The notes under the pieces are model-generated. The model ran no database searches. It was not told where the DNA came from and worked only from the letters and a program-made list of their open reading frames with translations. A DNA stretch of 64,000 bases from a virus (lineage: Duplodnaviria; Caudoviricetes). This document shows positions 1 to 64,000 of this stretch, piece by piece (the first letter of the stretch is position 1; every line of letters starts with the position of its first letter). The DNA lies in the IMG/VR virus record IMGVR_UViG_3300047160_004777, positions 15,007 to 79,006 of that record, one strand, 5' to 3'. Position numbers and translations under genes: made by a program.

Positions 1-37
1 TCGTGGTTACACGCTTTCGTACAGGAGTAGCAGTCGC

Positions 38-835
38 ATGTCGCCCAGAGGTGCAGCCCAGCCAACCGCTCAGGTCACGCTTCCGCAAGGTCGTTCGTTC
101 CAGCCGTTGAAGCGGCTCAACCTGCTTCCTGGCAATCCCCGGATAATTTCGACAAGTCAATTTCAGTCGCTGATGGCCTCGCTCAAGCGCGATCCTCGCT
201 TCGCGTTGGTTCGGCCGGTGGCGGTCGCGGATGGTCCCGAGAATCAGGCCGGCGCTCTCGTTTACGGCGGCAACATGCGCGTCCGCGCTTTCGAGCAGAT
301 GTTCAACGAAGGATGGGAACCCGCTCCGGACCTTCAGAAGCTCGGCTGGAAGCCGATGTACGTGCCGGTAGACGTAGACGACATCCCGGAGCCGATGGCT
401 CGCGAGCGCGCGATTCAGGACAACAACACATGGGGCACCTGGAACGATCAGGAACTCGCCGAGATGCTCTACAACCTGGATCAACTCGAAGGCTCCGACC
501 TCAGTGTCCTGGGTTTTGACCAGAGAGTGCTGGACGACTTGCTCGCATCAGTCGGTGGCACGGACGAGCCGGAACGCCGCGCCGATGGCCGTCCGGCAGA
601 CCTGCCACCTCAGGCGCTCACCACCGAAGAACGTATGGAAATCTACGAGAACCAGGCGATCCGGCAGGTGGTGCTCTACTACCCGAAGGAAGATTACGAA
701 GATATCCTTGAGCTGCTCGACTGGCTCAGGAAGCACTTCCAGTCCGAGACGAACACCGAGGCAGTTACGGCGGCGCTGCGCGCGTATCGGCAAACCTGCG
801 ACGACGAGTACGAGCAACCTGACGACGACGAGTAG
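38..835 (+). CDS. ParB/Srx-like N-terminal domain protein
   Basis: N-terminal motifs LLPGNPRII..FQSLMASLKRDP..RPVAV..GGNMRVRA and DNNTWGTWN are typical of phage ParB-like proteins found beside terminase and DNA-modification genes; small C-terminal domain IRQVVLYYPKEDYE. Confidence 0.75.
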   Translation: MSPRGAAQPTAQVTLPQGRSFQPLKRLNLLPGNPRIISTSQFQSLMASLKRDPRFALVRPVAVADGPENQAGALVYGGNMRVRAFEQMFNEGWEPAPDLQKLGWKPMYVPVDVDDIPEPMARERAIQDNNTWGTWNDQELAEMLYNLDQLEGSDLSVLGFDQRVLDDLLASVGGTDEPERRADGRPADLPPQALTTEERMEIYENQAIRQVVLYYPKEDYEDILELLDWLRKHFQSETNTEAVTAALRAYRQTCDDEYEQPDDDE

Positions 836-837
836 AC

Positions 838-1527
838 GTGGCGGGCTCGTTCGGGTCGGCCACGCTGCTCATCATGGCCTATCGGGGACTTAGCGCTCCA
901 ACTTCACCGCGTGTTGTCTCGCTCGCCTTGCAGAGCGGGTGGGACTTTCTGATTAGCTCTGACGACTCGGCTATCGACCGTCTGCGAAGTCGGGCGGTCA
1001 CGCGTTGGTACGTTGACGCGTCTGACGACGTGTGCATGTTCATAGATGACGACATGCTGTTCTCGCCCGAGTCGGCGCGCCAGCTTGTGATGGTTTGCCG
1101 CGAAACCGAGTCCATCGTTGGCGGCCTCTACCCGTTCCGTAACGCGGCGGGTTGGGCCGTGCAGCCCTTAGCCGGGACCGAGATCAAGTTGGGCGATCCG
1201 GTGACTGAGGTTGAATACGCGGCGAGTGGCTTCATGGCGATCCATCGCAAGGTGGTTCGAGCGTTGGTCAAGACGCTGCCGCTCGCGCACGCGGATCAGC
1301 CGACCTCGTTCTGGCCGATGTTTATGCCGTTCCTGATGGAGCGACCCGACGGCGTGATCTGGGAACTGTCCGACGATTGGTCATTTTGTCAGCGAGCCCG
1401 CGACGCCGGCTTCACGATCTGGCTCGACCCGTCGATTCTCGTGGGTCATCTCGGTCAGGTCACCGTGACGGCCGAGAACATCAAGACTGTGTACAAGGCG
1501 ATCCAAGAGGCCGGCACCGTTTTCTGA
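838..1527 (+). CDS. GT-A fold (GT2-like) glycosyltransferase
   Basis: DxD-like motif FIDDDM, SGFMAIHRKV, and the GT2-type C-terminus SDDWSFCQRARDAGFTIWLDPSILVGH. Confidence 0.65.
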   Translation: MAGSFGSATLLIMAYRGLSAPTSPRVVSLALQSGWDFLISSDDSAIDRLRSRAVTRWYVDASDDVCMFIDDDMLFSPESARQLVMVCRETESIVGGLYPFRNAAGWAVQPLAGTEIKLGDPVTEVEYAASGFMAIHRKVVRALVKTLPLAHADQPTSFWPMFMPFLMERPDGVIWELSDDWSFCQRARDAGFTIWLDPSILVGHLGQVTVTAENIKTVYKAIQEAGTVF

Positions 1528-1652
1528 TGGGGATCGGCTGCGTCGCGTACGTAGCCGTGTTCGTTGTCTCCCTACTCATCCTCGGATTCGCGACGCTGGC
1601 CTTTTTCGCCTATGTTGGATACGAGGTTCTTTGGCTGTTGCGGCCGCGCTAA
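1527..1652 (+). CDS. small membrane protein
   Basis: ATG overlaps the upstream TGA; 41 aa, almost entirely hydrophobic (MGIGCVAYVAVFVVSLLILGFATLAFF). Confidence 0.4.
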   Translation: MGIGCVAYVAVFVVSLLILGFATLAFFAYVGYEVLWLLRPR

Positions 1653-1969
1653 GAGTTCACGTAGTCCTGGTAGCTCTGGTCGAGTTCGAGATTGCACACG
1701 CCCCGCTCGTCCAGAGCGCACGGCGTATCGGATAGCTGAATCCAGGCATCGAGCGGGCAATCGTTGAGGCCGGCTAAGCGCGGATCGGACGTGTGGTACC
1801 AGACCTCGGTCCAGGGAGTGAAGTTGCATTCACCCGAGTGAATCAACCAGCGCCCATCAGGAAGAGCCAGCTCGTACCATCCGGGGGCGGTTGAGTCCGG
1901 GGCGGGACGCAAGTAGGCATTAGGCGCAGGCGATTGGGCGATCAGCAAGGCGAAAAGTAGCGCGAGCAC
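1649..1969 (-). CDS. small putative secreted protein (antisense to the module)
   Basis: GAGGT SD-like motif then GTG at 1969; signal-peptide-like MLALLFALLIAQSP followed by a Trp/Cys-containing domain; fills an otherwise empty gap. Confidence 0.45.
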   Translation of the reverse strand: MLALLFALLIAQSPAPNAYLRPAPDSTAPGWYELALPDGRWLIHSGECNFTPWTEVWYHTSDPRLAGLNDCPLDAWIQLSDTPCALDERGVCNLELDQSYQDYVNS

Positions 1970-1987
1970 TTTCTCAGTTACCTCTTC

Positions 1988-2896
1988 ATGCGTTACATTA
2001 CGGGTGGCTTGCAACGGGCGCTGCGCGACACGGTCGATCTGACAGGTATCCGGACGATCCGGGTTGATCAGCGGCGGGTGCTCAATCTTGAGGAGTACAA
2101 GCTTCGCGAGGCTGTCGAGTCTGACTTTGGTGAGCTGATTCGAGAGCCATTCCTTCTCTACGAGGGACCGAGGCTGCTCGTCGCGTACTTTCATCTCGGC
2201 GACAACCGCGAAACGAAGCCGATGCTCGACGCGATCTGGCGCAACCTGCCAGGTATCGACTTCCCCGAGCATTACCGCTCAGACGGATTGCCGCACACGT
2301 CGCAGACCATTGGCTACTTGCCGCGCGTGACGACCCGGCGCGATTACTGCACCGCGACCAAGACCGCGATGGAGTATCCGGAGGCGCACAAAGCCATCGT
2401 CGCTGCCGCGCCGTGGATCGGGACGTATTACCGTTCGATCAACCCGCGCCTGTTCTTCCGGCATCGGATGCTCGCGACGAAGGTCTTGTCGAGCTTCCAG
2501 ATCGAGGGCGGGCCGTTCACGTCCGGCATCATCAACTTCAACAGCCAGCTTCGGTATCACTTCGACAGCGGCAACTTCAAGGACGTGTGGAGCGCGATGC
2601 TCGGCTTCAAGCGCGACATGGGCGGTGGCTACTTGTCGATGCCTGAGTTCGGAATTGCCGCCGAAGTTTGCGACCGTTCGTTGCTGATGTTCGACGGCCA
2701 GGGCATTCTTCACGGCGTGACCTCGCTCCGTCCGTTGAAGGCTGACGCGAAGCGCTACACCATCGTCTACTACTCGATGGAACAGATGTGGAACTGCTTG
2801 CCGATAGGCATGGAGCTAGAACGCATCCGTCATCGACGCACCGTCCGGGAGTACAAGCGTGCCGGCCTTGCGCCAGGTTCCGCCGCCTTACCGTAG
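1988..2896 (+). CDS. TET/JBP-like 2OG-Fe(II) dioxygenase (5-methylpyrimidine oxidase)
   Basis: HxD motif in FTSGIINFNSQLRYHFDSGN, distal His in LLMFDGQGILHGVT, and RYTIVYYS with the 2OG-binding Arg; matches the phage TET/JBP family pattern. Confidence 0.8.
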   Translation: MRYITGGLQRALRDTVDLTGIRTIRVDQRRVLNLEEYKLREAVESDFGELIREPFLLYEGPRLLVAYFHLGDNRETKPMLDAIWRNLPGIDFPEHYRSDGLPHTSQTIGYLPRVTTRRDYCTATKTAMEYPEAHKAIVAAAPWIGTYYRSINPRLFFRHRMLATKVLSSFQIEGGPFTSGIINFNSQLRYHFDSGNFKDVWSAMLGFKRDMGGGYLSMPEFGIAAEVCDRSLLMFDGQGILHGVTSLRPLKADAKRYTIVYYSMEQMWNCLPIGMELERIRHRRTVREYKRAGLAPGSAALP

Positions 2897-3992
2897 GCCG
2901 CAGCTTCCGAAGAATTGGCTGGTCCCGACCAAACTCGCGGACCTCATTCCGAAGTCGCATCGTTTCCGTCCGCAACACAGCCCGGCGTTCATCCCAGTTC
3001 GTAGTGACTGGGACACGCTCAAGCTTTTCGCCGAGAACCTGATGTCCTCGCGGGACATTGACCCCATCTACCCGGTGCTGCGCTCGCTGTACGACGCTCG
3101 CGGCTACACTGCCGAGGACGCGCTGTGGTGCTCGATCCTGTACGTGACGTTCTACAACTTGCCGAGTGCGCTCGAAGCGCGGCGGCGACTCGGACCTTCG
3201 CCCGAGCTAAGTCACGAGCGTATCGACCGAACTGAGCTAAGCGACCTGCCCACCGGGGTAGAGCGGCGCGGGATGCGCGGAGCTGGCAAGGTGGCCCAGT
3301 ATCTCCACGGCCTCTACGACTGCATACACGAGCCCGTTCCGTCGTATCGGCAGGCGAACCTTACCCGTCATCTGCCGTGGTCGATATCGCCCATCGAGCC
3401 GGTACGAAGCTGGCTTCGACGCGGCGAGTTGTCGTGGAACTTCACTCCGTGCGAGCGGGGGTATCGCGTGCGGACGAATTACCGCAACTTCCGGCGTCGA
3501 TGGGACGCCGTTCCTGGTAACGGGCGATGGTCTGGGTTCAAGCTCGCGGAAATTTTGAGGGTCGTGCATCACATGCCGTATCAGGCGCCGGACATGGACC
3601 TGGAACACTCGTCGGGACCGAAGGAAGGACTTCAGTGGCTCTACGCGACGCATCAGGAGGACGCCACGGTTCTCAATGGGCTCGCGGAGCAGTTTCGCTT
3701 CTTGATGATGCGGCCGAACTACGACTACCTCGATTGGGAGGTGCTCGAAACGATCTTGTGCAACATGAACTCTCTGGGGACCGGCCACTACTACGTTGGC
3801 CACGACATAGACGAGTTTCAGGGCCAGATAGAACGGGCCGCGTTGCACAAGGATGACCGACGCGACCTGCTGATCGCTCGCCGCGAGGCGCTGCCGTACG
3901 CTTATCTCGGCGAGCACCACGGATGGTCGGGTGTGCAGCGCAATCGGCTTGCTGCGTGGCGCAACCGGCGGGAGGTGGTACTTCGTCCATGA
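2859..3992 (+). CDS. amino acid:DNA transferase-like protein (aGPT-Pplase2/ADDT, HhH fold); start uncertain
   Basis: Motifs DIDPIYPVL, GVERRGMR, GNGRWSGFKLAEIL, SSGPKEGL, LETILCN, GHYYVGHDIDE; lies between the TET/JBP-like gene and a P-loop kinase. Confidence 0.7.
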   Translation: MPALRQVPPPYRRPQLPKNWLVPTKLADLIPKSHRFRPQHSPAFIPVRSDWDTLKLFAENLMSSRDIDPIYPVLRSLYDARGYTAEDALWCSILYVTFYNLPSALEARRRLGPSPELSHERIDRTELSDLPTGVERRGMRGAGKVAQYLHGLYDCIHEPVPSYRQANLTRHLPWSISPIEPVRSWLRRGELSWNFTPCERGYRVRTNYRNFRRRWDAVPGNGRWSGFKLAEILRVVHHMPYQAPDMDLEHSSGPKEGLQWLYATHQEDATVLNGLAEQFRFLMMRPNYDYLDWEVLETILCNMNSLGTGHYYVGHDIDEFQGQIERAALHKDDRRDLLIARREALPYAYLGEHHGWSGVQRNRLAAWRNRREVVLRP

Positions 3993-4129
3993 GTGAGAGA
4001 AATCGCTTCGTCCCGGTCTGTGCGGTCTGCGGGATAGAAGGCTGGTTTTTCTGTTCGCGGGGAAGGCACTGGTGCTGTCGGCTGCACTTTCAAGCGCATA
4101 ACTGTCCGGAGCCGGAACCCAAGAAATGA
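3989..4129 (+). CDS. small Cys/His-rich protein
   Basis: ATGA overlap with the upstream stop; CAVCG..C..HWCC..H..C; its stop overlaps the next start. Confidence 0.5.
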   Translation: MSERNRFVPVCAVCGIEGWFFCSRGRHWCCRLHFQAHNCPEPEPKK

Positions 4130-4662
4130 GGATGCTGTTCTACTTGCTCGGCGTGCCGGGAGCCGGTAAGACTTCGGTTATGCGCGCAGCGCTGCAAGAT
4201 GTACCAGCGTACATCGAGAGGCGGCCGTTCGCGTGGACGCGGTATCCGGGCGGCGCGCAACTCGGCGCGGAGCGAAACGGGCTGTTTTCAGGCACGGACG
4301 TGCTGCCGCTCAACGTTCAGCCCTCCGTTCTTCGGTGGCTTGATCGCTGCCCGTTTCAAGCGATTGTTGCTGAGGGTGACCGGCTCGCTAACGGCGTGTT
4401 CTTCGATGCGGTGCGAGCGCAAGGTTGGAAGCTTACGGTGGCCTTGATTGAGATTGGGCCGGCGCTCGCGGCCACGCGACGGGAAGTGCGTCGTGCCTAT
4501 CAGAGCCAATCCTGGTTACGCGGTCGCGACACCAAAGTGCGGCGCTTAGCGTCCGCGTATGCTGATCCCGACTGGATTATGAGCGGACGCGATTCCATCG
4601 ACGCGCTTGGTTCGCGGTTGCGTGTACACCCTGCTTTCCGGGCTCTCGCGCATGCCGGCTAG
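4126..4662 (+). CDS. P-loop nucleotide/DNA kinase (base-modification associated)
   Basis: Walker A GVPGAGKT at the N-terminus, GTDVL, IVAEGDRL; typical of P-loop kinases in phage hypermodification operons. Confidence 0.75.
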   Translation: MRMLFYLLGVPGAGKTSVMRAALQDVPAYIERRPFAWTRYPGGAQLGAERNGLFSGTDVLPLNVQPSVLRWLDRCPFQAIVAEGDRLANGVFFDAVRAQGWKLTVALIEIGPALAATRREVRRAYQSQSWLRGRDTKVRRLASAYADPDWIMSGRDSIDALGSRLRVHPAFRALAHAG

Positions 4663-5371
4663 ACTGCGCTCGCCGGGTCAGGTTCAGGCCGACCGCGCCA
4701 AGATTTCCAATATGTACCTGCGCGGCTTCTCGCTGATGACCATCGCCAACGAGATGGGCGTGTCGAGAGAAAACGTGGCGTACGAGATGGGCAAGATTCG
4801 GAAAGAGTGGCGGGCGTCGGCCGTGTTCGACTTCGCTTTGGCCCGTCAGCAAGAGTTAGCCCGCATCGACCTTATCGAACAGGAAGCCTGGAGAGCCTGG
4901 GAGAACTCGAAGGCGCCTATCGAGGCCACGAGCACGCGTCAGCGGCGGCGCGACCTCAAGTTCCCGATGGCCGTTCCGCGACCCGGCGAGGAAGCCGAGT
5001 TACCCGTGGACTCGGTATCCGAGGCGAACAAGCGCTCGACCATGCGCGACCCGAACGCAGGCTTTTTGGACCGGATCGCATGGTGTGTCGAGATGCGCTG
5101 CAAGATTCTCGGGCTCGTCGCACCGCAAGAACTGCGGCACACTGGCACGATCCAGCAAATCCACGAAATCTTCTACGAACCCGCCGCGCTCCCGGATAAC
5201 GGCCAGGCGAATCGGCTCGTCATCCTCGGCGGCGCTCCGGCCTCGCTCCCCGCCCCGACCGCGCCCCCCGCCGCCCCGGAAGAGCGTCCGGACGAAGCTA
5301 CGCCCACCGCGAACGGGCGAGTCTACGCGGAGGATGACGAAGAGCTAGACGACGACGACGAGGCTGAGTGA
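4652..5371 (+). CDS. terS: terminase small subunit
   Basis: N-terminal HTH (LRGFSLMTIANEMGVSRENV), ELARIDLIEQEAWRAWENSK, RCKILGLVAP; directly upstream of terL. Confidence 0.6.
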   Translation: MPARLRSPGQVQADRAKISNMYLRGFSLMTIANEMGVSRENVAYEMGKIRKEWRASAVFDFALARQQELARIDLIEQEAWRAWENSKAPIEATSTRQRRRDLKFPMAVPRPGEEAELPVDSVSEANKRSTMRDPNAGFLDRIAWCVEMRCKILGLVAPQELRHTGTIQQIHEIFYEPAALPDNGQANRLVILGGAPASLPAPTAPPAAPEERPDEATPTANGRVYAEDDEELDDDDEAE

Positions 5372-7857
5372 GCGTGCCGCGCGCAGCTGTCGCGGCTACA
5401 CCCTCGCTCGCGCCCCGCGTTATCGCGAAGCGTCCCAAGTCCCCGACCTCGCCGTGGTGGATCGAGGATATCGGCCAAGGGCGCGGAAGAATCTGCACGA
5501 GTCTGCATCCCGGTCAGATGGCCGTGATGAAGTCCGCCAGTCGATTCACCGCCATGATAGCCGGGACCCAAGGAGGTAAAAGGCTCGACATAAATACACC
5601 AATCCCGACACCGACCGGCTTCAAGCCGATGGGAAGTCTGGAGATTGACGACCTCGTCATCGGGTCGGACGGGTTGCCCACGAAGGTGACGTACGTGTCG
5701 CCTATCGAATGGAGCGGGATTACCTACCGCCTGCGATTCGATGACGGAACTTCTGTATTAGCCGACGCCGAACATCTCTGGGTAACGCAAACTCGCGCTG
5801 AGCGGAAGAACGAGGCGCGGTTCGTAGTCGAGCGTAAACATCCGAAGCGGGGTGGCCACAATCGACAGCAATCTAGCGGCGTCAGGACGACCCAGGAGAT
5901 TGCCGATACATTAGCCCGCTACGGTGCGGCGAATCATAGTCTGGCGATCTCAATCGGGCCGGATTTGGCGGAAACCGATTTGCCGATCCCGCCGTATACG
6001 TTGGGCGTTTGGCTGGGCGACGGCACGTCGAGTTCCGCCACCATTACTACCGCCGACCCGGAAGTGCTGGAAGCCATAGCTGCCGAAGGTATAGCCATAG
6101 GCGTTGCCAAAGAAGTCAATGCCGGCGTCGCGCGAGGTTACCGGCTGGGCGGAAAAGCCGGCCGAGCACGGAATGCGTTCGGCCAATGGGCTGGCGGCGA
6201 GACGTTGAACGCCAAACTTCGCGCGGGCGGACTACTTGGGAACAAGCATATTCCGATTGAGTATCTGTTCGGCTCGCGAGCGCAGCGATTAGCTCTAGTC
6301 CAGGGCCTTATGGATACTGACGGCTATGTCGGTCCGAGAGGGCAAGGAGCAAGGTGCGAGTACGTCACAACAAGCTTTCGGCTAGCGGGCGACGTAGCCA
6401 CGTTGCTTCGTTCGCTAGGAATCAAGGTGCGCGTGGCCGAAAAGCAGCCATACCTCCACGGAAAACCTACGCGCCTCGCTTATCGTCTCGCATTTACAAC
6501 CTCGGCGCCAGTCTTTCGTTTGCCGCGCAAAGCGGCCAAGATACGCGAACGCCAGCGATCAGACACGCGTCGGCGCTTCGTTGTGGCTTGCGATCCGGCC
6601 CCCAGTGTGCCGATGCGTTGTATTACCGTGGGCGCGTCCGACGGGCAGTACCTTTGTACTACCGCCTACATCACGACCCATAACACCAGCCTCGGACCCA
6701 TGTGGTTGGAACGCGAGATACGCAATCGCGGCGCCGGCGATTACCTCGCGGTCACGGCGACGTTCCCGCTGCTCAAGCAAAAGATGCTTCCTGAGTTCAT
6801 TCACTACTTCAGGGATGCGCTCCAGCTCGGCTACTACGCTCGTGGCGAGCGCACGTTCTACTTTCACGACAATGAGACGCGCGTGATGTTCGGCTCGGCG
6901 GCACATCCCGAGTCTTTGGAATCGGCGACCGCGAAAGCTGCGTGGCTAGACGAGGCCGGCCAGTACCAGTTCCGCCTGGAATCGTGGGAAGCCGTCCAGC
7001 GCCGCGTTTCTCTCTTCCAAGGCCGCGTCCTCATTACGACCACGCCGTACAACCGAGGTTGGCTCAAGACCGAGATTTACGACCGTGCCGCTGATGGCGA
7101 TTCGACCTTCCAGGTGGTGCAGTTCGCTTCGACGCTCAACCCATCTTTCCCGGCCGAAGAGATGGAGCGCGTCAAGCGCTCGGGTACGCAGCTGTGGAAG
7201 ATAAGGATGTTTTATGAGGGGCTGTTCGATCAGCCGCCCGGCCTTATATTTCAGTCATACATTGATACATACCGCGAGTCTGGCGGACATCTTGTACGGC
7301 CGTTTCCGATCCCACCGTGGTGGCCGCGCTACGTCGGTGTTGACTTCGGTGGCACGAACACCGCCAAGGTCTACCTGGCGCACGACCCGGCGGCGGCGGT
7401 TTACTACCTGTACATGGAGGACTTGAGCGGGCATAAGACCGCTGCCCAGCACGCGCACGAGGTCCTCAACCATATCGGCGAGGGCATCCTCGCGGGTATT
7501 TGGGGCGGCGCGAAGTCCGAGAGCGCGTGGCGGCTAGAGTGGGCGGCGGCGGGCGTCCCGATGCAAGAGCCGGACGTGTACGACGTTGAGATTGGCCTCG
7601 ACCGCGCCGTCGGTTTGTTCAGTTCTAACCGTCTATTCGTGTTTGAGACGTGTCGCGGTATCCGTGATGAGCTAGGCACGTATTCTCGACAAGTCGCGCC
7701 GGACGGCACGGTATTACCCACGATTCAGGACAAGAACACCTATCACCGCATTGACGCGTTGCGAGCCTTGTCGCTCGGCATCGGCGGACCCCCAATGCCA
7801 CAACCGTTGCTAGCGTTTGGCGCGGCTAAAGGTTGGCAGCCCAGGATGCTCCGCTAG
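5368..7857 (+). CDS. terL: terminase large subunit, intein-containing
   Basis: Walker A AGTQGGK/T split by an intein, Walker B AWLDEAG, LITTTPY, nuclease motifs GVDFGG and HRIDALR. Confidence 0.9.
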   Translation: MSVPRAAVAATPSLAPRVIAKRPKSPTSPWWIEDIGQGRGRICTSLHPGQMAVMKSASRFTAMIAGTQGGKRLDINTPIPTPTGFKPMGSLEIDDLVIGSDGLPTKVTYVSPIEWSGITYRLRFDDGTSVLADAEHLWVTQTRAERKNEARFVVERKHPKRGGHNRQQSSGVRTTQEIADTLARYGAANHSLAISIGPDLAETDLPIPPYTLGVWLGDGTSSSATITTADPEVLEAIAAEGIAIGVAKEVNAGVARGYRLGGKAGRARNAFGQWAGGETLNAKLRAGGLLGNKHIPIEYLFGSRAQRLALVQGLMDTDGYVGPRGQGARCEYVTTSFRLAGDVATLLRSLGIKVRVAEKQPYLHGKPTRLAYRLAFTTSAPVFRLPRKAAKIRERQRSDTRRRFVVACDPAPSVPMRCITVGASDGQYLCTTAYITTHNTSLGPMWLEREIRNRGAGDYLAVTATFPLLKQKMLPEFIHYFRDALQLGYYARGERTFYFHDNETRVMFGSAAHPESLESATAKAAWLDEAGQYQFRLESWEAVQRRVSLFQGRVLITTTPYNRGWLKTEIYDRAADGDSTFQVVQFASTLNPSFPAEEMERVKRSGTQLWKIRMFYEGLFDQPPGLIFQSYIDTYRESGGHLVRPFPIPPWWPRYVGVDFGGTNTAKVYLAHDPAAAVYYLYMEDLSGHKTAAQHAHEVLNHIGEGILAGIWGGAKSESAWRLEWAAAGVPMQEPDVYDVEIGLDRAVGLFSSNRLFVFETCRGIRDELGTYSRQVAPDGTVLPTIQDKNTYHRIDALRALSLGIGGPPMPQPLLAFGAAKGWQPRMLR
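5581..6684 (+). mobile_element. class 3 intein (368 aa) with LAGLIDADG homing endonuclease
   Basis: Inserted after the Walker A GK; starts RLDINTPIPTP, block B ADAEHLW, LAGLIDADG motifs LGVWLGDG and VQGLMDTDG, block F MRCITV, ends TTHN before Thr+1. Confidence 0.9.
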
Positions 7858-8056
7858 CGTACCAATGTGTGTATGCTGGCCTCGGGCCTGATGGCGGGTG
7901 AGCCTCCAACTCCCCTTAGCTCGTCTTCAGGCGGCTGCTGAGTTAGGGCCTAACCCGGTAGTCACGGTGAAGCGGTGCGGAGGCGTGCGGGGCCGAAGTG
8001 CCGCCAACCGTCCATACCGGCATCACGCTAGAGCAGCCATTACAATGCTGCTCTAA

Positions 8057-9988
8057 GTGCCGCTCCTGACCGATCTGCGCGAGACACTTAGGCTCCCATC
8101 GGCCGAGCCTCGCCAGCCGATGGCGCCATACAACCCGTTTTCGCCGTATCCGGGCGGGTCGATCTTCCCGCCGATGCCCGGCTCGCCCCCGCCGAGTCCG
8201 CCGATCCCGCCGCCAGGTTGGATGGGCGTGACTGCGCCGCAACCGGACAAGAACCTCAAGGGCGGTCGTCTCACGTGGGACGACATGAACTACTTCGGCG
8301 CGGGGATGCCGGTCATCCTTCCGCCGGACAGCATTTCCGAATCTTGGCGCAAGCTCGATCTCGACTCCGACCACATCCGCTTCATGAGTGTTCCGCAGCT
8401 CCTGCGCGTGCTCGCGGAGTCGAGCCCGGACGTGTCTCGCGCGCTTTGGGACTTCCTAAGGTTGACCAATCCGGGCTGGAGTGCGACGGCCTACATTCCG
8501 GGCACGCAGACGCCGATGCCGGCAGGGCAGAAGGTGGTCGATGACTATCTGCGTCGGTTGACCAAGCTGTACGGCTCGGTGGATGTGCCTATCGGCCGGA
8601 TGCACTTCGCCGCGTTCTTGCGGGGAGCCCTGTTCACGGAACTCGTTCTCGATGAGGACGCTCGCACGGCGATAGACCTCGCGGTGCCCGATCCGCTGTA
8701 TGCGCGCTTCAAGCAAGGGTGGGACCCGGTGCGGGGTCGAGTCTGGCTGCTCGGGCAGTTTCAGCTAGGGCAATGGGTCGATCTGTCCACGCGGGAAACC
8801 GTAGGCTACATCCCCATCGACCCCGCGCCGGCGAACCCGTACGGTCGGGCGCCGGCGACGCCCGCCATCTTTTCGTCGTTGTTCCTGCTTGGGCTACTGA
8901 TGGACTTGCGTCGCGTCGTTGCCCAGCAGGGCTATCCGCGCTACTGGCTGTCGATTGCGCTCGAACCGTTGAGGAAAACCACGCCGCCCTCAATTCAGCA
9001 AGACCCGCTCGCTTGGAAAGAGTGGGTAGACACGACCATCGGCGAGGTGCAGAAAGCCTACAGCGCGCTTCAGCCAGACGACGCGTTCGTGACGACGGAC
9101 GTGGTTACGGTGAACGCGCCCAAAGGTGCTATCTCGGCGGACGCTATTGCTGGCATCGACCCACTCATCCGTGCCCTCGAACGGCAGCTTGCTCGCGCTC
9201 TCAAGACGATGCCGCTGCTTATGGGTGTGATCGAGGGTCAATCCGAGGCTAACGCGAACCGCCAGTGGGAACTGCAAGCCGCTGGTATCAAAGCGATCCA
9301 GCATTTGTCCGAATCGCAACTTTCCGAGTGGTGCACGCTCGCGTGCGAGGCGCAGGGTATTGCCGCCGAGGTACGGTGGCAATTTGCCGAACTACGTGCG
9401 GCCGAGAAGTACCGCGACGCGATGACGGACGGTTTGCGTATCGACAACGCGACGAAACTCTGGATGATGGGGTTGATCAATCAAGAGACGTTCGCCGACA
9501 TGACTACGGGTAAGCCGGCCGATCAACCTGAACCGCGTCTACTGCCAACGACCGAGGCCCCATACATCTCCAGCACGACGACCGGCTCGCCAACGGCGTC
9601 CGGCGAGCCATCCAATCCCGGCTCGCCTGGTCGCCCGTCGCCTCGTCCGACCAAAGAAGAAGGCGAGACGGGCGGTGAGGCCGGCGAGACGGGGTCGAGC
9701 TTGAGCCGTATTCCGACTGGTCTCCGTTGGCCAGAGTTCCGATTCTGGCGCAACGGCAAGGCTGAGAAGAACGGCCATAGCCAGGGCGACTATCCGCTAC
9801 GTGTGCCCGGTATGCCATTGGCGTACATTCCCGTCGAGGTCACGTACGATGAAGGTGAGCGGCGGCGGATCACGCGGTTGTGGGACGAGAGTGTCCCGGA
9901 AGCAGCAGGACTACTCGACGCCCACGCACCCGCGCCTCCGTCGCCGCCCGAGGAATCCTGGACGCCTGCTCTGAAACAGGTAACGTAA
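8057..9988 (+). CDS. portal protein
   Basis: Follows terL; 643 aa; IPIDPAPANPYGRAP, LRRVVAQQGYPR and other portal-like segments; Pro-rich tails. Confidence 0.75.
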   Translation: MPLLTDLRETLRLPSAEPRQPMAPYNPFSPYPGGSIFPPMPGSPPPSPPIPPPGWMGVTAPQPDKNLKGGRLTWDDMNYFGAGMPVILPPDSISESWRKLDLDSDHIRFMSVPQLLRVLAESSPDVSRALWDFLRLTNPGWSATAYIPGTQTPMPAGQKVVDDYLRRLTKLYGSVDVPIGRMHFAAFLRGALFTELVLDEDARTAIDLAVPDPLYARFKQGWDPVRGRVWLLGQFQLGQWVDLSTRETVGYIPIDPAPANPYGRAPATPAIFSSLFLLGLLMDLRRVVAQQGYPRYWLSIALEPLRKTTPPSIQQDPLAWKEWVDTTIGEVQKAYSALQPDDAFVTTDVVTVNAPKGAISADAIAGIDPLIRALERQLARALKTMPLLMGVIEGQSEANANRQWELQAAGIKAIQHLSESQLSEWCTLACEAQGIAAEVRWQFAELRAAEKYRDAMTDGLRIDNATKLWMMGLINQETFADMTTGKPADQPEPRLLPTTEAPYISSTTTGSPTASGEPSNPGSPGRPSPRPTKEEGETGGEAGETGSSLSRIPTGLRWPEFRFWRNGKAEKNGHSQGDYPLRVPGMPLAYIPVEVTYDEGERRRITRLWDESVPEAAGLLDAHAPAPPSPPEESWTPALKQVT

Positions 9989-10167
9989 AGCCAGTCCCAA
10001 TCCAATGGGGTAGCAGTCCCGGTGGCGCAATTCAATGCAGGCCGGCCTTTCTACTAGGAGATTGGGATGCTCGCGACGGGTCTACTCTTTCCAGTTCCAG
10101 ATCACGCGAACGTACGTCGGCCATTTGCGTCCAAACTGCTGCTCAGAACAGTTAGGAGCACCAACTA

Positions 10168-10815
10168 ATGCCGGCCACAGTACAGGCGCAATACTTCGGC
10201 GCCAGTGCGACGCTGCCCGCCGGGGCCAACGCCGAAGGTGGCGCGACGTTCAACCGCGAGGACACGCTGACCGGCACGACACCCGTACCGATCCCTGTTG
10301 CGGCGGGCGTGAACTTTTCGTGGATCAAGCAATTTCAACTTGCGATCACCGCGACGAGCACGACCACGATGAGCAATCGCACTGTGCGTATCTCGGCCGG
10401 GTTCGCGACCGGGTTGGGAATGCATTGGAAAGCTGTCGCTCAAGCGAGCTACATAAATCAGACCTCGGCCTCCGGAGCACCGGCAGACACCACGGGTACG
10501 AATAACGCCGCCACCGCGCCCTCGACGTACACGGCGTTCACAACCTCTGCCGTGCAATACGACAACACGAGTCAGGCGACTTCGAGCACGGGCATTGGTA
10601 CGACGCAGCTTCTAGTGGTCTTGCTTGCCGTGGACGCCACGTACGCGGGTGGTCCGGGGTCGGCTAGCTTGGGAAACATCGTGCTGGGCTACGACGAAGC
10701 CCACCACCGCGACAAATTGGAACGGGACGCTGTAGCTTGGGGACGCGATCCGATTGGTACTTCGGCCCGGCCTGATCGGTGTTGCCGACGACGAGGACGC
10801 CGCGATAGTTGGTGA
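10168..10815 (+). CDS. virion structural protein (paralogue of 50786..51544) with a 37-aa atypical extension
   Basis: The N-terminus and the GYDEA end align with the 50786 gene, which ends AYDEF-stop; the sequence after YDEA is Arg/Cys-rich and out of composition. Confidence 0.65.
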   Translation: MPATVQAQYFGASATLPAGANAEGGATFNREDTLTGTTPVPIPVAAGVNFSWIKQFQLAITATSTTTMSNRTVRISAGFATGLGMHWKAVAQASYINQTSASGAPADTTGTNNAATAPSTYTAFTTSAVQYDNTSQATSSTGIGTTQLLVVLLAVDATYAGGPGSASLGNIVLGYDEAHHRDKLERDAVAWGRDPIGTSARPDRCCRRRGRRDSW

Positions 10816-10816
10816 T
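10702..10816 (+). other. structured intervening element A between the last GCC codon and TGA
   Basis: Homologous to 17262..17343 and 18441..18457; the ends pair (CACCA..CGCG / CGCG..TGGTG); removal gives GAA GCC TGA. Confidence 0.55.
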
Positions 10817-10861
10817 TGAGGCGAATGCGCGCGAGGCGTATGGTACGCAAGGAGCGATTCG

Positions 10862-11218
10862 ATGACTGATACACCCATCGGTCGGCCGACTGGCGGAAAG
10901 CCGATCAACCTTGCTCAGCTCCAGAGCGAACTGGCCACGGCAGGTATTACGGTCACGGGATTAGCCTTGGAAGGCGACTACATCGAGGAGTACGACGACA
11001 CGGGTCAGCTCACCGACTTCCCTGCTGCTCAACAGGCGACGGTAGATCAGGTCATCGCAGCACATGTCGCTATGCGGGACAAGAGTCTCGAAGAGTTGTC
11101 AACTGAGTTCAACGCCAACCCGACGGACATCGCTCGTCGGCAGGTGCTTATGGCTGAGTACGTCGGCCTGACGCCGATAGAGCAGGTGCCGATGACTGCG
11201 GCAGATATGGCGACCTGA
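10862..11218 (+). CDS. hypothetical virion-associated protein
   Basis: AAGGAG SD, ATG, coupled to the next gene; INLAQLQSELATAG motif. Confidence 0.65.
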   Translation: MTDTPIGRPTGGKPINLAQLQSELATAGITVTGLALEGDYIEEYDDTGQLTDFPAAQQATVDQVIAAHVAMRDKSLEELSTEFNANPTDIARRQVLMAEYVGLTPIEQVPMTAADMAT

Positions 11219-11505
11219 TGCCTACCATTCCTACGGCAACACCCATCTCGCTCCAGGCGCAACTCGCGAGTGGCGTCTGGCCGGCGCCGCCAGCTTGGAC
11301 TACGAGCGATCCGGACACCTCGACCATCTCTTTGGTGGATGGGTCCGGTCAGTTTCTCGCTACGGTGACCACGACGGCCGCGACCGTGGCGGGTACGCCG
11401 TTACATATTTCGATTGAGGCTGGCGCAATGCAGGGCAGCATCGACCTCGACGTGCAAGACGGAGCGGTCGCACCAGGCTCAGCATTGGTCGTGCCGGTCG
11501 CGTGA
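11218..11505 (+). CDS. hypothetical (Ig-like?) small protein
   Basis: TGATG overlap; beta-rich, WTTSDP..ISLV resembles Ig-like virion domains. Confidence 0.55.
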   Translation: MPTIPTATPISLQAQLASGVWPAPPAWTTSDPDTSTISLVDGSGQFLATVTTTAATVAGTPLHISIEAGAMQGSIDLDVQDGAVAPGSALVVPVA

Positions 11506-11900
11506 TCCAAGAACGGCCAGAGGTCCTCACTGTCCAGACGTGCCCGCAGTGTCAGGACATCTTCACCTGGCTGGCGGTCTACAAGGACGGTAGCGCGCTC
11601 TCGGAATGCTCGGGGAACGGGATACACGCCGCGTTCGCGCATATTGAGCAGGACCGGCTAGCGTCCATGATTCTGATTCCCTTGCGCGATGGCTACCCAC
11701 AGGTCGCCGTGGCGATGACAGACGAAACGATGCGACCCATCTTCTTTCGGCGGCGGCTGATCGAACTCAATATGGGCGGTGGCGACGGCGGACACAACAC
11801 GATCCACTGTTTGGGATGGCGCAAGCCAGGAATCGAGAGTTTCACCTTCATCTTTGAGGATGGCAGCATCGTGATCTCGGACGACAGGAACGCGGTCTGA
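11502..11900 (+). CDS. hypothetical protein
   Basis: GTGA overlap, plausible globular composition (CPQC..WLAVY..IFFRRR..HCLGW). Confidence 0.6.
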   Translation: MIQERPEVLTVQTCPQCQDIFTWLAVYKDGSALSECSGNGIHAAFAHIEQDRLASMILIPLRDGYPQVAVAMTDETMRPIFFRRRLIELNMGGGDGGHNTIHCLGWRKPGIESFTFIFEDGSIVISDDRNAV

Positions 11901-11918
11901 GGGAAGGAGGGTAGAGGT

Positions 11919-12038
11919 ATCCCTTTCGGTAGTGAATGCGAGTTCGCCGATTTTGATGCGTGCGTGCGTCACCACAAGGACAAGGACGATCCGGATGCCT
12001 ACTGCGCCGAGATCATGCGGAGCACAGAAGAGCATTGA
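11919..12038 (+). CDS. 39-aa micro-protein (PFG..FDACV..DAYCA motif), possible ATC start
   Basis: GGAGG at 11906-11910, 8 nt before ATC CCT TTC GGT; no canonical in-frame start after the TGA at 11898-11900. Confidence 0.4.
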   Translation: MPFGSECEFADFDACVRHHKDKDDPDAYCAEIMRSTEEH

Positions 12039-12068
12039 AAGGGACGTAGCAACGGTCTGTTGCTGAGC

Positions 12069-12767
12069 ATGAACGGCCACATCGAGACACGCGACCGCGA
12101 CTTTGGCGAGGCGCTGCGGCCGATTGGTCCCCGACCGTGGACGTGGGACGCGGCGAGCGCGGTCTATCTCGATGCGAACGGCAACCCGCTACCGCCGGCC
12201 GACCTGCGCGGCCTCATGGCTCGTTTCCTCGAAGTCCAACGCCAACGCGCCGAACAAGCGACAGGACAGATGGTGTCGAACCAGATCACGGTTCCCGAAT
12301 GGGAAACGGAGATGCGGGCGATTATCAAGGACGCCTATGGCGCGTCCTATATGCTCGGTCGCGGCGGTCGATATCAGATGACCACTCGCGATTGGGGCAA
12401 GCTCGGCCAGTCGGTCCGCGAGCAATTTCAGTACCTGAACCGTTTCGCGGCTTCGTTCGCAGCAGGCTCGGTATCAAACGCTCAAGCGCTGATGCGTTCG
12501 GACCTGTATCCGCTTTCGGCTCGCCAGGTGCAATCGCTCGGCTACAGCTACGCGATAGGTGCACCAGAGCTACCCGCGCATCCGGGTGACGGGTCTAGCG
12601 AATGTTTTGGGAATTGTGGGTGCGCGTGGGAGCTACAGCAGACGACGCTCGATGATAACCAGCCAGGATGGGAGTGCTGGTGGGAACGCGGCAAGACTGA
12701 TTCGTGCGAGACGTGTATTCGACGGGAGAACGAGTGGGCGCCGCTTAGGCTACGCGCGACTGGATGA
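12069..12767 (+). CDS. minor head / head morphogenesis protein (MuF/SPP1 gp7-like)
   Basis: EQFQYLNRFA and the C-terminal PAHPGDGSSECFGNCGCAW..CETC motif; position in the head module. Confidence 0.7.
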   Translation: MNGHIETRDRDFGEALRPIGPRPWTWDAASAVYLDANGNPLPPADLRGLMARFLEVQRQRAEQATGQMVSNQITVPEWETEMRAIIKDAYGASYMLGRGGRYQMTTRDWGKLGQSVREQFQYLNRFAASFAAGSVSNAQALMRSDLYPLSARQVQSLGYSYAIGAPELPAHPGDGSSECFGNCGCAWELQQTTLDDNQPGWECWWERGKTDSCETCIRRENEWAPLRLRATG

Positions 12768-12952
12768 TTCGCTCGGGCGAATCATCGGAGGACGAGACCA
12801 TGTTGATGAGCGATGACAACCCGAACGAGAAGTTCATGACGAAGATGCCGCATCACATGCCGACGCCGCCCAAGCAGTACAAGCCGAAACCTGTTCCGCC
12901 GCCCCAGAGCGTCAAAATGCCGGGGATACGAAGCAGTGGACGCAGGAAGTGA
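12764..12952 (+). CDS. small Pro/Lys-rich hypothetical protein
   Basis: ATGA overlap with the upstream stop; coupled to the next ORF. Confidence 0.35.
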   Translation: MIRSGESSEDETMLMSDDNPNEKFMTKMPHHMPTPPKQYKPKPVPPPQSVKMPGIRSSGRRK

Positions 12953-13179
12953 TCCTCGTGGCGCGGCCTACGGTCTGGCACGGAACAGAGGCCGAGTTGC
13001 GCGAACTCGAACGCGCCGCTCAACGAAATTGTCGGCAGCATGACAACCTACCATGTGACGAGCTATGCGCTCATAGGCTGCTCGGTAATCAGCGATACAT
13101 TGACGGACTCGTGTTTATGCGGCGCCTCCGCGAGCGTCTCGAATTCGGAGAACATGGACTCGCCGATAAAGTGTCCTGA
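12949..13179 (+). CDS. hypothetical protein
   Basis: GTGA overlap; C/H-containing 76-aa protein. Confidence 0.5.
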   Translation: MILVARPTVWHGTEAELRELERAAQRNCRQHDNLPCDELCAHRLLGNQRYIDGLVFMRRLRERLEFGEHGLADKVS

Positions 13180-13321
13180 GTGCAGCGAGTCGATGCAGCT
13201 CATCGGCGAGCGCGTGTATCGGTGTCCGAACGGCCACACGTTCCAGGCAAAAACTGCCCGAACGTTGCGCTACTCGCGCGGCCTGCGTCCGGTCGGGGCT
13301 CGTCGGAACCCACCTCGCTAG
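13154..13321 (+). CDS. zinc-ribbon protein
   Basis: GGAG SD and ATG; CPEC..CPNGH. Confidence 0.5.
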   Translation: MDSPIKCPECSESMQLIGERVYRCPNGHTFQAKTARTLRYSRGLRPVGARRNPPR

Positions 13322-13412
13322 GCCAAAAAGACCGGCAAACGGGCGAATCTGCGCCTCCGGTCATGCTAGGCTCCCGGTTCATTACATCGGTGGCTAGCTG
13401 ACGAGGTAACGA

Positions 13413-15494
13413 ATGATCGACACCGGCGACGACGACGTGTCCGTCGAAGCTATGGACGAAAGCGAGGATCGCCCCGTACCGCGTCCAGAGCAGCAACTGA
13501 TGTTGGCGCGGATGCAGTTGCTGGAAGGCACCAGAGCCCGTCGTCAACCCAAGGGACCGGACGAACTACCGGAAGAACTCCTCAACCAGATTCAAAATCC
13601 GGCTGTCCTCGACAATGGCCTGCCGTACATCAATACGGCGTGGGCTTCGACCAATCTTATCGACAGCTACCACACGCGCATGCGTGATTCGTCGTTGCGT
13701 AACTACGCCGACGACGCGACCAAGGGAATCTCGCTTCAGAACTCACATCGCGAGAATGAATTGCCCTTCGGCCGCACGTTTCTCGGTCGGTACAAGCCTG
13801 GCCGTGGCTCAAACCCAGCCAGGGCAGAGATGGACTTTTACATCCCGCCCAACTTGAACGTGAACGGCGTGAACTCGAACGACGTGATCCGCGCCATCGA
13901 CTACGGTACGGCGCGCGACGTAAGCATTGGGTTCTACGGTGGCGACTTGCGCTGCTCCATCGACGGCAAGCTGATGATGGGCGACTTGCTCAGCTTGCTC
14001 CTGTTCGGCGGTGATGACGATTCGGCCGACGTACGCGACCCGAACGCACCTTGTAACCACCTTCCCGGTTTGGAATATGGGGTGCGTGACCGGGAAGGGA
14101 AGCTGACAGGTGATCGCGCGGTCGCCATTGGGGAGGTTGATGGAGCGCACTGTGCTGAGTTGAGCATCGTGTTCGACGGGGCGACACCGATGGCGCAAAT
14201 CAGTGGTCGAGCGGTGCCGGTTCTGGCGAAAGCTCAGCGCATGTTGGAGATGGACGCCTTGTCGCCGACCACGGCGATGGCGTTGGAGAGGCGCTATAGG
14301 GGCGTGCGATTCCCGACACTTACGAATCGCAAGTTTTCGGTGTCGCACGCGAAGGTGCGCGATTCGGCGGGCAGTCCCCCTCCCAGTGAGCCAGCCGCCG
14401 AATCCGTGCCGGAGCCTGCGACGGAGGGACGACCGATGGTTGAGGAACGCGCGGAATGGAGCACGGCCTATAAGAACGATCTGCCGGACAGCGCGTTCGC
14501 CTACGTGGAGCCCGGCGGCAAGAAAGACGAGGACGGCAAGACGACACCGCGCAGTCTGCGTCACTACCCGCATCACGACAAGGATGGTTCGGTAGACGAG
14601 CCGCACTTGAAGAATGCGTTAGCTCGCGCGGCTCAAAATCCAGATAGTGGCAAGAAAGCCATGCCGCATTTGGAACGGCACGCCAAAGCAATGGGCATAG
14701 GAGATCGCGCAGTGAGCAATGGAGATCGCGCAGTAGTCGTAGACAGCGACGATGTTGACTTTCGAGATATGACCGATATGCCGGCCCATTTCAACAACGC
14801 TACGGGCGGCACGGCGAAAGCCAGCGGTGACTTCGGCACCGCTACAGGCAAGGGGGTGGGACCCGGCGCGGAGCCAGAAACGATCACCTTGGACCCGGAT
14901 CAGGTCAAGGCCGATGATCCGGACGACTATATCCCGAGGTCCAAGAGAGCGCCGAAGGCTCCCACCGACGAGAACCCCGATCCCGATGGCGATGGTGACG
15001 ACGACCGAACCCCGCAAGGTGACACGGACCACTCGCACTGGACACCAGATGGCAAACCCAAGTTTCAAAGGAGTCGAGTAGCTACCGTGGCCGATGATGC
15101 GCTTTCCGGGGTTCGTTCCGCTCTCGTGGCGGCTGGTCTAGCGCCCGAGGGCTTTGTGGGTGACGTATCGGTTCGCTTCGCGGAGATCAGCAAGGAAATG
15201 TCGGCGCTGCGCCGCTGGGCGGATGTTGGGCGAGAAGCGCGCGACAAGCTGGTCGAGGACTGCAAGAAGGCCGGCGTGCGAGCGTTCGGGACGAGTGGGT
15301 TTTCGGAGAAGGCGTATGGGCCAGTCCTGGCTCGCGGGAGCTACGAGGAACTCCAGGACTTGTTTGCGCACTTCGAGGAACAGGGCCACAAGCGGTTTAG
15401 TGGTGGGCGAGCGACGACCGATGCCGAGCCCGAGAAGGTGCCTGCCGAGACCAGCGCGAAGCGCCGCGTACCAGTCCAGGCTTACCGAGCCTGA
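13413..15494 (+). CDS. prohead protease / scaffolding fusion protein
   Basis: N-terminal protease-like region (DVSIGFYGG..ELSIVFDGATP), internal WSTAY.NDLPDSAFA..LRHYPHH..NALAR module, acidic linker, helical scaffold-like C-terminus; two genes upstream of the MCP. Confidence 0.7.
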   Translation: MIDTGDDDVSVEAMDESEDRPVPRPEQQLMLARMQLLEGTRARRQPKGPDELPEELLNQIQNPAVLDNGLPYINTAWASTNLIDSYHTRMRDSSLRNYADDATKGISLQNSHRENELPFGRTFLGRYKPGRGSNPARAEMDFYIPPNLNVNGVNSNDVIRAIDYGTARDVSIGFYGGDLRCSIDGKLMMGDLLSLLLFGGDDDSADVRDPNAPCNHLPGLEYGVRDREGKLTGDRAVAIGEVDGAHCAELSIVFDGATPMAQISGRAVPVLAKAQRMLEMDALSPTTAMALERRYRGVRFPTLTNRKFSVSHAKVRDSAGSPPPSEPAAESVPEPATEGRPMVEERAEWSTAYKNDLPDSAFAYVEPGGKKDEDGKTTPRSLRHYPHHDKDGSVDEPHLKNALARAAQNPDSGKKAMPHLERHAKAMGIGDRAVSNGDRAVVVDSDDVDFRDMTDMPAHFNNATGGTAKASGDFGTATGKGVGPGAEPETITLDPDQVKADDPDDYIPRSKRAPKAPTDENPDPDGDGDDDRTPQGDTDHSHWTPDGKPKFQRSRVATVADDALSGVRSALVAAGLAPEGFVGDVSVRFAEISKEMSALRRWADVGREARDKLVEDCKKAGVRAFGTSGFSEKAYGPVLARGSYEELQDLFAHFEEQGHKRFSGGRATTDAEPEKVPAETSAKRRVPVQAYRA

Positions 15495-15515
15495 GAACGA
15501 AAAGGAGAGTAAGGA

Positions 15516-15953
15516 ATGCCTGTTACTGGTCGCCAAGCAGTTGGCTTTGATGACATCCGCTTTGATGCGATCACCTTGTGGGCCGACAACTCGACCATTG
15601 TGTTCAACGTCACGCAGCCGGACGGTTCAGCGCAGGTCGGGTTCGCGGTCACGTACGGAGCTGGCACTGATGTAGTCAAGTTGTGCGTTGACGGCGATCC
15701 TGTCCTCGGCAGGTTGCTGAAGGTCGAGGCAGACGGCGCTTGCTCAATTCAGCACAAGGGCATGTGCCACCTGGCTGCTGGCAACGCGGCGACGATCACG
15801 CCGGGCATCAAGCTCGTCGGGGCACTAGGACCGGCGTCTGCGGCTGGCTACGTTCGCAATGCGAACTCGGCCACTGCTGCCGAGTTGGTCAAGATGGGAC
15901 CCATCGCCGTAGACAACTCGGACATGACGAACGTCATTGTGGACTTCCAGTAG
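15516..15953 (+). CDS. head decoration / capsid-associated protein
   Basis: 145-aa Gly/Ala-rich beta protein between the scaffold and MCP genes; strong SD. Confidence 0.65.
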   Translation: MPVTGRQAVGFDDIRFDAITLWADNSTIVFNVTQPDGSAQVGFAVTYGAGTDVVKLCVDGDPVLGRLLKVEADGACSIQHKGMCHLAAGNAATITPGIKLVGALGPASAAGYVRNANSATAAELVKMGPIAVDNSDMTNVIVDFQ

Positions 15954-15974
15954 TCGGTAGGAGGACGACAAATA

Positions 15975-17420
15975 ATGGCTATGGTTCTCTCGCCGGCGCT
16001 GCCGGAAATCCGCCGCCAGTCCCCGGAGGACACGATTCGGGCGCTGGGCACGAACGGGGCGAACTTGTATCGGATCGCCTACGACCACGGCATGAACGTG
16101 TCCCAATTCCTCGAAAATCAAGACCCGACCGCAGAGCGCGAGACAGAGGATCGCTCGCTGGATGCGTACGAGCGGCTCGTCCAGGCGACAGGGCTCGTGA
16201 TGACGCCGATCCCCGAGATTGGCCTTCGCGCCTCGACCTGGGAGGAATGTCTCGCGACTCCCGAGCGCCGAGCGCTGATGCCTGAGTTTATGTCGCGCGT
16301 CTGGCGTCGAGCGCACACGGTGGGCGGCCCGCCACTTCAGTCCGACGTGTGGAACGGTCAGATTCAGACCCGTGCCGTGCTGATGTCTGGAGACGTGGCG
16401 CCTGGTGCATTGGCTAACCCGTGGTACGACAATCCGGAAATTCGTGCGAAGCGGTTGGTTCCGCCGATTCCGCTCGAAAGGATCGTGGCCCGAACCACCG
16501 CTATCGACACGGACGCCTACCGTACGTTGTACGTAACGGACGACTACGGCAACGACTCGTACCGCATGAAGCGCATCGCTGAGGGTGCCGAGATTCCCTC
16601 GACGTACCTCATCACCGGCGAGCACACCTTGCGGCTCTACAAGTTTGGCCGGGCACTCCGGGCAACCTACGAGCAGTTGCGGCGCCAGCGGGTTGACCGC
16701 ATCGCCTTCGTCATCGCGCGTATGGCGATTCAGACCGAAATCGACAAGGTGAGCATCGGCATGAACACGCTCATCAACGGTGACGGTAACGCCAATACTG
16801 CGGCGGTGGTCCAGAACAACACCGCGCTCGACTCGGCAGCGGTCGCTGGTACCTTGACGCTGAAGGCATTCTTGGCCTTCCGCCTCAACTTCTCGCTGAC
16901 CTACCTGCCGGACATCATCCTGGCACAGCAGCCAGCGATGATGCAGCTCCTGGTCTTGCCGGTGGCTCAGGGTGTTCAGGTGCCGTTCGCGTTGCTGCCA
17001 GGTAACGCCTTCGGGACAATCCAGCCGATCTACAACCAGTTGAACTACGCGATTGAGTACGGCATTACCGCCGACGCTCCCGCGCTCAAGCTGGTCGCCT
17101 TCCAGTCCAACATCGCGTTGGAGCGCGTAACCGAAGTCGGCGGGAATGTTTCGGAGGTGGATCGCTTCATAAATAACCAGACTCAGCTTCTTACTATCAC
17201 TGAGGTTGAGGGGTACGGCGTGATCGACCCTAACGCGACACGCATACTCAACGTGAATGCCACGGCGTCATCGTCCCAAATGCAGAGAGATGCTGTCGTT
17301 ATGGCGAGTGATCCCGTGGGAACGTCTGAGAAGCGGGGTCGCCATTGCTTGAAGCGCGAAGCTAACGGCAAGAGTAGGTCGCGGCGCGGCGCGGACCACT
17401 CGAACGGGATCGACTTCTAG
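15975..17420 (+). CDS. major capsid protein (HK97 fold); likely true end at 17261 (ILNVNA)
   Basis: GGAGG SD; RMKRIAEGAEIP..LRLYKFGRALRATYEQLRR, QTEIDKV, ITEVEGYGVIDPNATRIL; the last 52 aa are atypical and derive from element B. Confidence 0.85.
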   Translation: MAMVLSPALPEIRRQSPEDTIRALGTNGANLYRIAYDHGMNVSQFLENQDPTAERETEDRSLDAYERLVQATGLVMTPIPEIGLRASTWEECLATPERRALMPEFMSRVWRRAHTVGGPPLQSDVWNGQIQTRAVLMSGDVAPGALANPWYDNPEIRAKRLVPPIPLERIVARTTAIDTDAYRTLYVTDDYGNDSYRMKRIAEGAEIPSTYLITGEHTLRLYKFGRALRATYEQLRRQRVDRIAFVIARMAIQTEIDKVSIGMNTLINGDGNANTAAVVQNNTALDSAAVAGTLTLKAFLAFRLNFSLTYLPDIILAQQPAMMQLLVLPVAQGVQVPFALLPGNAFGTIQPIYNQLNYAIEYGITADAPALKLVAFQSNIALERVTEVGGNVSEVDRFINNQTQLLTITEVEGYGVIDPNATRILNVNATASSSQMQRDAVVMASDPVGTSEKRGRHCLKREANGKSRSRRGADHSNGIDF

Positions 17421-18457
17421 TCCAGAGGGCGCCAGCTTTGTCCGAGAACCAGCCGGCCGATGGTCGTTCGACTGACTCCGTATCGCGCACCGAGTTCATC
17501 TTGCGTCCACTCGCCGGTTGCGTACAGTTCGGAAATGAGCCGGCGTACCTCGGGATCGTCCAGCGAACCGCTTCCCAAGGGGCCGGTATGACCACGGCGA
17601 CCCTTGCGAATCATGTCGTGCATGTTGTCGAGAGCCGTTCCCTCGCGCAGATGGTCGGGTTCCTGGCATATGGGTCTGTCGCAGTTATGGAGCGCGTGGG
17701 GAGCAAGCTCGCTCAGGGGTTTGCCGAGCTTCAGCGACAGGCCGAATCGGTGGGCGGTCGTCATCACTGTTCCGGTCCAAAACAGGCCGTAACCGGCCTC
17801 GTTCGTGGCGCCGAGCCAATCTCTTCCGCGACAGGCAGAAACCTTCTCGTTGTTGACCAAAGCCCAGTAGCGTTGCGTCGGTGTCGGGCGCATTTTCGGC
17901 GGTCGTTGCACAAGCAATCGGCAGCGCGGCTTCCCGCAAGATTTCTGCTCCTTACCGCCGGCGCGACGAGGGATATAGACCTCTTCGCAAATGGGACAGA
18001 CGCGCGGTTCCTCGCGCAGCAGGCCGCGTTTCCGTTTCGCGGCTTTGAGCAAGGCGCTAGGCGTAGAACCGGCCCCGCGACTTGCCCAACTCGCTTTCAG
18101 GACTTCGCTGCGCGGCCCGCAAACGCAATGCGCCAGCGCAACACACAGCGTAACGTTACACACGAGAGCTACTATGTAATCGTCCGGGACGAGTCCATAG
18201 GCGAGTTCCCACCGCACACGTACAACACGCGGTTGTTTGGGACGGGCATCCTCGCCGCAAAAGATTACGGGGGAACCTTCTTTGTTCAGCGATCCTGTCC
18301 AAAGCTCGTGACCCGAGTGGCCAGGCGAGATCAGTGTCGCTATCCGTTCCGACAGGACCGTATTATTGAGAAGCATCGCGGGATGTCCTCCGTGGTGTCG
18401 CGCTCCCGGCTGTTGACTCAGTGCGGGAGCATTCCGTTTTCCGCGATTGTATCGTTC
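17262..18457 (+). mobile_element. structured intervening element B carrying an antisense HNH endonuclease
   Basis: Begins right after AAT GCC and ends 5' of the TAA at 18458; the 5' end ACGGCGTCATCG pairs with the 3' end CGATTGTATCGT; shares its ends with element A. Confidence 0.55.
17417..18376 (-). CDS. HNH homing endonuclease (two HNH-like units, Zn finger, C-terminal HTH)
   Basis: GGAGG SD; WLGATNEAGYG..AHR..ALHNCDRPICQEPDHLREGTALDNMHDM; CPIC..CGKPRC; TQDELGARYGVSRTTI. Confidence 0.85.
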   Translation of the reverse strand: MLLNNTVLSERIATLISPGHSGHELWTGSLNKEGSPVIFCGEDARPKQPRVVRVRWELAYGLVPDDYIVALVCNVTLCVALAHCVCGPRSEVLKASWASRGAGSTPSALLKAAKRKRGLLREEPRVCPICEEVYIPRRAGGKEQKSCGKPRCRLLVQRPPKMRPTPTQRYWALVNNEKVSACRGRDWLGATNEAGYGLFWTGTVMTTAHRFGLSLKLGKPLSELAPHALHNCDRPICQEPDHLREGTALDNMHDMIRKGRRGHTGPLGSGSLDDPEVRRLISELYATGEWTQDELGARYGVSRTTIGRLVLGQSWRPLD

Positions 18458-18475
18458 TAACTAGGAGGTACCCGA

Positions 18476-18817
18476 ATGACGGATACACCGAGCCCGACGA
18501 CCAGTCCCGCCACCGAACCGGCCGCACCGACCGGCGACGCGCCGGCGCCAGACGGGTCGCGTACGCAGGGCGAAGGTCCCGACGTATACGACGGGTCCGA
18601 GATCGAAAAGATGTGGGTTCAACCCGCAGCGCAACACAAGGCGAGCGGCATGGTTGTTCTGTTCGAGCGCCACCCGGCCCACCCGGACGGCGAGGCGTTT
18701 ATTGGCGGCGACGGACCGGCGGTCGAGGTTGCCAAGACACCGGCCGTGATGGCGAAGCTCGACGCCGGCGACCTCGAAGAAGCCGAAGCGCCCGCACCAC
18801 CCGCTCCACCGAGCTAG
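18476..18817 (+). CDS. head-associated hypothetical protein
   Basis: GGAGG SD; shares the domain VVLFERHPAHPDGEAF with the next gene. Confidence 0.65.
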   Translation: MTDTPSPTTSPATEPAAPTGDAPAPDGSRTQGEGPDVYDGSEIEKMWVQPAAQHKASGMVVLFERHPAHPDGEAFIGGDGPAVEVAKTPAVMAKLDAGDLEEAEAPAPPAPPS

Positions 18818-18819
18818 AT

Positions 18820-19368
18820 ATGGCCGAACGAAAGACTGAAGCAGCGATTGCTGAGTACGAACGCGAGCGGGCCGTCAAGCGCGGTGTTGCAGCGGGCGAC
18901 CTCGAAACGTTGGTCGCGCGCACGATCTGGGTGCTTTCGGGTCGTGCCGACGACCGCGTGGTGATCTACGAACGCGACCCGCGCCATCCGGCAGGCGAAG
19001 CGTTCGTGGCGGGCTCGTGCCCGGCGCGCGTGTATCGTACGGAAGAGATGGAACGGCTCATGCTCACCGGGGAGCTGGTCGAAGTGCCCGCGCCTCGCAA
19101 GTTCGTCAAGGTGATGGACGAGTTCACCAACGAGGAACGCGACGAGCCCAACCCGAAGTATCCGTTGGATATCGACATCGAGCCCTACGAACAGATGGTC
19201 GTGAATCCCGGACGACCCACGCCCCTCGGTCGTCGGATGGACCCAACCTTGTGGGACGAAGAGACGATTCGAGAAGTCCAAACACGCGTGGCGAAACAGC
19301 CGCGTGAGGTTCGGCTTGCTCCAGGCGGGTACGTGCCCCGTCTCCAGGACGTGGACCGGCCTGCATAG
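18820..19368 (+). CDS. head-associated hypothetical protein (paralogue of 18476)
   Basis: ATG at 18820; VVIYERDPRHPAGEAF. Confidence 0.65.
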   Translation: MAERKTEAAIAEYERERAVKRGVAAGDLETLVARTIWVLSGRADDRVVIYERDPRHPAGEAFVAGSCPARVYRTEEMERLMLTGELVEVPAPRKFVKVMDEFTNEERDEPNPKYPLDIDIEPYEQMVVNPGRPTPLGRRMDPTLWDEETIREVQTRVAKQPREVRLAPGGYVPRLQDVDRPA

Positions 19369-20279
19369 TGGTTGCAGTTACTGGCGAGGCTAGTCACTTC
19401 GACGGTTCCCAAGCTTGGTTGGGAACCGTTATTCCTCCATTCCCACCCGGCGGCACCCCCATCTCCGTTAGTGTCCGCCAATCCCTCGGAGCGACTGGCG
19501 CGCCGGTTGTGCTCGTGCTCACGGATGTCAACGGGACACATTCATATCAAGCATCACCAGACGCCACGGGCTTGGCGTCGATTACGGCGTTACTGTCGCC
19601 TGTGGCTGTTGCGCTGATTCAGTTCGGGCCACGCCCGACGACCTCGGGCACGTTCCAAGACGTGTCGTACTGGACGGATTGGGTAAGCCCAGCGCAGGGC
19701 GCCCCGCCGCTGACCGGCACGAACATCCGGCCCTACGGCGAGCAATTCACGCTTCCGACCGGAGCGCCAGCTCAGCCGCCGGTCGAGACGCTCACGGTCT
19801 TGAACCTGCTGACGGACGCTGACAACCCGCTCATCCGAGCCCTTATTCGTACTGACCTCGGGCCGAATGACTTGCCAGACGCGGTGATCGAGATGGCGTA
19901 TCCGTATGCGAACGCGCGGGTAGCTTCCATCGACACGCTCGCGCCGTGGCCGGCAGGTTCGCAGCAAGCGAACTTCGACCATCAGGCGGCGGTCTATCTC
20001 GCGGCAGCGCACCTGATCGTGAGCGTGCCGTTGCCGACTCGCGAACGATTCGAGGGCTATCTGTACGAGCTACAGCCGTTCGATCCACAAGAGCGCGCGG
20101 ACGCGTTGAGGGCAACAGCTCAAGGATTGCTCATGCTGAACATGGGGCCGCAAGGGCAAACGTTCACTGGGGCTCTGCGCGCAGTGAGCTTTACCACCGC
20201 CGCAGGTGGGCGCGGCGACGTATCGAACTCTGGACTGGGGCAGTTGTCTCCGTATAGGCAGACAGCAAACTCGTACTAA
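19368..20279 (+). CDS. head-tail adaptor-like protein
   Basis: C-terminal helical domain IRALIRTDLGPNDLPDAVIE..AAVYLAAAHL; position after the MCP. Confidence 0.55.
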   Translation: MVAVTGEASHFDGSQAWLGTVIPPFPPGGTPISVSVRQSLGATGAPVVLVLTDVNGTHSYQASPDATGLASITALLSPVAVALIQFGPRPTTSGTFQDVSYWTDWVSPAQGAPPLTGTNIRPYGEQFTLPTGAPAQPPVETLTVLNLLTDADNPLIRALIRTDLGPNDLPDAVIEMAYPYANARVASIDTLAPWPAGSQQANFDHQAAVYLAAAHLIVSVPLPTRERFEGYLYELQPFDPQERADALRATAQGLLMLNMGPQGQTFTGALRAVSFTTAAGGRGDVSNSGLGQLSPYRQTANSY

Positions 20280-20285
20280 GGCGTT

Positions 20286-21206
20286 ATGGCTAGTTCCACG
20301 TGGGTGCAAGGCCGCGTGTACCGCATGATGCGGCACACCTATACGTGGATGCCGCGCGTGCTCGAAACCGAAACCCCACTTCAGGACTGGCTGTACGGTA
20401 CGAGCGCGACGCCACCATTTACGGGCTCGCTTACGGCAGGCGGGGTGACCCGCGCTGTCCAGATTCGAGCGAATCAAAACGCGAGCTTGTATGCCGTGGG
20501 GTTTCATGTCAACGGCGCGAGTATCGGCGGGCTCGCGGCGGTCGGCGTGTGGCCGGTCGGCAACCTTACGCCTATCGCGAATGAGGTGTTCAACATTCCC
20601 GCGCCGGGCGGCCCGTCCGCCTGGTTTGTGTACACGCTCAACACGGCCGTGCCCCTGAGTCCAAACAACGACTACCGAATCGGTGTCCTTCAGACGAACT
20701 TTCAGATGGACTATGCTGCGTCCTACTCGTGGGGATCGGGCGTGGTCTCGAACCCCAACGCGTTCTTTACCGCGCTCGCGACGTTCTACGGCGGTTCGCT
20801 GGCTTCGACCAATCTGAGCTATCCCAACACGTCCGATACGAACAACTACTACGTCGATCCCTACGTAGAACAAACAGCCGGCGCAGTCGATCCTTGGGGA
20901 CTGCCTCTCGAAACGACCGACTCGCCGCCGGCGCCGGCGCCCGTTCCGAACAAGCCGTGTCTCTTCCGAGACGAGTCGATGATCGTCAACGGGTTGAATG
21001 GCCCGATTCAATACCAGCGCACGCGTCTGTTTCTGCCGTTTGACGATCCCTTGCGCGAGGGCGACTACGTGACGGACGTGATGGACCCACTCACAGGGCG
21101 AGTCTTTGTCGCTCAACCATCCCGGACCGAACTCCTTACGCTCACGGCCACGAAAGACGCCTTGATCTGGAAGCAAGTTACTATTCGTTGGTCGGAGGTG
21201 GACTGA
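20286..21206 (+). CDS. head-closure-like protein with an inserted DUF4082-like beta domain
   Basis: Central IRANQNASLYAVGF..WFVYTLNTAVPL..YYVDPY; C-terminal PCLF..RLFLPFDDPLREGDYV. Confidence 0.55.
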   Translation: MASSTWVQGRVYRMMRHTYTWMPRVLETETPLQDWLYGTSATPPFTGSLTAGGVTRAVQIRANQNASLYAVGFHVNGASIGGLAAVGVWPVGNLTPIANEVFNIPAPGGPSAWFVYTLNTAVPLSPNNDYRIGVLQTNFQMDYAASYSWGSGVVSNPNAFFTALATFYGGSLASTNLSYPNTSDTNNYYVDPYVEQTAGAVDPWGLPLETTDSPPAPAPVPNKPCLFRDESMIVNGLNGPIQYQRTRLFLPFDDPLREGDYVTDVMDPLTGRVFVAQPSRTELLTLTATKDALIWKQVTIRWSEVD

Positions 21207-21652
21207 TGCCTCGCGGGACTCGCAACCGTCCTGTCGCGGTGGGCAATCGGCCGTTGCGGTCGGTTGGGCCAACCTCGATCAACATTTCGGGGACAGGTAC
21301 GACGTACCAGTGGCGCGGTCAGCGCGTGATCGAAGCCTTCAACGAAACGCTGACGCGCGGGTTTCAGAACCTGGCGGCGTTCGCTGAATCGTACTGGCGC
21401 AACGAAGAATGGACTCGGGATCGCCACCCGTACATGACGGGCAACGAGCGCGATCAGGGCTTCTTCAGTGTTTCCATCGAGAACGGCAGGGTGTTGCTCG
21501 AAGTTGGCGCCGAGACGTACTACGCCACCTACGAAGAGTTCGGCACGATCCATCGGCCTGGGCACTACCCGATCCGCAATACTCTCGACCGCGTGGCCTA
21601 CCGTTTCGGCGACGTGATTCGTGACGCGGCTCGACAAGACGGGTTGGTCTGA
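21206..21652 (+). CDS. HK97 gp10-like tail completion protein
   Basis: PYMTGNER..VGAETYYATYEEFGT..PIRNTL. Confidence 0.7.
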   Translation: MPRGTRNRPVAVGNRPLRSVGPTSINISGTGTTYQWRGQRVIEAFNETLTRGFQNLAAFAESYWRNEEWTRDRHPYMTGNERDQGFFSVSIENGRVLLEVGAETYYATYEEFGTIHRPGHYPIRNTLDRVAYRFGDVIRDAARQDGLV

Positions 21653-22164
21653 TGGTTGCGGGGCTGATGCTTCCGGACGTAGTGGGAGCCATCATTTCGA
21701 TCCTGAACAGCGATCCGGACGTGTCGGGCTACTGTCGGCGCAACCTGAAGGACCCGACCGCTCCCGCGCGCATCGCGAGCGCGTTTCCTGAAGCGCCGGC
21801 CACGGACCTGCGACGGCATTGGTTCATGCCCGACTATGCCGTCCTGATCCGTCGCGCCGGCGGCGCCGCGACAAACCTCGACATGGACCTCCATTACGCT
21901 CGGCTCGACATTCGCTGTTACGGTCCCGGACCCACGGTCAACGTGCGTCGGCGTACCGCCGAAGAGTTGTGGCGCGTGCTTCATCCCGCCTTGATCCCAC
22001 CGCTGTATACCGGGCTCCCCTCATCGTTCCGGGTCTCGCGTGCGATCATTCAGCGCATCCAACAGGAAGCTGAGCCCATCCCGCAAGACGAGCCCGGAAC
22101 CGACTGGCCGCTCGTCCTCACTCCCTACATCGTGTGGTACATGGGACAGAGGATCGCCGCGTGA
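21652..22164 (+). CDS. tail terminator-like protein
   Basis: DVVGAIISIL, ARLDIRCYG..AEELWRVLH; gene order. Confidence 0.6.
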   Translation: MVAGLMLPDVVGAIISILNSDPDVSGYCRRNLKDPTAPARIASAFPEAPATDLRRHWFMPDYAVLIRRAGGAATNLDMDLHYARLDIRCYGPGPTVNVRRRTAEELWRVLHPALIPPLYTGLPSSFRVSRAIIQRIQQEAEPIPQDEPGTDWPLVLTPYIVWYMGQRIAA

Positions 22165-22700
22165 GCGAGCTGCTCGTTCCACACGGTCCTGGTTGGGAAC
22201 GGGTTGGTGACTGGGTTGAGCCGTACCGCCGCGAAGGAGCGGCCGGGCTCAAGCTCGGTAACTGGATGACGCGCGACGAGTGGAATCGTTGGCAGCGATA
22301 TCAAGACAGTCGGTTCTTCTTAGTTCGCAATCGGGGTGGGGACACGGGCGAGCGGTTCCGTTGTAGTCGGCACGCGTACGAGCCCGGTATCTCCGAGCCG
22401 GTCTACCACGAATTTATGACGCTGATGTGCGTAGATCGGCCGTGGCGCGGACTCGACGGAGCCTTGTACGCCTACGCGACGATCACGAGCGACGAACGGC
22501 TGAAGTCGATGATTCTGCGCGATTTACCGGCAGCCAATAACGCTCATCCCGCGACGTTCGGTAATCTGACACCCAACTTCGATGGTGAGGAACTGATCGC
22601 CGTGTCCTTGGGCATCGCGGAACCGATCACTCAGGCTCACGCCAAACGGCTCGCGGATGAGATCAACTCGCGACGCCCACCGAAGCCTTTCGAGCTATAA
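22161..22700 (+). CDS. hypothetical protein
   Basis: GTGA overlap, globular composition, RFRCSRH..HEFMTLMC. Confidence 0.6.
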   Translation: MSELLVPHGPGWERVGDWVEPYRREGAAGLKLGNWMTRDEWNRWQRYQDSRFFLVRNRGGDTGERFRCSRHAYEPGISEPVYHEFMTLMCVDRPWRGLDGALYAYATITSDERLKSMILRDLPAANNAHPATFGNLTPNFDGEELIAVSLGIAEPITQAHAKRLADEINSRRPPKPFEL

Positions 22701-22711
22701 GGAGGTTCACC

Positions 22712-22921
22712 GTGCCGAAGTTTTTGGGACCCGGCGAGCTGGCTTTAGGTCAGGACGCAGATGGCAATGTTCAACAGTGGTATCACCCCGGCGACGACGT
22801 ACCGGCCGACGACGCGACCTTGAAATGGCTCGTCTCGTGGGGACTGACGTTCGATCCGATGCCAGGTACGCAGCCCGCCCCGGCGCCAGCACCCGCTCCG
22901 GCCCCGGCGCCCCCGGCTTAG
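22712..22921 (+). CDS. small virion protein with a PAPAPA tail
   Basis: AAGGAGG SD and GTG; YHPGDDVP..LKWLVSWG. Confidence 0.6.
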   Translation: MPKFLGPGELALGQDADGNVQQWYHPGDDVPADDATLKWLVSWGLTFDPMPGTQPAPAPAPAPAPAPPA

Positions 22922-22931
22922 CCTACGCATC

Positions 22932-22977
22932 GCATCCAGCGGTACGTAGAGACCACGCGCTATCCAGGCGCAAAGGA
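22932..22977 (+). promoter_or_regulatory. conserved leader motif, copy 1 (before the tail tube gene)
   Basis: GCATCCAGCGG..GAGAC..GCG..ATCCAGGCGC.AAAGGA; a second copy lies at 23657-23705. Confidence 0.55.
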
Positions 22978-22984
22978 CTAACCA

Positions 22985-23611
22985 ATGGCAGGACTCGATC
23001 AAACACAGGTCATCGCCGGCCGTAACTTGCTGCTTTACACGGAGCCGTGGATATACAGCAATACCTACGTTGCCGATAGCGTTGTATGGGGCGACCCTCC
23101 AGGGTGGGGTGGTTCGTGGATAGACCTCGGGTTCACCCGCGACGGTCTGCGGTTCCGCTTGCAGGTCGAACGTCAGGACGTGCTGGTCGATCAGGTTGTT
23201 GACCCGGTTCTGCGTATTCCGACTCGCCGTAACTTGAACCTGGAAACGGCGCTCGCCCAGATCAACTCGCAGAACCTGTCGTACTCAACTGGTCAGGGCA
23301 CCATTTCTACGATTGCTCCCGGTGCTCCGGGCACGAACACCTTCGGCCATCAGGACTACGTGGTGTCGGGCACCATTGTTGACCTGTACTACACCGTGGG
23401 CTACGACATTTTGTCGCCGGGCACGAACCAGCCGGTTCGCGTGTTCGGATGGAAGTCGCTGTGTATGGCCGACGTGGAGATGCAGTTCAACGTCACGGAC
23501 GCCGCGCGCATCGCCTACAACATGGCGGTCCTGCCGGACACGGGGACAGTGGCTAACCCGATTAGCCCGCCTCGCGTCGCGACCTTCCGCGTGGTGACTT
23601 GGTCGGGTTAG
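22985..23611 (+). CDS. major tail tube protein
   Basis: WIDLGFTRDGLRF..DVLVDQ..LETALAQIN; position before the chaperone and tape measure genes. Confidence 0.8.
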   Translation: MAGLDQTQVIAGRNLLLYTEPWIYSNTYVADSVVWGDPPGWGGSWIDLGFTRDGLRFRLQVERQDVLVDQVVDPVLRIPTRRNLNLETALAQINSQNLSYSTGQGTISTIAPGAPGTNTFGHQDYVVSGTIVDLYYTVGYDILSPGTNQPVRVFGWKSLCMADVEMQFNVTDAARIAYNMAVLPDTGTVANPISPPRVATFRVVTWSG

Positions 23612-23656
23612 GATTGAGCGGGGCTGGCTACTAACCAGCCCCAGCCCGGCGAGGCG

Positions 23657-23705
23657 GCATCCAGCGGCTGAGTCGGAGACAAGGCGTCATCCAGGCGCTA
23701 AAGGA
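23657..23705 (+). promoter_or_regulatory. conserved leader motif, copy 2 (before the tail assembly chaperone)
   Basis: Near-identical to 22932-22977; ends in the SD. Confidence 0.55.
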
Positions 23706-23713
23706 GCACGGAC

Positions 23714-24358
23714 GTGCCCACAGACGCGAGTCGCTCGAATGGACGAGCTTCGCCGCCGCGTGTTTTGCGGATCGGCGATCTGTCGCCAGAACGTGTACCC
23801 GTCGAGTTCTCGAACGGGCGAATGCTTCAGGCGTGGGTCTGTACGAATCGTCGCTATCCGGCATCGGTGGCCGCCGACCTTGAAGATGCCCGCAACACCT
23901 ACCTCGCCACGCGCGAACGCGTCTATGAGGGACCGCCGCCGCCAGCCCTGGTAGCGGCCGCCCGAGCGTTGCTCGACGTGTTGCCGCCGCAGGATGACCT
24001 GTACAACCCGATCAGCGCCGCTATTGAGCAGCAGCGGATCGAGTTAGCCGCCGCGATCAAAGCCTACGACGACACGCCGCAGTTCCGGCCCAAGGCGTCC
24101 GAGTGGGAAACGTATCTCACACGCTGCTTGCTGCTGCTGATCCCCGGTTTGGAATACAGCGAGGCCGACATGATGTCGCAGGAGCAGCGTCTCGGCTGGC
24201 TGTTTGACCTCGGGTACTTCCAGCGTAATGAGGCGACAGATATGGAGGGAAACGAGCCCAGCTCTCCGGAACCGGCGGTGACGGAGCAGGCTCAGGAGAC
24301 GCCGGAGACTTCGATTGGGGACAAGCCCGCGCAAAATTTGGCCGGTTCTACAACGTAG
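23714..24358 (+). CDS. tail assembly chaperone (gpG-like)
   Basis: Between the tail tube and TMP genes; slippery site near the 3' end. Confidence 0.7.
   Translation: MPTDASRSNGRASPPRVLRIGDLSPERVPVEFSNGRMLQAWVCTNRRYPASVAADLEDARNTYLATRERVYEGPPPPALVAAARALLDVLPPQDDLYNPISAAIEQQRIELAAAIKAYDDTPQFRPKASEWETYLTRCLLLLIPGLEYSEADMMSQEQRLGWLFDLGYFQRNEATDMEGNEPSSPEPAVTEQAQETPETSIGDKPAQNLAGSTT
24334..24340 (+). other. programmed -1 frameshift slippery site A AAT TTG
   Basis: X XXY YYZ heptamer in the correct frame; the -1 frame (FGRFYNVGPDEQGR) runs into ORF 24379..24663. Confidence 0.75.
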
Positions 24359-24378
24359 GTCCCGACGAACAGGGGCGA

Positions 24379-24663
24379 ATGCTACTGCTGGAATGGTTCG
24401 CGTGGTGGAACGAGATTATTCCTCTACAAGCGGATGAGCAGTTGACCGCATATCAGGTGAACTTGTTGAGCGACTCGGGGTGGAAAACTGATCGCGAGAG
24501 CATCATTCAGGTTTGGAATCAACTTGCTCGTCGCGACAAGGCTGCCGGGCGGTTCGTGGCGGAAGGGACCGGCGACGGGGAAGTGGATGCGGTAGAAGCG
24601 TTGCGTCGTGATGCTCTGCGCGTCCGCGACTGGCTGAAGATCAATATGTCGGGGATTGACTAA
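24379..24663 (+). CDS. tail assembly chaperone frameshift extension (gpT-like)
   Basis: In the -1 frame of the upstream chaperone; stop overlaps the TMP start. Confidence 0.65.
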   Translation: MLLLEWFAWWNEIIPLQADEQLTAYQVNLLSDSGWKTDRESIIQVWNQLARRDKAAGRFVAEGTGDGEVDAVEALRRDALRVRDWLKINMSGID

Positions 24664-27600
24664 TGCCGCCACGCGGCGGCACGCCTACCCCAGCAGGCGG
24701 CGGCGGAGGCGAGGGCGGCGCAGGTGCCGGCGGAGCCGGAGCCGGGGCTGAGATTGCGAGGCTGTACGCCTCAGTTGGTTTAGACGCCAGCGAGTTTCTC
24801 GCCGAGATCGCCAATATCGAGAGCGCGACTGCCGAGGTAGCGAGTCGGCAGACGCAATACGTCCGAGCCATTCAGCAGCAATGGCAGCGGATGGGCCAAG
24901 GCGGGGCGGCGAGCGGATACCTCCGTTCCATCGAGCAGGCGGTTCAAGGTGGGCAATCGCTCGCGCAAGCGTTCGCCGGCGCCAACACGTCGATGCAACG
25001 CACGCAGCAAACTCTCGCCAATATCGGCGAGGCGCTGCGAGCGACAGGCGGCAACACGCAAGCGTCGGGGTTGCTGCGTACAAGCCAGGCGCTCATGCGA
25101 GCGGGCGCGAGTGTCGAGGATACGTTCTCGGCGCTCAAGCAGATGCGCTACTCGACTCAGGACATTCAGAACGTCCTGGGACCGCTCACGCAGGGCATTG
25201 GACAAGCGACCGCAGCCCAAAAGGGATTGAACGCGGCGGTAGCCGAAGGCAACGACCTCCAGCGCGAGCAGCAGCGAATTGCCCGCGCCGAAGCGCAGCT
25301 CGCTTCGCAAGCTCGTTCAATTCAGAGACGGTCGGCGGCTCCTGAGGTTGAAGCCCGTGTTCGGGCGCTGCGCCGGTTCCAAGACCCGAATCTCGATTGG
25401 GCCGAGCGCACCCGAGCCTTCAGCGGACGCGCTGGTGGCGAGTTCATGGCGGCGGCGCAAAAGGCCGCGCTCACCGATACCGTCTCGATCCTTGGCTCGC
25501 GATACCGCGTTACGCGCCAGAACGAAACACAAGTTCGGGCTCTGGCAGCGGCCGAAGCCGAGCTAATCGCCCGCGAGCGGCAGCTTCAGCAGGAAATTAC
25601 CGGGACTGCCCGCGCCTACGCTGAGTCCGCAGCGCAATACGAGCGGTTCATGGGCCAGGCGGCTCAGCGAACCGGGGTCGGGACGTTCCGCGCCGAGGAA
25701 CGCCAGGCTCAGCAGCAGATTGCCCGGTTTGCCCAAGGCGCGTACTACCGGCCCGAAGCGCCGACACCACCCGAGGCCGGCGGGTATCTTCCGATTGTCG
25801 GGGTAGGCGCCCCGCCGCCCGTCGCGTCCCGTACGGGCGTCCGGACGAGCCGTAGAGGGGCTCCGGCCGGGGCGGCGGCGGGAGTCGGCGCCCCGGTTCC
25901 GGCTCCTGCTGCTGCGCCTCCTCAGACCGCCGCGCCGACTCCCGCACCAACTCCCGCTCCGACCCGTCAGGAGGCGTACAGCCAGCTTCTCCGGCAGCAG
26001 CAACAGCTCGAACGCGAGACAGGACTTCCCGTCTTTCGTGGTGGGCAAACGGCGCGGCCGAGAGGTGTTTCGGCCGAGGAATGGCAGAGTTATTTCCAGA
26101 TTGGCGGCGGGGGCGGCGCTCCAAGCGAATCAACGCTCACTGAAGTCGCGGCCGACATCAAGAGCGAAATCGACGCGCTTGATGTTCAAATCAAGAGTGG
26201 CTCATCTGCGCTTCGAGTTGGTCGCGAGTCGGGCGGCATGTCTCGGCCGGAGCGCCAGGCCGCCGCTGCGTCGCTCACTCGCGACAAGTTCCGTCTTGAA
26301 CAACTGCGTGCTCGACTGAGCGCAGAGCAGCGGCAAGGTCCCACCAACCCGCCAATCCAGCGTTACGGCGATGAGCCAGAAGAAGCCGAGTACCGCGCCA
26401 TTGGCGGCGTCGTCGGTGGTGGCGGCCGCTACATCGTTGGCGAGCAAGGCCCAGAACTATTCGTCCCCGGACGCGCCACTGGTGGTCCCGTTACCAGTCC
26501 AGAAGGTCGGGTTCTCCAGAACGTTTTCGCGGGTGATCCGCTTCGCGGCGGGCGACGAGCCCTCGGGTTCCAGGGCCGACGGTCGCGCTCGCTCATGGCG
26601 CAGCTTCCGGGTTGGAAGAGTCCGAGCTACTTCGAGATTACGCCGCAGACCAAGACGGTTCCTGAGCAGTTCCGTGGGATGCAGCGAATCCGCGACAACC
26701 CGAATTACCAGCTAGAAGTCAATCCTCGAAGTGGTCTCGGCTACGTCCAGTGGATCAGTGTCCCCGAAGCGCAGCGCGGTACCGGAGCCGGCGGCGGTCT
26801 GTATCGCGACATTGCCGAGCAAGCGGCTCAGCGCGGCTGGCGTATCTTCAGCGGCCTCGACCGACAGCGGGGCGCACGTCTTTCGCTCGAACGAGCAGCT
26901 AGTCAGGGCCTTGTCCATGTAACGCGTCGGCCAGTGGGCTTTGATACGTCGCTGCTAGGCGGCGAAGGGCATCGGTTCCTTGATGAGATCATGCTCCCGC
27001 GTGCGACTGGCGGTCGGGTGTATCCGCTCGGTCCCCGTCAGCTTGCTCGGCAGCTTACGGAACGTGCCGGAACACTCGCGCCGAGTATGGCGCTTCGCGA
27101 GCTGTACACGTACTTCCCGCGTGGTGCGCTTCACCTCGTCCAGCCGGCGGCACTCGGCTTCCAGCCTGGTCAGGAACTACCCAACTTCGCGAAGCCACTC
27201 GCGGGTTTCCTTGAGCGACAAGGTCACGTTCTTCGCTCCGGCGGGCTAACGCCGCATCAGGTAGCGGCGGGCTATCTCACCACGCTCGCGTCCATTCGTG
27301 GTCGCGAGGCGCCGGCGGGCAACGTTTTCCAGCGGCTCGGCGGACGGATACCGGGCATTCTGTCGCGAGGGCGCGGACGCGGCGTAGTCCGACCCGAAGA
27401 TTTGATGGCGCACTTCCTGGGTCAGGAAGAAAACCGCCATCTCTACGACAAGCTCTTCGCCGGAAATGCCGGCCCGATGCAAGCCGCTATCGAGGACCTG
27501 GGTAATCGCAGCGGCTTCACGTTCCTTCGCACGCCGCAGGCGTTTCAGCCGGCTGCGCCGGGCTCGTACTCGCTTCACAACATCGGCGCAGCGACCGCAG

Positions 27601-30600
27601 CACTCAACACGGCGGGTCGGCAGGGAGCCTCGCCCGACGAGATGTCCGCGATCCTGGGCTCGTTCCAGGGTGTTGGTTACGGCAAGGCCGGTTTTCTCGG
27701 CCAGTGGCTCGGATACGGGCGAATCCCGACAGTCGATACCAACGTTCTTCAGCGCTGGCTTGGCTCGGAGCGCTATGGGCAAGTCGCACAACGAGCCGCA
27801 TCCGCGACCGCGACCGGGCTCGGGATGCGAATGCGCTCGCTCATCAGTGGGCGCTACGACGAGATGCGGCGGATGGGCGTATTCCCCGGATTGTCCGAGG
27901 ACATCTACAACGCTATCGCCCATCACGTCACGTTCTCGACGGGTGTTCAGGCCGAAACGACGCATCAGCCGGTCATCTCCACGATGGAGAGCCTGGGTCG
28001 CGCTCGGGCGCGCGGCGGCGAGGCCGGAAGCGGCGCGTACCTCGTTGGCGAACAGGGGCCGGAACTCTTTGTTCCTGAACGAGCTGGCTATGTCCTCAAC
28101 CGCAAGGACACTCTCCGCGCTCTAGGTGCCGAAGCTCGACAAACTGGCGGCCCGGTGTATGTGCCGACAGCGCCCTACGGCGTGGTGGGTGGTCGTCCGC
28201 CGATTGGTACGTTCCGGACTCCGACTGGTGTTACCGCCGGTCAGGTCCAGTATGGCGCGGCGAACGTCGCAACTCCGGTGCAAGCAGCAGCGGCCGAATC
28301 CGCCGCGCGAGCCTGGGGTGAATTAGCCGCCGTTCAGCTCACGGTTATCAATCATTACGAGCAGATCGCGCGAGCGTCGCAACGTTCCGCCGAACAACAG
28401 ATTGCTGCGGCCCGCGAAGTTCAGGACCGCGCACTTCGGTCCCAGCCGACTCAGTTAGCCCGGTTTATCGCGCAGACGCAGGCGCGGGCGCTTCAGGGGC
28501 CGACCGCGCAGTACGGCGGCGCGATGTTCGACGTTACGGCAGCGAACCGCGCTCAGCTTGTTCAAGCACGCGCCTTAGAACAAACGAAAGCTGAACAACA
28601 GCGACAGGCGCAGGAGCAATTTGACGAGGATGCGCGTCGCGAGCAGATTCGACTGCGGTCGAGCCCTGCTGCGCTACAGGCTCAGCGTCAGATAGCGGCA
28701 GCACAGCCTCGACGCGCACCGCTGGTCGAAGGCGCTCGTGCGGGCGAATACGTCGAAGTCACGCCTCAGAACGTGCAGGACGTGCGTAGGCTTCGACAGG
28801 AACGCTTCAGCCGCGAGCAGCAAGCGCAGCAGGAGCAGGAACGAGCCGAACGCGCCACGGCTCCCCGCACGAACATCTTTCGCCGCATCCAAGGCACCAT
28901 CGAAGGCGGCATCGACCCGGCGCAGGCGCTTACCGGGCGTCAGGCAAACATCGTTCGTATCGGCGCCGGTCTGCTCGGTGTCCCGCTCGGTATCAACGTT
29001 GCGGCCGGCTTAGCGCGACTGCTCCACACGGCGCTCGCGCAGGTCGCTGACGACGCCGAACACATCAACCGCTCGTTCGCGCAACTGGCCGCGAGCATGG
29101 GTGGTCTTACTGCCCAAACGCGCGACTTCGTTTCGAGCCTGTCTACCGCTTCGGGGTATCTCCAGACCAACGTAGCGTCGTCGCTCGCCCTCGCGAACAA
29201 CATGACCACGACGGTCGGGGCGACAACGCAGCAGAACCAAGAACTGACGCAGATCGCGACGCAATTTGCGCAGCTCAACAACATCCCGCAGGAACAGCTA
29301 CCCCAGGTAACTCAGCAGATCACGCAGCTCGCGATGCGCGGCGGTGCTGCGCCGGCGTTGGGCATTAGCGACATTGATCGGTACCTCCAGCAGCAAGGGA
29401 TCAACGTTGCCGGTCTGACTCCGCAGCAAGCGACGCAGCAGCGCATTCAAGCACTCCAAGCGATGGGCGGTCGCGGTATGGGGGCGGCGCTCGGTACGCC
29501 GGAAGGCACCGCCGCTCTTCAAGCCGAACAAGCTGCCAGGAACCGCGAGGAGGTGCAGAACGTTCTCGGCCGGGGCGCCGGCCAGGCCCTCCAAAACATC
29601 GGGACGGCAGCCAACTCCGCGATCAGCGGGTTGGGTCATTTGGTTCCCGGAATCCAGAGTCAGATTGACGCGAATAACCAGTTAGCTCAATCGACCCAAG
29701 CTGCGGCGACCAGCGCGAGCCAAGCCGCCGATAACTTCACGGCGCTTGGTGGAGCGGTAGCCGCCGCTCGACTCGATCCGGTAACAGGTGTTCTCGCGCG
29801 GCTCCAGGCAATTCAGGGGAACATCGCGACTGCCGGACCAATCGCGGAAGCCTATCGCGCCGCTCCGCAACTCCTGACTCCAGCGCAGATTCGCGGTCAA
29901 GCCGAAATTGAAACGGAGCAGGCTGTTGCCGCGCAGCAGGCGGTACAGGTTGCTCAAGCGCGACCCGGCGGTGAGGGCGCTGCGGAGCGAGCCGAGTTAG
30001 AGAAGCGGTACCAGGACGCACTCGTTTCGGGCGATCAGCAGCGGATCACGGACGCGAGGGAGTTACTCAATCTCCACGACCGGCTGACCGCTTCGATGCA
30101 GGCGCAAGTCGCCGCGACACAAGCAGTCCAGGTCGCCCAGATAGCGCAGGGTCGCGCTCAGTACCAGATCGACCAGATCACTTTTGCGGATCGGCGGCGA
30201 CAACTCGACGTAGCTAATCAGCAGGCCGCGATTCAGATAGGCGTCTTGCAGCTCGATAGTCAGATCGCTCAGGTCGGCGAGCGCCAACAATTGGTCCAGA
30301 ATCGGCTGACCGTTGCGTCGCGCGACAACCTGGCGATTCGGCGGAATGTTCTCCAGACGCAACTCGACGGATTAGCTGCCGAACAACGACTTCAGGACAT
30401 TCAATTCCAAGGTCAGGCGGCTCAAGCCCAACTCGGGGCTATCGGCGCGCGCATGGTGCGAGGCACGGCGACCGCTGGCGACATTGGCAGTATCGGCGAC
30501 CTCGCCCAGCAGTCCATCAATGCCACGCTGGATGCGGCGGAAGCCCAACCAGAGGCTCTGGCCGCCGCACATAAGAATGTCGTAGCGCAGCGGGCTCAGA

Positions 30601-32891
30601 CACGCGACGAACTCCAACGTCAGTTGATGCCCGGCGGCATCATCGACCTGACGCAGCAGCAGCGCGACCTCGAAGACATCGCCATGCGGCTGACCGAACG
30701 TCGGACGCACGAGCAGAACATCGCGGACGAGATTCAGCGCCAACTTGATATCGCGGTACGGCAAGAGCAGCCGCAACGAACCGCCGCCGAACAAGCCAAG
30801 CTCATTGCGGACCAGGATTTCGCCGCAGCGAACAACATGCTGAATTGGGCCAACGCGATCAAGCTTGGCCTCGACTACACCGGCGACCTCCACGCCGCGT
30901 GGCAGAGCATCTACAACCTCGTTGATCAGACGATCAACCGCGCGCAGCAAATTGGCACGTACCAGGCGGCGGGCGGAGTTGGGACTCCGCAACAGCCCGG
31001 CGGTGCGCCAGGTGCGGTCATCAATCCGGGCGGCGGGGTCGGAAATCAACCGTACGGTCCAGCCGTGGTGCCGGGAGCCGGCGGAGCGGCAGGCGGCGGC
31101 GACCAGATTCCGCAGATGTCGCCGGTGGAGCAAGCTGCCTGGCTAGTAGCAGGCGGTGTTGGCGCCGGGGTCGGTGTTTACGGAGTCACGCACATTCTTC
31201 CGGCGGTCGGCGGTCGGATTCTTGGTGCGGCAGGTAGGGCGCTCGGACTCGGTGGCGGCCCCGGCGGCGGCAGGTTGGGTGTGCAAGAGGCGCCGACCGC
31301 TGTCGAGGGAGCACCAGCCGCTGAAGCTGGGGCCGAGGCCGCGACATCAGCCGCTGAGGCTGCGACTGGTGCGGAAGCTGCCGGAGCCGGCGCGGAAGCT
31401 GCGGCGGCTTCTGCGGCCGAAGCAGCGGCAGTCGTAGAAGGCGGTGCGGCAGCCGCACCCGAGGTCGCCGGTGCTGCTGGCACTGCCGCCGCCGTTGCGG
31501 GCGGTATCGGTGGTGGGACTTTGCTCGCCGGGGGAGCTGTTGTCGCAGGTAGCGCAGCGACGCTCTACGGCATCCAGCAGTCGGCCGAGCAGCTCAACGC
31601 GATGCGGGCACAGCTCGCCGGATTGCCCGAAGAGCAGCGAGCGGCGGTGCTGGCGGAGATGGACCGCCGCTCCCAAGGACAAACCTTGTTTGGTGGCGAC
31701 CGCCAAGCGATGCTCAACGCGATTCTGGCCGGAGGGGCTCAGAATCTTCAGCCGGCGACGCCCGAGCAAATCGCGGCGATGCGCCAGAGCGCCGAGTGGC
31801 GGACGCAAGGTCCTACCGGCGGTCAGCAGTTCCTTCAATGGGCCGGCGGGTTGTTTGGTGGCGGTCAGGGACAGCCAGACCAGGCAGCGGCGCAAGCGCA
31901 GACAGATGCGGCGACGGATCAAACGCGCGCTGCCCAAGATCAGACCACAGCCGCGAACGACCAGACGACCGCTGCCCAGCAGCAAGCGCAAGCCGCGAAT
32001 CAGGCCAACGATGCGGCGGCGCAAGCGGCAGCGTCCGTCGCTCAGGCCAACGACGCGGCAGCGGCAGCAGCGGCTTCGGCGGCACAGGCCCAGACAGCGG
32101 CGGCTCCCGGCGCTCCGGCTCCCGCGCCGCAGCTTGCGCCAGGTCAGTTGCCACCGGGAGCCGAGGAGCCGGTACCAGTGCCGGCGGCCGGACCAGCACC
32201 GCAAGATGCGCAAGCTCAAGCGCAAGCGACAGATCAGCTCAATGCGGCACTTCAGACCGAAGCCGCCGCGCAGCAATCCACCGCAGATGCGGCCGCTGCC
32301 TGGCTCGCAACCCTTCAGGCTACGCAAGAGCCGCTGACGAGCACGGCCACGACCGCGCAGAACATCGCGGATTCGACTCAGAGCACGTCAGACTCGGCAG
32401 CGGCCTGGCTTCAGACGATTCGAGATGCTCAGCCACCGCTGAACGACACAGCAAACCTGCTGGCCGCGATGCAACAGTCGGCGCAGCAGATCGACACTTC
32501 CGCGAGCAGCTTCTCGAATTCTATGGCGGCTGTCGCGGCAAATATGGCGAATGCGGCGGCGGCTGCGGCCGCGTTGCGCGACATGCTGGCGGCGGCGGCC
32601 CAATCTGTTCTTGAGATGGGTGGCGGCGCTCCACCACCAGGGCAACCACCCGTCGCCGGAGTCCCGACGCCCGCGCAGCCGGTCGCGGCGCCCATCACTA
32701 CAACCGCAGCCACACAAAGTGGCGGGGTGAACTTCGGCAATGTCCAGGTAAATGTTCAGCCTCAGCCAGGTGAGTCGAACGAGCAACTGATAGACGACCT
32801 GACCGCCGAGTTTCGACGCCAGATGATCCAGGTGTTCCAGCTCGCGAATGTACCGGCGGCGCCGAGTTTGGCCGGGGTGATCGCGCAATGA
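24663..32891 (+). CDS. tape measure protein with inserted enzyme-like domains
   Basis: 2742 aa, Ala/Gln-rich helical; N-terminal EIARLYASVGLDAS; two YxVGEQGPELFVP motifs; position after the chaperones. Confidence 0.9.
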   Translation: MPPRGGTPTPAGGGGGEGGAGAGGAGAGAEIARLYASVGLDASEFLAEIANIESATAEVASRQTQYVRAIQQQWQRMGQGGAASGYLRSIEQAVQGGQSLAQAFAGANTSMQRTQQTLANIGEALRATGGNTQASGLLRTSQALMRAGASVEDTFSALKQMRYSTQDIQNVLGPLTQGIGQATAAQKGLNAAVAEGNDLQREQQRIARAEAQLASQARSIQRRSAAPEVEARVRALRRFQDPNLDWAERTRAFSGRAGGEFMAAAQKAALTDTVSILGSRYRVTRQNETQVRALAAAEAELIARERQLQQEITGTARAYAESAAQYERFMGQAAQRTGVGTFRAEERQAQQQIARFAQGAYYRPEAPTPPEAGGYLPIVGVGAPPPVASRTGVRTSRRGAPAGAAAGVGAPVPAPAAAPPQTAAPTPAPTPAPTRQEAYSQLLRQQQQLERETGLPVFRGGQTARPRGVSAEEWQSYFQIGGGGGAPSESTLTEVAADIKSEIDALDVQIKSGSSALRVGRESGGMSRPERQAAAASLTRDKFRLEQLRARLSAEQRQGPTNPPIQRYGDEPEEAEYRAIGGVVGGGGRYIVGEQGPELFVPGRATGGPVTSPEGRVLQNVFAGDPLRGGRRALGFQGRRSRSLMAQLPGWKSPSYFEITPQTKTVPEQFRGMQRIRDNPNYQLEVNPRSGLGYVQWISVPEAQRGTGAGGGLYRDIAEQAAQRGWRIFSGLDRQRGARLSLERAASQGLVHVTRRPVGFDTSLLGGEGHRFLDEIMLPRATGGRVYPLGPRQLARQLTERAGTLAPSMALRELYTYFPRGALHLVQPAALGFQPGQELPNFAKPLAGFLERQGHVLRSGGLTPHQVAAGYLTTLASIRGREAPAGNVFQRLGGRIPGILSRGRGRGVVRPEDLMAHFLGQEENRHLYDKLFAGNAGPMQAAIEDLGNRSGFTFLRTPQAFQPAAPGSYSLHNIGAATAALNTAGRQGASPDEMSAILGSFQGVGYGKAGFLGQWLGYGRIPTVDTNVLQRWLGSERYGQVAQRAASATATGLGMRMRSLISGRYDEMRRMGVFPGLSEDIYNAIAHHVTFSTGVQAETTHQPVISTMESLGRARARGGEAGSGAYLVGEQGPELFVPERAGYVLNRKDTLRALGAEARQTGGPVYVPTAPYGVVGGRPPIGTFRTPTGVTAGQVQYGAANVATPVQAAAAESAARAWGELAAVQLTVINHYEQIARASQRSAEQQIAAAREVQDRALRSQPTQLARFIAQTQARALQGPTAQYGGAMFDVTAANRAQLVQARALEQTKAEQQRQAQEQFDEDARREQIRLRSSPAALQAQRQIAAAQPRRAPLVEGARAGEYVEVTPQNVQDVRRLRQERFSREQQAQQEQERAERATAPRTNIFRRIQGTIEGGIDPAQALTGRQANIVRIGAGLLGVPLGINVAAGLARLLHTALAQVADDAEHINRSFAQLAASMGGLTAQTRDFVSSLSTASGYLQTNVASSLALANNMTTTVGATTQQNQELTQIATQFAQLNNIPQEQLPQVTQQITQLAMRGGAAPALGISDIDRYLQQQGINVAGLTPQQATQQRIQALQAMGGRGMGAALGTPEGTAALQAEQAARNREEVQNVLGRGAGQALQNIGTAANSAISGLGHLVPGIQSQIDANNQLAQSTQAAATSASQAADNFTALGGAVAAARLDPVTGVLARLQAIQGNIATAGPIAEAYRAAPQLLTPAQIRGQAEIETEQAVAAQQAVQVAQARPGGEGAAERAELEKRYQDALVSGDQQRITDARELLNLHDRLTASMQAQVAATQAVQVAQIAQGRAQYQIDQITFADRRRQLDVANQQAAIQIGVLQLDSQIAQVGERQQLVQNRLTVASRDNLAIRRNVLQTQLDGLAAEQRLQDIQFQGQAAQAQLGAIGARMVRGTATAGDIGSIGDLAQQSINATLDAAEAQPEALAAAHKNVVAQRAQTRDELQRQLMPGGIIDLTQQQRDLEDIAMRLTERRTHEQNIADEIQRQLDIAVRQEQPQRTAAEQAKLIADQDFAAANNMLNWANAIKLGLDYTGDLHAAWQSIYNLVDQTINRAQQIGTYQAAGGVGTPQQPGGAPGAVINPGGGVGNQPYGPAVVPGAGGAAGGGDQIPQMSPVEQAAWLVAGGVGAGVGVYGVTHILPAVGGRILGAAGRALGLGGGPGGGRLGVQEAPTAVEGAPAAEAGAEAATSAAEAATGAEAAGAGAEAAAASAAEAAAVVEGGAAAAPEVAGAAGTAAAVAGGIGGGTLLAGGAVVAGSAATLYGIQQSAEQLNAMRAQLAGLPEEQRAAVLAEMDRRSQGQTLFGGDRQAMLNAILAGGAQNLQPATPEQIAAMRQSAEWRTQGPTGGQQFLQWAGGLFGGGQGQPDQAAAQAQTDAATDQTRAAQDQTTAANDQTTAAQQQAQAANQANDAAAQAAASVAQANDAAAAAAASAAQAQTAAAPGAPAPAPQLAPGQLPPGAEEPVPVPAAGPAPQDAQAQAQATDQLNAALQTEAAAQQSTADAAAAWLATLQATQEPLTSTATTAQNIADSTQSTSDSAAAWLQTIRDAQPPLNDTANLLAAMQQSAQQIDTSASSFSNSMAAVAANMANAAAAAAALRDMLAAAAQSVLEMGGGAPPPGQPPVAGVPTPAQPVAAPITTTAATQSGGVNFGNVQVNVQPQPGESNEQLIDDLTAEFRRQMIQVFQLANVPAAPSLAGVIAQ

Positions 32892-33856
32892 GCACTGATG
32901 TCACCAATATCGTTACCGGGGGTCGCGGGCCGTTCTCTAGCTTCCGCAACGTGGGTTTCGATTGGAATTACTCGACTCCGAAACGCGAGATTCGGGATGG
33001 AGCAACGGTCTTTTCCGGCCAGGTCTGGCTGTATGGCCAGTTCGCACTGGATCAGTTCTTCACGTTCTTTCGGCCGGTGAATGTCCGCGTGGCGGGTGAT
33101 CCTTCGGCGGGCGGTACAGTCTACGTCGATCACTGGGGAGCCGATCCGAGTGGGGCGCTGATTACGCACGTCCTCGATCTGGATGGGAGCGGCCATATCA
33201 CGCCGCAGCCCAAGACCTACACGGCTATCTTGTCGGGTATCACCCGCTCGGCCGCACTCCCCGGCGGACTTCATCAGGCCGAGGTCGAGTTCACGCTGGT
33301 GGATGCGGGCACCTCGCTCGGGGGCGTACCAGTCACATCGGGCGCAGGAGTGGCCGCCACACAGTTCATCATGAGTTCGACTGCGGCCGACGCCGATGTG
33401 CTGAACGAGTGGAACGGAACCAGTAACAACACGCCGCCGTCAGGTTGGATGAATACGGGATTTGACGACTCGGGGTGGGCCAACGGGGTAGAGGCGAATC
33501 TCGGCGGTGGCGACGTACCTGTAAGCGGGAGTCAGGCGATCTGGTCCTCAGACACGCCCGAGGCGGTGGGTCAGGCAGTGCTCTTCCGTCAGACATTTAG
33601 TCTCACAGTGCCGACCGGACATACGCTCACGAGTGCATTTTTGCTGTTGCAGATGTCGGATCGGATCGACTCGGCCTGGTTGAACGGTCACGAGATCGCG
33701 GCAGATGTCGCTGGCTACCATGCCGACCCGCCGGCGAGTGTGGCGATTGACACGACGTTCTTTCTAGCGGGTACCAACTTGCTCGCGGTGGAGTCGGAAA
33801 ACTTGCTTTCGGGCGCGGCCTGGATATCGTACGTGATCGGAGTACAGATCACCTGA
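32888..33856 (+). CDS. distal tail (Dit)-like protein with a carbohydrate-binding jelly-roll domain
   Basis: Follows the TMP; C-terminal GWMNTGFDDSGW..LFRQTF..AWLNGHEI..GTNLLAV. Confidence 0.65.
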   Translation: MSTDVTNIVTGGRGPFSSFRNVGFDWNYSTPKREIRDGATVFSGQVWLYGQFALDQFFTFFRPVNVRVAGDPSAGGTVYVDHWGADPSGALITHVLDLDGSGHITPQPKTYTAILSGITRSAALPGGLHQAEVEFTLVDAGTSLGGVPVTSGAGVAATQFIMSSTAADADVLNEWNGTSNNTPPSGWMNTGFDDSGWANGVEANLGGGDVPVSGSQAIWSSDTPEAVGQAVLFRQTFSLTVPTGHTLTSAFLLLQMSDRIDSAWLNGHEIAADVAGYHADPPASVAIDTTFFLAGTNLLAVESENLLSGAAWISYVIGVQIT

Positions 33857-35211
33857 TGGTTGTGGTGCGTCGTCAGATCGTGGCTCAGGTGACTATCGGA
33901 ACGACAACCGTTACGGACTTCCTGGGCCTGCGCGTTTCGAATTCACTGGAACAGTCGATTGCCAGAGCGCAGATTATCTGTCCGGTTCCGCACGGCACCT
34001 ACAACGATCAGGTGACGATTCAGTGCGGAGCGATCCCCGGTAATGGGTTGGCGACACGTTTCGTCGGCTACCGGCGCAAGGCGAACTACGAGCTGTATCC
34101 GCGCCTATGCACCATCGAGTGCATCGGGAGATTGGGGCTCGCGGCGGAATATACCAACTGGCAAGATGGGTTAGCCAATCAGGTAGCTTTCGATCCCAAC
34201 AGCAACGCAATGCTGGAGATTGGGCAGGGCGGCTTGCGTGTTCAGGACCTCGTGCCAACGTCTACTCACTACGGTGGGTGCGCCACGTTCGCCGAGATCG
34301 CTGCTGCGGTGCTGACGAAGGTCGGGGTTCCCTATGTCGGCACGAACCTGCACTCTTCTGGACGGTTGTATGGTGGCGGACTCGACAGCGGCTGGCGATT
34401 CATCTGGCATTCGGGCACGCTGTCTCTCAACCCGCTTCAGGGCAACTCGCCGCAACTGATCAACGCCTTTCAGCGAGCGGGCGACACAGCGCTCGCGTAT
34501 CTCCAGAAGTACAGCCAGATCGACTGCTTCTACGATGCCGGCCCGCCGGAGGTCGCAGGCTTCTATCGGCTGTACGAAGGCATCGACGGCACGGTGCATA
34601 TCAGCTTGATCGGCGGCAGGCCGCGCGGCACGCCGACCTGTACGTTCACCGAAGGTGGCTCGGCGTTCATCCAGAACACCGAAGGGGTGCAGTTCGATCC
34701 GGCGGATGGAACCGTCAACATCCTGACCGCGAGCATCGCACGCGATTATCCACTCGGCAACCGGACGCTCGTAATTGGCTCCGATTTGGGTGGGTATCAG
34801 TGTCGATACGAGGCCGTGTCGGAGAATCCGTTCATGACACCGGGGAGCACGACGTATCACTATGATCCATCGCCGCCGGGCTCGGATTGGATCGACTGGC
34901 AAAACTACAATTCAGCACCGATGGGCTACCTGACTAGTGGCGGCTTGTTCGGTATGGATTGCGAGACAGTCGCGAAGGCTCGGTTGCCCGAGATCAATCG
35001 GGAAACGGTTTCCGGCACGCTGACAACCGCCGAGGATTACTTGATTCAACCCGGCGACGTGCATCTTGTTCAGGGACCAGCCGGTATTCCCGACCGACTC
35101 GGTACCGGAGAGCTGCTGTGGGTCCAGGGTATCGACTTTGATCTGGAGAATCGAAACGGAGCGCCCGTGCTGACCCAAACCCCGACGTATCTCGGCGGCG
35201 GTGCTCCGTGA
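33856..35211 (+). CDS. baseplate hub / Tal-like protein
   Basis: Gene order after Dit; VSNSLEQSIARAQI, YLIQPGDVHLV. Confidence 0.6.
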   Translation: MVVVRRQIVAQVTIGTTTVTDFLGLRVSNSLEQSIARAQIICPVPHGTYNDQVTIQCGAIPGNGLATRFVGYRRKANYELYPRLCTIECIGRLGLAAEYTNWQDGLANQVAFDPNSNAMLEIGQGGLRVQDLVPTSTHYGGCATFAEIAAAVLTKVGVPYVGTNLHSSGRLYGGGLDSGWRFIWHSGTLSLNPLQGNSPQLINAFQRAGDTALAYLQKYSQIDCFYDAGPPEVAGFYRLYEGIDGTVHISLIGGRPRGTPTCTFTEGGSAFIQNTEGVQFDPADGTVNILTASIARDYPLGNRTLVIGSDLGGYQCRYEAVSENPFMTPGSTTYHYDPSPPGSDWIDWQNYNSAPMGYLTSGGLFGMDCETVAKARLPEINRETVSGTLTTAEDYLIQPGDVHLVQGPAGIPDRLGTGELLWVQGIDFDLENRNGAPVLTQTPTYLGGGAP

Positions 35212-35702
35212 TGAATCAACGCTTCGCACTTCCCGACCGCGAGCTTGTCAAGGCCGCAGAAGGCTTCTTGAACAAGGCTGTGCCTCGCACAGGGCCGTCG
35301 CCGGCCGATCTGCACGCGATGGTGCAGCAGTTTGGTCAATATGGTTCGACGCTTCAGGTTGGAGCCCGCGCCATGTTGATCATTAGCAAACGGTGTCAGC
35401 TCACGGAATGGACACTCGACTCGACATTGGTCGGTACGGCCGGAATCTCGCTTCAGTGGGCATCGTGGGCTACGCCGCGCGTGTGGACAGATATGGTCGG
35501 CTCAGGGACCGGACCTCAGATTGTGGGTCAATCGAACGCGGGCTCGGCGCAGCTCGCCGATTGGACCGGGCCGCTACTGCTCAGAAAGCACGACGCGATC
35601 TTGATGACTGTGACCGCCTCCGATTTTATCGAGCAGCTTACTTTGGCGCTGTATATGAAAGAACTGAACAATCCAGCCGGAACGCCGACGGTGGCGCACT
35701 AG
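35208..35702 (+). CDS. minor tail / baseplate protein
   Basis: Coupled start; CQLTEWTL..WTGPLLLRKHDAILMTV. Confidence 0.55.
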   Translation: MMNQRFALPDRELVKAAEGFLNKAVPRTGPSPADLHAMVQQFGQYGSTLQVGARAMLIISKRCQLTEWTLDSTLVGTAGISLQWASWATPRVWTDMVGSGTGPQIVGQSNAGSAQLADWTGPLLLRKHDAILMTVTASDFIEQLTLALYMKELNNPAGTPTVAH

Positions 35703-35703
35703 C

Positions 35704-36840
35704 GTGTCGTTGCTCTTCGTAGACGGGTGGGATCATTACGTGGTGAGTCCCGACTCGCCCGGCAACGACATGGCTAACGTGCTACCGATCATGGGCAAGT
35801 GGGACATCTTGATGTACGCCTACGAGTTCGATGAGGCGGTTCAGATGTACGTGCATACGTCTGGAGGGCGCAGCGGACACGGCTGGCTAGAGATGGGCTA
35901 CTGGGCGCAGTGCGGCCAGTATTACGCGCTCGGCCGCATCTTGCCCGGACTGCGGGACGAACTCATCGTGGGCTTCGCGCTCCGGCCGCAGGCGGGTTCG
36001 CCCGGCTACGACTTCATTACGTTCGGACGGTCGGGTTGGTCGCAGTGCAGTGCGATGATTTCCAGCACGGGCGAAGTGTGCGGGATGGGTTACCGCAATG
36101 GCTACGTAGGTACAACCGGCGGCGGACAGTATCAGGCAACTATTGTTGGCCGCACAGCGCCGAACTCAGCCCCAATGAATGTCTGGCACTATTGGGAGTT
36201 CCACGTCTCGAACGGCTCGATGCAGGTTCAGCGCGACGGACAGCTCGTCGCCACGTGGTCGCATCCAGCGATCCATGCCCCGTATGACACGTTCTACCTG
36301 GGGAAAATCAATGGACAGGATGCGGGCTACGCCAACTATGCTCAGTGGCGGTACGACTTTGACGACCTGTACCTGATCGACACGCTCGATCCGCCACCGA
36401 ACGCCTTCTTGGGCGATGTTGAGATAACAACTATCTGGCCGCGCGGCGCGGGATCAAATACGGAGTGGGTCACGCAGCCGAGTGGAACGCCGAATTGGTA
36501 CGCCGTATCAGACCCGATCCCGGACGACGACGGCTCGCTCATCACTACTGATGCTGCTGCCCAAATCGACAGCTATCAGATGCAGCACTTGCCTGACGCA
36601 CCCATCTCGGGAGCGCAGTACACGTATTGGACACGCTCGGTTCCTGGCACGACACCCAAGTTGGTCACGCTCACGCGACGGAGTGGCTCCGAACGACAAG
36701 GCACTTACCAGATGCTGCCAATGCCGGACTACTCGTTCGTGACGACGCAGTACGGCTACAACCCGCTGTCCGGGGCGCCGTGGGTCGCGGACGACTTCAA
36801 CGACCCGACGGCTGAGCACGGGGTGGTGCTGATCCCGTGA
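35704..36840 (+). CDS. lectin-like (ConA/LamG-like) minor tail protein, paralogue 1 of 6
   Basis: LFVDGWD start, WHYWEF, FDDLYLID..FLGDV..IWP, shared C-terminal domain. Confidence 0.7.
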   Translation: MSLLFVDGWDHYVVSPDSPGNDMANVLPIMGKWDILMYAYEFDEAVQMYVHTSGGRSGHGWLEMGYWAQCGQYYALGRILPGLRDELIVGFALRPQAGSPGYDFITFGRSGWSQCSAMISSTGEVCGMGYRNGYVGTTGGGQYQATIVGRTAPNSAPMNVWHYWEFHVSNGSMQVQRDGQLVATWSHPAIHAPYDTFYLGKINGQDAGYANYAQWRYDFDDLYLIDTLDPPPNAFLGDVEITTIWPRGAGSNTEWVTQPSGTPNWYAVSDPIPDDDGSLITTDAAAQIDSYQMQHLPDAPISGAQYTYWTRSVPGTTPKLVTLTRRSGSERQGTYQMLPMPDYSFVTTQYGYNPLSGAPWVADDFNDPTAEHGVVLIP

Positions 36841-38036
36841 GCATCATCTTCACCGATAGCTTCGACACGTACACTGCGAGCGGGACGGACTACGCACAGC
36901 TTCAAGCGAAGTGGGGCTTGTACGACTGGCAGAATCGAGGTCAGTACCCACCAACCTACGTTGGCCCGACTGGGCGTGGCGGGTACGGCAATTTCTTGAG
37001 GATGCAGTATTCAGGCGTCCAGGAGGGTTCGTATTACTACCTGGGTCACCCCACACCAGGCTACGCAGAGCTGATCGTGGGCTTCGCCATGCGCTGGTGG
37101 CGGATGCCCGATACGTTCGACTTTTTCAGTGCTGATCTGATCGTTTCCTCGATTGACCACCACTTTTTGTCTTTTGGGCCAGCGCTTATGCATATGAACC
37201 TGGGCTTTCGCGTGACGTACGGGGGCTTCATTGCGCTCGCGGCTGGTCATACGGGCGACCGCTTCACCGATGAGCTGGCGCGCACCGATATGCCGTGCGT
37301 CCGGGACGGTCTCTGGAACTACTTCGAGTTCAAGGTCGGCCCTGGCCATGCAGAAATTCGGCGAGACGGCATCGAAATTTTCAATCAGAGCGGGCTTGAC
37401 ACGAACCGTTTCGGCAGTGGCTATGCAAACACATATCTAGGCCATATTCAGGGCAAAGGTCCGACGGGCGGGTTGTTCGGCGGAACGGGGCAGTTCCCGA
37501 ATTGGCAGTACGACTACGACGACGTGTACATAGCTACCACGTCCGGAGGCATCTACACGGATTTCGTGGGCGACGTGAAGGCTTCGACGCTGCGTCCTAT
37601 CGGGCCTGGACCACGTACCGAGTTCGTGCCGTGGCCTGCTGGGTCAGCAAACTGGGCTGATGTGAGCGACACGACACCAGACGGAGATACGACGAACGTC
37701 AGTACGGACGTGTTCAATGCAGGTGACGTGTATCAGATCGAGCAGCTCCAGTCACAAGGGACAATTCTGAGTGTCCAGTTTGCGGTAGTAGCGCGGCGCT
37801 ACGGGACGGCGAACGGTAAGCTGCTGCCTATTGTGCGGCAGGGAACGGTTGAGGCGAATGGTCCCGCTATTGACGTGAACACGACAGCCTTCGGCGCGGG
37901 TGCGAGCCCCGGCGTGTATCACCTGACGACAGTCGCGCTCGAAGTGAACCCGCTGACTGGCGTACCTTGGATTCCGTCTGATCTGGTCAGCACAGCGACC
38001 GTGCTGAACTACGAAGGATACCGGGTAAGCCGATGA
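36837..38036 (+). CDS. lectin-like minor tail protein, paralogue 2 of 6
   Basis: IFTDSFD, WNYFEF, YDDVYI..FVGDV..LRP. Confidence 0.7.
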   Translation: MSIIFTDSFDTYTASGTDYAQLQAKWGLYDWQNRGQYPPTYVGPTGRGGYGNFLRMQYSGVQEGSYYYLGHPTPGYAELIVGFAMRWWRMPDTFDFFSADLIVSSIDHHFLSFGPALMHMNLGFRVTYGGFIALAAGHTGDRFTDELARTDMPCVRDGLWNYFEFKVGPGHAEIRRDGIEIFNQSGLDTNRFGSGYANTYLGHIQGKGPTGGLFGGTGQFPNWQYDYDDVYIATTSGGIYTDFVGDVKASTLRPIGPGPRTEFVPWPAGSANWADVSDTTPDGDTTNVSTDVFNAGDVYQIEQLQSQGTILSVQFAVVARRYGTANGKLLPIVRQGTVEANGPAIDVNTTAFGAGASPGVYHLTTVALEVNPLTGVPWIPSDLVSTATVLNYEGYRVSR

Positions 38037-39136
38037 CGCTGCGCTGGACCAGCAGTTTCGACAACTTCCAGGACTCGGACAGACCCAGCATATTCACCGC
38101 ATCGAACGCCTACGATGGTGGCGGCAGCTACGCGTTCAACTTCGGGACGACCTACAGCCGGTGGCCATCCGGTAAGGGCATTCGTCTCCAAGGAAACGTT
38201 GGAACGGGCGACGGCACTGGTTTCGGCACGTCTTTCGATCTGCTCTTTGATTACCAGCCGCAATGGTATTGCGGTGTGGCGGTCCGCCCTGTGACCTATC
38301 CGCAAGGTAATACAGGACTCACGTATCAAGTCTGTTCATTGATGGACGTAGCGTCCTACGTCATCGAATGCCGACTGACGGCAGCAGGTGTGCTGGTGGT
38401 TACGCTCAACGGCACGGCTATCGCAACGGGGACAGTCACGTTGCCGACAGGTGTCTTCTCGTTCGTGGAGTTTGGAGTGGTTCTTCACCCGACCGCCGGT
38501 TCATATACGGTCAGGCTCAACGGGGCGAACTATCTGACGGCGAGTGGCGTCAACACCACTGCCACAGGCACCGGGCAGGCGAACAAGTTCCGTCTAGGAA
38601 TGATTCAGCCGGGAACAAGTGGTTCGCAGACCGCGAGCGGCGAAGTCTGGTACGACGACCTGTATATCGCGGATGGGACAGGTAGCGGCGTCAATAATTT
38701 CGTAGGTGACTGCCACCCTATCGAACTGCTGCCCAGCTCGAACGGCACCTACTCGGATTGGGCGCAGACCGGCGGCACCGGCGGCAGCCCATATACAGCG
38801 GTTAGCGATACGCCGAACAATGGCGATACGAGTTATCTGAGCAGCTTCACGCCGAACCAACGAACGACGTTCCACTTCCCGACTCTCCCGGTGACGACGA
38901 GCAGTGTGCGCGCAGTGGCAATAGGTCTGTGGCTTCGGAAAGACGACGCCAATTCCCATACTGTAGCTGCTCGTTCGGTCGAAAGCAGTACCGAAAGCAC
39001 GAGTGCGGCGAGCGTGGGAGCGTTGGCCCAATATGCTTTTAGCGAAATCGTCATGGAGACGGACCCGCTCGATGGCGCGAGCTGGACAGCGACGAAGGTG
39101 AATAACAGTGAGTTTGGGGTCGTGTTATCCACATGA
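38033..39136 (+). CDS. lectin-like minor tail protein, paralogue 3 of 6
   Basis: WTSSFD, FSFVEF, YDDLYI..FVGDC..LLP. Confidence 0.7.
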   Translation: MTLRWTSSFDNFQDSDRPSIFTASNAYDGGGSYAFNFGTTYSRWPSGKGIRLQGNVGTGDGTGFGTSFDLLFDYQPQWYCGVAVRPVTYPQGNTGLTYQVCSLMDVASYVIECRLTAAGVLVVTLNGTAIATGTVTLPTGVFSFVEFGVVLHPTAGSYTVRLNGANYLTASGVNTTATGTGQANKFRLGMIQPGTSGSQTASGEVWYDDLYIADGTGSGVNNFVGDCHPIELLPSSNGTYSDWAQTGGTGGSPYTAVSDTPNNGDTSYLSSFTPNQRTTFHFPTLPVTTSSVRAVAIGLWLRKDDANSHTVAARSVESSTESTSAASVGALAQYAFSEIVMETDPLDGASWTATKVNNSEFGVVLST

Positions 39137-40242
39137 CCCTCATCTTCACCGAGTCGTTTGATCTGTTCGCGGGCAACACCACCGATTACGGGTACAAGTG
39201 GTTCGACCGTAGCTTCGGCAACGCCACGTTGGGTTCGACCACGGGTCGTTTCGGAGGAAGTGCTGCACAAATCAGCGCCTCAGTCGGCTCGCCAAGCAGT
39301 GGCACGGGGTATATCGGTGCGGGGCTCGGCACGGACTACACGACGTTCGTGGTCGGGTTCGCGATGAACATCCAATCACTGCCCGTCGGAACCGCCTTCT
39401 TCTGGGTTGTGGATTCTGCAAACACGACCCAGCTGTATATGGCGGTCGATGTCGGAGTTCTCGCGCCATACTTCGTTCGTTCGGGGTCTGGAACGCGGTT
39501 GTGTACGTCGAGCCGCTCGGTGCCGACAGGTTCTTGGGTATATGTCGAAGTGCCGATGAATATCAGCGCGACGGCAGGTTGGTGCGAAATCTGGCTCGAT
39601 GGAACACTGACGGCGAGCTACTACGGCACGAATACAAGTCGGGCAAGCTCGAACGGAAACACCTTGTCTGGACTCGCTGCCGGCGCGCGCACGGTACGTA
39701 TCGGGTGTCAGATCAGCGGATCGCTGGTGACGAACACATTCCTCTACGATGACCTGTACGTATGCAACACGGCCGGTACCGTGAACAACGACCGACTGGG
39801 AGACGTTCACGTTATGAGTCTGTTGCCGACGGGCGCCTCGGCAGCGGGCGGCCACACGCAGTTCACTATTGGCGGAACCACACCGGCCGCCACCAATTAT
39901 CAGTCCGTGAATGAAGCTACGCCGAACGTAGACGTGACTTACGTTGCGGACAACACAGTTGGGCACGTGGACACCTACGCCTACGCGGATCTACCAACCA
40001 CGGCCTCGGTCGTCAGAGGCGTGGCGGCTCAGTACGTGGCGCGTAAGGACGACGCGGGGCTGCGCCAAATTCAGGCTGTTGTGCGGCAGTCGGGCACCGA
40101 TGCGTACAGCCCATCGGTTTTCAATCTGGGCGCTTCGTATCAGTCCGCACAGCTCATCATGGAGACGAACCCGGTCACCGGTTTGCCGTGGACTGTTTCT
40201 GATGTCAACGGTGACGAGTTCGGGTTCCGGGTCTACTCATGA
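39133..40242 (+). CDS. lectin-like minor tail protein, paralogue 4 of 6
   Basis: IFTESFD, WVYVEV, YDDLYV..LGDV..LLP, RKDDAG. Confidence 0.7.
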   Translation: MTLIFTESFDLFAGNTTDYGYKWFDRSFGNATLGSTTGRFGGSAAQISASVGSPSSGTGYIGAGLGTDYTTFVVGFAMNIQSLPVGTAFFWVVDSANTTQLYMAVDVGVLAPYFVRSGSGTRLCTSSRSVPTGSWVYVEVPMNISATAGWCEIWLDGTLTASYYGTNTSRASSNGNTLSGLAAGARTVRIGCQISGSLVTNTFLYDDLYVCNTAGTVNNDRLGDVHVMSLLPTGASAAGGHTQFTIGGTTPAATNYQSVNEATPNVDVTYVADNTVGHVDTYAYADLPTTASVVRGVAAQYVARKDDAGLRQIQAVVRQSGTDAYSPSVFNLGASYQSAQLIMETNPVTGLPWTVSDVNGDEFGFRVYS

Positions 40243-41027
40243 GTCCTGTGATGCAGCTCGTCAACGGGTTGATCCAGACCACCTCGGTTAGTAGTCAGTT
40301 GGTGGGCGATACGACGGTCAATCCGTCGAGTCCTCTCGGCTTTCCAGCAATACCGCAGTTCACGGTGCTGAATGTCCGAACTGGCGAACTGCTGCTCGTC
40401 ACGGCGCTCGGGCCGCCCTGGACGGTGACACGCGGCTTCGGCAGCAGTACGGCAGCGGCTATCAACGCGGGCGACCCACTCCAGTACAGCGTGACACGAG
40501 AGATGCTGCTGGCTGGCTTCATGGCTAAGCTCGATGAGGTCGTGTTAGCTGCTGATTCCTCGGCGGTGTTGACACTGACCGTGCCCTCCGGCTTGCCGTT
40601 TCTCCGCAATCTCAAGCTGCACGTGAATGGGAACGCCGTCAGCGATTGCGACCTGGATTGGCGGTTCAACAGCGATTCGAGCAACACGTATATCCAGAAC
40701 TACGCCTACTGGGGGTCTGGCTCGTCGTCAGGCCAGCAGACGAGTACGTACGGTCGTATCTGGATTGGCGGCCAGACGTTCCCTCAGGTGGGGGTGGACG
40801 CGGAGATAACCATCGGCGGTGCTGACGCCGCAGACCGTTGGAAAACGTGGCAAGTTATCCAGTGGCTCCGCCAGAGTGGCGGCCAATACTACGTGATGGT
40901 TGAGAGCGGGAGCTGGCAGCCGACGACGCAGGCGGCGATTAGCACTGTGCAGCTTGCGGCCGGCAATACGTGGAACGCAGTGACGCTGCGCGCGGGCTTT
41001 CGGGCGCAGCTATACGGGGTGCCCTGA
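40239..41027 (+). CDS. receptor-binding/fibre-type protein, paralogue 1 of 4
   Basis: Shared N-terminal anchor (LVNG..FP..F.VLN..GELL.V..VTRG..AAAINAGD). Confidence 0.65.
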   Translation: MSPVMQLVNGLIQTTSVSSQLVGDTTVNPSSPLGFPAIPQFTVLNVRTGELLLVTALGPPWTVTRGFGSSTAAAINAGDPLQYSVTREMLLAGFMAKLDEVVLAADSSAVLTLTVPSGLPFLRNLKLHVNGNAVSDCDLDWRFNSDSSNTYIQNYAYWGSGSSSGQQTSTYGRIWIGGQTFPQVGVDAEITIGGADAADRWKTWQVIQWLRQSGGQYYVMVESGSWQPTTQAAISTVQLAAGNTWNAVTLRAGFRAQLYGVP

Positions 41028-41028
41028 G

Positions 41029-42090
41029 ATGGGAATCCTATTTGTCGATGGGTTCGATCACCTGGCGACGGCCAGCGGGTCGATGAAATGGAGTTCAATC
41101 TCGGGCGCCACGTGGGGGTCTGGCTCCAGTCGATTCGCGGGTGGTCAAGGCGTGAACATTGCCACGAGCGGCGCGAGTGGTGGGTCGCCGGCGCAATGGA
41201 TTGCCAAGACATTTGTCAATCGCAGGATGGTAGTGATGGGCGTCGCGTTCAACGCGCCAAGCGTGTACGCCGGCAACTACTTCGGGTTGGGCCAACTCGG
41301 GTTCTTCGATGGCGGAACGGCGCAGGTCGATGTCCGTATCAATAGCTCGCAGCAGTGGTACGTCACCCGGAACGGGACGACGCTGTTTACCGCGACCACT
41401 TCTCCGTTGGCGTTTGGTTCGTTGTGGTACTTTGTCGAACTCAAGTCCACCATTGATCCAAGTGCCGGATACGCGGAGCTGCGCGTGAATGGCGTATCGC
41501 TCGGCACCTTCTCGGGGAACACGTCCGGTTCCGGAAACGCGTATGCCAACCAGATTCGTATTGGCTGGCTCAACGGTACGAGCGGCGGGTCCGTCAGCAC
41601 AAATTTCGATGATGTGTACCTGCTGGAAGGAGACAGCGGGACTGGCCTGATCGACTTCTTGGGTGATTGTCGCGTGCAAACGTTACTCCCGAACGCCGCA
41701 GGTACCAATACGAACTTCTCAAAAGCGGGCGCCGCAGCTACGAACTGGCAGTCGGTCAACGAAGCCCAGCCGGATACGACGACCACGGTGTTTGGAAATA
41801 CGGCAGCGCAATACGACACGTACCAGTATTCCGATCTGACCACAACTACGAACCGCGTGTTCGCCGTAGCGCAGAGCTTCGTCCAACAAAAGGATGACGC
41901 GGGGTTCCGCACGGCGACGGCTCGCGTGCGCTCTGGAGGCGCGGAGGCTGATTTCGCGGCTCCCGTCGTGCCGCTGACAGCTAGCTATAGTGTCCTACAA
42001 CAGATTCAAGAAACGAATCCCGTCACTGCTGTACCGTGGGTTGTAGCTGATGTGAATGCGGCGGAGTTCGGGCCGCGCATCTCAACGTAA
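41029..42090 (+). CDS. lectin-like minor tail protein, paralogue 5 of 6
   Basis: LFVDGFD, WYFVEL, FDDVYL..FLGDC..LLP, QKDDAG. Confidence 0.7.
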   Translation: MGILFVDGFDHLATASGSMKWSSISGATWGSGSSRFAGGQGVNIATSGASGGSPAQWIAKTFVNRRMVVMGVAFNAPSVYAGNYFGLGQLGFFDGGTAQVDVRINSSQQWYVTRNGTTLFTATTSPLAFGSLWYFVELKSTIDPSAGYAELRVNGVSLGTFSGNTSGSGNAYANQIRIGWLNGTSGGSVSTNFDDVYLLEGDSGTGLIDFLGDCRVQTLLPNAAGTNTNFSKAGAAATNWQSVNEAQPDTTTTVFGNTAAQYDTYQYSDLTTTTNRVFAVAQSFVQQKDDAGFRTATARVRSGGAEADFAAPVVPLTASYSVLQQIQETNPVTAVPWVVADVNAAEFGPRIST

Positions 42091-42095
42091 AACTG

Positions 42096-43175
42096 ATGCC
42101 TCAAGAGCAATTTGCCAATGGCGCACCCTCGAACACGGTCAGTACGAGCTACGCGTCTGGTGCGACGAGCATCGTGATGAACTCGATTAGTGGCTATCCG
42201 CTCGTTCCGCAATTCCGCTTGCTCAATATCCGTACGGGAGAAGTTGTGGTCGTGGTTGGGATTGCCGGAGTGACACTGACGGTCCTGCGCGGAGCGGAAT
42301 CCACGACTGCGGCGGCGATCAACTCCGGCGACAACTTGAATCACATTCTAACCGCCGGAGCGCTAGGGAATCTCGGCAATACGCTGCGGATCGTGCCGAC
42401 CCCTCCGAGTTTGTGTGTTGACTACGCTTCATCCTTTACCGCGACATTACCACCGGCTTCGTATGCCAATATCACAGCTCAGGCGATTGAGACGCGAGCG
42501 ACGATGCCACAGTGGGGCTCAACCACGTCGCCACCCTGGTCGCCGTATCAGTGGGGTTATGCAAACTACCCGGTTCTGACGAATTTCTCGTGTCAGATTC
42601 GGGCAAGGTTTGTATGCCCGAGCGCTCTCGGCGGCGCGTGGAACTTCTCGTGGTCGTCGGATGACAGCACGGATATCTCGGTATGGACCGACGCCGCTTT
42701 TACTACGCAGGTTGGTTCGACCATCGGCACATTTTCTAACAGCACGACGAACTCAGGTAACGGCAACGTCACGCTGACCGGCGGCAGCACATACTACCTG
42801 CGTGTCCGGTGGGCACAAGGTGCAGGCGGTTACTCGTTGTGGGTTCAGTACACACCACCGGGTGGTGTGGCACATTATCTGATGGACGATATGCTGATTG
42901 GCAGCACGCTCTATGTGTGTCCGTTTCGCGCTATCGGCTGTATCGGGGTGGTAGGCGATACGCGCAACGGTGATCGTTTAGACCTGCTGAGTTCCGGCGG
43001 CGCAGTCCAGTCCTCGTTCCGCGTGAATGCGGCTGGTCAGGACGCCTCATTGCCATTGCTCGCGACGCCATACAACGGAACCGTGCGGTTGTCGGAGGCG
43101 GACGGCACCGTCGTCGGGACATTGGCGCAGACATTCAATGGCGGCGAGTTCATTCGAGTCGGATCGCGACAGTAA
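42096..43175 (+). CDS. receptor-binding protein with a PA14-like domain, paralogue 2 of 4
   Basis: Shared anchor; SSDDSTDI..YYLRVRWAQGAGGYSLWVQYTPPGG resembles PA14. Confidence 0.65.
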   Translation: MPQEQFANGAPSNTVSTSYASGATSIVMNSISGYPLVPQFRLLNIRTGEVVVVVGIAGVTLTVLRGAESTTAAAINSGDNLNHILTAGALGNLGNTLRIVPTPPSLCVDYASSFTATLPPASYANITAQAIETRATMPQWGSTTSPPWSPYQWGYANYPVLTNFSCQIRARFVCPSALGGAWNFSWSSDDSTDISVWTDAAFTTQVGSTIGTFSNSTTNSGNGNVTLTGGSTYYLRVRWAQGAGGYSLWVQYTPPGGVAHYLMDDMLIGSTLYVCPFRAIGCIGVVGDTRNGDRLDLLSSGGAVQSSFRVNAAGQDASLPLLATPYNGTVRLSEADGTVVGTLAQTFNGGEFIRVGSRQ

Positions 43176-43909
43176 TGCCTGAAGCCTTAGTGAACGGTGC
43201 GGCTTCGACGCTCGCGGCCAGCATCACGAATTCGCAGACAACGATCCCCATTCAAAGTGCCGACGCGAGCAAGTTCCCCGGAACCGGAAACACGTATCGG
43301 CTCGCAGTCTCGGACGGCACCAATATTGAGCTGATGTGGGTCACGGCCGGTCAGGGTACTGCAACGCTGACCGTAACTCGCGCAGTCGAAGCCTATAACG
43401 GAGTCCAGACAGCCTTTGCGTTCGGCTCCGGAGCGACAGTCGCGGCGGTGCTGACGGCCGCCGCATTCACGACTCTGGTCCCAGCTAGCGTGCTCGTGCA
43501 GCGGCGAACATCTACGCCCACTAATGGTGTGACCGTCACCGGAGACAACACGGCCTACCACTCCTGGTCCACGCCGTGGCAGATCACCGTCACCGGCGTT
43601 GCGAGCGGTCAGCACGTTCTTTTGCGCGCGAACGCGGCTCTCAGCAACGGCACGAACTATGGTTATATCGCTTTTTACCGCGTGACAGGCGGGCCGACCT
43701 TTCTCTACTGTGTTGGCGTTGATATGAATGCGCACGTGGTAGGCGTCTACCTTGAATACGACGACGCTACGCCGGGGACCGGCAGCATCACGTACGAGGT
43801 CTATGGCGGAGCGAACACGGGTACGGTTACGCTCAACAACAACGGGTCGTCGGCTTTCAGCGTGAATGTTGGCAACAGCCTGTTGGTTGCGGAGGTGTAC
43901 AACCCATAA
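43175..43909 (+). CDS. receptor-binding protein, paralogue 3 of 4
   Basis: Shared anchor EALVNGAASTL..TLTVTRAVE; beta-sandwich C-terminus. Confidence 0.65.
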   Translation: MPEALVNGAASTLAASITNSQTTIPIQSADASKFPGTGNTYRLAVSDGTNIELMWVTAGQGTATLTVTRAVEAYNGVQTAFAFGSGATVAAVLTAAAFTTLVPASVLVQRRTSTPTNGVTVTGDNTAYHSWSTPWQITVTGVASGQHVLLRANAALSNGTNYGYIAFYRVTGGPTFLYCVGVDMNAHVVGVYLEYDDATPGTGSITYEVYGGANTGTVTLNNNGSSAFSVNVGNSLLVAEVYNP

Positions 43910-46900
43910 TGGTCGCTCTCGTCAACGGTGCTCAGACCACGCTTGGGGCGGATATCGCCTCCGGAGCTACGACCATCACGGTGGCCTCCGGCAATGGCGC
44001 GATGTTCCCTTCAGGGGACTTCACTATCACCCTGGATGACCGGACTCACCAGGAAGTGATCTACGTTCCAACGGGCGGTCGCTCGGGTGATACGTTCTCC
44101 AACTGCGTGCGCGCCTACGAGAGTTACGGTGGAGCAGCCACTGCCTACGCTTTCGTAGCTGCGACTCCAACTACGCTCGCCCAGACCGTCACCGCCGCCA
44201 CGATGAACCGCCAGTTCGCGGGCGGCACGATGACGCAGTACAGCAACTTCCTCGGTGCTGATGTCACGTTCTCAATCGCAAACACATTCTTCGACGGGCC
44301 GGCTCTCACGCTCGCCCCTGGCACGTGGTTGCTGTCAGGACAGGTCACAGCCAGTTGCGATGGAGGGACACAGGGTTTCACTGCGAAGCTGTGGGATGGG
44401 ACAAGTACGTTCGCCACAGCGTCGGCGGCCAATCCTTTTTCCGGTTATGCCGTGCCGATGCCGCTCATGGCTGTTGTCAGCCCTACAGTCGCGACCACCT
44501 ACAAGATCAGCGTTTGCCAGGACTCCGCTGTAGCCAGTCGCATCAAGTGTCAGCCCAGGTCGAACCCGGCTGGCAACAATGCGAGCTATCTCATCGCAAT
44601 GCTGCTCACATCCGGTGGTTCAAGCAGTGCCTACGCGCCCAGCGAGCAGTACGCGGTGGTGGTCGATCAGAAGACTGCTGGAACGGATGGTGGAACGTTC
44701 AACTCGGGTGCGTGGCAACGACGTGATCTGAACACAGTCCTAGCTAATACAGGTAACTGGCTAACAGTTAGTGGTAACCAGATCACGTTACCAGCTGGCA
44801 CATATCGTACCGATATACTCGCGCCTGCGTCCGCCGCTGGTCGTCATCAAGCTCGTTTGCAGAACGTCACTTCCGGAACAACGCTGTTGGTTGGCACTGA
44901 CGCAGGCGCAAGCACCGGGACTGGCGCTTCGGCAGTTATTAGCCAGTCCCGTATCAATGGTAGGTTTACGCTTACTGCAACTAGCACACTAGAAGTGCAG
45001 CATCAGTGTGGTACAGGAAAGGCTAGTGACGGATTTGGTAACGCAGCTGGTGGGGCTTTTACAGTAGCCTATGAAGTCTATACCGTTGCCCAGTTCTGGC
45101 TGGAGCAGCAGAACCTCGCGCCAAACGGGTCGAAGCTACTACTGGACTTCAGACCGACGACGGATTTGGTCAATGGGCAGTCCATAAGCGCCACCACGTG
45201 GACGGACGTGCCTGGGACAACACAGACCTTCACGATTGACGACGGCAACGCGCTAGTAGAAATCGCCTGGGGCGGCTTCGTCTACATGAATGGGTCGTCT
45301 TTAGGCGTGTGCTCCAGTCGGTTTGTGATAGACCCGGCCGGTGCAAACATCATCCGATATTTAGGAGCGCTGATAGACAGCAGCGAGAGAAACAACGTGA
45401 TGGCCGGAGCGCCGCCCGTATCTGTGGCTGCGGCAGCACTTGGGACGGGCACACATACGGTCAAGCTACAGGTGTACGCCGTTACGTCGGGTTTTCTGCT
45501 GTACTGTCGGCCCGCGACGAACCCGAATACTGAGTTCGTCACCTGTCAAGTACGCCAGGTCCCCCAGGCGACGACCACACTCAGCCCGGCGGTCGCCAAC
45601 GGCACGAAGATCCTGCTGAACTACACGGACACGACGGACCGTTCCAGTACCGCACTCTCGTCATCGGTGTGGACTGACGTTCCAGGCACCACCCAGAACT
45701 TCACCGTGGATGACCCGAATGCCATCGTGGAGTTGTCGGCCTTCGATCAGATCAAGGTCGTCGCGAGCAGCTACGGTCCCGGCGCAACACGGTTCCTGAT
45801 CGACGGGAACCCTGTTGGTGATTACGGAATCGTGCAGTGCAACTCGGGTGGCTATCAGACCAACGTGTTGACGGGCGGCACGCCTATCCCGGTTGCAGGG
45901 CTGTCGGTTGGTGTTCACGCCGTCAAAATTCAGGTCAATCTTGGTGGTGGCGGCACGCTCTATCAGCGGTACAGCACGTCCCCCGATGAGCACTGCGGCA
46001 TCCGCATCCTTCAGCGACCCCAGGTGCAGGCCACGCCGGTCGGCGGCACGGCGGGTGACAAGCTGCTGCTGAACTACACGGAGACAGCCGACAAATTCAG
46101 CGGCTCGCAAATGACGATTGGGACCTGGTACGACCTGCTCACGACGCAAACCTTTGTGGTCGATGACGCCAGCGCCACTATCGAAGTCGTTGTCTCAGGC
46201 AACGTGTTAGCTGGCTACAACAACAGTAGCGCCAGTCCCCGCACGCAACTCGTCATTGACGCAACCGGCTATCGACTGGGCAGTCAAAAGACCGACGGTC
46301 TTTCCTGGGGTAATCCCTTTGCTGGAGTGGGGCCAGTGCCAATTACGGGTCTGGCCGTTGGTTCCCACACACTTAAGGTGCAGGTCACTTCTGACGCCGG
46401 GGCAGGAGCGTCAGCGGCTGGTATCTACGCGCAATTTGCGACAAACCCGAACCGGGATTTTCTTCAAGTCCGCGTCTGGCAGCGGCCGACAATCTATCGC
46501 GGCGGTAGCGTGCCGAGCGTACAGGTTGGACTCGCGGCATCTAAGACGCCCGCACAGTCGGCTGGTAACTGGAGCGCGGCACTCTCCTGGGATGTAGCTA
46601 ACTGGAACACTGACAACCTTTGGTCGGCGGCAAATCCTACTCGTCTGACGTGCCAGACGCCAGGCAAGTATCTCGCAATGGCCAACCTTCAGGCAGCTAA
46701 CGCGACTCTGGAACTCTGGCTAGTCAAGAACGGGGTTACTGCAACACATATTGCCGACTCGGCGTATCAGCAATACCAACTGCTCTCCACGGTCGTTGAT
46801 CTATCGGTCGGGGACTACCTGGAGTTGTACGGCTACAACTCGAACAGCGGGTCAAACACGATCAATCAGACGGCGGTCATGTCGCTCACGCGCATTGGTG

Positions 46901-47433
46901 ATGCGGCACTTGGCGGGCCGGTCAAGTTTGCAGAGGTCGGTCCACTGACGAGCACCGCCGCCAGCGTCACGTTGCCAGTGTCCGGGTCGTTGCCGCAGAA
47001 CTACCGCAACATCAGGGTCACCGGCCAGGCTCGCGGTGATACGGCTGCTACCTCTGTCGTCATCAATCTGCAATTCAACGGTGACACGGGCAGTAACTAC
47101 GACTACATGGAGATGGCGTTCCAGGGCAGCACATCCGTCGCTCAGAACTATGGCGGCACGTCCAGTCGGGTCGGCATCGTCACTGCTGCAAGCTCGCCAG
47201 CGAATCACGCTGGGGAGTTGGAGATCACCGTCCCGAATTACAGCGGCACCACGTTCTACAAGAACGTTGTGTCTCGGTCAGGCGAGGCGCAAGCGCTGTC
47301 GAGCACCAACTATTACTTGCGCGAAACGCGCTCGACGTGGCACAGCACCAGTGCGATTACGTCGCTGACGCTCACGCCTGTCGCCGGCAACTTCGTCGCC
47401 GGGTCCGTCTTCACCCTGTATCTCGATCCATGA
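43909..47433 (+). CDS. long multidomain tail fibre / RBP, paralogue 4 of 4
   Basis: Shared anchor; three ~140-aa internal repeats (KLLLDF/NYT..W.DV..TQ.F..DD); several beta-sandwich modules. Confidence 0.75.
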   Translation: MVALVNGAQTTLGADIASGATTITVASGNGAMFPSGDFTITLDDRTHQEVIYVPTGGRSGDTFSNCVRAYESYGGAATAYAFVAATPTTLAQTVTAATMNRQFAGGTMTQYSNFLGADVTFSIANTFFDGPALTLAPGTWLLSGQVTASCDGGTQGFTAKLWDGTSTFATASAANPFSGYAVPMPLMAVVSPTVATTYKISVCQDSAVASRIKCQPRSNPAGNNASYLIAMLLTSGGSSSAYAPSEQYAVVVDQKTAGTDGGTFNSGAWQRRDLNTVLANTGNWLTVSGNQITLPAGTYRTDILAPASAAGRHQARLQNVTSGTTLLVGTDAGASTGTGASAVISQSRINGRFTLTATSTLEVQHQCGTGKASDGFGNAAGGAFTVAYEVYTVAQFWLEQQNLAPNGSKLLLDFRPTTDLVNGQSISATTWTDVPGTTQTFTIDDGNALVEIAWGGFVYMNGSSLGVCSSRFVIDPAGANIIRYLGALIDSSERNNVMAGAPPVSVAAAALGTGTHTVKLQVYAVTSGFLLYCRPATNPNTEFVTCQVRQVPQATTTLSPAVANGTKILLNYTDTTDRSSTALSSSVWTDVPGTTQNFTVDDPNAIVELSAFDQIKVVASSYGPGATRFLIDGNPVGDYGIVQCNSGGYQTNVLTGGTPIPVAGLSVGVHAVKIQVNLGGGGTLYQRYSTSPDEHCGIRILQRPQVQATPVGGTAGDKLLLNYTETADKFSGSQMTIGTWYDLLTTQTFVVDDASATIEVVVSGNVLAGYNNSSASPRTQLVIDATGYRLGSQKTDGLSWGNPFAGVGPVPITGLAVGSHTLKVQVTSDAGAGASAAGIYAQFATNPNRDFLQVRVWQRPTIYRGGSVPSVQVGLAASKTPAQSAGNWSAALSWDVANWNTDNLWSAANPTRLTCQTPGKYLAMANLQAANATLELWLVKNGVTATHIADSAYQQYQLLSTVVDLSVGDYLELYGYNSNSGSNTINQTAVMSLTRIGDAALGGPVKFAEVGPLTSTAASVTLPVSGSLPQNYRNIRVTGQARGDTAATSVVINLQFNGDTGSNYDYMEMAFQGSTSVAQNYGGTSSRVGIVTAASSPANHAGELEITVPNYSGTTFYKNVVSRSGEAQALSSTNYYLRETRSTWHSTSAITSLTLTPVAGNFVAGSVFTLYLDP

Positions 47434-47484
47434 TGCGTGAAGGACATACCAGCAGTACATGCACCTGCCCTTTGGAGCCATGAT

Positions 47485-48564
47485 GTGGCGTTGATCATGG
47501 TCGAGGGCTTCGACACCTATGCGGCGGTGGGCTCCGGCGACGCGAACTTCGTTGTTCAGATCAGACGCAACTGGGACAGTTCCAATTACAACCGGGGCGA
47601 CCTCGGCGGAGTTACTACGGCCGGACGTGGGAGTCAGGCTCTCTACAACTACGGGGACAACTCGTACTACACGAATCTGCTGCGTGATCTGGGCACGGTC
47701 TACCCGACGATTATCGCGGGCATGTCGTGGCAAGGGAACAACACCACGGGCACGACCTCGTTCTGTGTGCTGTTGCTTCGGGATAGCGCCGGAACAGAGA
47801 TGGGCCGGTTGTACTGGACAGGCAGTGCTGGGCAGTTCGCCTGGCGGAATGGGTCCGGCACCAACGTGCTCACCACCAGCGTGCCCGGCGGCATCGCTCT
47901 CAGCACGTGGTACACGCTAGAAATCATGCTCACGGCTGGCACCACGACCGGCTATGTCGAGATTCATGTGAATGGCGTGAGCTACAGCGCGAACAATGTC
48001 AACACGGTCGGCGCGGCACTCACCACGGGCGCGCGCTCGATCATGCTCGGTCCGCCTGGGTCATCGCAGAACTTCAATACGCAATACATCGACCACTTCT
48101 ATCTGATGGACAACACGACGACCAGTTTCAACACGTTCCAGGGCGACCTGCGTATCCGGACACTGATCCCGAGTGGCGCGGGCGGGCACTCGGATTGGAC
48201 GCCTACTGGCGCTACGCCGAACTGGAACTGTGTCAAAGAGGCCGGCCTAGATCAGGACACGACGTACAACGCGACATCAACCGCTGGGGCGAGAGACTCG
48301 TACGCGTTGACGCAGATACCGAGCGGGTTGACCGTCTACGCCGCGTCGATCAGCGCCCATGCCAAGACAGATGACGCCACGCCGCGTCAGACGCAGTTTT
48401 TTGTTCGGTCAGGCGTCGATCAGTCCGTCGGGTCCGCGACCAGCCTGGCGAGCGACTACACGACACGTCTGGTCGCGATCCTTCCGACGAACCCATTGAC
48501 AGCCGGGGCTTGGACAGCCGCTGCTGTGAACGCGCTAGAGGCCGGCATTCGACTAATCTCGTAA
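47485..48564 (+). CDS. lectin-like minor tail protein, paralogue 6 of 6
   Basis: GTG start, IMVEGFD, WYTLEI, IDHFYL..FQGDL..LIP, AKTDDA. Confidence 0.7.
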   Translation: MALIMVEGFDTYAAVGSGDANFVVQIRRNWDSSNYNRGDLGGVTTAGRGSQALYNYGDNSYYTNLLRDLGTVYPTIIAGMSWQGNNTTGTTSFCVLLLRDSAGTEMGRLYWTGSAGQFAWRNGSGTNVLTTSVPGGIALSTWYTLEIMLTAGTTTGYVEIHVNGVSYSANNVNTVGAALTTGARSIMLGPPGSSQNFNTQYIDHFYLMDNTTTSFNTFQGDLRIRTLIPSGAGGHSDWTPTGATPNWNCVKEAGLDQDTTYNATSTAGARDSYALTQIPSGLTVYAASISAHAKTDDATPRQTQFFVRSGVDQSVGSATSLASDYTTRLVAILPTNPLTAGAWTAAAVNALEAGIRLIS

Positions 48565-48589
48565 TTGGCCATGGCAGGCTGATTGGCTA

Positions 48590-50773
48590 ATGCCAGGTCG
48601 CGTCAGCAAACTTCAAGTCGAGCTGCTCGTCGCGGCGCAGGCTGTCCGGACTATCCCGGCGCGCGGGCAGTTCGCGATCTTTCCTTCTGGCAGCGGTAGC
48701 TCGGGACAAGCGGCTGGGTCTGTACCGGCCACGATCAATGAGCAGCCCGGCCGCATTGTTCTGGGCGGCGTCAGTCTCACGACGACTACGGGAGCCGGCG
48801 GAACAGGTGGACGTGGCATCCCCGTTACGGTTCGCTTCCGGGGCACGCCCTCGCGCTCGATCCCGAGCACCGTTCGTCTTTCGGGCACGCTGCCACTCAC
48901 CGGACGCCTCGGCGGAAACTTCAGCCGTCCGGGTCTGATCCAGCCAGGCAATCCCGCTACCGGCTACAGTCACGCACCTACCTATGTCCGGACGATTCCA
49001 AGCAGTGCCTTCTTCCGCCAGAACCGTCGCCTGATTCCCGTCGCGCTCGCGGCCTCGGGCGGGCTGACTTCGGCGCTGGGCTTGCCGAACAGTCGGCTCT
49101 TGACACTTGAACGCGTCGGATTGTTCACCAGCGGCAAGGTTCGTGTCGTTCCGATCCAGGCAAGGTTCTCATCTATCTCGGTACTGCGCGTCACGCAAGC
49201 CGCGCTCGAAGCCATTACCGCCGCCAGTCCGAATCTCGTTACAACGCAAGCCGCACTCGAAGCGCTTACGGCTGGCAGTCCGAACCTGAGAACGACGCAA
49301 ACAGCAGTCGAGGTACTTACGGCGGCGAGTCCGAATCTCGTCACCACGCAAGTGGCGATTGAGGTACTCACGCCTAACCGACAGAACTGGATTCCGGCCG
49401 CTACGCGCTTCAGGATCACGGCGACCCGCGCCATTCCAGTTGCGGCGATCCTCACGCAACTGCGAACCAACACTATCCCCAGTCGCGTCTTGTTGTGGGG
49501 CAATACCAGCTCCCTCGGAATTCAGCCGAGCCGCTTTGGATACGGACTGATTCTCGGCGGCCAAGTTATCTCGCAGGCGCTGACGAGGCTTCGGTTCATT
49601 CCCGCAACAGCGAATCTCCAATACACGAGCACGCATGGCCGCGTCACGCAAGCCGGTGTCGAAACGGTGGTTCAGGGTGCTAACGCACGTATTACGCAAG
49701 CTGGCATCGCGGTCGTGGTCCAAGGCAACAACGCGCGGATCACCCAGGCCCCGCTCGAAGTCCTGATCAAGGCCGGCAATATTCGGCTCACGCAAGCAGT
49801 TCGGGTGGTGCTGGCGAAAGCCGGCAATATCCGGCTCACGCAGGCGAGCGTGATCGCTCTGGTGAGAGCGGGAAATATCCGGCTGACGCAGGCCGTCCTT
49901 GTCGTACTGGTACCGCCGCGCGAACGCCTGATTCCTGCTAGCGGTCAGTTTCGCGTAACCCGCACCCGCAGCATCCCAGCAACAGTGCGGCTCGGTCGGT
50001 TCCGATCCGTTCCCGTGAGTGTCCGGTTACGTTCGCGGTTGTCTCGGTCAATTCCTGCCACAGGTCGGTTCGGACCGGGCGTAACGACTCACACGCGCAC
50101 GATCCCGGCAAGTGCGCAGTTCGCCCTCAACCATTCCAGAACCGTGCCGCTGCACCTTCCGGCGAAGGCGTTCGGGCTAACGCGGACCGTGCCAATCACG
50201 GCGAGTTTCAGTATCGGCGAGCTGAAGATTCCGGCGACTGGTCGGTTTGGCAAGTATGGCTTGACTCGTCGGGTCGCGCTTCACCTGACCACGGCGCGAG
50301 CACGTCCATTGCCCAGAGTTATTCCGGTGAGCGTCTCGTTGTTCCGCGTCACCGTGCCCGGAACGCGAACTGTGCCCTTGCACATGCCGACCGGCACGCT
50401 TCCTCGTAACCGTGGCATTTTGAGCACGGGACGGTTCAGCACGCACGGCGTTCGCACCGTGCCGTTGTCGCGAGGGCCGGCGCGCGGCGCAGGCGCGAAC
50501 GGCGGCATCTACATTCCGGCGGTTGGCCGGTTGTTGCGGCCAGGAACGAACCCGATCAATCAGCACACGGTTCCACTCAAGCTGGTGGCGGCCGACGCGC
50601 GAGTAGGCATCCACATCACCGAGATGGTTCTCGAAGTCTTGACGACACATCAGATTGGCGCGCCCACCTCGCCGCTGATCCCGAGCGACGTGGAGGTCGC
50701 CGTTAGTCAGTTTGTGATCGAGGTGATCATCCCGCACCGGCCTGGCGGGCCGTACGGTCAGATGGTCGGGTAA
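48590..50773 (+). CDS. Arg-rich repetitive virion-associated protein
   Basis: 727 aa; repeats RT(I/V)P(A/L) and (R/N)(I/L)TQA..EV(L/V); very few acidic residues. Confidence 0.6.
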   Translation: MPGRVSKLQVELLVAAQAVRTIPARGQFAIFPSGSGSSGQAAGSVPATINEQPGRIVLGGVSLTTTTGAGGTGGRGIPVTVRFRGTPSRSIPSTVRLSGTLPLTGRLGGNFSRPGLIQPGNPATGYSHAPTYVRTIPSSAFFRQNRRLIPVALAASGGLTSALGLPNSRLLTLERVGLFTSGKVRVVPIQARFSSISVLRVTQAALEAITAASPNLVTTQAALEALTAGSPNLRTTQTAVEVLTAASPNLVTTQVAIEVLTPNRQNWIPAATRFRITATRAIPVAAILTQLRTNTIPSRVLLWGNTSSLGIQPSRFGYGLILGGQVISQALTRLRFIPATANLQYTSTHGRVTQAGVETVVQGANARITQAGIAVVVQGNNARITQAPLEVLIKAGNIRLTQAVRVVLAKAGNIRLTQASVIALVRAGNIRLTQAVLVVLVPPRERLIPASGQFRVTRTRSIPATVRLGRFRSVPVSVRLRSRLSRSIPATGRFGPGVTTHTRTIPASAQFALNHSRTVPLHLPAKAFGLTRTVPITASFSIGELKIPATGRFGKYGLTRRVALHLTTARARPLPRVIPVSVSLFRVTVPGTRTVPLHMPTGTLPRNRGILSTGRFSTHGVRTVPLSRGPARGAGANGGIYIPAVGRLLRPGTNPINQHTVPLKLVAADARVGIHITEMVLEVLTTHQIGAPTSPLIPSDVEVAVSQFVIEVIIPHRPGGPYGQMVG

Positions 50774-50785
50774 AAAGGAGCAGGC

Positions 50786-51544
50786 ATGCCGCAGGCGACC
50801 ATTCGAGCAAGTTGGTACGGGAACTCGACTACTGAACCCGCCGGGGTCACTGCCGAAACAGGAGTCAATCTGGATCGTTCGGCAGCACAGGCGGGTGGCG
50901 AGCCAGTGCCGTTGCCGGGAGCCGCGCCGAGTACGGTGTACAGCGCCATGAAAGAAGTCGCGCTCGAAGTCACCTCGCCACCCTCGCCCGCCACGACGAT
51001 CTCAAACGGTACGGTTCGCGCTACGGGCGCGATGCCGAACGGCGCCGCGTGGATGTATCAAGCCTCGACCAGCTACCTCTCGCAGCTATCGTCCGTGACT
51101 ACGCTCGCGGTTGGCGCGGCGGCGGGCGATGGAACAATTCAGACGGCCGGCGGCTTCGCGGTGAACAACCACATTCAGATCGACCAGGGCTCGGCGTCTG
51201 AGCTACGTATCGTGGTCGCGGTTGCGGGCACAGGCCCGTACGCGTTGACGCTCGACCGCATCTGCGGCAATAACCACGGTAGTGGCGTGCAGGTAGGACT
51301 CTTCACGAGCGCCGGCCCGGCAGATGTCGCTGCCGAGGCGGGCAGTAATCAACCTGCTGTCGCCACAGGTTACGCACTGCCGACGACGAGCCCCGTGGTC
51401 TATGACACACTCGGTGTAACCACGGGTACGACTGGACGCAAGGGCTCGTTCGTGCGGCTCGTGGGGGCCTTGTCGAGTGCGTTCGGCACGGCGCCCGGTA
51501 CGGTGACCTTGCCCTCGCTGATTATTGCCTACGATGAGTTCTGA
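50786..51544 (+). CDS. virion structural protein (paralogue of 10168)
   Basis: AAGGAG SD; aligns with the 10168 gene, with an extra internal module. Confidence 0.65.
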   Translation: MPQATIRASWYGNSTTEPAGVTAETGVNLDRSAAQAGGEPVPLPGAAPSTVYSAMKEVALEVTSPPSPATTISNGTVRATGAMPNGAAWMYQASTSYLSQLSSVTTLAVGAAAGDGTIQTAGGFAVNNHIQIDQGSASELRIVVAVAGTGPYALTLDRICGNNHGSGVQVGLFTSAGPADVAAEAGSNQPAVATGYALPTTSPVVYDTLGVTTGTTGRKGSFVRLVGALSSAFGTAPGTVTLPSLIIAYDEF

Positions 51545-51690
51545 TCCTGAACGCCGACTCTCAGGGTCCTGCCGCACTGATCTGGGTCTTGTTTGTGCTG
51601 CTTGTACTGCTACTTCTGTTTCTGATCACGCGTAACGGCTAAGTGGCGGAAGCGTAACGCTCGCGTGCTTAGGTGGTAAGGTCTGAAATT

Positions 51691-51918
51691 GTGAGCGATA
51701 AAGCGAATCAGGCGGCGTGGGCCTCGGTGATGACAGGTCTTATCTACAACCCCGACACGGCGATTTGTAAGAAGTGGCTCGAATTGAAGTCGGCCGGTTC
51801 GTACATCGGCGTGCCTGTCTCGGACGAAGTCCAAGAGGATGATGGAAGTACGCGAATGGCGTTCTCCAGCGGTGCGGTGATTGTGTGGGCGCCTGATCAG
51901 GATGCGACGCTCGCGTGA
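51691..51918 (+). CDS. LGFP-repeat-like small protein
   Basis: ICKKWLELKSAGSYIGVPVSDEV..RMAFSSGAVIVW. Confidence 0.55.
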   Translation: MSDKANQAAWASVMTGLIYNPDTAICKKWLELKSAGSYIGVPVSDEVQEDDGSTRMAFSSGAVIVWAPDQDATLA

Positions 51919-52541
51919 CGAAAGTCGCTGCGTTGTTCGCTCCCGTCAAGCCGCCAGTAGCGCCGCCGACGCCCGGTCCCCAAAAGACGGGCTTGTGGGT
52001 GGACGCCTCGAACTACACCGGCAACTTCTCCGATCAGATGATGCAAGACCTCAAATCGGCTGGCATTATCGGTGTCATCGTTCAAGCCGTTACCGGCAGC
52101 GACGGACGGACGTACACGACTCAGCAACTTCAGGCGGCGAGTGCGGCAGGCTTCCAGCTTCAGGGCTACGTGTTCCCTGGCGGTCTCGACTACAAGCTGC
52201 CCATGTTCGACGGATACAACCTCGAAGGACTCTGGCTGGACCTCGAAATCCCGATCACGATTGAAGGTGTGGACGAGGCGCTCGCAGCCACGGACGCCTA
52301 CATCAAAGGCGTAACGGGCATCTACTCGGGCCGATGGTTTTTCGTACAACAGGGTTGGCTAACAATGACGAAGTGGGCCGATCAGGGCCGGCCATTGTGG
52401 GACTCGAACTACGATGGGGATGCGGTCGTAGACGACAACTTCCATCCGTACGGAGGCTGGGACCACTGTGTCGTGAAGCAATACGCGGGAACATCGAGCG
52501 TCGGTAGCTGTCACGAGATTGATCTCAACGTGGAGGCTTAG
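51915..52541 (+). CDS. endolysin, GH25-like muramidase
   Basis: WVDASNY, WLDLE, GIYSGRWF, LWDSNY, PYGGW..VKQYAG, IDLN. Confidence 0.75.
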   Translation: MTKVAALFAPVKPPVAPPTPGPQKTGLWVDASNYTGNFSDQMMQDLKSAGIIGVIVQAVTGSDGRTYTTQQLQAASAAGFQLQGYVFPGGLDYKLPMFDGYNLEGLWLDLEIPITIEGVDEALAATDAYIKGVTGIYSGRWFFVQQGWLTMTKWADQGRPLWDSNYDGDAVVDDNFHPYGGWDHCVVKQYAGTSSVGSCHEIDLNVEA

Positions 52542-52544
52542 CCA

Positions 52545-52724
52545 ATGGCTACGCAACCAGCTCAACGCGTCTATTCGCCGTGGTGGATCATCCGCCTGAT
52601 TCTGTTGATCTTGGCGATCATCTGTTTTCTCATTGCGGCGTTCGGCATGAATATCGTGTTTGGTAGCGTCATGGTGATTCCGTTGGGACTGGCGCTGGGC
52701 TTTGCGGCGATGCTGCCCATCTGA
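52545..52724 (+). CDS. holin-like two-TM protein
   Basis: GGAGG SD; 59 aa with two hydrophobic helices, directly after the endolysin. Confidence 0.55.
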   Translation: MATQPAQRVYSPWWIIRLILLILAIICFLIAAFGMNIVFGSVMVIPLGLALGFAAMLPI

Positions 52725-53357
52725 GTGGCCAGGGCGCTTTCGCTCCTACGCGGGAGCGACCAGGACTGTATCCGAGAGCTGATTCAAATCCACGCGCTAC
52801 TTCACCCGAAGATTCTGGACGTGACGTTTGGCGGTGGGCGCATGTGGAAAGGGTTGCCCTGGTATCCCATCGAACGGGTCGATTGTCGAAATCTACCAGG
52901 GATCACGTGGCTCGGCGACTTTCGTGACCTGCCGGGTTCGTGGTCGGAACGGTTCGATATTGTCGTGTTCGACCCACCACACGTAACGGAGGCTGGCCGA
53001 ACGTCCCGCTACGTCCAGCGGTTCGGGACCGGGGTCGAGTCTGTCCAGCACACGGCCGACATCTCGCATCTCTATCAGCCGTTCCTGATGCAAGCCGAGC
53101 GCGTCTTACGAGCAGACGGCATCGTCCTGGCCAAGATCAGCGATCAAGTTCACCGTGGGCGGTTCCAGTTCCAGCAAGCTGACTTCATCGAAGTCGCCAA
53201 GTCTATTCGCGGCCTTACGCCCTGCGACTACATCGTGAAGGAGGATGCTCGCTCTAGCTCGCTGACGGGTCACAACTGGGAACACGTTCGCCATACACGG
53301 CGAGCGCACTCGTTTTGGATATGCGTGCGTAAGGGCGGGTGCGTGAGGCGAGCCTGA
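52725..53357 (+). CDS. DNA amino-methyltransferase (N6A/N4C)
   Basis: Motif I ILDVTFGGGRMW and catalytic VVFDPPH. Confidence 0.75.
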   Translation: MARALSLLRGSDQDCIRELIQIHALLHPKILDVTFGGGRMWKGLPWYPIERVDCRNLPGITWLGDFRDLPGSWSERFDIVVFDPPHVTEAGRTSRYVQRFGTGVESVQHTADISHLYQPFLMQAERVLRADGIVLAKISDQVHRGRFQFQQADFIEVAKSIRGLTPCDYIVKEDARSSSLTGHNWEHVRHTRRAHSFWICVRKGGCVRRA

Positions 53358-53803
53358 CCCTTGTTGGGCTTGTCGCGGCGATAGCTCTGCTCGGGCTGGT
53401 CGGCGACGTGCCCGTGTTTCTTGTGGTTGCGCCGGCGTTGCTGGCGCCTATTCTGGCGGGTTTTCTTGTTCGGCGGCTCATCCTGAGCGTGCCGCCCGTG
53501 AGTGGCGAGACAGTCCTCAGGGCGATGGGTGTCTACGTGTTGCTGGGGCTGATGTTCGCGCTCTTGTTCATGCTCGTGCCGGCGATGACCGGCGCGACAT
53601 TCTTCGAGGGGCCGCAAGGCAACAGAGCGGGCGACTACCTGTACTTCAGCTACGTGACGCTCGCGACCATTGGCTACGGCGATCTCGTGCCGCGCTCGTC
53701 GCTCGCGCGGATACTCTCGGTCATCGAAGCTCTGAGCGGACAGCTGTACCTTGTCACAGTCATCGCACTGCTGATTAGCCGACTGGATCGCCGCCCTGAC
53801 TGA
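53339..53803 (+). CDS. two-TM potassium channel (KcsA/ion_trans_2-like)
   Basis: Selectivity filter YFSYVTLATIGYGDLVP flanked by TM helices. Confidence 0.85.
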   Translation: MREASLTLVGLVAAIALLGLVGDVPVFLVVAPALLAPILAGFLVRRLILSVPPVSGETVLRAMGVYVLLGLMFALLFMLVPAMTGATFFEGPQGNRAGDYLYFSYVTLATIGYGDLVPRSSLARILSVIEALSGQLYLVTVIALLISRLDRRPD

Positions 53804-53843
53804 GGAACTCCGTTCGCGCATCTCGGCGCTGGAGAGCGACCTC

Positions 53844-54200
53844 GTGCGTAAGCGCGGACGGTTGAACCGCGATGCATGGTTAGTAGAGGTTGCTGCGATT
53901 CACCAGGAACTCCGGCAGATGGACACGTCCGAAGAAGTGGTCGAGCTGGAGAATAGCCTGCGCGATGTTGTCCATTTGGCGGTTGAGCTTGTTTCGCTCT
54001 GGGAAAGTGGCGCCATTCGTAAGATGAGCGCCCTGACCCTGATTTTCGTGAGCGACGCGTTGATCGCCGGTATCTACGGTATGAACTTTGTATTTATCCC
54101 ATCACTCGATTGGCAAGCTGGCTATCCATGGGCGCTCGGGCTGATGTTCGTGGTAGCCGTCTCGTTGTTCTTCGTGTTCCGGCGGCTCGATTGGCTGTAG
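53844..54200 (+). CDS. mini CorA-like Mg2+ transporter (C-terminal membrane part only)
   Basis: Signature GIYGMNF..P.L.WQAGYPWAL; only ~120 aa, so the large cytosolic domain is missing. Confidence 0.7.
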   Translation: MRKRGRLNRDAWLVEVAAIHQELRQMDTSEEVVELENSLRDVVHLAVELVSLWESGAIRKMSALTLIFVSDALIAGIYGMNFVFIPSLDWQAGYPWALGLMFVVAVSLFFVFRRLDWL

Positions 54201-54248
54201 ACGTAACCCGGTAGAGCGGGCTCCGACCGTTCGCGCTAGAATAGAGAG

Positions 54249-54731
54249 GTGCCGCCCTACATCCCGCTTCGCGTCCTGTGTTGCGGGGATCGAGATTGGG
54301 CATCGGTCGGAACGATCTCGCTCGCGCTCGCCGGCTTGCCGCGTGACACCATGATTATCGAAGGCGAAGCTCGCGGAGCCGACCGCCTGGCGCGGATGGC
54401 TGCTGAGGCGCATGGCTACACCGTCGAGCGATATCCGGCGGATTGGAGTGCGTACCATCGCGCCGCCGGACCGATCCGTAATCGCCAGATGCTCCGTGAG
54501 GGCAGACCGCACTTGATCCTCGCGTTCCACGACCACATTGCCGAATCGAAGGGTACGGCCGACATGATCGAGCAGGCGATGCGTGCTCATCGCCGTCCGT
54601 TGCTTATCAACTCATCGGGTCGCGTGTTCGTCTCCGACACGAAATTCAGCCTTTCCGATTGGACGCCGGTCGCGGTCGAGTTGGGCTCGGAAGAGTGGCT
54701 ACGCCTTCTCGAAGTCGTGCGGCGTGGTTAG
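54249..54731 (+). CDS. SLOG-family (YspA/DUF2493-like) protein
   Basis: VLCCGDRDW, IIEGEARGAD, YPADW..AAGPIRNRQML, SKGTADM. Confidence 0.8.
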   Translation: MPPYIPLRVLCCGDRDWASVGTISLALAGLPRDTMIIEGEARGADRLARMAAEAHGYTVERYPADWSAYHRAAGPIRNRQMLREGRPHLILAFHDHIAESKGTADMIEQAMRAHRRPLLINSSGRVFVSDTKFSLSDWTPVAVELGSEEWLRLLEVVRRG

Positions 54732-54753
54732 GTATCGGTCCCGCTCTCTGGCC

Positions 54754-55203
54754 ATGAACTATGGCCCATGTCTCGTATGTCGCCGCAGCTACCAATCTAG
54801 CGCGGCCCGACCATTTTGGGCGTTCGACCGATTCGGCGCACTCATCGGGAGCGTTCACACGGCGTGTCAACAAAACGGCATCTTCAAGGTGGACGGCGAG
54901 CTGAGTATCCCAGCAGCGCGGTTCCAGTTCTGGCTCGAAGAGGTATACGCGGTTCCGGCACCACGACGGTTGCATCAGGCCGAGTGGCATGCGCTCCGTA
55001 TGGCGCGCGTAGCCGGCGAGCGGGTTCTCAAGCAACTGACTTCCGATCCGACGCTCAACGTCCAGCAGGAACAACTGCTGAGCCGCGTACCACCCTCGCT
55101 TCGTCTCGCTGTCGAGGGCATTTATCCGCGCCTACTCACCGGCTACAAAGAATGGTTGAGCCGCGAAGATGCGCCGAAGGGAGATACTATAGCGAGTGAC
55201 TGA
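54754..55203 (+). CDS. hypothetical protein with an N-terminal CxxC
   Basis: ATG 54754; CLVC..HTAC; coupled to the next gene. Confidence 0.5.
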   Translation: MNYGPCLVCRRSYQSSAARPFWAFDRFGALIGSVHTACQQNGIFKVDGELSIPAARFQFWLEEVYAVPAPRRLHQAEWHALRMARVAGERVLKQLTSDPTLNVQQEQLLSRVPPSLRLAVEGIYPRLLTGYKEWLSREDAPKGDTIASD

Positions 55204-55816
55204 GATTGAAGAAGATGTGATAAGCGAGGAAACGCCACGGCGCGAGTTCCTCGGCGAGCTAGAACAGTTCGCCAACGAACATCCGTCACTCACGGCGCCG
55301 GAGTTGGCGCGGGCGTTTGGTCGGTTACTCCCGGAAAGGAATCTCGATCTGGTAGTCCGATTGCTCCAGGCGAATGCTTACGCGCTGCTCGCCGCCGAGT
55401 TTCGGGCTCGCTTCGCGCGGCAGCGACACGAGATTTTCGCGAGTCTGGATATTCCCAACGCCGAACCATCTGACGAACCTCCGCCACGGATTGTTTCGGT
55501 GTACGAGAAGATCACGCAATGGCGGGAGTTCGTGCCGGACCGGGGCCACCGGCTCCTGCTCGAAATGACCAAACGCGAAATCCACGCCGCGTGGCAGACC
55601 CGGACGAGCCGGATGTTATCGGAGGCATGGCGAGCGGAAGTGCTCCGGCGGATCGACACGACACTCGAACTGCCGGAGGACTTGGTAAGCGACCACTTCT
55701 CCGCAGTAGACATCGCCAATCTCATTCAAACTGTGAGAGGGGAAATGTACCGTGGGAACCTGAGACTCCGCATCAACGTCGTACCGATGCCTAGCCGACG
55801 CAGGAACAATGAATGA
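55196..55816 (+). CDS. helical hypothetical protein upstream of the Cas7-like gene
   Basis: GGAG SD; 206 aa, alpha-helical composition, LLEMTKREIHAAW. Confidence 0.65.
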   Translation: MTEIEEDVISEETPRREFLGELEQFANEHPSLTAPELARAFGRLLPERNLDLVVRLLQANAYALLAAEFRARFARQRHEIFASLDIPNAEPSDEPPPRIVSVYEKITQWREFVPDRGHRLLLEMTKREIHAAWQTRTSRMLSEAWRAEVLRRIDTTLELPEDLVSDHFSAVDIANLIQTVRGEMYRGNLRLRINVVPMPSRRRNNE

Positions 55817-55890
55817 ATCGCCGGATCGCTCTGTCGCTGATTGCTGGCGTCACCGCCGGCCTAGTTACTCAACCAGAGGTTACGAACGCA

Positions 55891-56964
55891 ATGGGTATTT
55901 TCTTCAAACAGTCGGCGCTTTTTACGCGCTACGCGGTCACGCTCCAGTTCCGGGACAAAGTAATGGGGGGCATCCCCAAAGACCCGAAACTGATCGAGGG
56001 TTGGTTGCGGGCAAAAGCCGGTATCTCGGACGTTGAAGAGGTCCGGGTGGCGCTGCTCCGTACGCTCGGGGAGTTGGGTGCCGAAGTCAACCCGGACATG
56101 AACTATGCTGAGATCGAGCAGGCCGCCGAGAAAGTGGCCGGCACGAAAGAGACCAGCGGCTTCAAACGCGACCCCCGCTACGGGCTGTACCTGGAGTCGA
56201 GGCAGCTCAAGGCGGCGCTTGTTGGGCCAATCGCGGCGTAAATCCGTGATTGCCGTACGGACGCCTCTATCCGTATGGGCTGCAAATAAGTCTTGCCTAA
56301 ACGGCGAACGCTAAACGACATGCCTTTGGCGCCGCACGCCAACGCCGTGCTAAGTGGTCTCTCTGAGGTCAGCGATGCGTAGAGCACATACAGCAAGCCG
56401 CCCGACCGGCTTTATAAGCCGAGGGCGAAGACATGTGCCGAACCCGGACGAAAGTCCGGCGTGGCTGGCAACGGCCACGACCCCGCGAGGGGTTACATCT
56501 GCAAAGAGTCAACAAATATTTTGTATGCTGGGGAACGTGTGGGTCCGACGAAGAAAGGTGCGCGGTCGTACCTCGCGGAGCGCGTCTTTCCCACCCCGGA
56601 TACGTTCTGGCTCGACCGCCAGGACCCGGACGGCATTGAGATGGTTGTCGGCCACGTCACCGGCCCCTCCGGCCCCCGCTCCACGCTCGGGTACCACGAG
56701 TACGTTCGCGGCGCGACAGTTCAGGGCCACATTCTCGTAGCTAGGGACGCCATCCCGCACGAGTGGTGGCCCGACCTCTGGACATTGATGGAGGAAAACG
56801 GCATCGGGGCCTTGCGGTCTCAGGGCTACGGGAAGTTCGACGTTCTCGCGTGGGAACAGATCGACTTGCTGACGCCAGTTCCCGACCCGGACGCGATCCT
56901 CAACTCGACCACGAAGTTGTCGCCCTCGATCACGAAAGCTCTCAGGGGCGCGGCGAAGGCGTAG
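55891..56964 (+). CDS. Cas7/RAMP-like protein (263 aa after splicing; exons 55891-56219 and 56502-56964)
   Basis: RAMP-like YAVTLQF..VMGGIP, spliced core YLESRQLKAAL-KESTN, Gly-rich loop GIGALRSQGYGKFDV. Confidence 0.75.
56220..56501 (+). ncRNA. group I intron (282 nt, no ORF)
   Basis: 5' exon ends in U and the intron ends in G; P3 CTTGC/GCAAG, P4 CGGCG/CGCCG, P7 GCACAT/ATGTGC, P8 hairpin, P9 CCGGAC-GAAA-GTCCGG; splicing restores the frame (CT+C = Leu). Confidence 0.9.
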
Positions 56965-57076
56965 AGTCCCAATACTCGCGACAGAGAGGGCAGTCGCCGT
57001 GTGCGTTGCCCTCGAAGTCAAAATGCACGAACCAATGATGAAGCCGGATGCGTAGCTTGCGGAGCCACCGGCGCAT
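56942..57076 (-). CDS. small CxxC protein
   Basis: MRRWLRKLRIRLHHWFVHFDFEGNAHGDCPLC; weak SD. Confidence 0.4.
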   Translation of the reverse strand: MRRWLRKLRIRLHHWFVHFDFEGNAHGDCPLCREYWDSTPSPRP

Positions 57077-57091
57077 ACGACCCAGAATATG

Positions 57092-57420
57092 CGACAGGCC
57101 AAACCCCGCCCCGCCGAAGTCCCAGCCATCTGCAGCGGGCCTCAACCGACATACCGTACCTCTTTCCCATCAACACGAATCTCACGCGACCGACCTGCCC
57201 TGTATCCCGCCTCAATCTTGTCATGTCCGGTCAGAACGACATCTCTCGTCACCTCGTGTCCGCGCGGCGGACCGCGACTAATCTAGACAGGCACTGAACA
57301 ACACTCAGCGAATCAGCGCGACGAGGCCATCCCCGCCTTCGCTGAACAGACTCCGGACAAGCCAGAACGACTATCCTTGGCATACCGCCCCAACCCTTTC
57401 CGACTACACCTGATCGAGAA
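57092..57420 (-). repeat. degenerate 5-nt-periodic array (G[GATC]Y-NN on the minus strand; CGAC-delimited units on the plus strand); candidate guide-RNA array
   Basis: Plus strand has C every 5-6 nt (e.g. cgaC atctC tcgtC acctC gtgtC); CGAC at 57092, 57147, 57187, 57237, 57275, 57319, 57368, 57401; minus strand ggcgg ggcgg ggttt ggcct. Confidence 0.65.
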
Positions 57421-57565
57421 GTCGGACCTTCAGCCCGAGTTGTTGGCGCCAGGCTACCGTCACTTTGCGCGCTTGACGCCAGCTCGCGGCTTCGGCGCAG
57501 AGGCAGTCGCGAACGTGGATACCATCCAGTTTGTCCGCCTCTACGTCGTGGAGCACTTCGAGTGA
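57377..57565 (+). CDS. possible small protein
   Basis: TTG start overlaps the array end; protein-like composition only. Confidence 0.3.
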   Translation: MAYRPNPFRLHLIEKSDLQPELLAPGYRHFARLTPARGFGAEAVANVDTIQFVRLYVVEHFE

Positions 57566-57606
57566 GTCGAGGGCGTGCTCGATCTGTACGAGGTCGCGCC
57601 GGTCGA

Positions 57607-58452
57607 TCACGCGGCGTCCTTCCACAGGTCCGGTCGGAGCTGGTCGGTCATTTCCTCGGCGCTCTCGATCTTGGGGACGCCGAAGTGGATGTCCAGTACG
57701 CCGTGGTCGCCCTTCTTGCCGGTCGCGTCGAGCAACTGTTGCAAGTAGTCGAAGCAGGTGTACCGCCACGAGTAGGGGATTTCGTTCTTGCGTTGGGCTA
57801 CGACGTAGGCCATGAGGATCGCCTCGATGCCCCACGGGTGGTACCAGCCGATGTCGTTCCAATCCGTGAGAAGGTTCCAGTGTTCGAGTTCGGCATCTTC
57901 CCACATCTTGGCGTACACGTCGGCGAAGAACACGTCGTAGCTCTGTCCGCGTAGGGTGGCGATGTCCTCTTGTCGGATATCCACCTTCGGGACGGTCCCG
58001 AAGTTCCGCTCGAACAGTGCTATAACCTTGGGGTCGGTCTCATACACGATCACCTTCTCGACCTCGGGCTTCGAGGCGATGCGCGTGGTCGAGTAGCCCA
58101 GGCCGAGCCCGCCGATCCCTACGACTCCCTCAGCCATTCGGATCGGCATGTACTGGCTCTCAATCTCCCGAGGCGTCATGGACATCCAGAGCGTCTCGGG
58201 AGTGCGGAGCACCGGAAACGGACCCCAGTCCAAAAAGTCCTGCCTCATGTAGCAATCCACGACGCCCTGGACTCGTGTGTATTCCAGACTGAGCTTTTCT
58301 GTCTGATACGGCGGTAGGCCGACCATCGACTGAAGCTCGCGCTCCAGGTATTCGTCGGTCCAGGGGTTCATGTCTGTCCAAGCCGGATAGATCGGCCGGA
58401 CAACCTTGCGTGTGTAGGAGCGTTTCGTTGTTCCAATCTTCTTTCTGCTCAT
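57607..58452 (-). CDS. SAM-dependent methyltransferase / spermidine-synthase-like protein
   Basis: VGIGGLGLGYST..VIVYETDPKVIALF..DVFFADVY. Confidence 0.7.
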   Translation of the reverse strand: MSRKKIGTTKRSYTRKVVRPIYPAWTDMNPWTDEYLERELQSMVGLPPYQTEKLSLEYTRVQGVVDCYMRQDFLDWGPFPVLRTPETLWMSMTPREIESQYMPIRMAEGVVGIGGLGLGYSTTRIASKPEVEKVIVYETDPKVIALFERNFGTVPKVDIRQEDIATLRGQSYDVFFADVYAKMWEDAELEHWNLLTDWNDIGWYHPWGIEAILMAYVVAQRKNEIPYSWRYTCFDYLQQLLDATGKKGDHGVLDIHFGVPKIESAEEMTDQLRPDLWKDAA

Positions 58453-59571
58453 TCAGCTCCTGGCGATGGGCATGATGCCGACGAGTTCGTACGCTTCGGG
58501 CAGCGTCTCCTGAGCGGTGCGTACGGCTTCTAAGAAGTCGGTCGCGGTCACGATGGCCGTGTCCGTGACCAACTTCGTGTAGGTGACTTTGAACACAGTG
58601 TCCAGTTCGTTCTCGATCACGAGCGGCTCTGGTACGTCCTCTTCGTGGTATGGCTGCTCGTTGAACTCTCGCCACGCGTCGTCCTGGCTCTCGGTGGCGA
58701 CGAGGTCGCCGTCGAGGGTGACCGGAATGGTCTCTGCGGGCGACCTTGGTTCTGGCTCGGGCAACTGAACGTCGCGCAGCGCTTCGTTTGCGGCGATGCT
58801 CGCGGGCGATTCGTTTGGGTCCGCGCCGTTCTCGCTGTCTTTCGTCAAGCGGTGCGCTCGTAACACGTCGGCGATCCAGTGATAGGACTTGCCGTACTTG
58901 GTCCTGAGCTTCGCGTAGCTGTAGCCGCGTTTCTTGTCGGCGACGACTGCTTGCTGGAGTTCGTATTCCGTCAGCGCAGCCGTGACGACGGTCGGGGTCG
59001 GTTTCTCGGGTTCGGGCTCAGGCTCGGGTTCCGGGGAGGGTTCCGGTGCGGCCGGAAGTTCGGCGGCAGGCGGACCGACGCGCCGGATCGTGATGCGCGG
59101 CGGGCTCGACTGAAGCCACTCGCGGCCGGCCCTGACCTCGGGGCGCGGCGGAAAGGATGGCGCGTGAGTTTCAGGGAGGTCGTGGTCCGGTCGGGGTTCA
59201 ATGCCGTTCTTGCGTAAGATGCGGTGCAACGAGCCCGGACTGACCAACTGGAAGTGGTCGAGTATCCACTGGATCGTTACGTCGGGACGTTGGTACGCCT
59301 CGATGATCTCCCGCTCTCGGCTAGCCTCCATGTCCGTCGGTATGGTCATACGGGATTCCTCTGTAACGCTGTGTTTGGCTAAGTTGCCGTCGTAGTTGAC
59401 TCGGACGGTTTGCTTACACCACGTACACTCGGCGGTGCGACCTTCGATCTTGGCCGCGCCGTACGGCTCCGCGATGTATCGCTTCGTCTGGTTGGGAAAG
59501 AACGCTCTGTTGACTTCGGACCCGGCGAGCAACGCTGCTTCGCCGGACCCTTCGCATGTAACCCTTGGCAT
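58453..59571 (-). CDS. HTH-containing regulatory protein (possible second start at 59349)
   Basis: Two HTH-like segments (WILDHFQLVSPGSLHRILRKNGI; YSYAKLRTKYGKSYHWIADVL); internal GAGG + ATG. Confidence 0.6.
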   Translation of the reverse strand: MPRVTCEGSGEAALLAGSEVNRAFFPNQTKRYIAEPYGAAKIEGRTAECTWCKQTVRVNYDGNLAKHSVTEESRMTIPTDMEASREREIIEAYQRPDVTIQWILDHFQLVSPGSLHRILRKNGIEPRPDHDLPETHAPSFPPRPEVRAGREWLQSSPPRITIRRVGPPAAELPAAPEPSPEPEPEPEPEKPTPTVVTAALTEYELQQAVVADKKRGYSYAKLRTKYGKSYHWIADVLRAHRLTKDSENGADPNESPASIAANEALRDVQLPEPEPRSPAETIPVTLDGDLVATESQDDAWREFNEQPYHEEDVPEPLVIENELDTVFKVTYTKLVTDTAIVTATDFLEAVRTAQETLPEAYELVGIMPIARS

Positions 59572-59573
59572 AG

Positions 59574-60041
59574 CTAAGCCGCCTCTGTTCGCCGGCCTTT
59601 GATGCTCGTGCGGCAGTGCTTACACCACGGTGCTCCACCGCCACACTCCGGACAAATGCCCTCGGCGCGTCGAGTGGCGCGTCGTCGGCGCGCGGCTGCG
59701 GCGGCTCGTGCCTGACGTGCGTTTTGCGACGTATGACGCCAGCACAGGAGTCGTTCGCCCGGTTTCCGTAACCGCGAGCCGCACACTTCGCAGTACAACG
59801 GCGGAGCTTGGTACGGAGCCGGCGTGGGCATAGGCGGTCGGCCGGTCGCGTGCCGTTTGAAGTTGTCTAAGACGGTTGGATCAATTTGCCAATCCCGACC
59901 AAATCTGAAAGCGGGTAGACGCTCTTCTCTGATGTAGAACCGAACTCTGCCCGGCGAGATGCCGAGCTTCTCTGCCGCCTCGTTGGTGGTGTAGAACTGA
60001 GGGGCGGCTCTGGGTTTGAGTTTTCGAGGCATTCCTTTCAT
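59574..60041 (-). CDS. excisionase/MerR-like HTH DNA-binding protein with Zn-finger motifs
   Basis: YTTNEAAEKLGISPGRVRFYIREERLPAFRFGRDWQI; CEVC, CPEC. Confidence 0.75.
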   Translation of the reverse strand: MKGMPRKLKPRAAPQFYTTNEAAEKLGISPGRVRFYIREERLPAFRFGRDWQIDPTVLDNFKRHATGRPPMPTPAPYQAPPLYCEVCGSRLRKPGERLLCWRHTSQNARQARAAAAARRRRATRRAEGICPECGGGAPWCKHCRTSIKGRRTEAA

Positions 60042-60123
60042 GTCTCCGAATGGCCGAATCGTCGGCGGTAAGCCGGGGGGAATTATAGCGCGAACGGTCG
60101 GCTTTACCCGATTACGTCGCTGG

Positions 60124-60396
60124 TTAGACGGCCGCCTCCCGGTGTAGCGGACATTCCTCAGCGACATACCACTCGCGACCGAGCGCGTCTACGCCCATAC
60201 CGCGCAGATTTTCCGCGCGAGGACAAACGCAGCCCTGGTCAGTAGCTAGCCGCGATCCCGGCGGCAAGCCCTGCCAGCGAGACAGAGCTTCGCGCCAGAC
60301 TGACCAGCACTGTAGCTTCGTGAGGCAATCTGGCTGTTTATTGCCGCCGAACTTCGAGAGGCAAAGACAGTACGGAACGAATCCGTCCGTGGTCAC
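60124..60396 (-). CDS. Cys-rich hypothetical protein
   Basis: Multiple Cys; overlapping start/stop with its neighbours. Confidence 0.5.
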   Translation of the reverse strand: MTTDGFVPYCLCLSKFGGNKQPDCLTKLQCWSVWREALSRWQGLPPGSRLATDQGCVCPRAENLRGMGVDALGREWYVAEECPLHREAAV

Positions 60397-60526
60397 GTAG
60401 AACGCGCGAGAACCGCGCCCGGATCGAGGCCGGTCGGGAGGACACCTCGCGCATTTCCAATCGTTCTAGGTACGTCCGGACGCTTCCCGGAAGGTATCCG
60501 GCCGAGCCCCGGCGTAGCGGTTCGTT

Positions 60527-60736
60527 TCACACTCGCTCCTTTCTTTTGGGATGCCACACGATGGGCCACCACGTCGCTGTATAGCCGCGACCCGGTAGCC
60601 ACAACTGCGTGGTTGAGTCTCGGTCGAGCGCGACGATGAGTGAGCCCCATGGCGTATGGACATACAGACGGTTCGGCGCACCTTCGGCCGAACACTCGGC
60701 ATCACGAGCACACTGGTGGATTCGGAATGCTTTCAT
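60527..60736 (-). CDS. hypothetical protein
   Basis: MKAF start; Trp-rich. Confidence 0.4.
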   Translation of the reverse strand: MKAFRIHQCARDAECSAEGAPNRLYVHTPWGSLIVALDRDSTTQLWLPGRGYTATWWPIVWHPKRKERV

Positions 60737-61151
60737 CGGTTTCGAGGTTTTCCAGCACCTCAAGGCATCGCTTCAATTGGCTGATCGTGCGGCGGCGTGT
60801 TGTCGGTCGTTCCCACCATGGTGGCCCGGACATGTCGTGGGTACGTTCACGCCGCTCGTTGTCGGCGAGGACCAGAATCAGCCGCGCGAACTCGCCGCGT
60901 AGCTCTAACAGGTCAGTTAGGAACTGCCCCATTCGCGAGGCGTCCCATCCGTACTGACTCGGCTCCCAGCCGTGCTCAACCTGATCCCAACCGCCGGTAA
61001 GCGCCGTGTAGACCAAACACCACAGCGGTAGCCGCGAGCGGCCGGTCGTGATTGACCCCGACACGCGGTCATCCCACACGACGAGGCCGGGGTAGAGGTC
61101 CACGCTTTCCGTGCCTGGTCTACGCCACACGCCCTGGTACTTCAACGGCAC
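60702..61151 (-). CDS. DUF433-like HTH protein
   Basis: VVWDDRVSGSITTGRSRLPLWCL resembles the DUF433 N-terminus. Confidence 0.5.
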   Translation of the reverse strand: MPLKYQGVWRRPGTESVDLYPGLVVWDDRVSGSITTGRSRLPLWCLVYTALTGGWDQVEHGWEPSQYGWDASRMGQFLTDLLELRGEFARLILVLADNERRERTHDMSGPPWWERPTTRRRTISQLKRCLEVLENLETDESIPNPPVCS

Positions 61152-61315
61152 TGGAAGTCTTTGGCTTCGCGGTAGATGCGGATAAGCTCGCGGCGTAGCT
61201 CCTCCTTGCGCTGAGGCGGCGTCGCGCTGTCCCGATACTCGGCACCGAGCTGTTCGACATAGGCCAACATCGACCAGAAGAAGGTCGTTAGCTCAGGCGG
61301 TTTCGGTTCTTCCAT
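61142..61315 (-). CDS. small helical protein
   Basis: GAGG SD, ATG, 57 aa (MEEPKPPELTTFFW). Confidence 0.5.
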   Translation of the reverse strand: MEEPKPPELTTFFWSMLAYVEQLGAEYRDSATPPQRKEELRRELIRIYREAKDFQCR

Positions 61316-61363
61316 CGCTCGTGTACCTCGCGCCTCATGGGTTGGTCCCTATATACCCTGAAA

Positions 61364-61543
61364 TCAACCATTACTCCTTGCGCGCATCATCTCCAGCGCT
61401 GCTAGATTCAGTTTGTTGAGTACGGCGTTGGCGGTGTCGTCGGCGGTCCGGCTGGCCCAATGTCCGGAGATTTGCATCACCATGCCCATGCAAGCCGATA
61501 GCCATTCAGCCTCATCCTCGGTCAGTTCCAAGGTGACATTCAT
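61364..61543 (-). CDS. small hypothetical protein
   Basis: GAGGAG SD, 59 aa (MNVTLELTEDEAEWL). Confidence 0.55.
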   Translation of the reverse strand: MNVTLELTEDEAEWLSACMGMVMQISGHWASRTADDTANAVLNKLNLAALEMMRARSNG

Positions 61544-61610
61544 CCGCGTTTCTCCTCGACGCTACTCGCGCAACGCTCATCGGTAGTTTCCGAGAGCATG
61601 GCAATCGGCA

Positions 61611-62048
61611 TCACTGGCGTATCACTCGTGCGAACTCGGACGGTCCCGGAGCCCGGTAGCGGTACGCCGTCTGAGTGTCCTGAAGCAGTTGCGCCGCATC
61701 TTCCTCGGCGCCCGACGTTGAGAACACGGCACCCATCCCTCCTTGGTGGCGTATGGCCGACTTCATCAGTTGTGCGGGTAAGCCGGCTATCGGGTGCCAC
61801 TGCGTCCCGTCGAACACCTCAGCCGTGGCGTACGAGTTGGCCATGTGGAAAGTCGTGTTGACTGAGATGGTCACGCGCACGCCCACGCTCGGAAGATTGC
61901 CGGCCGCGAGCGGCACGGCGAACATCGTTTGCCAGTGCTTGACGGGGGTGAGATCATCCCATTGCCTGGCCCAGAGCACTTCAGCTTGCATCTTTGTAAG
62001 GCTCTTTTGGATCGGGATTACATTCCACACACATGTCCGATGTGTCAT
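61611..62048 (-). CDS. hypothetical protein (start uncertain, possibly MQAEV)
   Basis: Globular composition, same orientation as the block. Confidence 0.5.
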   Translation of the reverse strand: MTHRTCVWNVIPIQKSLTKMQAEVLWARQWDDLTPVKHWQTMFAVPLAAGNLPSVGVRVTISVNTTFHMANSYATAEVFDGTQWHPIAGLPAQLMKSAIRHQGGMGAVFSTSGAEEDAAQLLQDTQTAYRYRAPGPSEFARVIRQ

Positions 62049-62145
62049 GGCCGCGACCTAGGCAGATGTAGCAAAACCAGTGTTTGCCGCATCTGCCCAA
62101 CTCTACTTCCAGACCAAGGCCGCAACATACGCAGTGCTGATCCAT
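61981..62145 (-). CDS. small Cys/His-rich protein
   Basis: CVCCG..CGKHWFCYIC..H..CVEC; resembles 3989..4129. Confidence 0.5.
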   Translation of the reverse strand: MDQHCVCCGLGLEVELGRCGKHWFCYICLGRGHDTSDMCVECNPDPKEPYKDAS

Positions 62146-62504
62146 CAGTTTTTCGGTCGTCTGCCGATATATTCGAGGTTCATCTCGTGACTCCGGCCGG
62201 CGGATTGGTGGAACAGTCGGACCCGAAGCCGGACCGATCCCACTTCCGCCGGGAGTTCGAGCAGGAGCGTTTGGGACGCTTCGACCATCCCCTCCATCAA
62301 GTGTTCCATCCATTGCGTGTCGCCGGACTGGAGCACGGCTACCTCAATCTCGTCCTCCATCGGAATCCACTTCGGAAACCGTTGCCCGACCGCGAGGGGC
62401 ACCGGCTCGCTGTACCAGCTTCGCGCCCACACGGTTCGGGATCGGTTGCGCTCGTGTGGGATCAAGCGAGGTACGAGCGGTCGGCGTTCGCGGCTATCCG
62501 TCAT
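62145..62504 (-). CDS. hypothetical protein
   Basis: ATGA overlap with the upstream gene. Confidence 0.5.
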   Translation of the reverse strand: MTDSRERRPLVPRLIPHERNRSRTVWARSWYSEPVPLAVGQRFPKWIPMEDEIEVAVLQSGDTQWMEHLMEGMVEASQTLLLELPAEVGSVRLRVRLFHQSAGRSHEMNLEYIGRRPKN

Positions 62505-63199
62505 TCAGTTTCCTCCCAGGCTTCTCTTTCGAGTCGGCGTAGGACGCCGCCAATCACATCGTCAACCACCTCGTTGCGTAGACTCGCGAGGATGGCTTTC
62601 GTCGGATTGTCAACGCCGAGTAGCGTGCGTACTTCCACGGCCCAGTGTTGTAGCTCGCGGAAGGTCTTGTCGTATGGCTTCGCGACGTAGATCATCACGA
62701 GGTCGCCCCACGGGGCGATCAGCGGCGTATGACCGCGCAGGAAATTCTCATCGACCCCCAAAATGACCGGATCAGGAAAGAACATCCGGTAACGGGGCCG
62801 CTCAGCCTGGTCAATACTCAGGTCCCACAGGAACCGCCGCTGGACGATGGCGACCAGATGCCCCGGCCAACGGTGATCGCGTTCTTCCTTAGCGGGATAG
62901 CCGATTCCCACTCCCCAAGCGTTGATTTCCTTGTGCCATTCCTCGAACTGTTCGGTGCTCTCCGGGAAGCCATCCCGAAGAGCACGTCGAATCAGAGCGC
63001 GGTTGAAGATAGTCGCTTGGACGCTGAGCGGGTAGGCGTCCGGGCACTTGATCGCTTCGAGCACGTCGAGGGCGACCCGCGTAGCGGCGATGGAGCTATC
63101 GCGCGGAAAGTGCCGTAATTGGTGGCGCCGGATGAGGCGCCCCAATCGTTCTAGAGCTGGGTAACGTAAGTCGTCGTCTTTGACCGCACGTTCGGCCAC
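62501..63199 (-). CDS. hypothetical protein (possible papain/transglutaminase-like C-H motif)
   Basis: 232 aa; DSSIAATRV..WPGHLVAIV..LWDLSIDQ (Ser at the expected Cys position). Confidence 0.55.
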   Translation of the reverse strand: MAERAVKDDDLRYPALERLGRLIRRHQLRHFPRDSSIAATRVALDVLEAIKCPDAYPLSVQATIFNRALIRRALRDGFPESTEQFEEWHKEINAWGVGIGYPAKEERDHRWPGHLVAIVQRRFLWDLSIDQAERPRYRMFFPDPVILGVDENFLRGHTPLIAPWGDLVMIYVAKPYDKTFRELQHWAVEVRTLLGVDNPTKAILASLRNEVVDDVIGGVLRRLEREAWEETE

Positions 63200-63201
63200 G
63201 G

Positions 63202-63447
63202 TTACTCCCCGGTTTCTTCGTCAATCCGTTCACTAGCGACATCAACCCAGCGTATCGGCTGCTGACCAGGATGCATCAGCATCAAGTTGCCCGTGACGGG
63301 GTTGGCCCAGATGGGCGTCTCGTCGGGCAATGAGTCGAGCAGAGTGCGAAGCTGCCCCCAACTAATCCACTTGTACGTATGTTCGGCGTTGTCGGCGTCG
63401 AGGAACTCGCGGATGTCCAGGCCGTTCAGGGTTATGCCATAGCTCAT
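63202..63447 (-). CDS. hypothetical protein
   Basis: AGGAA upstream, 81 aa. Confidence 0.55.
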   Translation of the reverse strand: MSYGITLNGLDIREFLDADNAEHTYKWISWGQLRTLLDSLPDETPIWANPVTGNLMLMHPGQQPIRWVDVASERIDEETGE

Positions 63448-63454
63448 AAGTTTC

Positions 63455-63811
63455 CTAGTTCGATGTGACGGTGTTGTTTTGCGCCTCTTTCTGCGGCAGC
63501 GCCTTGAAGTAGACGGTTGTTGTCCCGTCGTCGTTGCGAAGCATCCGTGTGGTGCTCTTCACGTCGTACCGTTTCAACTCGGTCGCTACTCCGGCGCGGA
63601 TCACGTCCGGGTCGGCGTCTTTGTCCAGCTCCACCTTGAGCCAGAGGCCGGCCCTGGACGATTTCACAATCTCTGCCCCGAGAGTCTCCCAGCGCCGCTC
63701 GCCAAGAGAGCGGGTACGGGCTTCGATGGGCAAATCTTCGTCGGACACGTTGCCAATGATTTTTATTCGTGCCGGGTCGTTGGCGGGGTTGTTGGGCTTA
63801 CCTCGTGCCAC
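63455..63811 (-). CDS. hypothetical (possibly DNA-binding) protein
   Basis: GGAGG SD + GTG; basic 118 aa. Confidence 0.6.
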   Translation of the reverse strand: MARGKPNNPANDPARIKIIGNVSDEDLPIEARTRSLGERRWETLGAEIVKSSRAGLWLKVELDKDADPDVIRAGVATELKRYDVKSTTRMLRNDDGTTTVYFKALPQKEAQNNTVTSN

Positions 63812-63867
63812 ATGTCCTCCTTGAGTTGGAATGGGCGGGGGCGGTTTAGGTCACCCCCGCCGGTCGA

Positions 63868-63999
63868 TTAGCGGGTTTCCTCTAGCACCCCAATGACCTC
63901 ACCACCGGGATACTTACGACTCGCTTCGGCATGAGCTTCCATAAGCGAGTTGGCGATCACTTCGTCCTCGACCGTGGTCTTGACGACGACCCGCCACCT
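63868..63999 (-). CDS. 3' fragment of a gene running off the window
   Basis: RWRVVVKTTVEDEVIANSLMEAHAEASRKYPGGEVIGV resembles the C-terminal domain of 58453..59571. Confidence 0.5.
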   Translation of the reverse strand, partial: RWRVVVKTTVEDEVIANSLMEAHAEASRKYPGGEVIGVLEETR

Positions 64000-64000
64000 A

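Follow-up and report, generated by a model that had tools for sequence, protein, structure and literature searches.

The window, by which we mean the whole 64,000-nt stretch of phage DNA that was analysed, contains an insert of 1196 nt (element B, 17262-18457) at the end of the gene for the major capsid protein (MCP). We interpret element B as a free-standing cassette with an antisense HNH homing endonuclease gene that lies before the MCP stop codon, so placed that the capsid protein would be made with a tail and the forward strand would stay translatable, without any splicing, and we put the probability of this reading at about 0.55.

The native MCP coding sequence (15975-17261, + strand) comprises 429 codons, encodes a protein of the HK97 fold (Pfam Phage_capsid_4) and ends in ..ILNVNA (GCC 17259-61). 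The exact end ..ILN[IV]NA, followed by the stop, was found in 62/62 MCP relatives (18 protein-database homologues and 44 viral-contig relatives) at identities down to ~27%. Among the MCPs compared, the copy in the window alone extends past ..NVNA, as its ORF (15975-17420) continues for 52 codons into the insert (17262-17420) up to a TAG at 17418-20, which overlaps the HNH stop as a CTAG tetranucleotide. The original prediction had noted these 52 atypical residues and had reasoned that an extension kept by HNH-less relatives would speak against an intervening sequence; the residues were confirmed, and the tail is present in none of the 62 relatives. An AF2 model of the MCP built from 78 sequences reached a pLDDT of 79 and matched HK97-type capsids in Foldseek, while a model from 19 sequences (pLDDT 42) was unusable. 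Over the 52-residue tail, pLDDT values were 41-58 and the tail is probably disordered. The model is silent on whether the C-terminus faces inward or outward, and solved structures, searched by sequence with a profile, gave no match. The capsid protein of this phage most likely carries the 52 residues as a junk tail.

Deletion of the insert gives GCC-TAA, as had been predicted, and its boundary can slide by 1 nt only. The opposite strand carries, also as predicted, the HNH gene (17417-18376, - strand, 319 aa), with matches to Pfam HNH_3 (E 5e-6), to a helix-turn-helix (HTH) domain and to PHROG endonuclease families (best 2e-20). The protein has two HNH-like units, of which the first (residues 8-91) is degenerate and the second (residues 163-268) intact, followed by a C-terminal helix-turn-helix; an alignment of 7 homologues retains the conserved His, Asn and Cys columns, and the homologue P0122 shows 43% identity. 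A Shine-Dalgarno (SD) motif GGAGG (18387-18391, - strand) was read from the sequence 10 nt before the ATG of the HNH gene and is conserved in lineage L009. Upstream of it, a GC-rich hairpin (18402-30) and a T-rich run extend to 18442 on the + strand and leave only ~25 nt between hairpin and 3' end of element B. An alignment of the window, L009 and L004 shows this hairpin to be conserved, with 2 compensatory pairs, and the MCPs of the two relatives keep their own stop. Of the hairpins predicted inside the insert, it is the one that is solid, but it belongs to the HNH cassette. Together with the T-run it fails a strict terminator scan. The insert is followed by TAA (18458-18460), the SD and the ATG (18476) of the next structural-operon gene (18476-18817, + strand), in the order TC, TAA, SD and gene that had been described. 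This TAA, 15 nt before the ATG and directly before the SD, is a candidate ancestral MCP stop and may thus be the old end of the gene. The next gene has tblastn matches in the relatives and directly follows the MCP gene in most of them. At the other side, the left flank of the cassette in B measures 155 nt and has no counterpart in the cassettes of relatives, and the last 25 nt of B showed no significant similarity to the right flank of the L009 cassette.

Antisense genes of the same HNH family were found directly after the MCP gene in five other lineages (L009, L004/5/6, L033, L037 and L041). In each of them an intact MCP stop precedes the HNH gene and a GC hairpin precedes the next gene. The HNH gene thus occupies the junction between MCP and next gene in six lineages, and in ~25 relatives the next gene comes directly after the MCP gene or other cargo is found there. 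Since the cassette follows an intact MCP stop in five lineages and most relatives are devoid of the gene, we consider it a free-standing homing endonuclease at a hot spot. The protein combines a catalytic domain with a DNA-binding module, its gene is sporadically present at one locus among related genomes, and it lies outside introns and inteins, as indicated by the intact MCP stop in the five lineages and, in the window, by its antisense orientation and the lack of an intron signal. These data support the earlier proposal of a mobile HNH element at the capsid gene end, and the GCC-stop-SD arrangement that it anticipated for HNH-less relatives was seen where the cassette is missing. They also weigh against the intervening sequence (spliced, protein-spliced or bypassed) of the original prediction, for which neither a core, nor valid splice sites, nor a conserved fold was found. 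A blastn search of the phage collection with the MCP-to-next-gene region gave no match, and a 3-member HNH alignment used as query for related loci recovered only 4, all of them distant.

The forward strand over the insert can be read in the order MCP plus tail up to the TAG at 17418-20, then an ORF of 340 codons with a TTG start (17438-18460, + strand), here called the bridge ORF, and then the next gene; in such a reading, TAA 18458 is the stop of the bridge ORF. The bridge ORF is codon-aligned with the antisense HNH gene, its frame is stop-free from 17378, it encloses the cassette hairpin, and an SD-like AGAGGG is present at 17424-29, before its start. A codon-aligned forward frame without stops over the whole cassette was observed in 6/6 HNH-bearing lineages, where it starts 0-55 nt after the MCP stop and ends between -14 and +47 nt from the start of the next gene. 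Accordingly, the codons TTA, CTA and TCA occur 0 times in the antisense HNH genes versus 1.1-4.1 expected in each, with a joint chance of ~1e-6 over the five lineages that have a usable codon background. Among same-strand HNH genes, used as controls, the same-family gene of L010 contains 3 such codons in 198, and the more distant genes of L152 and L154 contain 6 in 190 and 0 in 148, respectively. In L153, the seventh antisense case, the bridging ORF uses a different frame. We infer that the forward strand over the insert has been kept stop-free so that ribosomes can cross it. The stop-free frames provide a mechanistic context for a capsid that tolerates a 52-aa extension, the alternative already mentioned in the original prediction, which, judged from sequence, fits better than an intron or bypass. 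Annotation would be affected as well: gene callers chose the forward shadow ORF in one relative, L005.

According to the explanation that we favour, the cassette would consist of the HNH gene, its own SD and the upstream hairpin, and members of this HNH family would have settled repeatedly where the capsid gene meets the next head gene. In the window, the cassette and its 155-nt left flank would sit before the MCP stop instead of after it, and because of this placement the MCP would be translated with the 52-residue tail, which would stay in the protein as no RNA would be removed. The operon would tolerate a backwards gene because the forward strand is translatable across the cassette: the MCP frame would run to the CTAG shared with the HNH stop and, 17 nt further on, the bridge ORF would carry ribosomes to the TAA. 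Translation of the bridge ORF might protect against Rho-type polarity or keep transcripts from terminating at the hairpin, and the tailed MCP would have to be competent for assembly. If this explanation is true, selfish endonuclease genes can sit backwards in the most highly expressed operon of a phage at little cost, the avoidance of three codons is what keeps the opposite strand translatable, and a 52-residue junk tail can be accommodated by a capsid protein that is essential. This would bear on polarity and operon design in phages and on phage engineering, where this MCP family may offer its C-terminus for display.

Free-standing homing endonuclease genes are well known from phages, such as the mob and seg genes of T4 (reviewed in PMC2988022 and PMC2790892), and nuclease genes are found at exchange boundaries (PMC10448857). 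The cassette in B resembles the T4 type in that an HNH gene with its own expression signals lies between conserved genes and is patchy at one site, and in that the homology of relatives breaks off where the flanking gene ends. It differs in being antisense to the late operon and located before the capsid stop, with the host protein extended, in the stop-free forward strand, and in having an HNH-less homologue at a second gene end (see below). A second comparison is offered by the HNH insertion in the methylase gene of mycobacteriophage ShiLan, which is translated within the phage gene without splicing (PMC11855218). As in ShiLan, the HNH insertion in the window lies in a phage coding frame, lacks intron or intein features and has a host frame that is presumably translated through. 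However, the HNH gene of ShiLan shares the strand of its host gene, read in a different frame, and lies in the interior of a non-essential gene whose frame is open over the whole insert, whereas that of B runs on the opposite strand at the very C-terminal end of an essential capsid gene, and the forward strand is open as two ORFs, the tail (17262-17420) and the separate bridge ORF (17438-18460). A capsid extension of this size also has a parallel in T7 gp10B, where an HK97-fold MCP carries a C-terminal extension of 53 aa and 50-aa peptides have been displayed on all 415 copies (PMC3444042). The extension of gp10B, ~53 aa against 52 here, is assembled into capsids, but it is generated by programmed frameshifting in a minority species, while in this phage every MCP would carry a tail encoded by inserted DNA.

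The same genome contains a second insert before a stop codon. Element A (10702-10816, + strand) has 115 nt and no ORF of its own, and is placed after the last conserved codon of gene 10168, a GCC, and before a TGA, where it reads as a 37-aa tail; 5/5 relatives of gene 10168 (66-72% identical) end in ..LGYDE[AGR] followed by the stop. Element A is a homologue of the left part of B: positions 10714-10785 match 17277-17348 (+ strand) with 41/72 ungapped identities (~43% diverged), in the same frame relative to the host gene, a match (z 5.9) that ranks first among the non-self matches of the 79-kb genome. Near both 3' ends there is a motif with 9/10 identical nt at an identical offset from the stop, which is not significant in a free scan; such a scan of the 3' end of A against B gave no significant similarity. 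The two elements show no conservation in their first 12-15 nt or last 7 nt. With nhmmer over the genome and all loci only A and B were recovered; a DNA pattern gave 6 matches in viral contigs, all chance, and a second pattern 77 chance matches in metagenome contigs, all <=12.8 bits. A profile of the tail peptide had 0 matches in 1.84 billion proteins, a search of low power, and only pattern-selected chance matches in the six-frame ORFs of all loci. Under the favoured explanation, A would derive from a cassette of this kind, now without the HNH gene, and would have arrived at another gene end of similar type.

Several observations go against that explanation. The exact C-terminus in every relative down to ~27% identity points to a constraint with which a 52-aa tail could conflict. 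The homology of A and B and their position precisely before a stop resemble ORF-less and ORF-containing copies of one intron, and the motif common to their 3' ends favours a discrete element with defined ends. In addition, the 155-nt left flank is unmatched in the cassettes of relatives, and the hairpin with its T-run could terminate forward transcripts.

The most serious competitor, though an unlikely one, is a new small intervening sequence, present as an ORF-less copy in A and an HNH-containing copy in B, which inserts after the final sense codon and ahead of the stop and would be excised from the RNA, either self-splicing or assisted by a helper factor, so that GCC-stop is restored. The presence of two homologous elements at equivalent sites in genes that are unrelated would fit this, as would the stop that directly follows each of them and comes in frame only once the element is removed. 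Likewise, the part of B without counterpart in A (~17357-18440) is laid out like the cassette of the relatives, as if nested in an A-like element. HNH genes are indeed carried by mobile group I introns of bacteria and phages (PMC3984707), which share with the present case an HNH gene tied to an insertion in an essential phage gene and the existence of ORF-less and ORF-containing versions. However, the ends of A and B break the group I and group II rules. Neither the U at -1 nor the terminal G of group I introns is present: in B the insert is preceded by C and its last base is C (or T if slid by 1 nt), and in A the corresponding bases are C and T. The group I P3-P8 core (RF00028) was not matched at E up to 10 and A, with 115 nt, is below any known self-splicing core; the HNH gene is antisense and common to the intron-free cassettes of relatives. 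For a group II intron, the ends (ACGGC..GTTC in B, CACCA..GTGAT in A) have no GUGYG start, and neither a domain V nor an Rfam match was found. Rfam searches over B, A and the whole window (gathering thresholds and E up to 10) detected no ribozyme or intron, in agreement with the missing group I and II cores of the original prediction, but they also missed a probable group I intron at 56221-56502 in the same genome, so the negative result is weak evidence. Folding of the flanks in RNAfold was not better than that of shuffled sequences (z +0.44, -1.26 and -0.63), z-scores for the flanks and A were near zero, and RNAalifold found no consensus fold for A and a B-mini construct (z 0.14 versus shuffled columns). 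The predicted pairing of the ends of B, 10 of 12, does exist, and complements lie at the same offset in A (5 bp), but as a structure it found no support, since shuffles fold equally well and the equivalent 12 positions in A pair at only 5-6. RtcB was not found in the 63%-complete record, no more copies turned up in the viral and metagenome collections searched, and the TAA is equally explained as the stop of the bridge ORF.

Other known classes were examined and rejected. An intein does not apply because the length of 1196 nt is not divisible by 3 and the HNH gene is antisense; moreover, the host frame stops after 52 codons. A bypass of the T4 gene 60 type does not match either, with no stop after GCC, no GCC before TAA and a gap of 1196 nt, and no frameshift or alternative splice positions, searched by eye, give a native-like MCP end for both A and B. 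For MITE or IS200/IS605-type elements, there is no target duplication and the terminal complement amounts to only 5 bp in A; Y1_Tnp was not found in the record, 63% complete.

It is also conceivable, if doubtful, that the sequence common to A and B is itself a small mobile element that homes, in virion genes with high expression, to the site after the final sense codon and ahead of the stop; it would either be removed from the mRNA in a way not yet described or have come by evolution to act as a translational bridge that is read through, with the HNH cassette nested in one copy as mobility engine. The pair of homologous before-the-stop inserts in a single genome offers a concrete and cheap case on which to test for a mechanism of insertion or removal that has not been described.

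Quite unlikely, in our view, is that the A-like block is a separate translated mobile module of ~115-125 nt which replaces stops and appends a related peptide (RDAV..DP.GTS) to virion proteins, the peptide being functional or at least selected, and which lies in tandem to the HNH cassette in B. Rickettsia palindromic elements, small repeats translated inside genes (review PMC10969869), would be a precedent. The block has the same frame in both genes, in which 12/32 residues are identical versus 4-10 in other frames, and the tails are open for 37 and 52 codons; A aligns colinearly with the first ~125 nt of B about as well (score 8.5) as with the two ends of B (9.0). Identities by codon position are 15, 16 and 10 of 24, but this bias reaches only ~p 0.05, and tail A has a GC3 of 0.49, which is not coding-like. 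The empty profile search of the protein collection described above, despite its low power, and the lack of such a tail in any relative of either gene are further points against a module, and the tandem arrangement needs an extra stop loss after the module in B.

Finally, it is very improbable that B is a recombination scar or record-specific lesion, with the MCP stop lost at cassette installation or during assembly and the genome a defective or minor variant. The insert does open with a direct repeat (D2, 17262-17283, + strand) of the MCP codons at positions 17215-36, 47 nt upstream, which starts at its first base and matches at 18/22 nt, a value reached by 0/5000 shuffles; its mismatches, read from the sequence, are mostly at synonymous third positions of the MCP frame, like an MCP fragment of another phage left by aberrant repair, and the record is a single metagenome contig of a soil phage, 63% complete. 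Against a scar, the before-the-stop arrangement occurs twice in the genome, and in A as well as in B the codon next to GCC is at least two substitutions from any stop, which makes a simple sequencing error unlikely. The forward frames are, moreover, orderly, from the tail stop through the SD-like motif, start, bridge and stop to the SD and the next gene, and the ~43% divergence of the A/B block indicates that the arrangement is old.

The ORF at 15975-17420 encodes a 481-amino-acid protein of the Phage_capsid_4 family, the major capsid protein (MCP), whose conserved end is residue 429 (GCC 17259-61). In a database alignment, 18 of 18 homologues (57-77% identity) terminate at ..ILN[IV][NA][AG], and the MCP stop was found at the same residue in all 44 viral-contig relatives fetched, down to about 27% identity. 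The original observation that this MCP runs 52 residues beyond GCC 17259-61 was thus borne out. Among the 62 relatives compared, HNH-less ones included, none has the extension, which is present only in the window genome. The layout proposed downstream, TAA 18458-60 followed by an SD and the ATG (18476) of the next gene, was read correctly from the sequence, as was the arithmetic by which removal of element B, the 1196-nt insert at 17262-18457, joins GCC to TAA; the boundary of B slides by 1 base at most. The antisense HNH gene noted inside B was also recovered (17417-18376, minus strand). In its 319-amino-acid product the HNH_3 unit is intact, the HNH-like unit at the N-terminus is degenerate, and the C-terminus is a helix-turn-helix. 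The degenerate second unit (18104-18355, minus strand) is fused ahead of the intact one; the first ~108 residues of the ORF match HNH families, with the first catalytic His lost, and the gene caller's HNH product, P0121, begins downstream of this unit.

We read element B, with a probability of about 0.55, as an antisense, free-standing HNH cassette at a hot spot common to the family, lying upstream of the stop codon, with stop-free forward frames and a tailed MCP. The cassette would have moved to the 5' side of the MCP stop codon, the stop-free forward frames would make it harmless to the operon, and the MCP would be produced as a tailed protein. When the HNH protein was used in tblastn, same-family genes (24-43% identity) were found antisense and directly 3' of the MCP gene in five other lineages (L009, L004/5/6, L033, L037 and L041), in each of which the MCP stop is intact, with the HNH stop 17-56 nt past it. 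In most HNH-bearing lineages the interval from the HNH start to the next gene holds a GC-rich hairpin and a T-rich run, and the hairpin can be aligned among the window, L009 and L004, with two compensatory pairs. In most other relatives the MCP gene directly adjoins the next gene, or unrelated cargo intervenes. Judged by these comparisons, the antisense HNH genes have the distribution that marks a free-standing homing endonuclease gene residing at a recombination hot spot, and the right-hand 60 nt of B is part of the HNH cassette and not an intron core. At this junction the nearest relatives without the HNH gene have an unrelated forward gene of 124 amino acids (L002:5337-5711), indicating that the site accepts varied cargo.

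The forward frame codon-aligned with the HNH gene is stop-free over the entire cassette in 6 of 6 lineages. Its start codon is 0-55 nt past the MCP stop, and its end falls anywhere from 14 nt inside the next gene to 47 nt short of that gene's start; where frame and gene overlap in L037, the sequence reads TAATG. TTA, CTA and TCA codons are absent from all six antisense HNH genes, versus 1.1-4.1 expected in each from neighbouring genes (for the five lineages whose codon background was usable, the joint chance is about 1e-6), while almost every long gene of the window has several. Control HNH genes on the same strand gave 3/198 in L010, of the same family, and 6/190 and 0/148 in the more distant L152 and L154. 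In a seventh antisense relative the bridging ORF is in a different frame: the more distant HNH gene of L153 (2692-3675, minus strand) lies in antisense orientation with a minus-strand gene on either side, and the operon strand across it holds a 327-codon ORF whose codons are out of register with those of the HNH gene. In the window, the tailed MCP stops at TAG 17418-20, within a CTAG common to the HNH stop; an SD-like AGAGGG (17424-29) and a TTG (17438) follow, and from there a bridge ORF of 340 codons extends to TAA 18458-60. This TAA, taken originally as the displaced MCP stop, therefore serves as the stop of the bridge ORF, and may be both. Since the conserved hairpin is located within the bridge ORF, a translating ribosome would melt it, and continuous forward translation may guard the late transcript against Rho-type polarity or termination at the hairpin. 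In two contigs with identical MCPs, the forward shadow ORF was called in one (L005:2464-3237) and the antisense HNH gene in the other (L004:5348-6043); annotation will wrongly list bridge ORFs of the former type as hypothetical proteins.

The before-stop placement is shared with a second, homologous insert, and this is the point of greatest interest. Element A (10702-10816, plus strand) is a 115-nt insert at the end of gene 10168, relatives of which (66-72% identical) have ..LGYDE[AGR]-stop at the junction in 5 of 5 cases; the window gene has 37 further codons to a TGA at the end of A, with a second TGA one base later. Over 72 nt, A aligns with B 17277-17348 at 41 positions, in the same frame relative to each host gene; with a z of 5.9, this outranks every other non-self match in the 79-kb genome. 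The insertion sites have 12 of 25 bases in common (p about 0.01). In A as in B, a 9/10 motif is offset from the stop by 7 nt; however, the 3' similarity was not significant in a free scan of B, and A aligns about equally well colinearly with the first ~125 nt of B, so that a cassette nested in an A-like element and one beside it both fit. No further copies were found in the genome, the fetched loci, or viral or metagenome collections, and a profile of the two tails, of low power, had no match among 1.84 billion proteins. A paralogue of gene 10168 (50786-51544; 38% identical over 100 residues) ends in ..AYDEF-stop without an insert. A distant homologue (L026:5700-6368; 42% identical) has no stop after ..IYDEG and continues for 48 residues, overlapping the start of a downstream ORF that is cut by the contig end and has no Pfam match.

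That B belongs to a new class of intervening sequence, as originally proposed, now appears improbable. Rfam had no match at B, A or elsewhere in the window up to E 10, neither the flanks of B nor A as a whole folded better than shuffled sequence, and no consensus structure was common to A and a construct made of the two ends of B (alifold z 0.14). A plus-strand gene carries a 282-nt insert (about 56221-56502) which looks like a group I intron, with U before it, G as its last base and the frame ..KAALKES.. brought back upon removal, and Rfam missed this one too up to E 10; a lack of Rfam hits is therefore weak evidence by itself, and the case against an intron at B is carried by the boundary rules and the absent shared fold. 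Known classes were rejected: the junction bases violate the rules of group I (U before, G last) and group II introns, the 1196-nt length and antisense HNH exclude an intein, and a 1196-nt gap without a matched landing codon excludes gene-60-type bypass.

Regarding the origin of the insert, B opens with a 22-nt repeat of MCP codons that lie 47 nt upstream (18/22 identities, reached by 0 of 5000 shuffles), with differences mostly synonymous in the MCP frame. This looks like a piece of another phage's MCP gene brought in with the cassette, and we see no way in which normal homing would yield the present arrangement. As for the tailed MCP, an AF2 model from 78 sequences (pLDDT 79) shows an HK97 fold, with residues 403-426 as confident strands and a tail, at pLDDT 41-58, that is probably disordered. 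T7 gp10B is a natural 53-amino-acid C-terminal extension of an HK97-fold MCP, and 50-amino-acid peptides have been displayed on all 415 T7 capsid copies (PMC3444042). For ShiLan-type HNH insertions, translation inside the phage gene, with no splicing, is presumed (PMC11855218). The strict conservation of the C-terminus in 62 of 62 relatives speaks against tolerance of the tail. On the other side, several early tail codons are each one substitution short of a stop, and no such change has been fixed, although A and B are ~43% diverged in their common block, which favours tolerance or removal.
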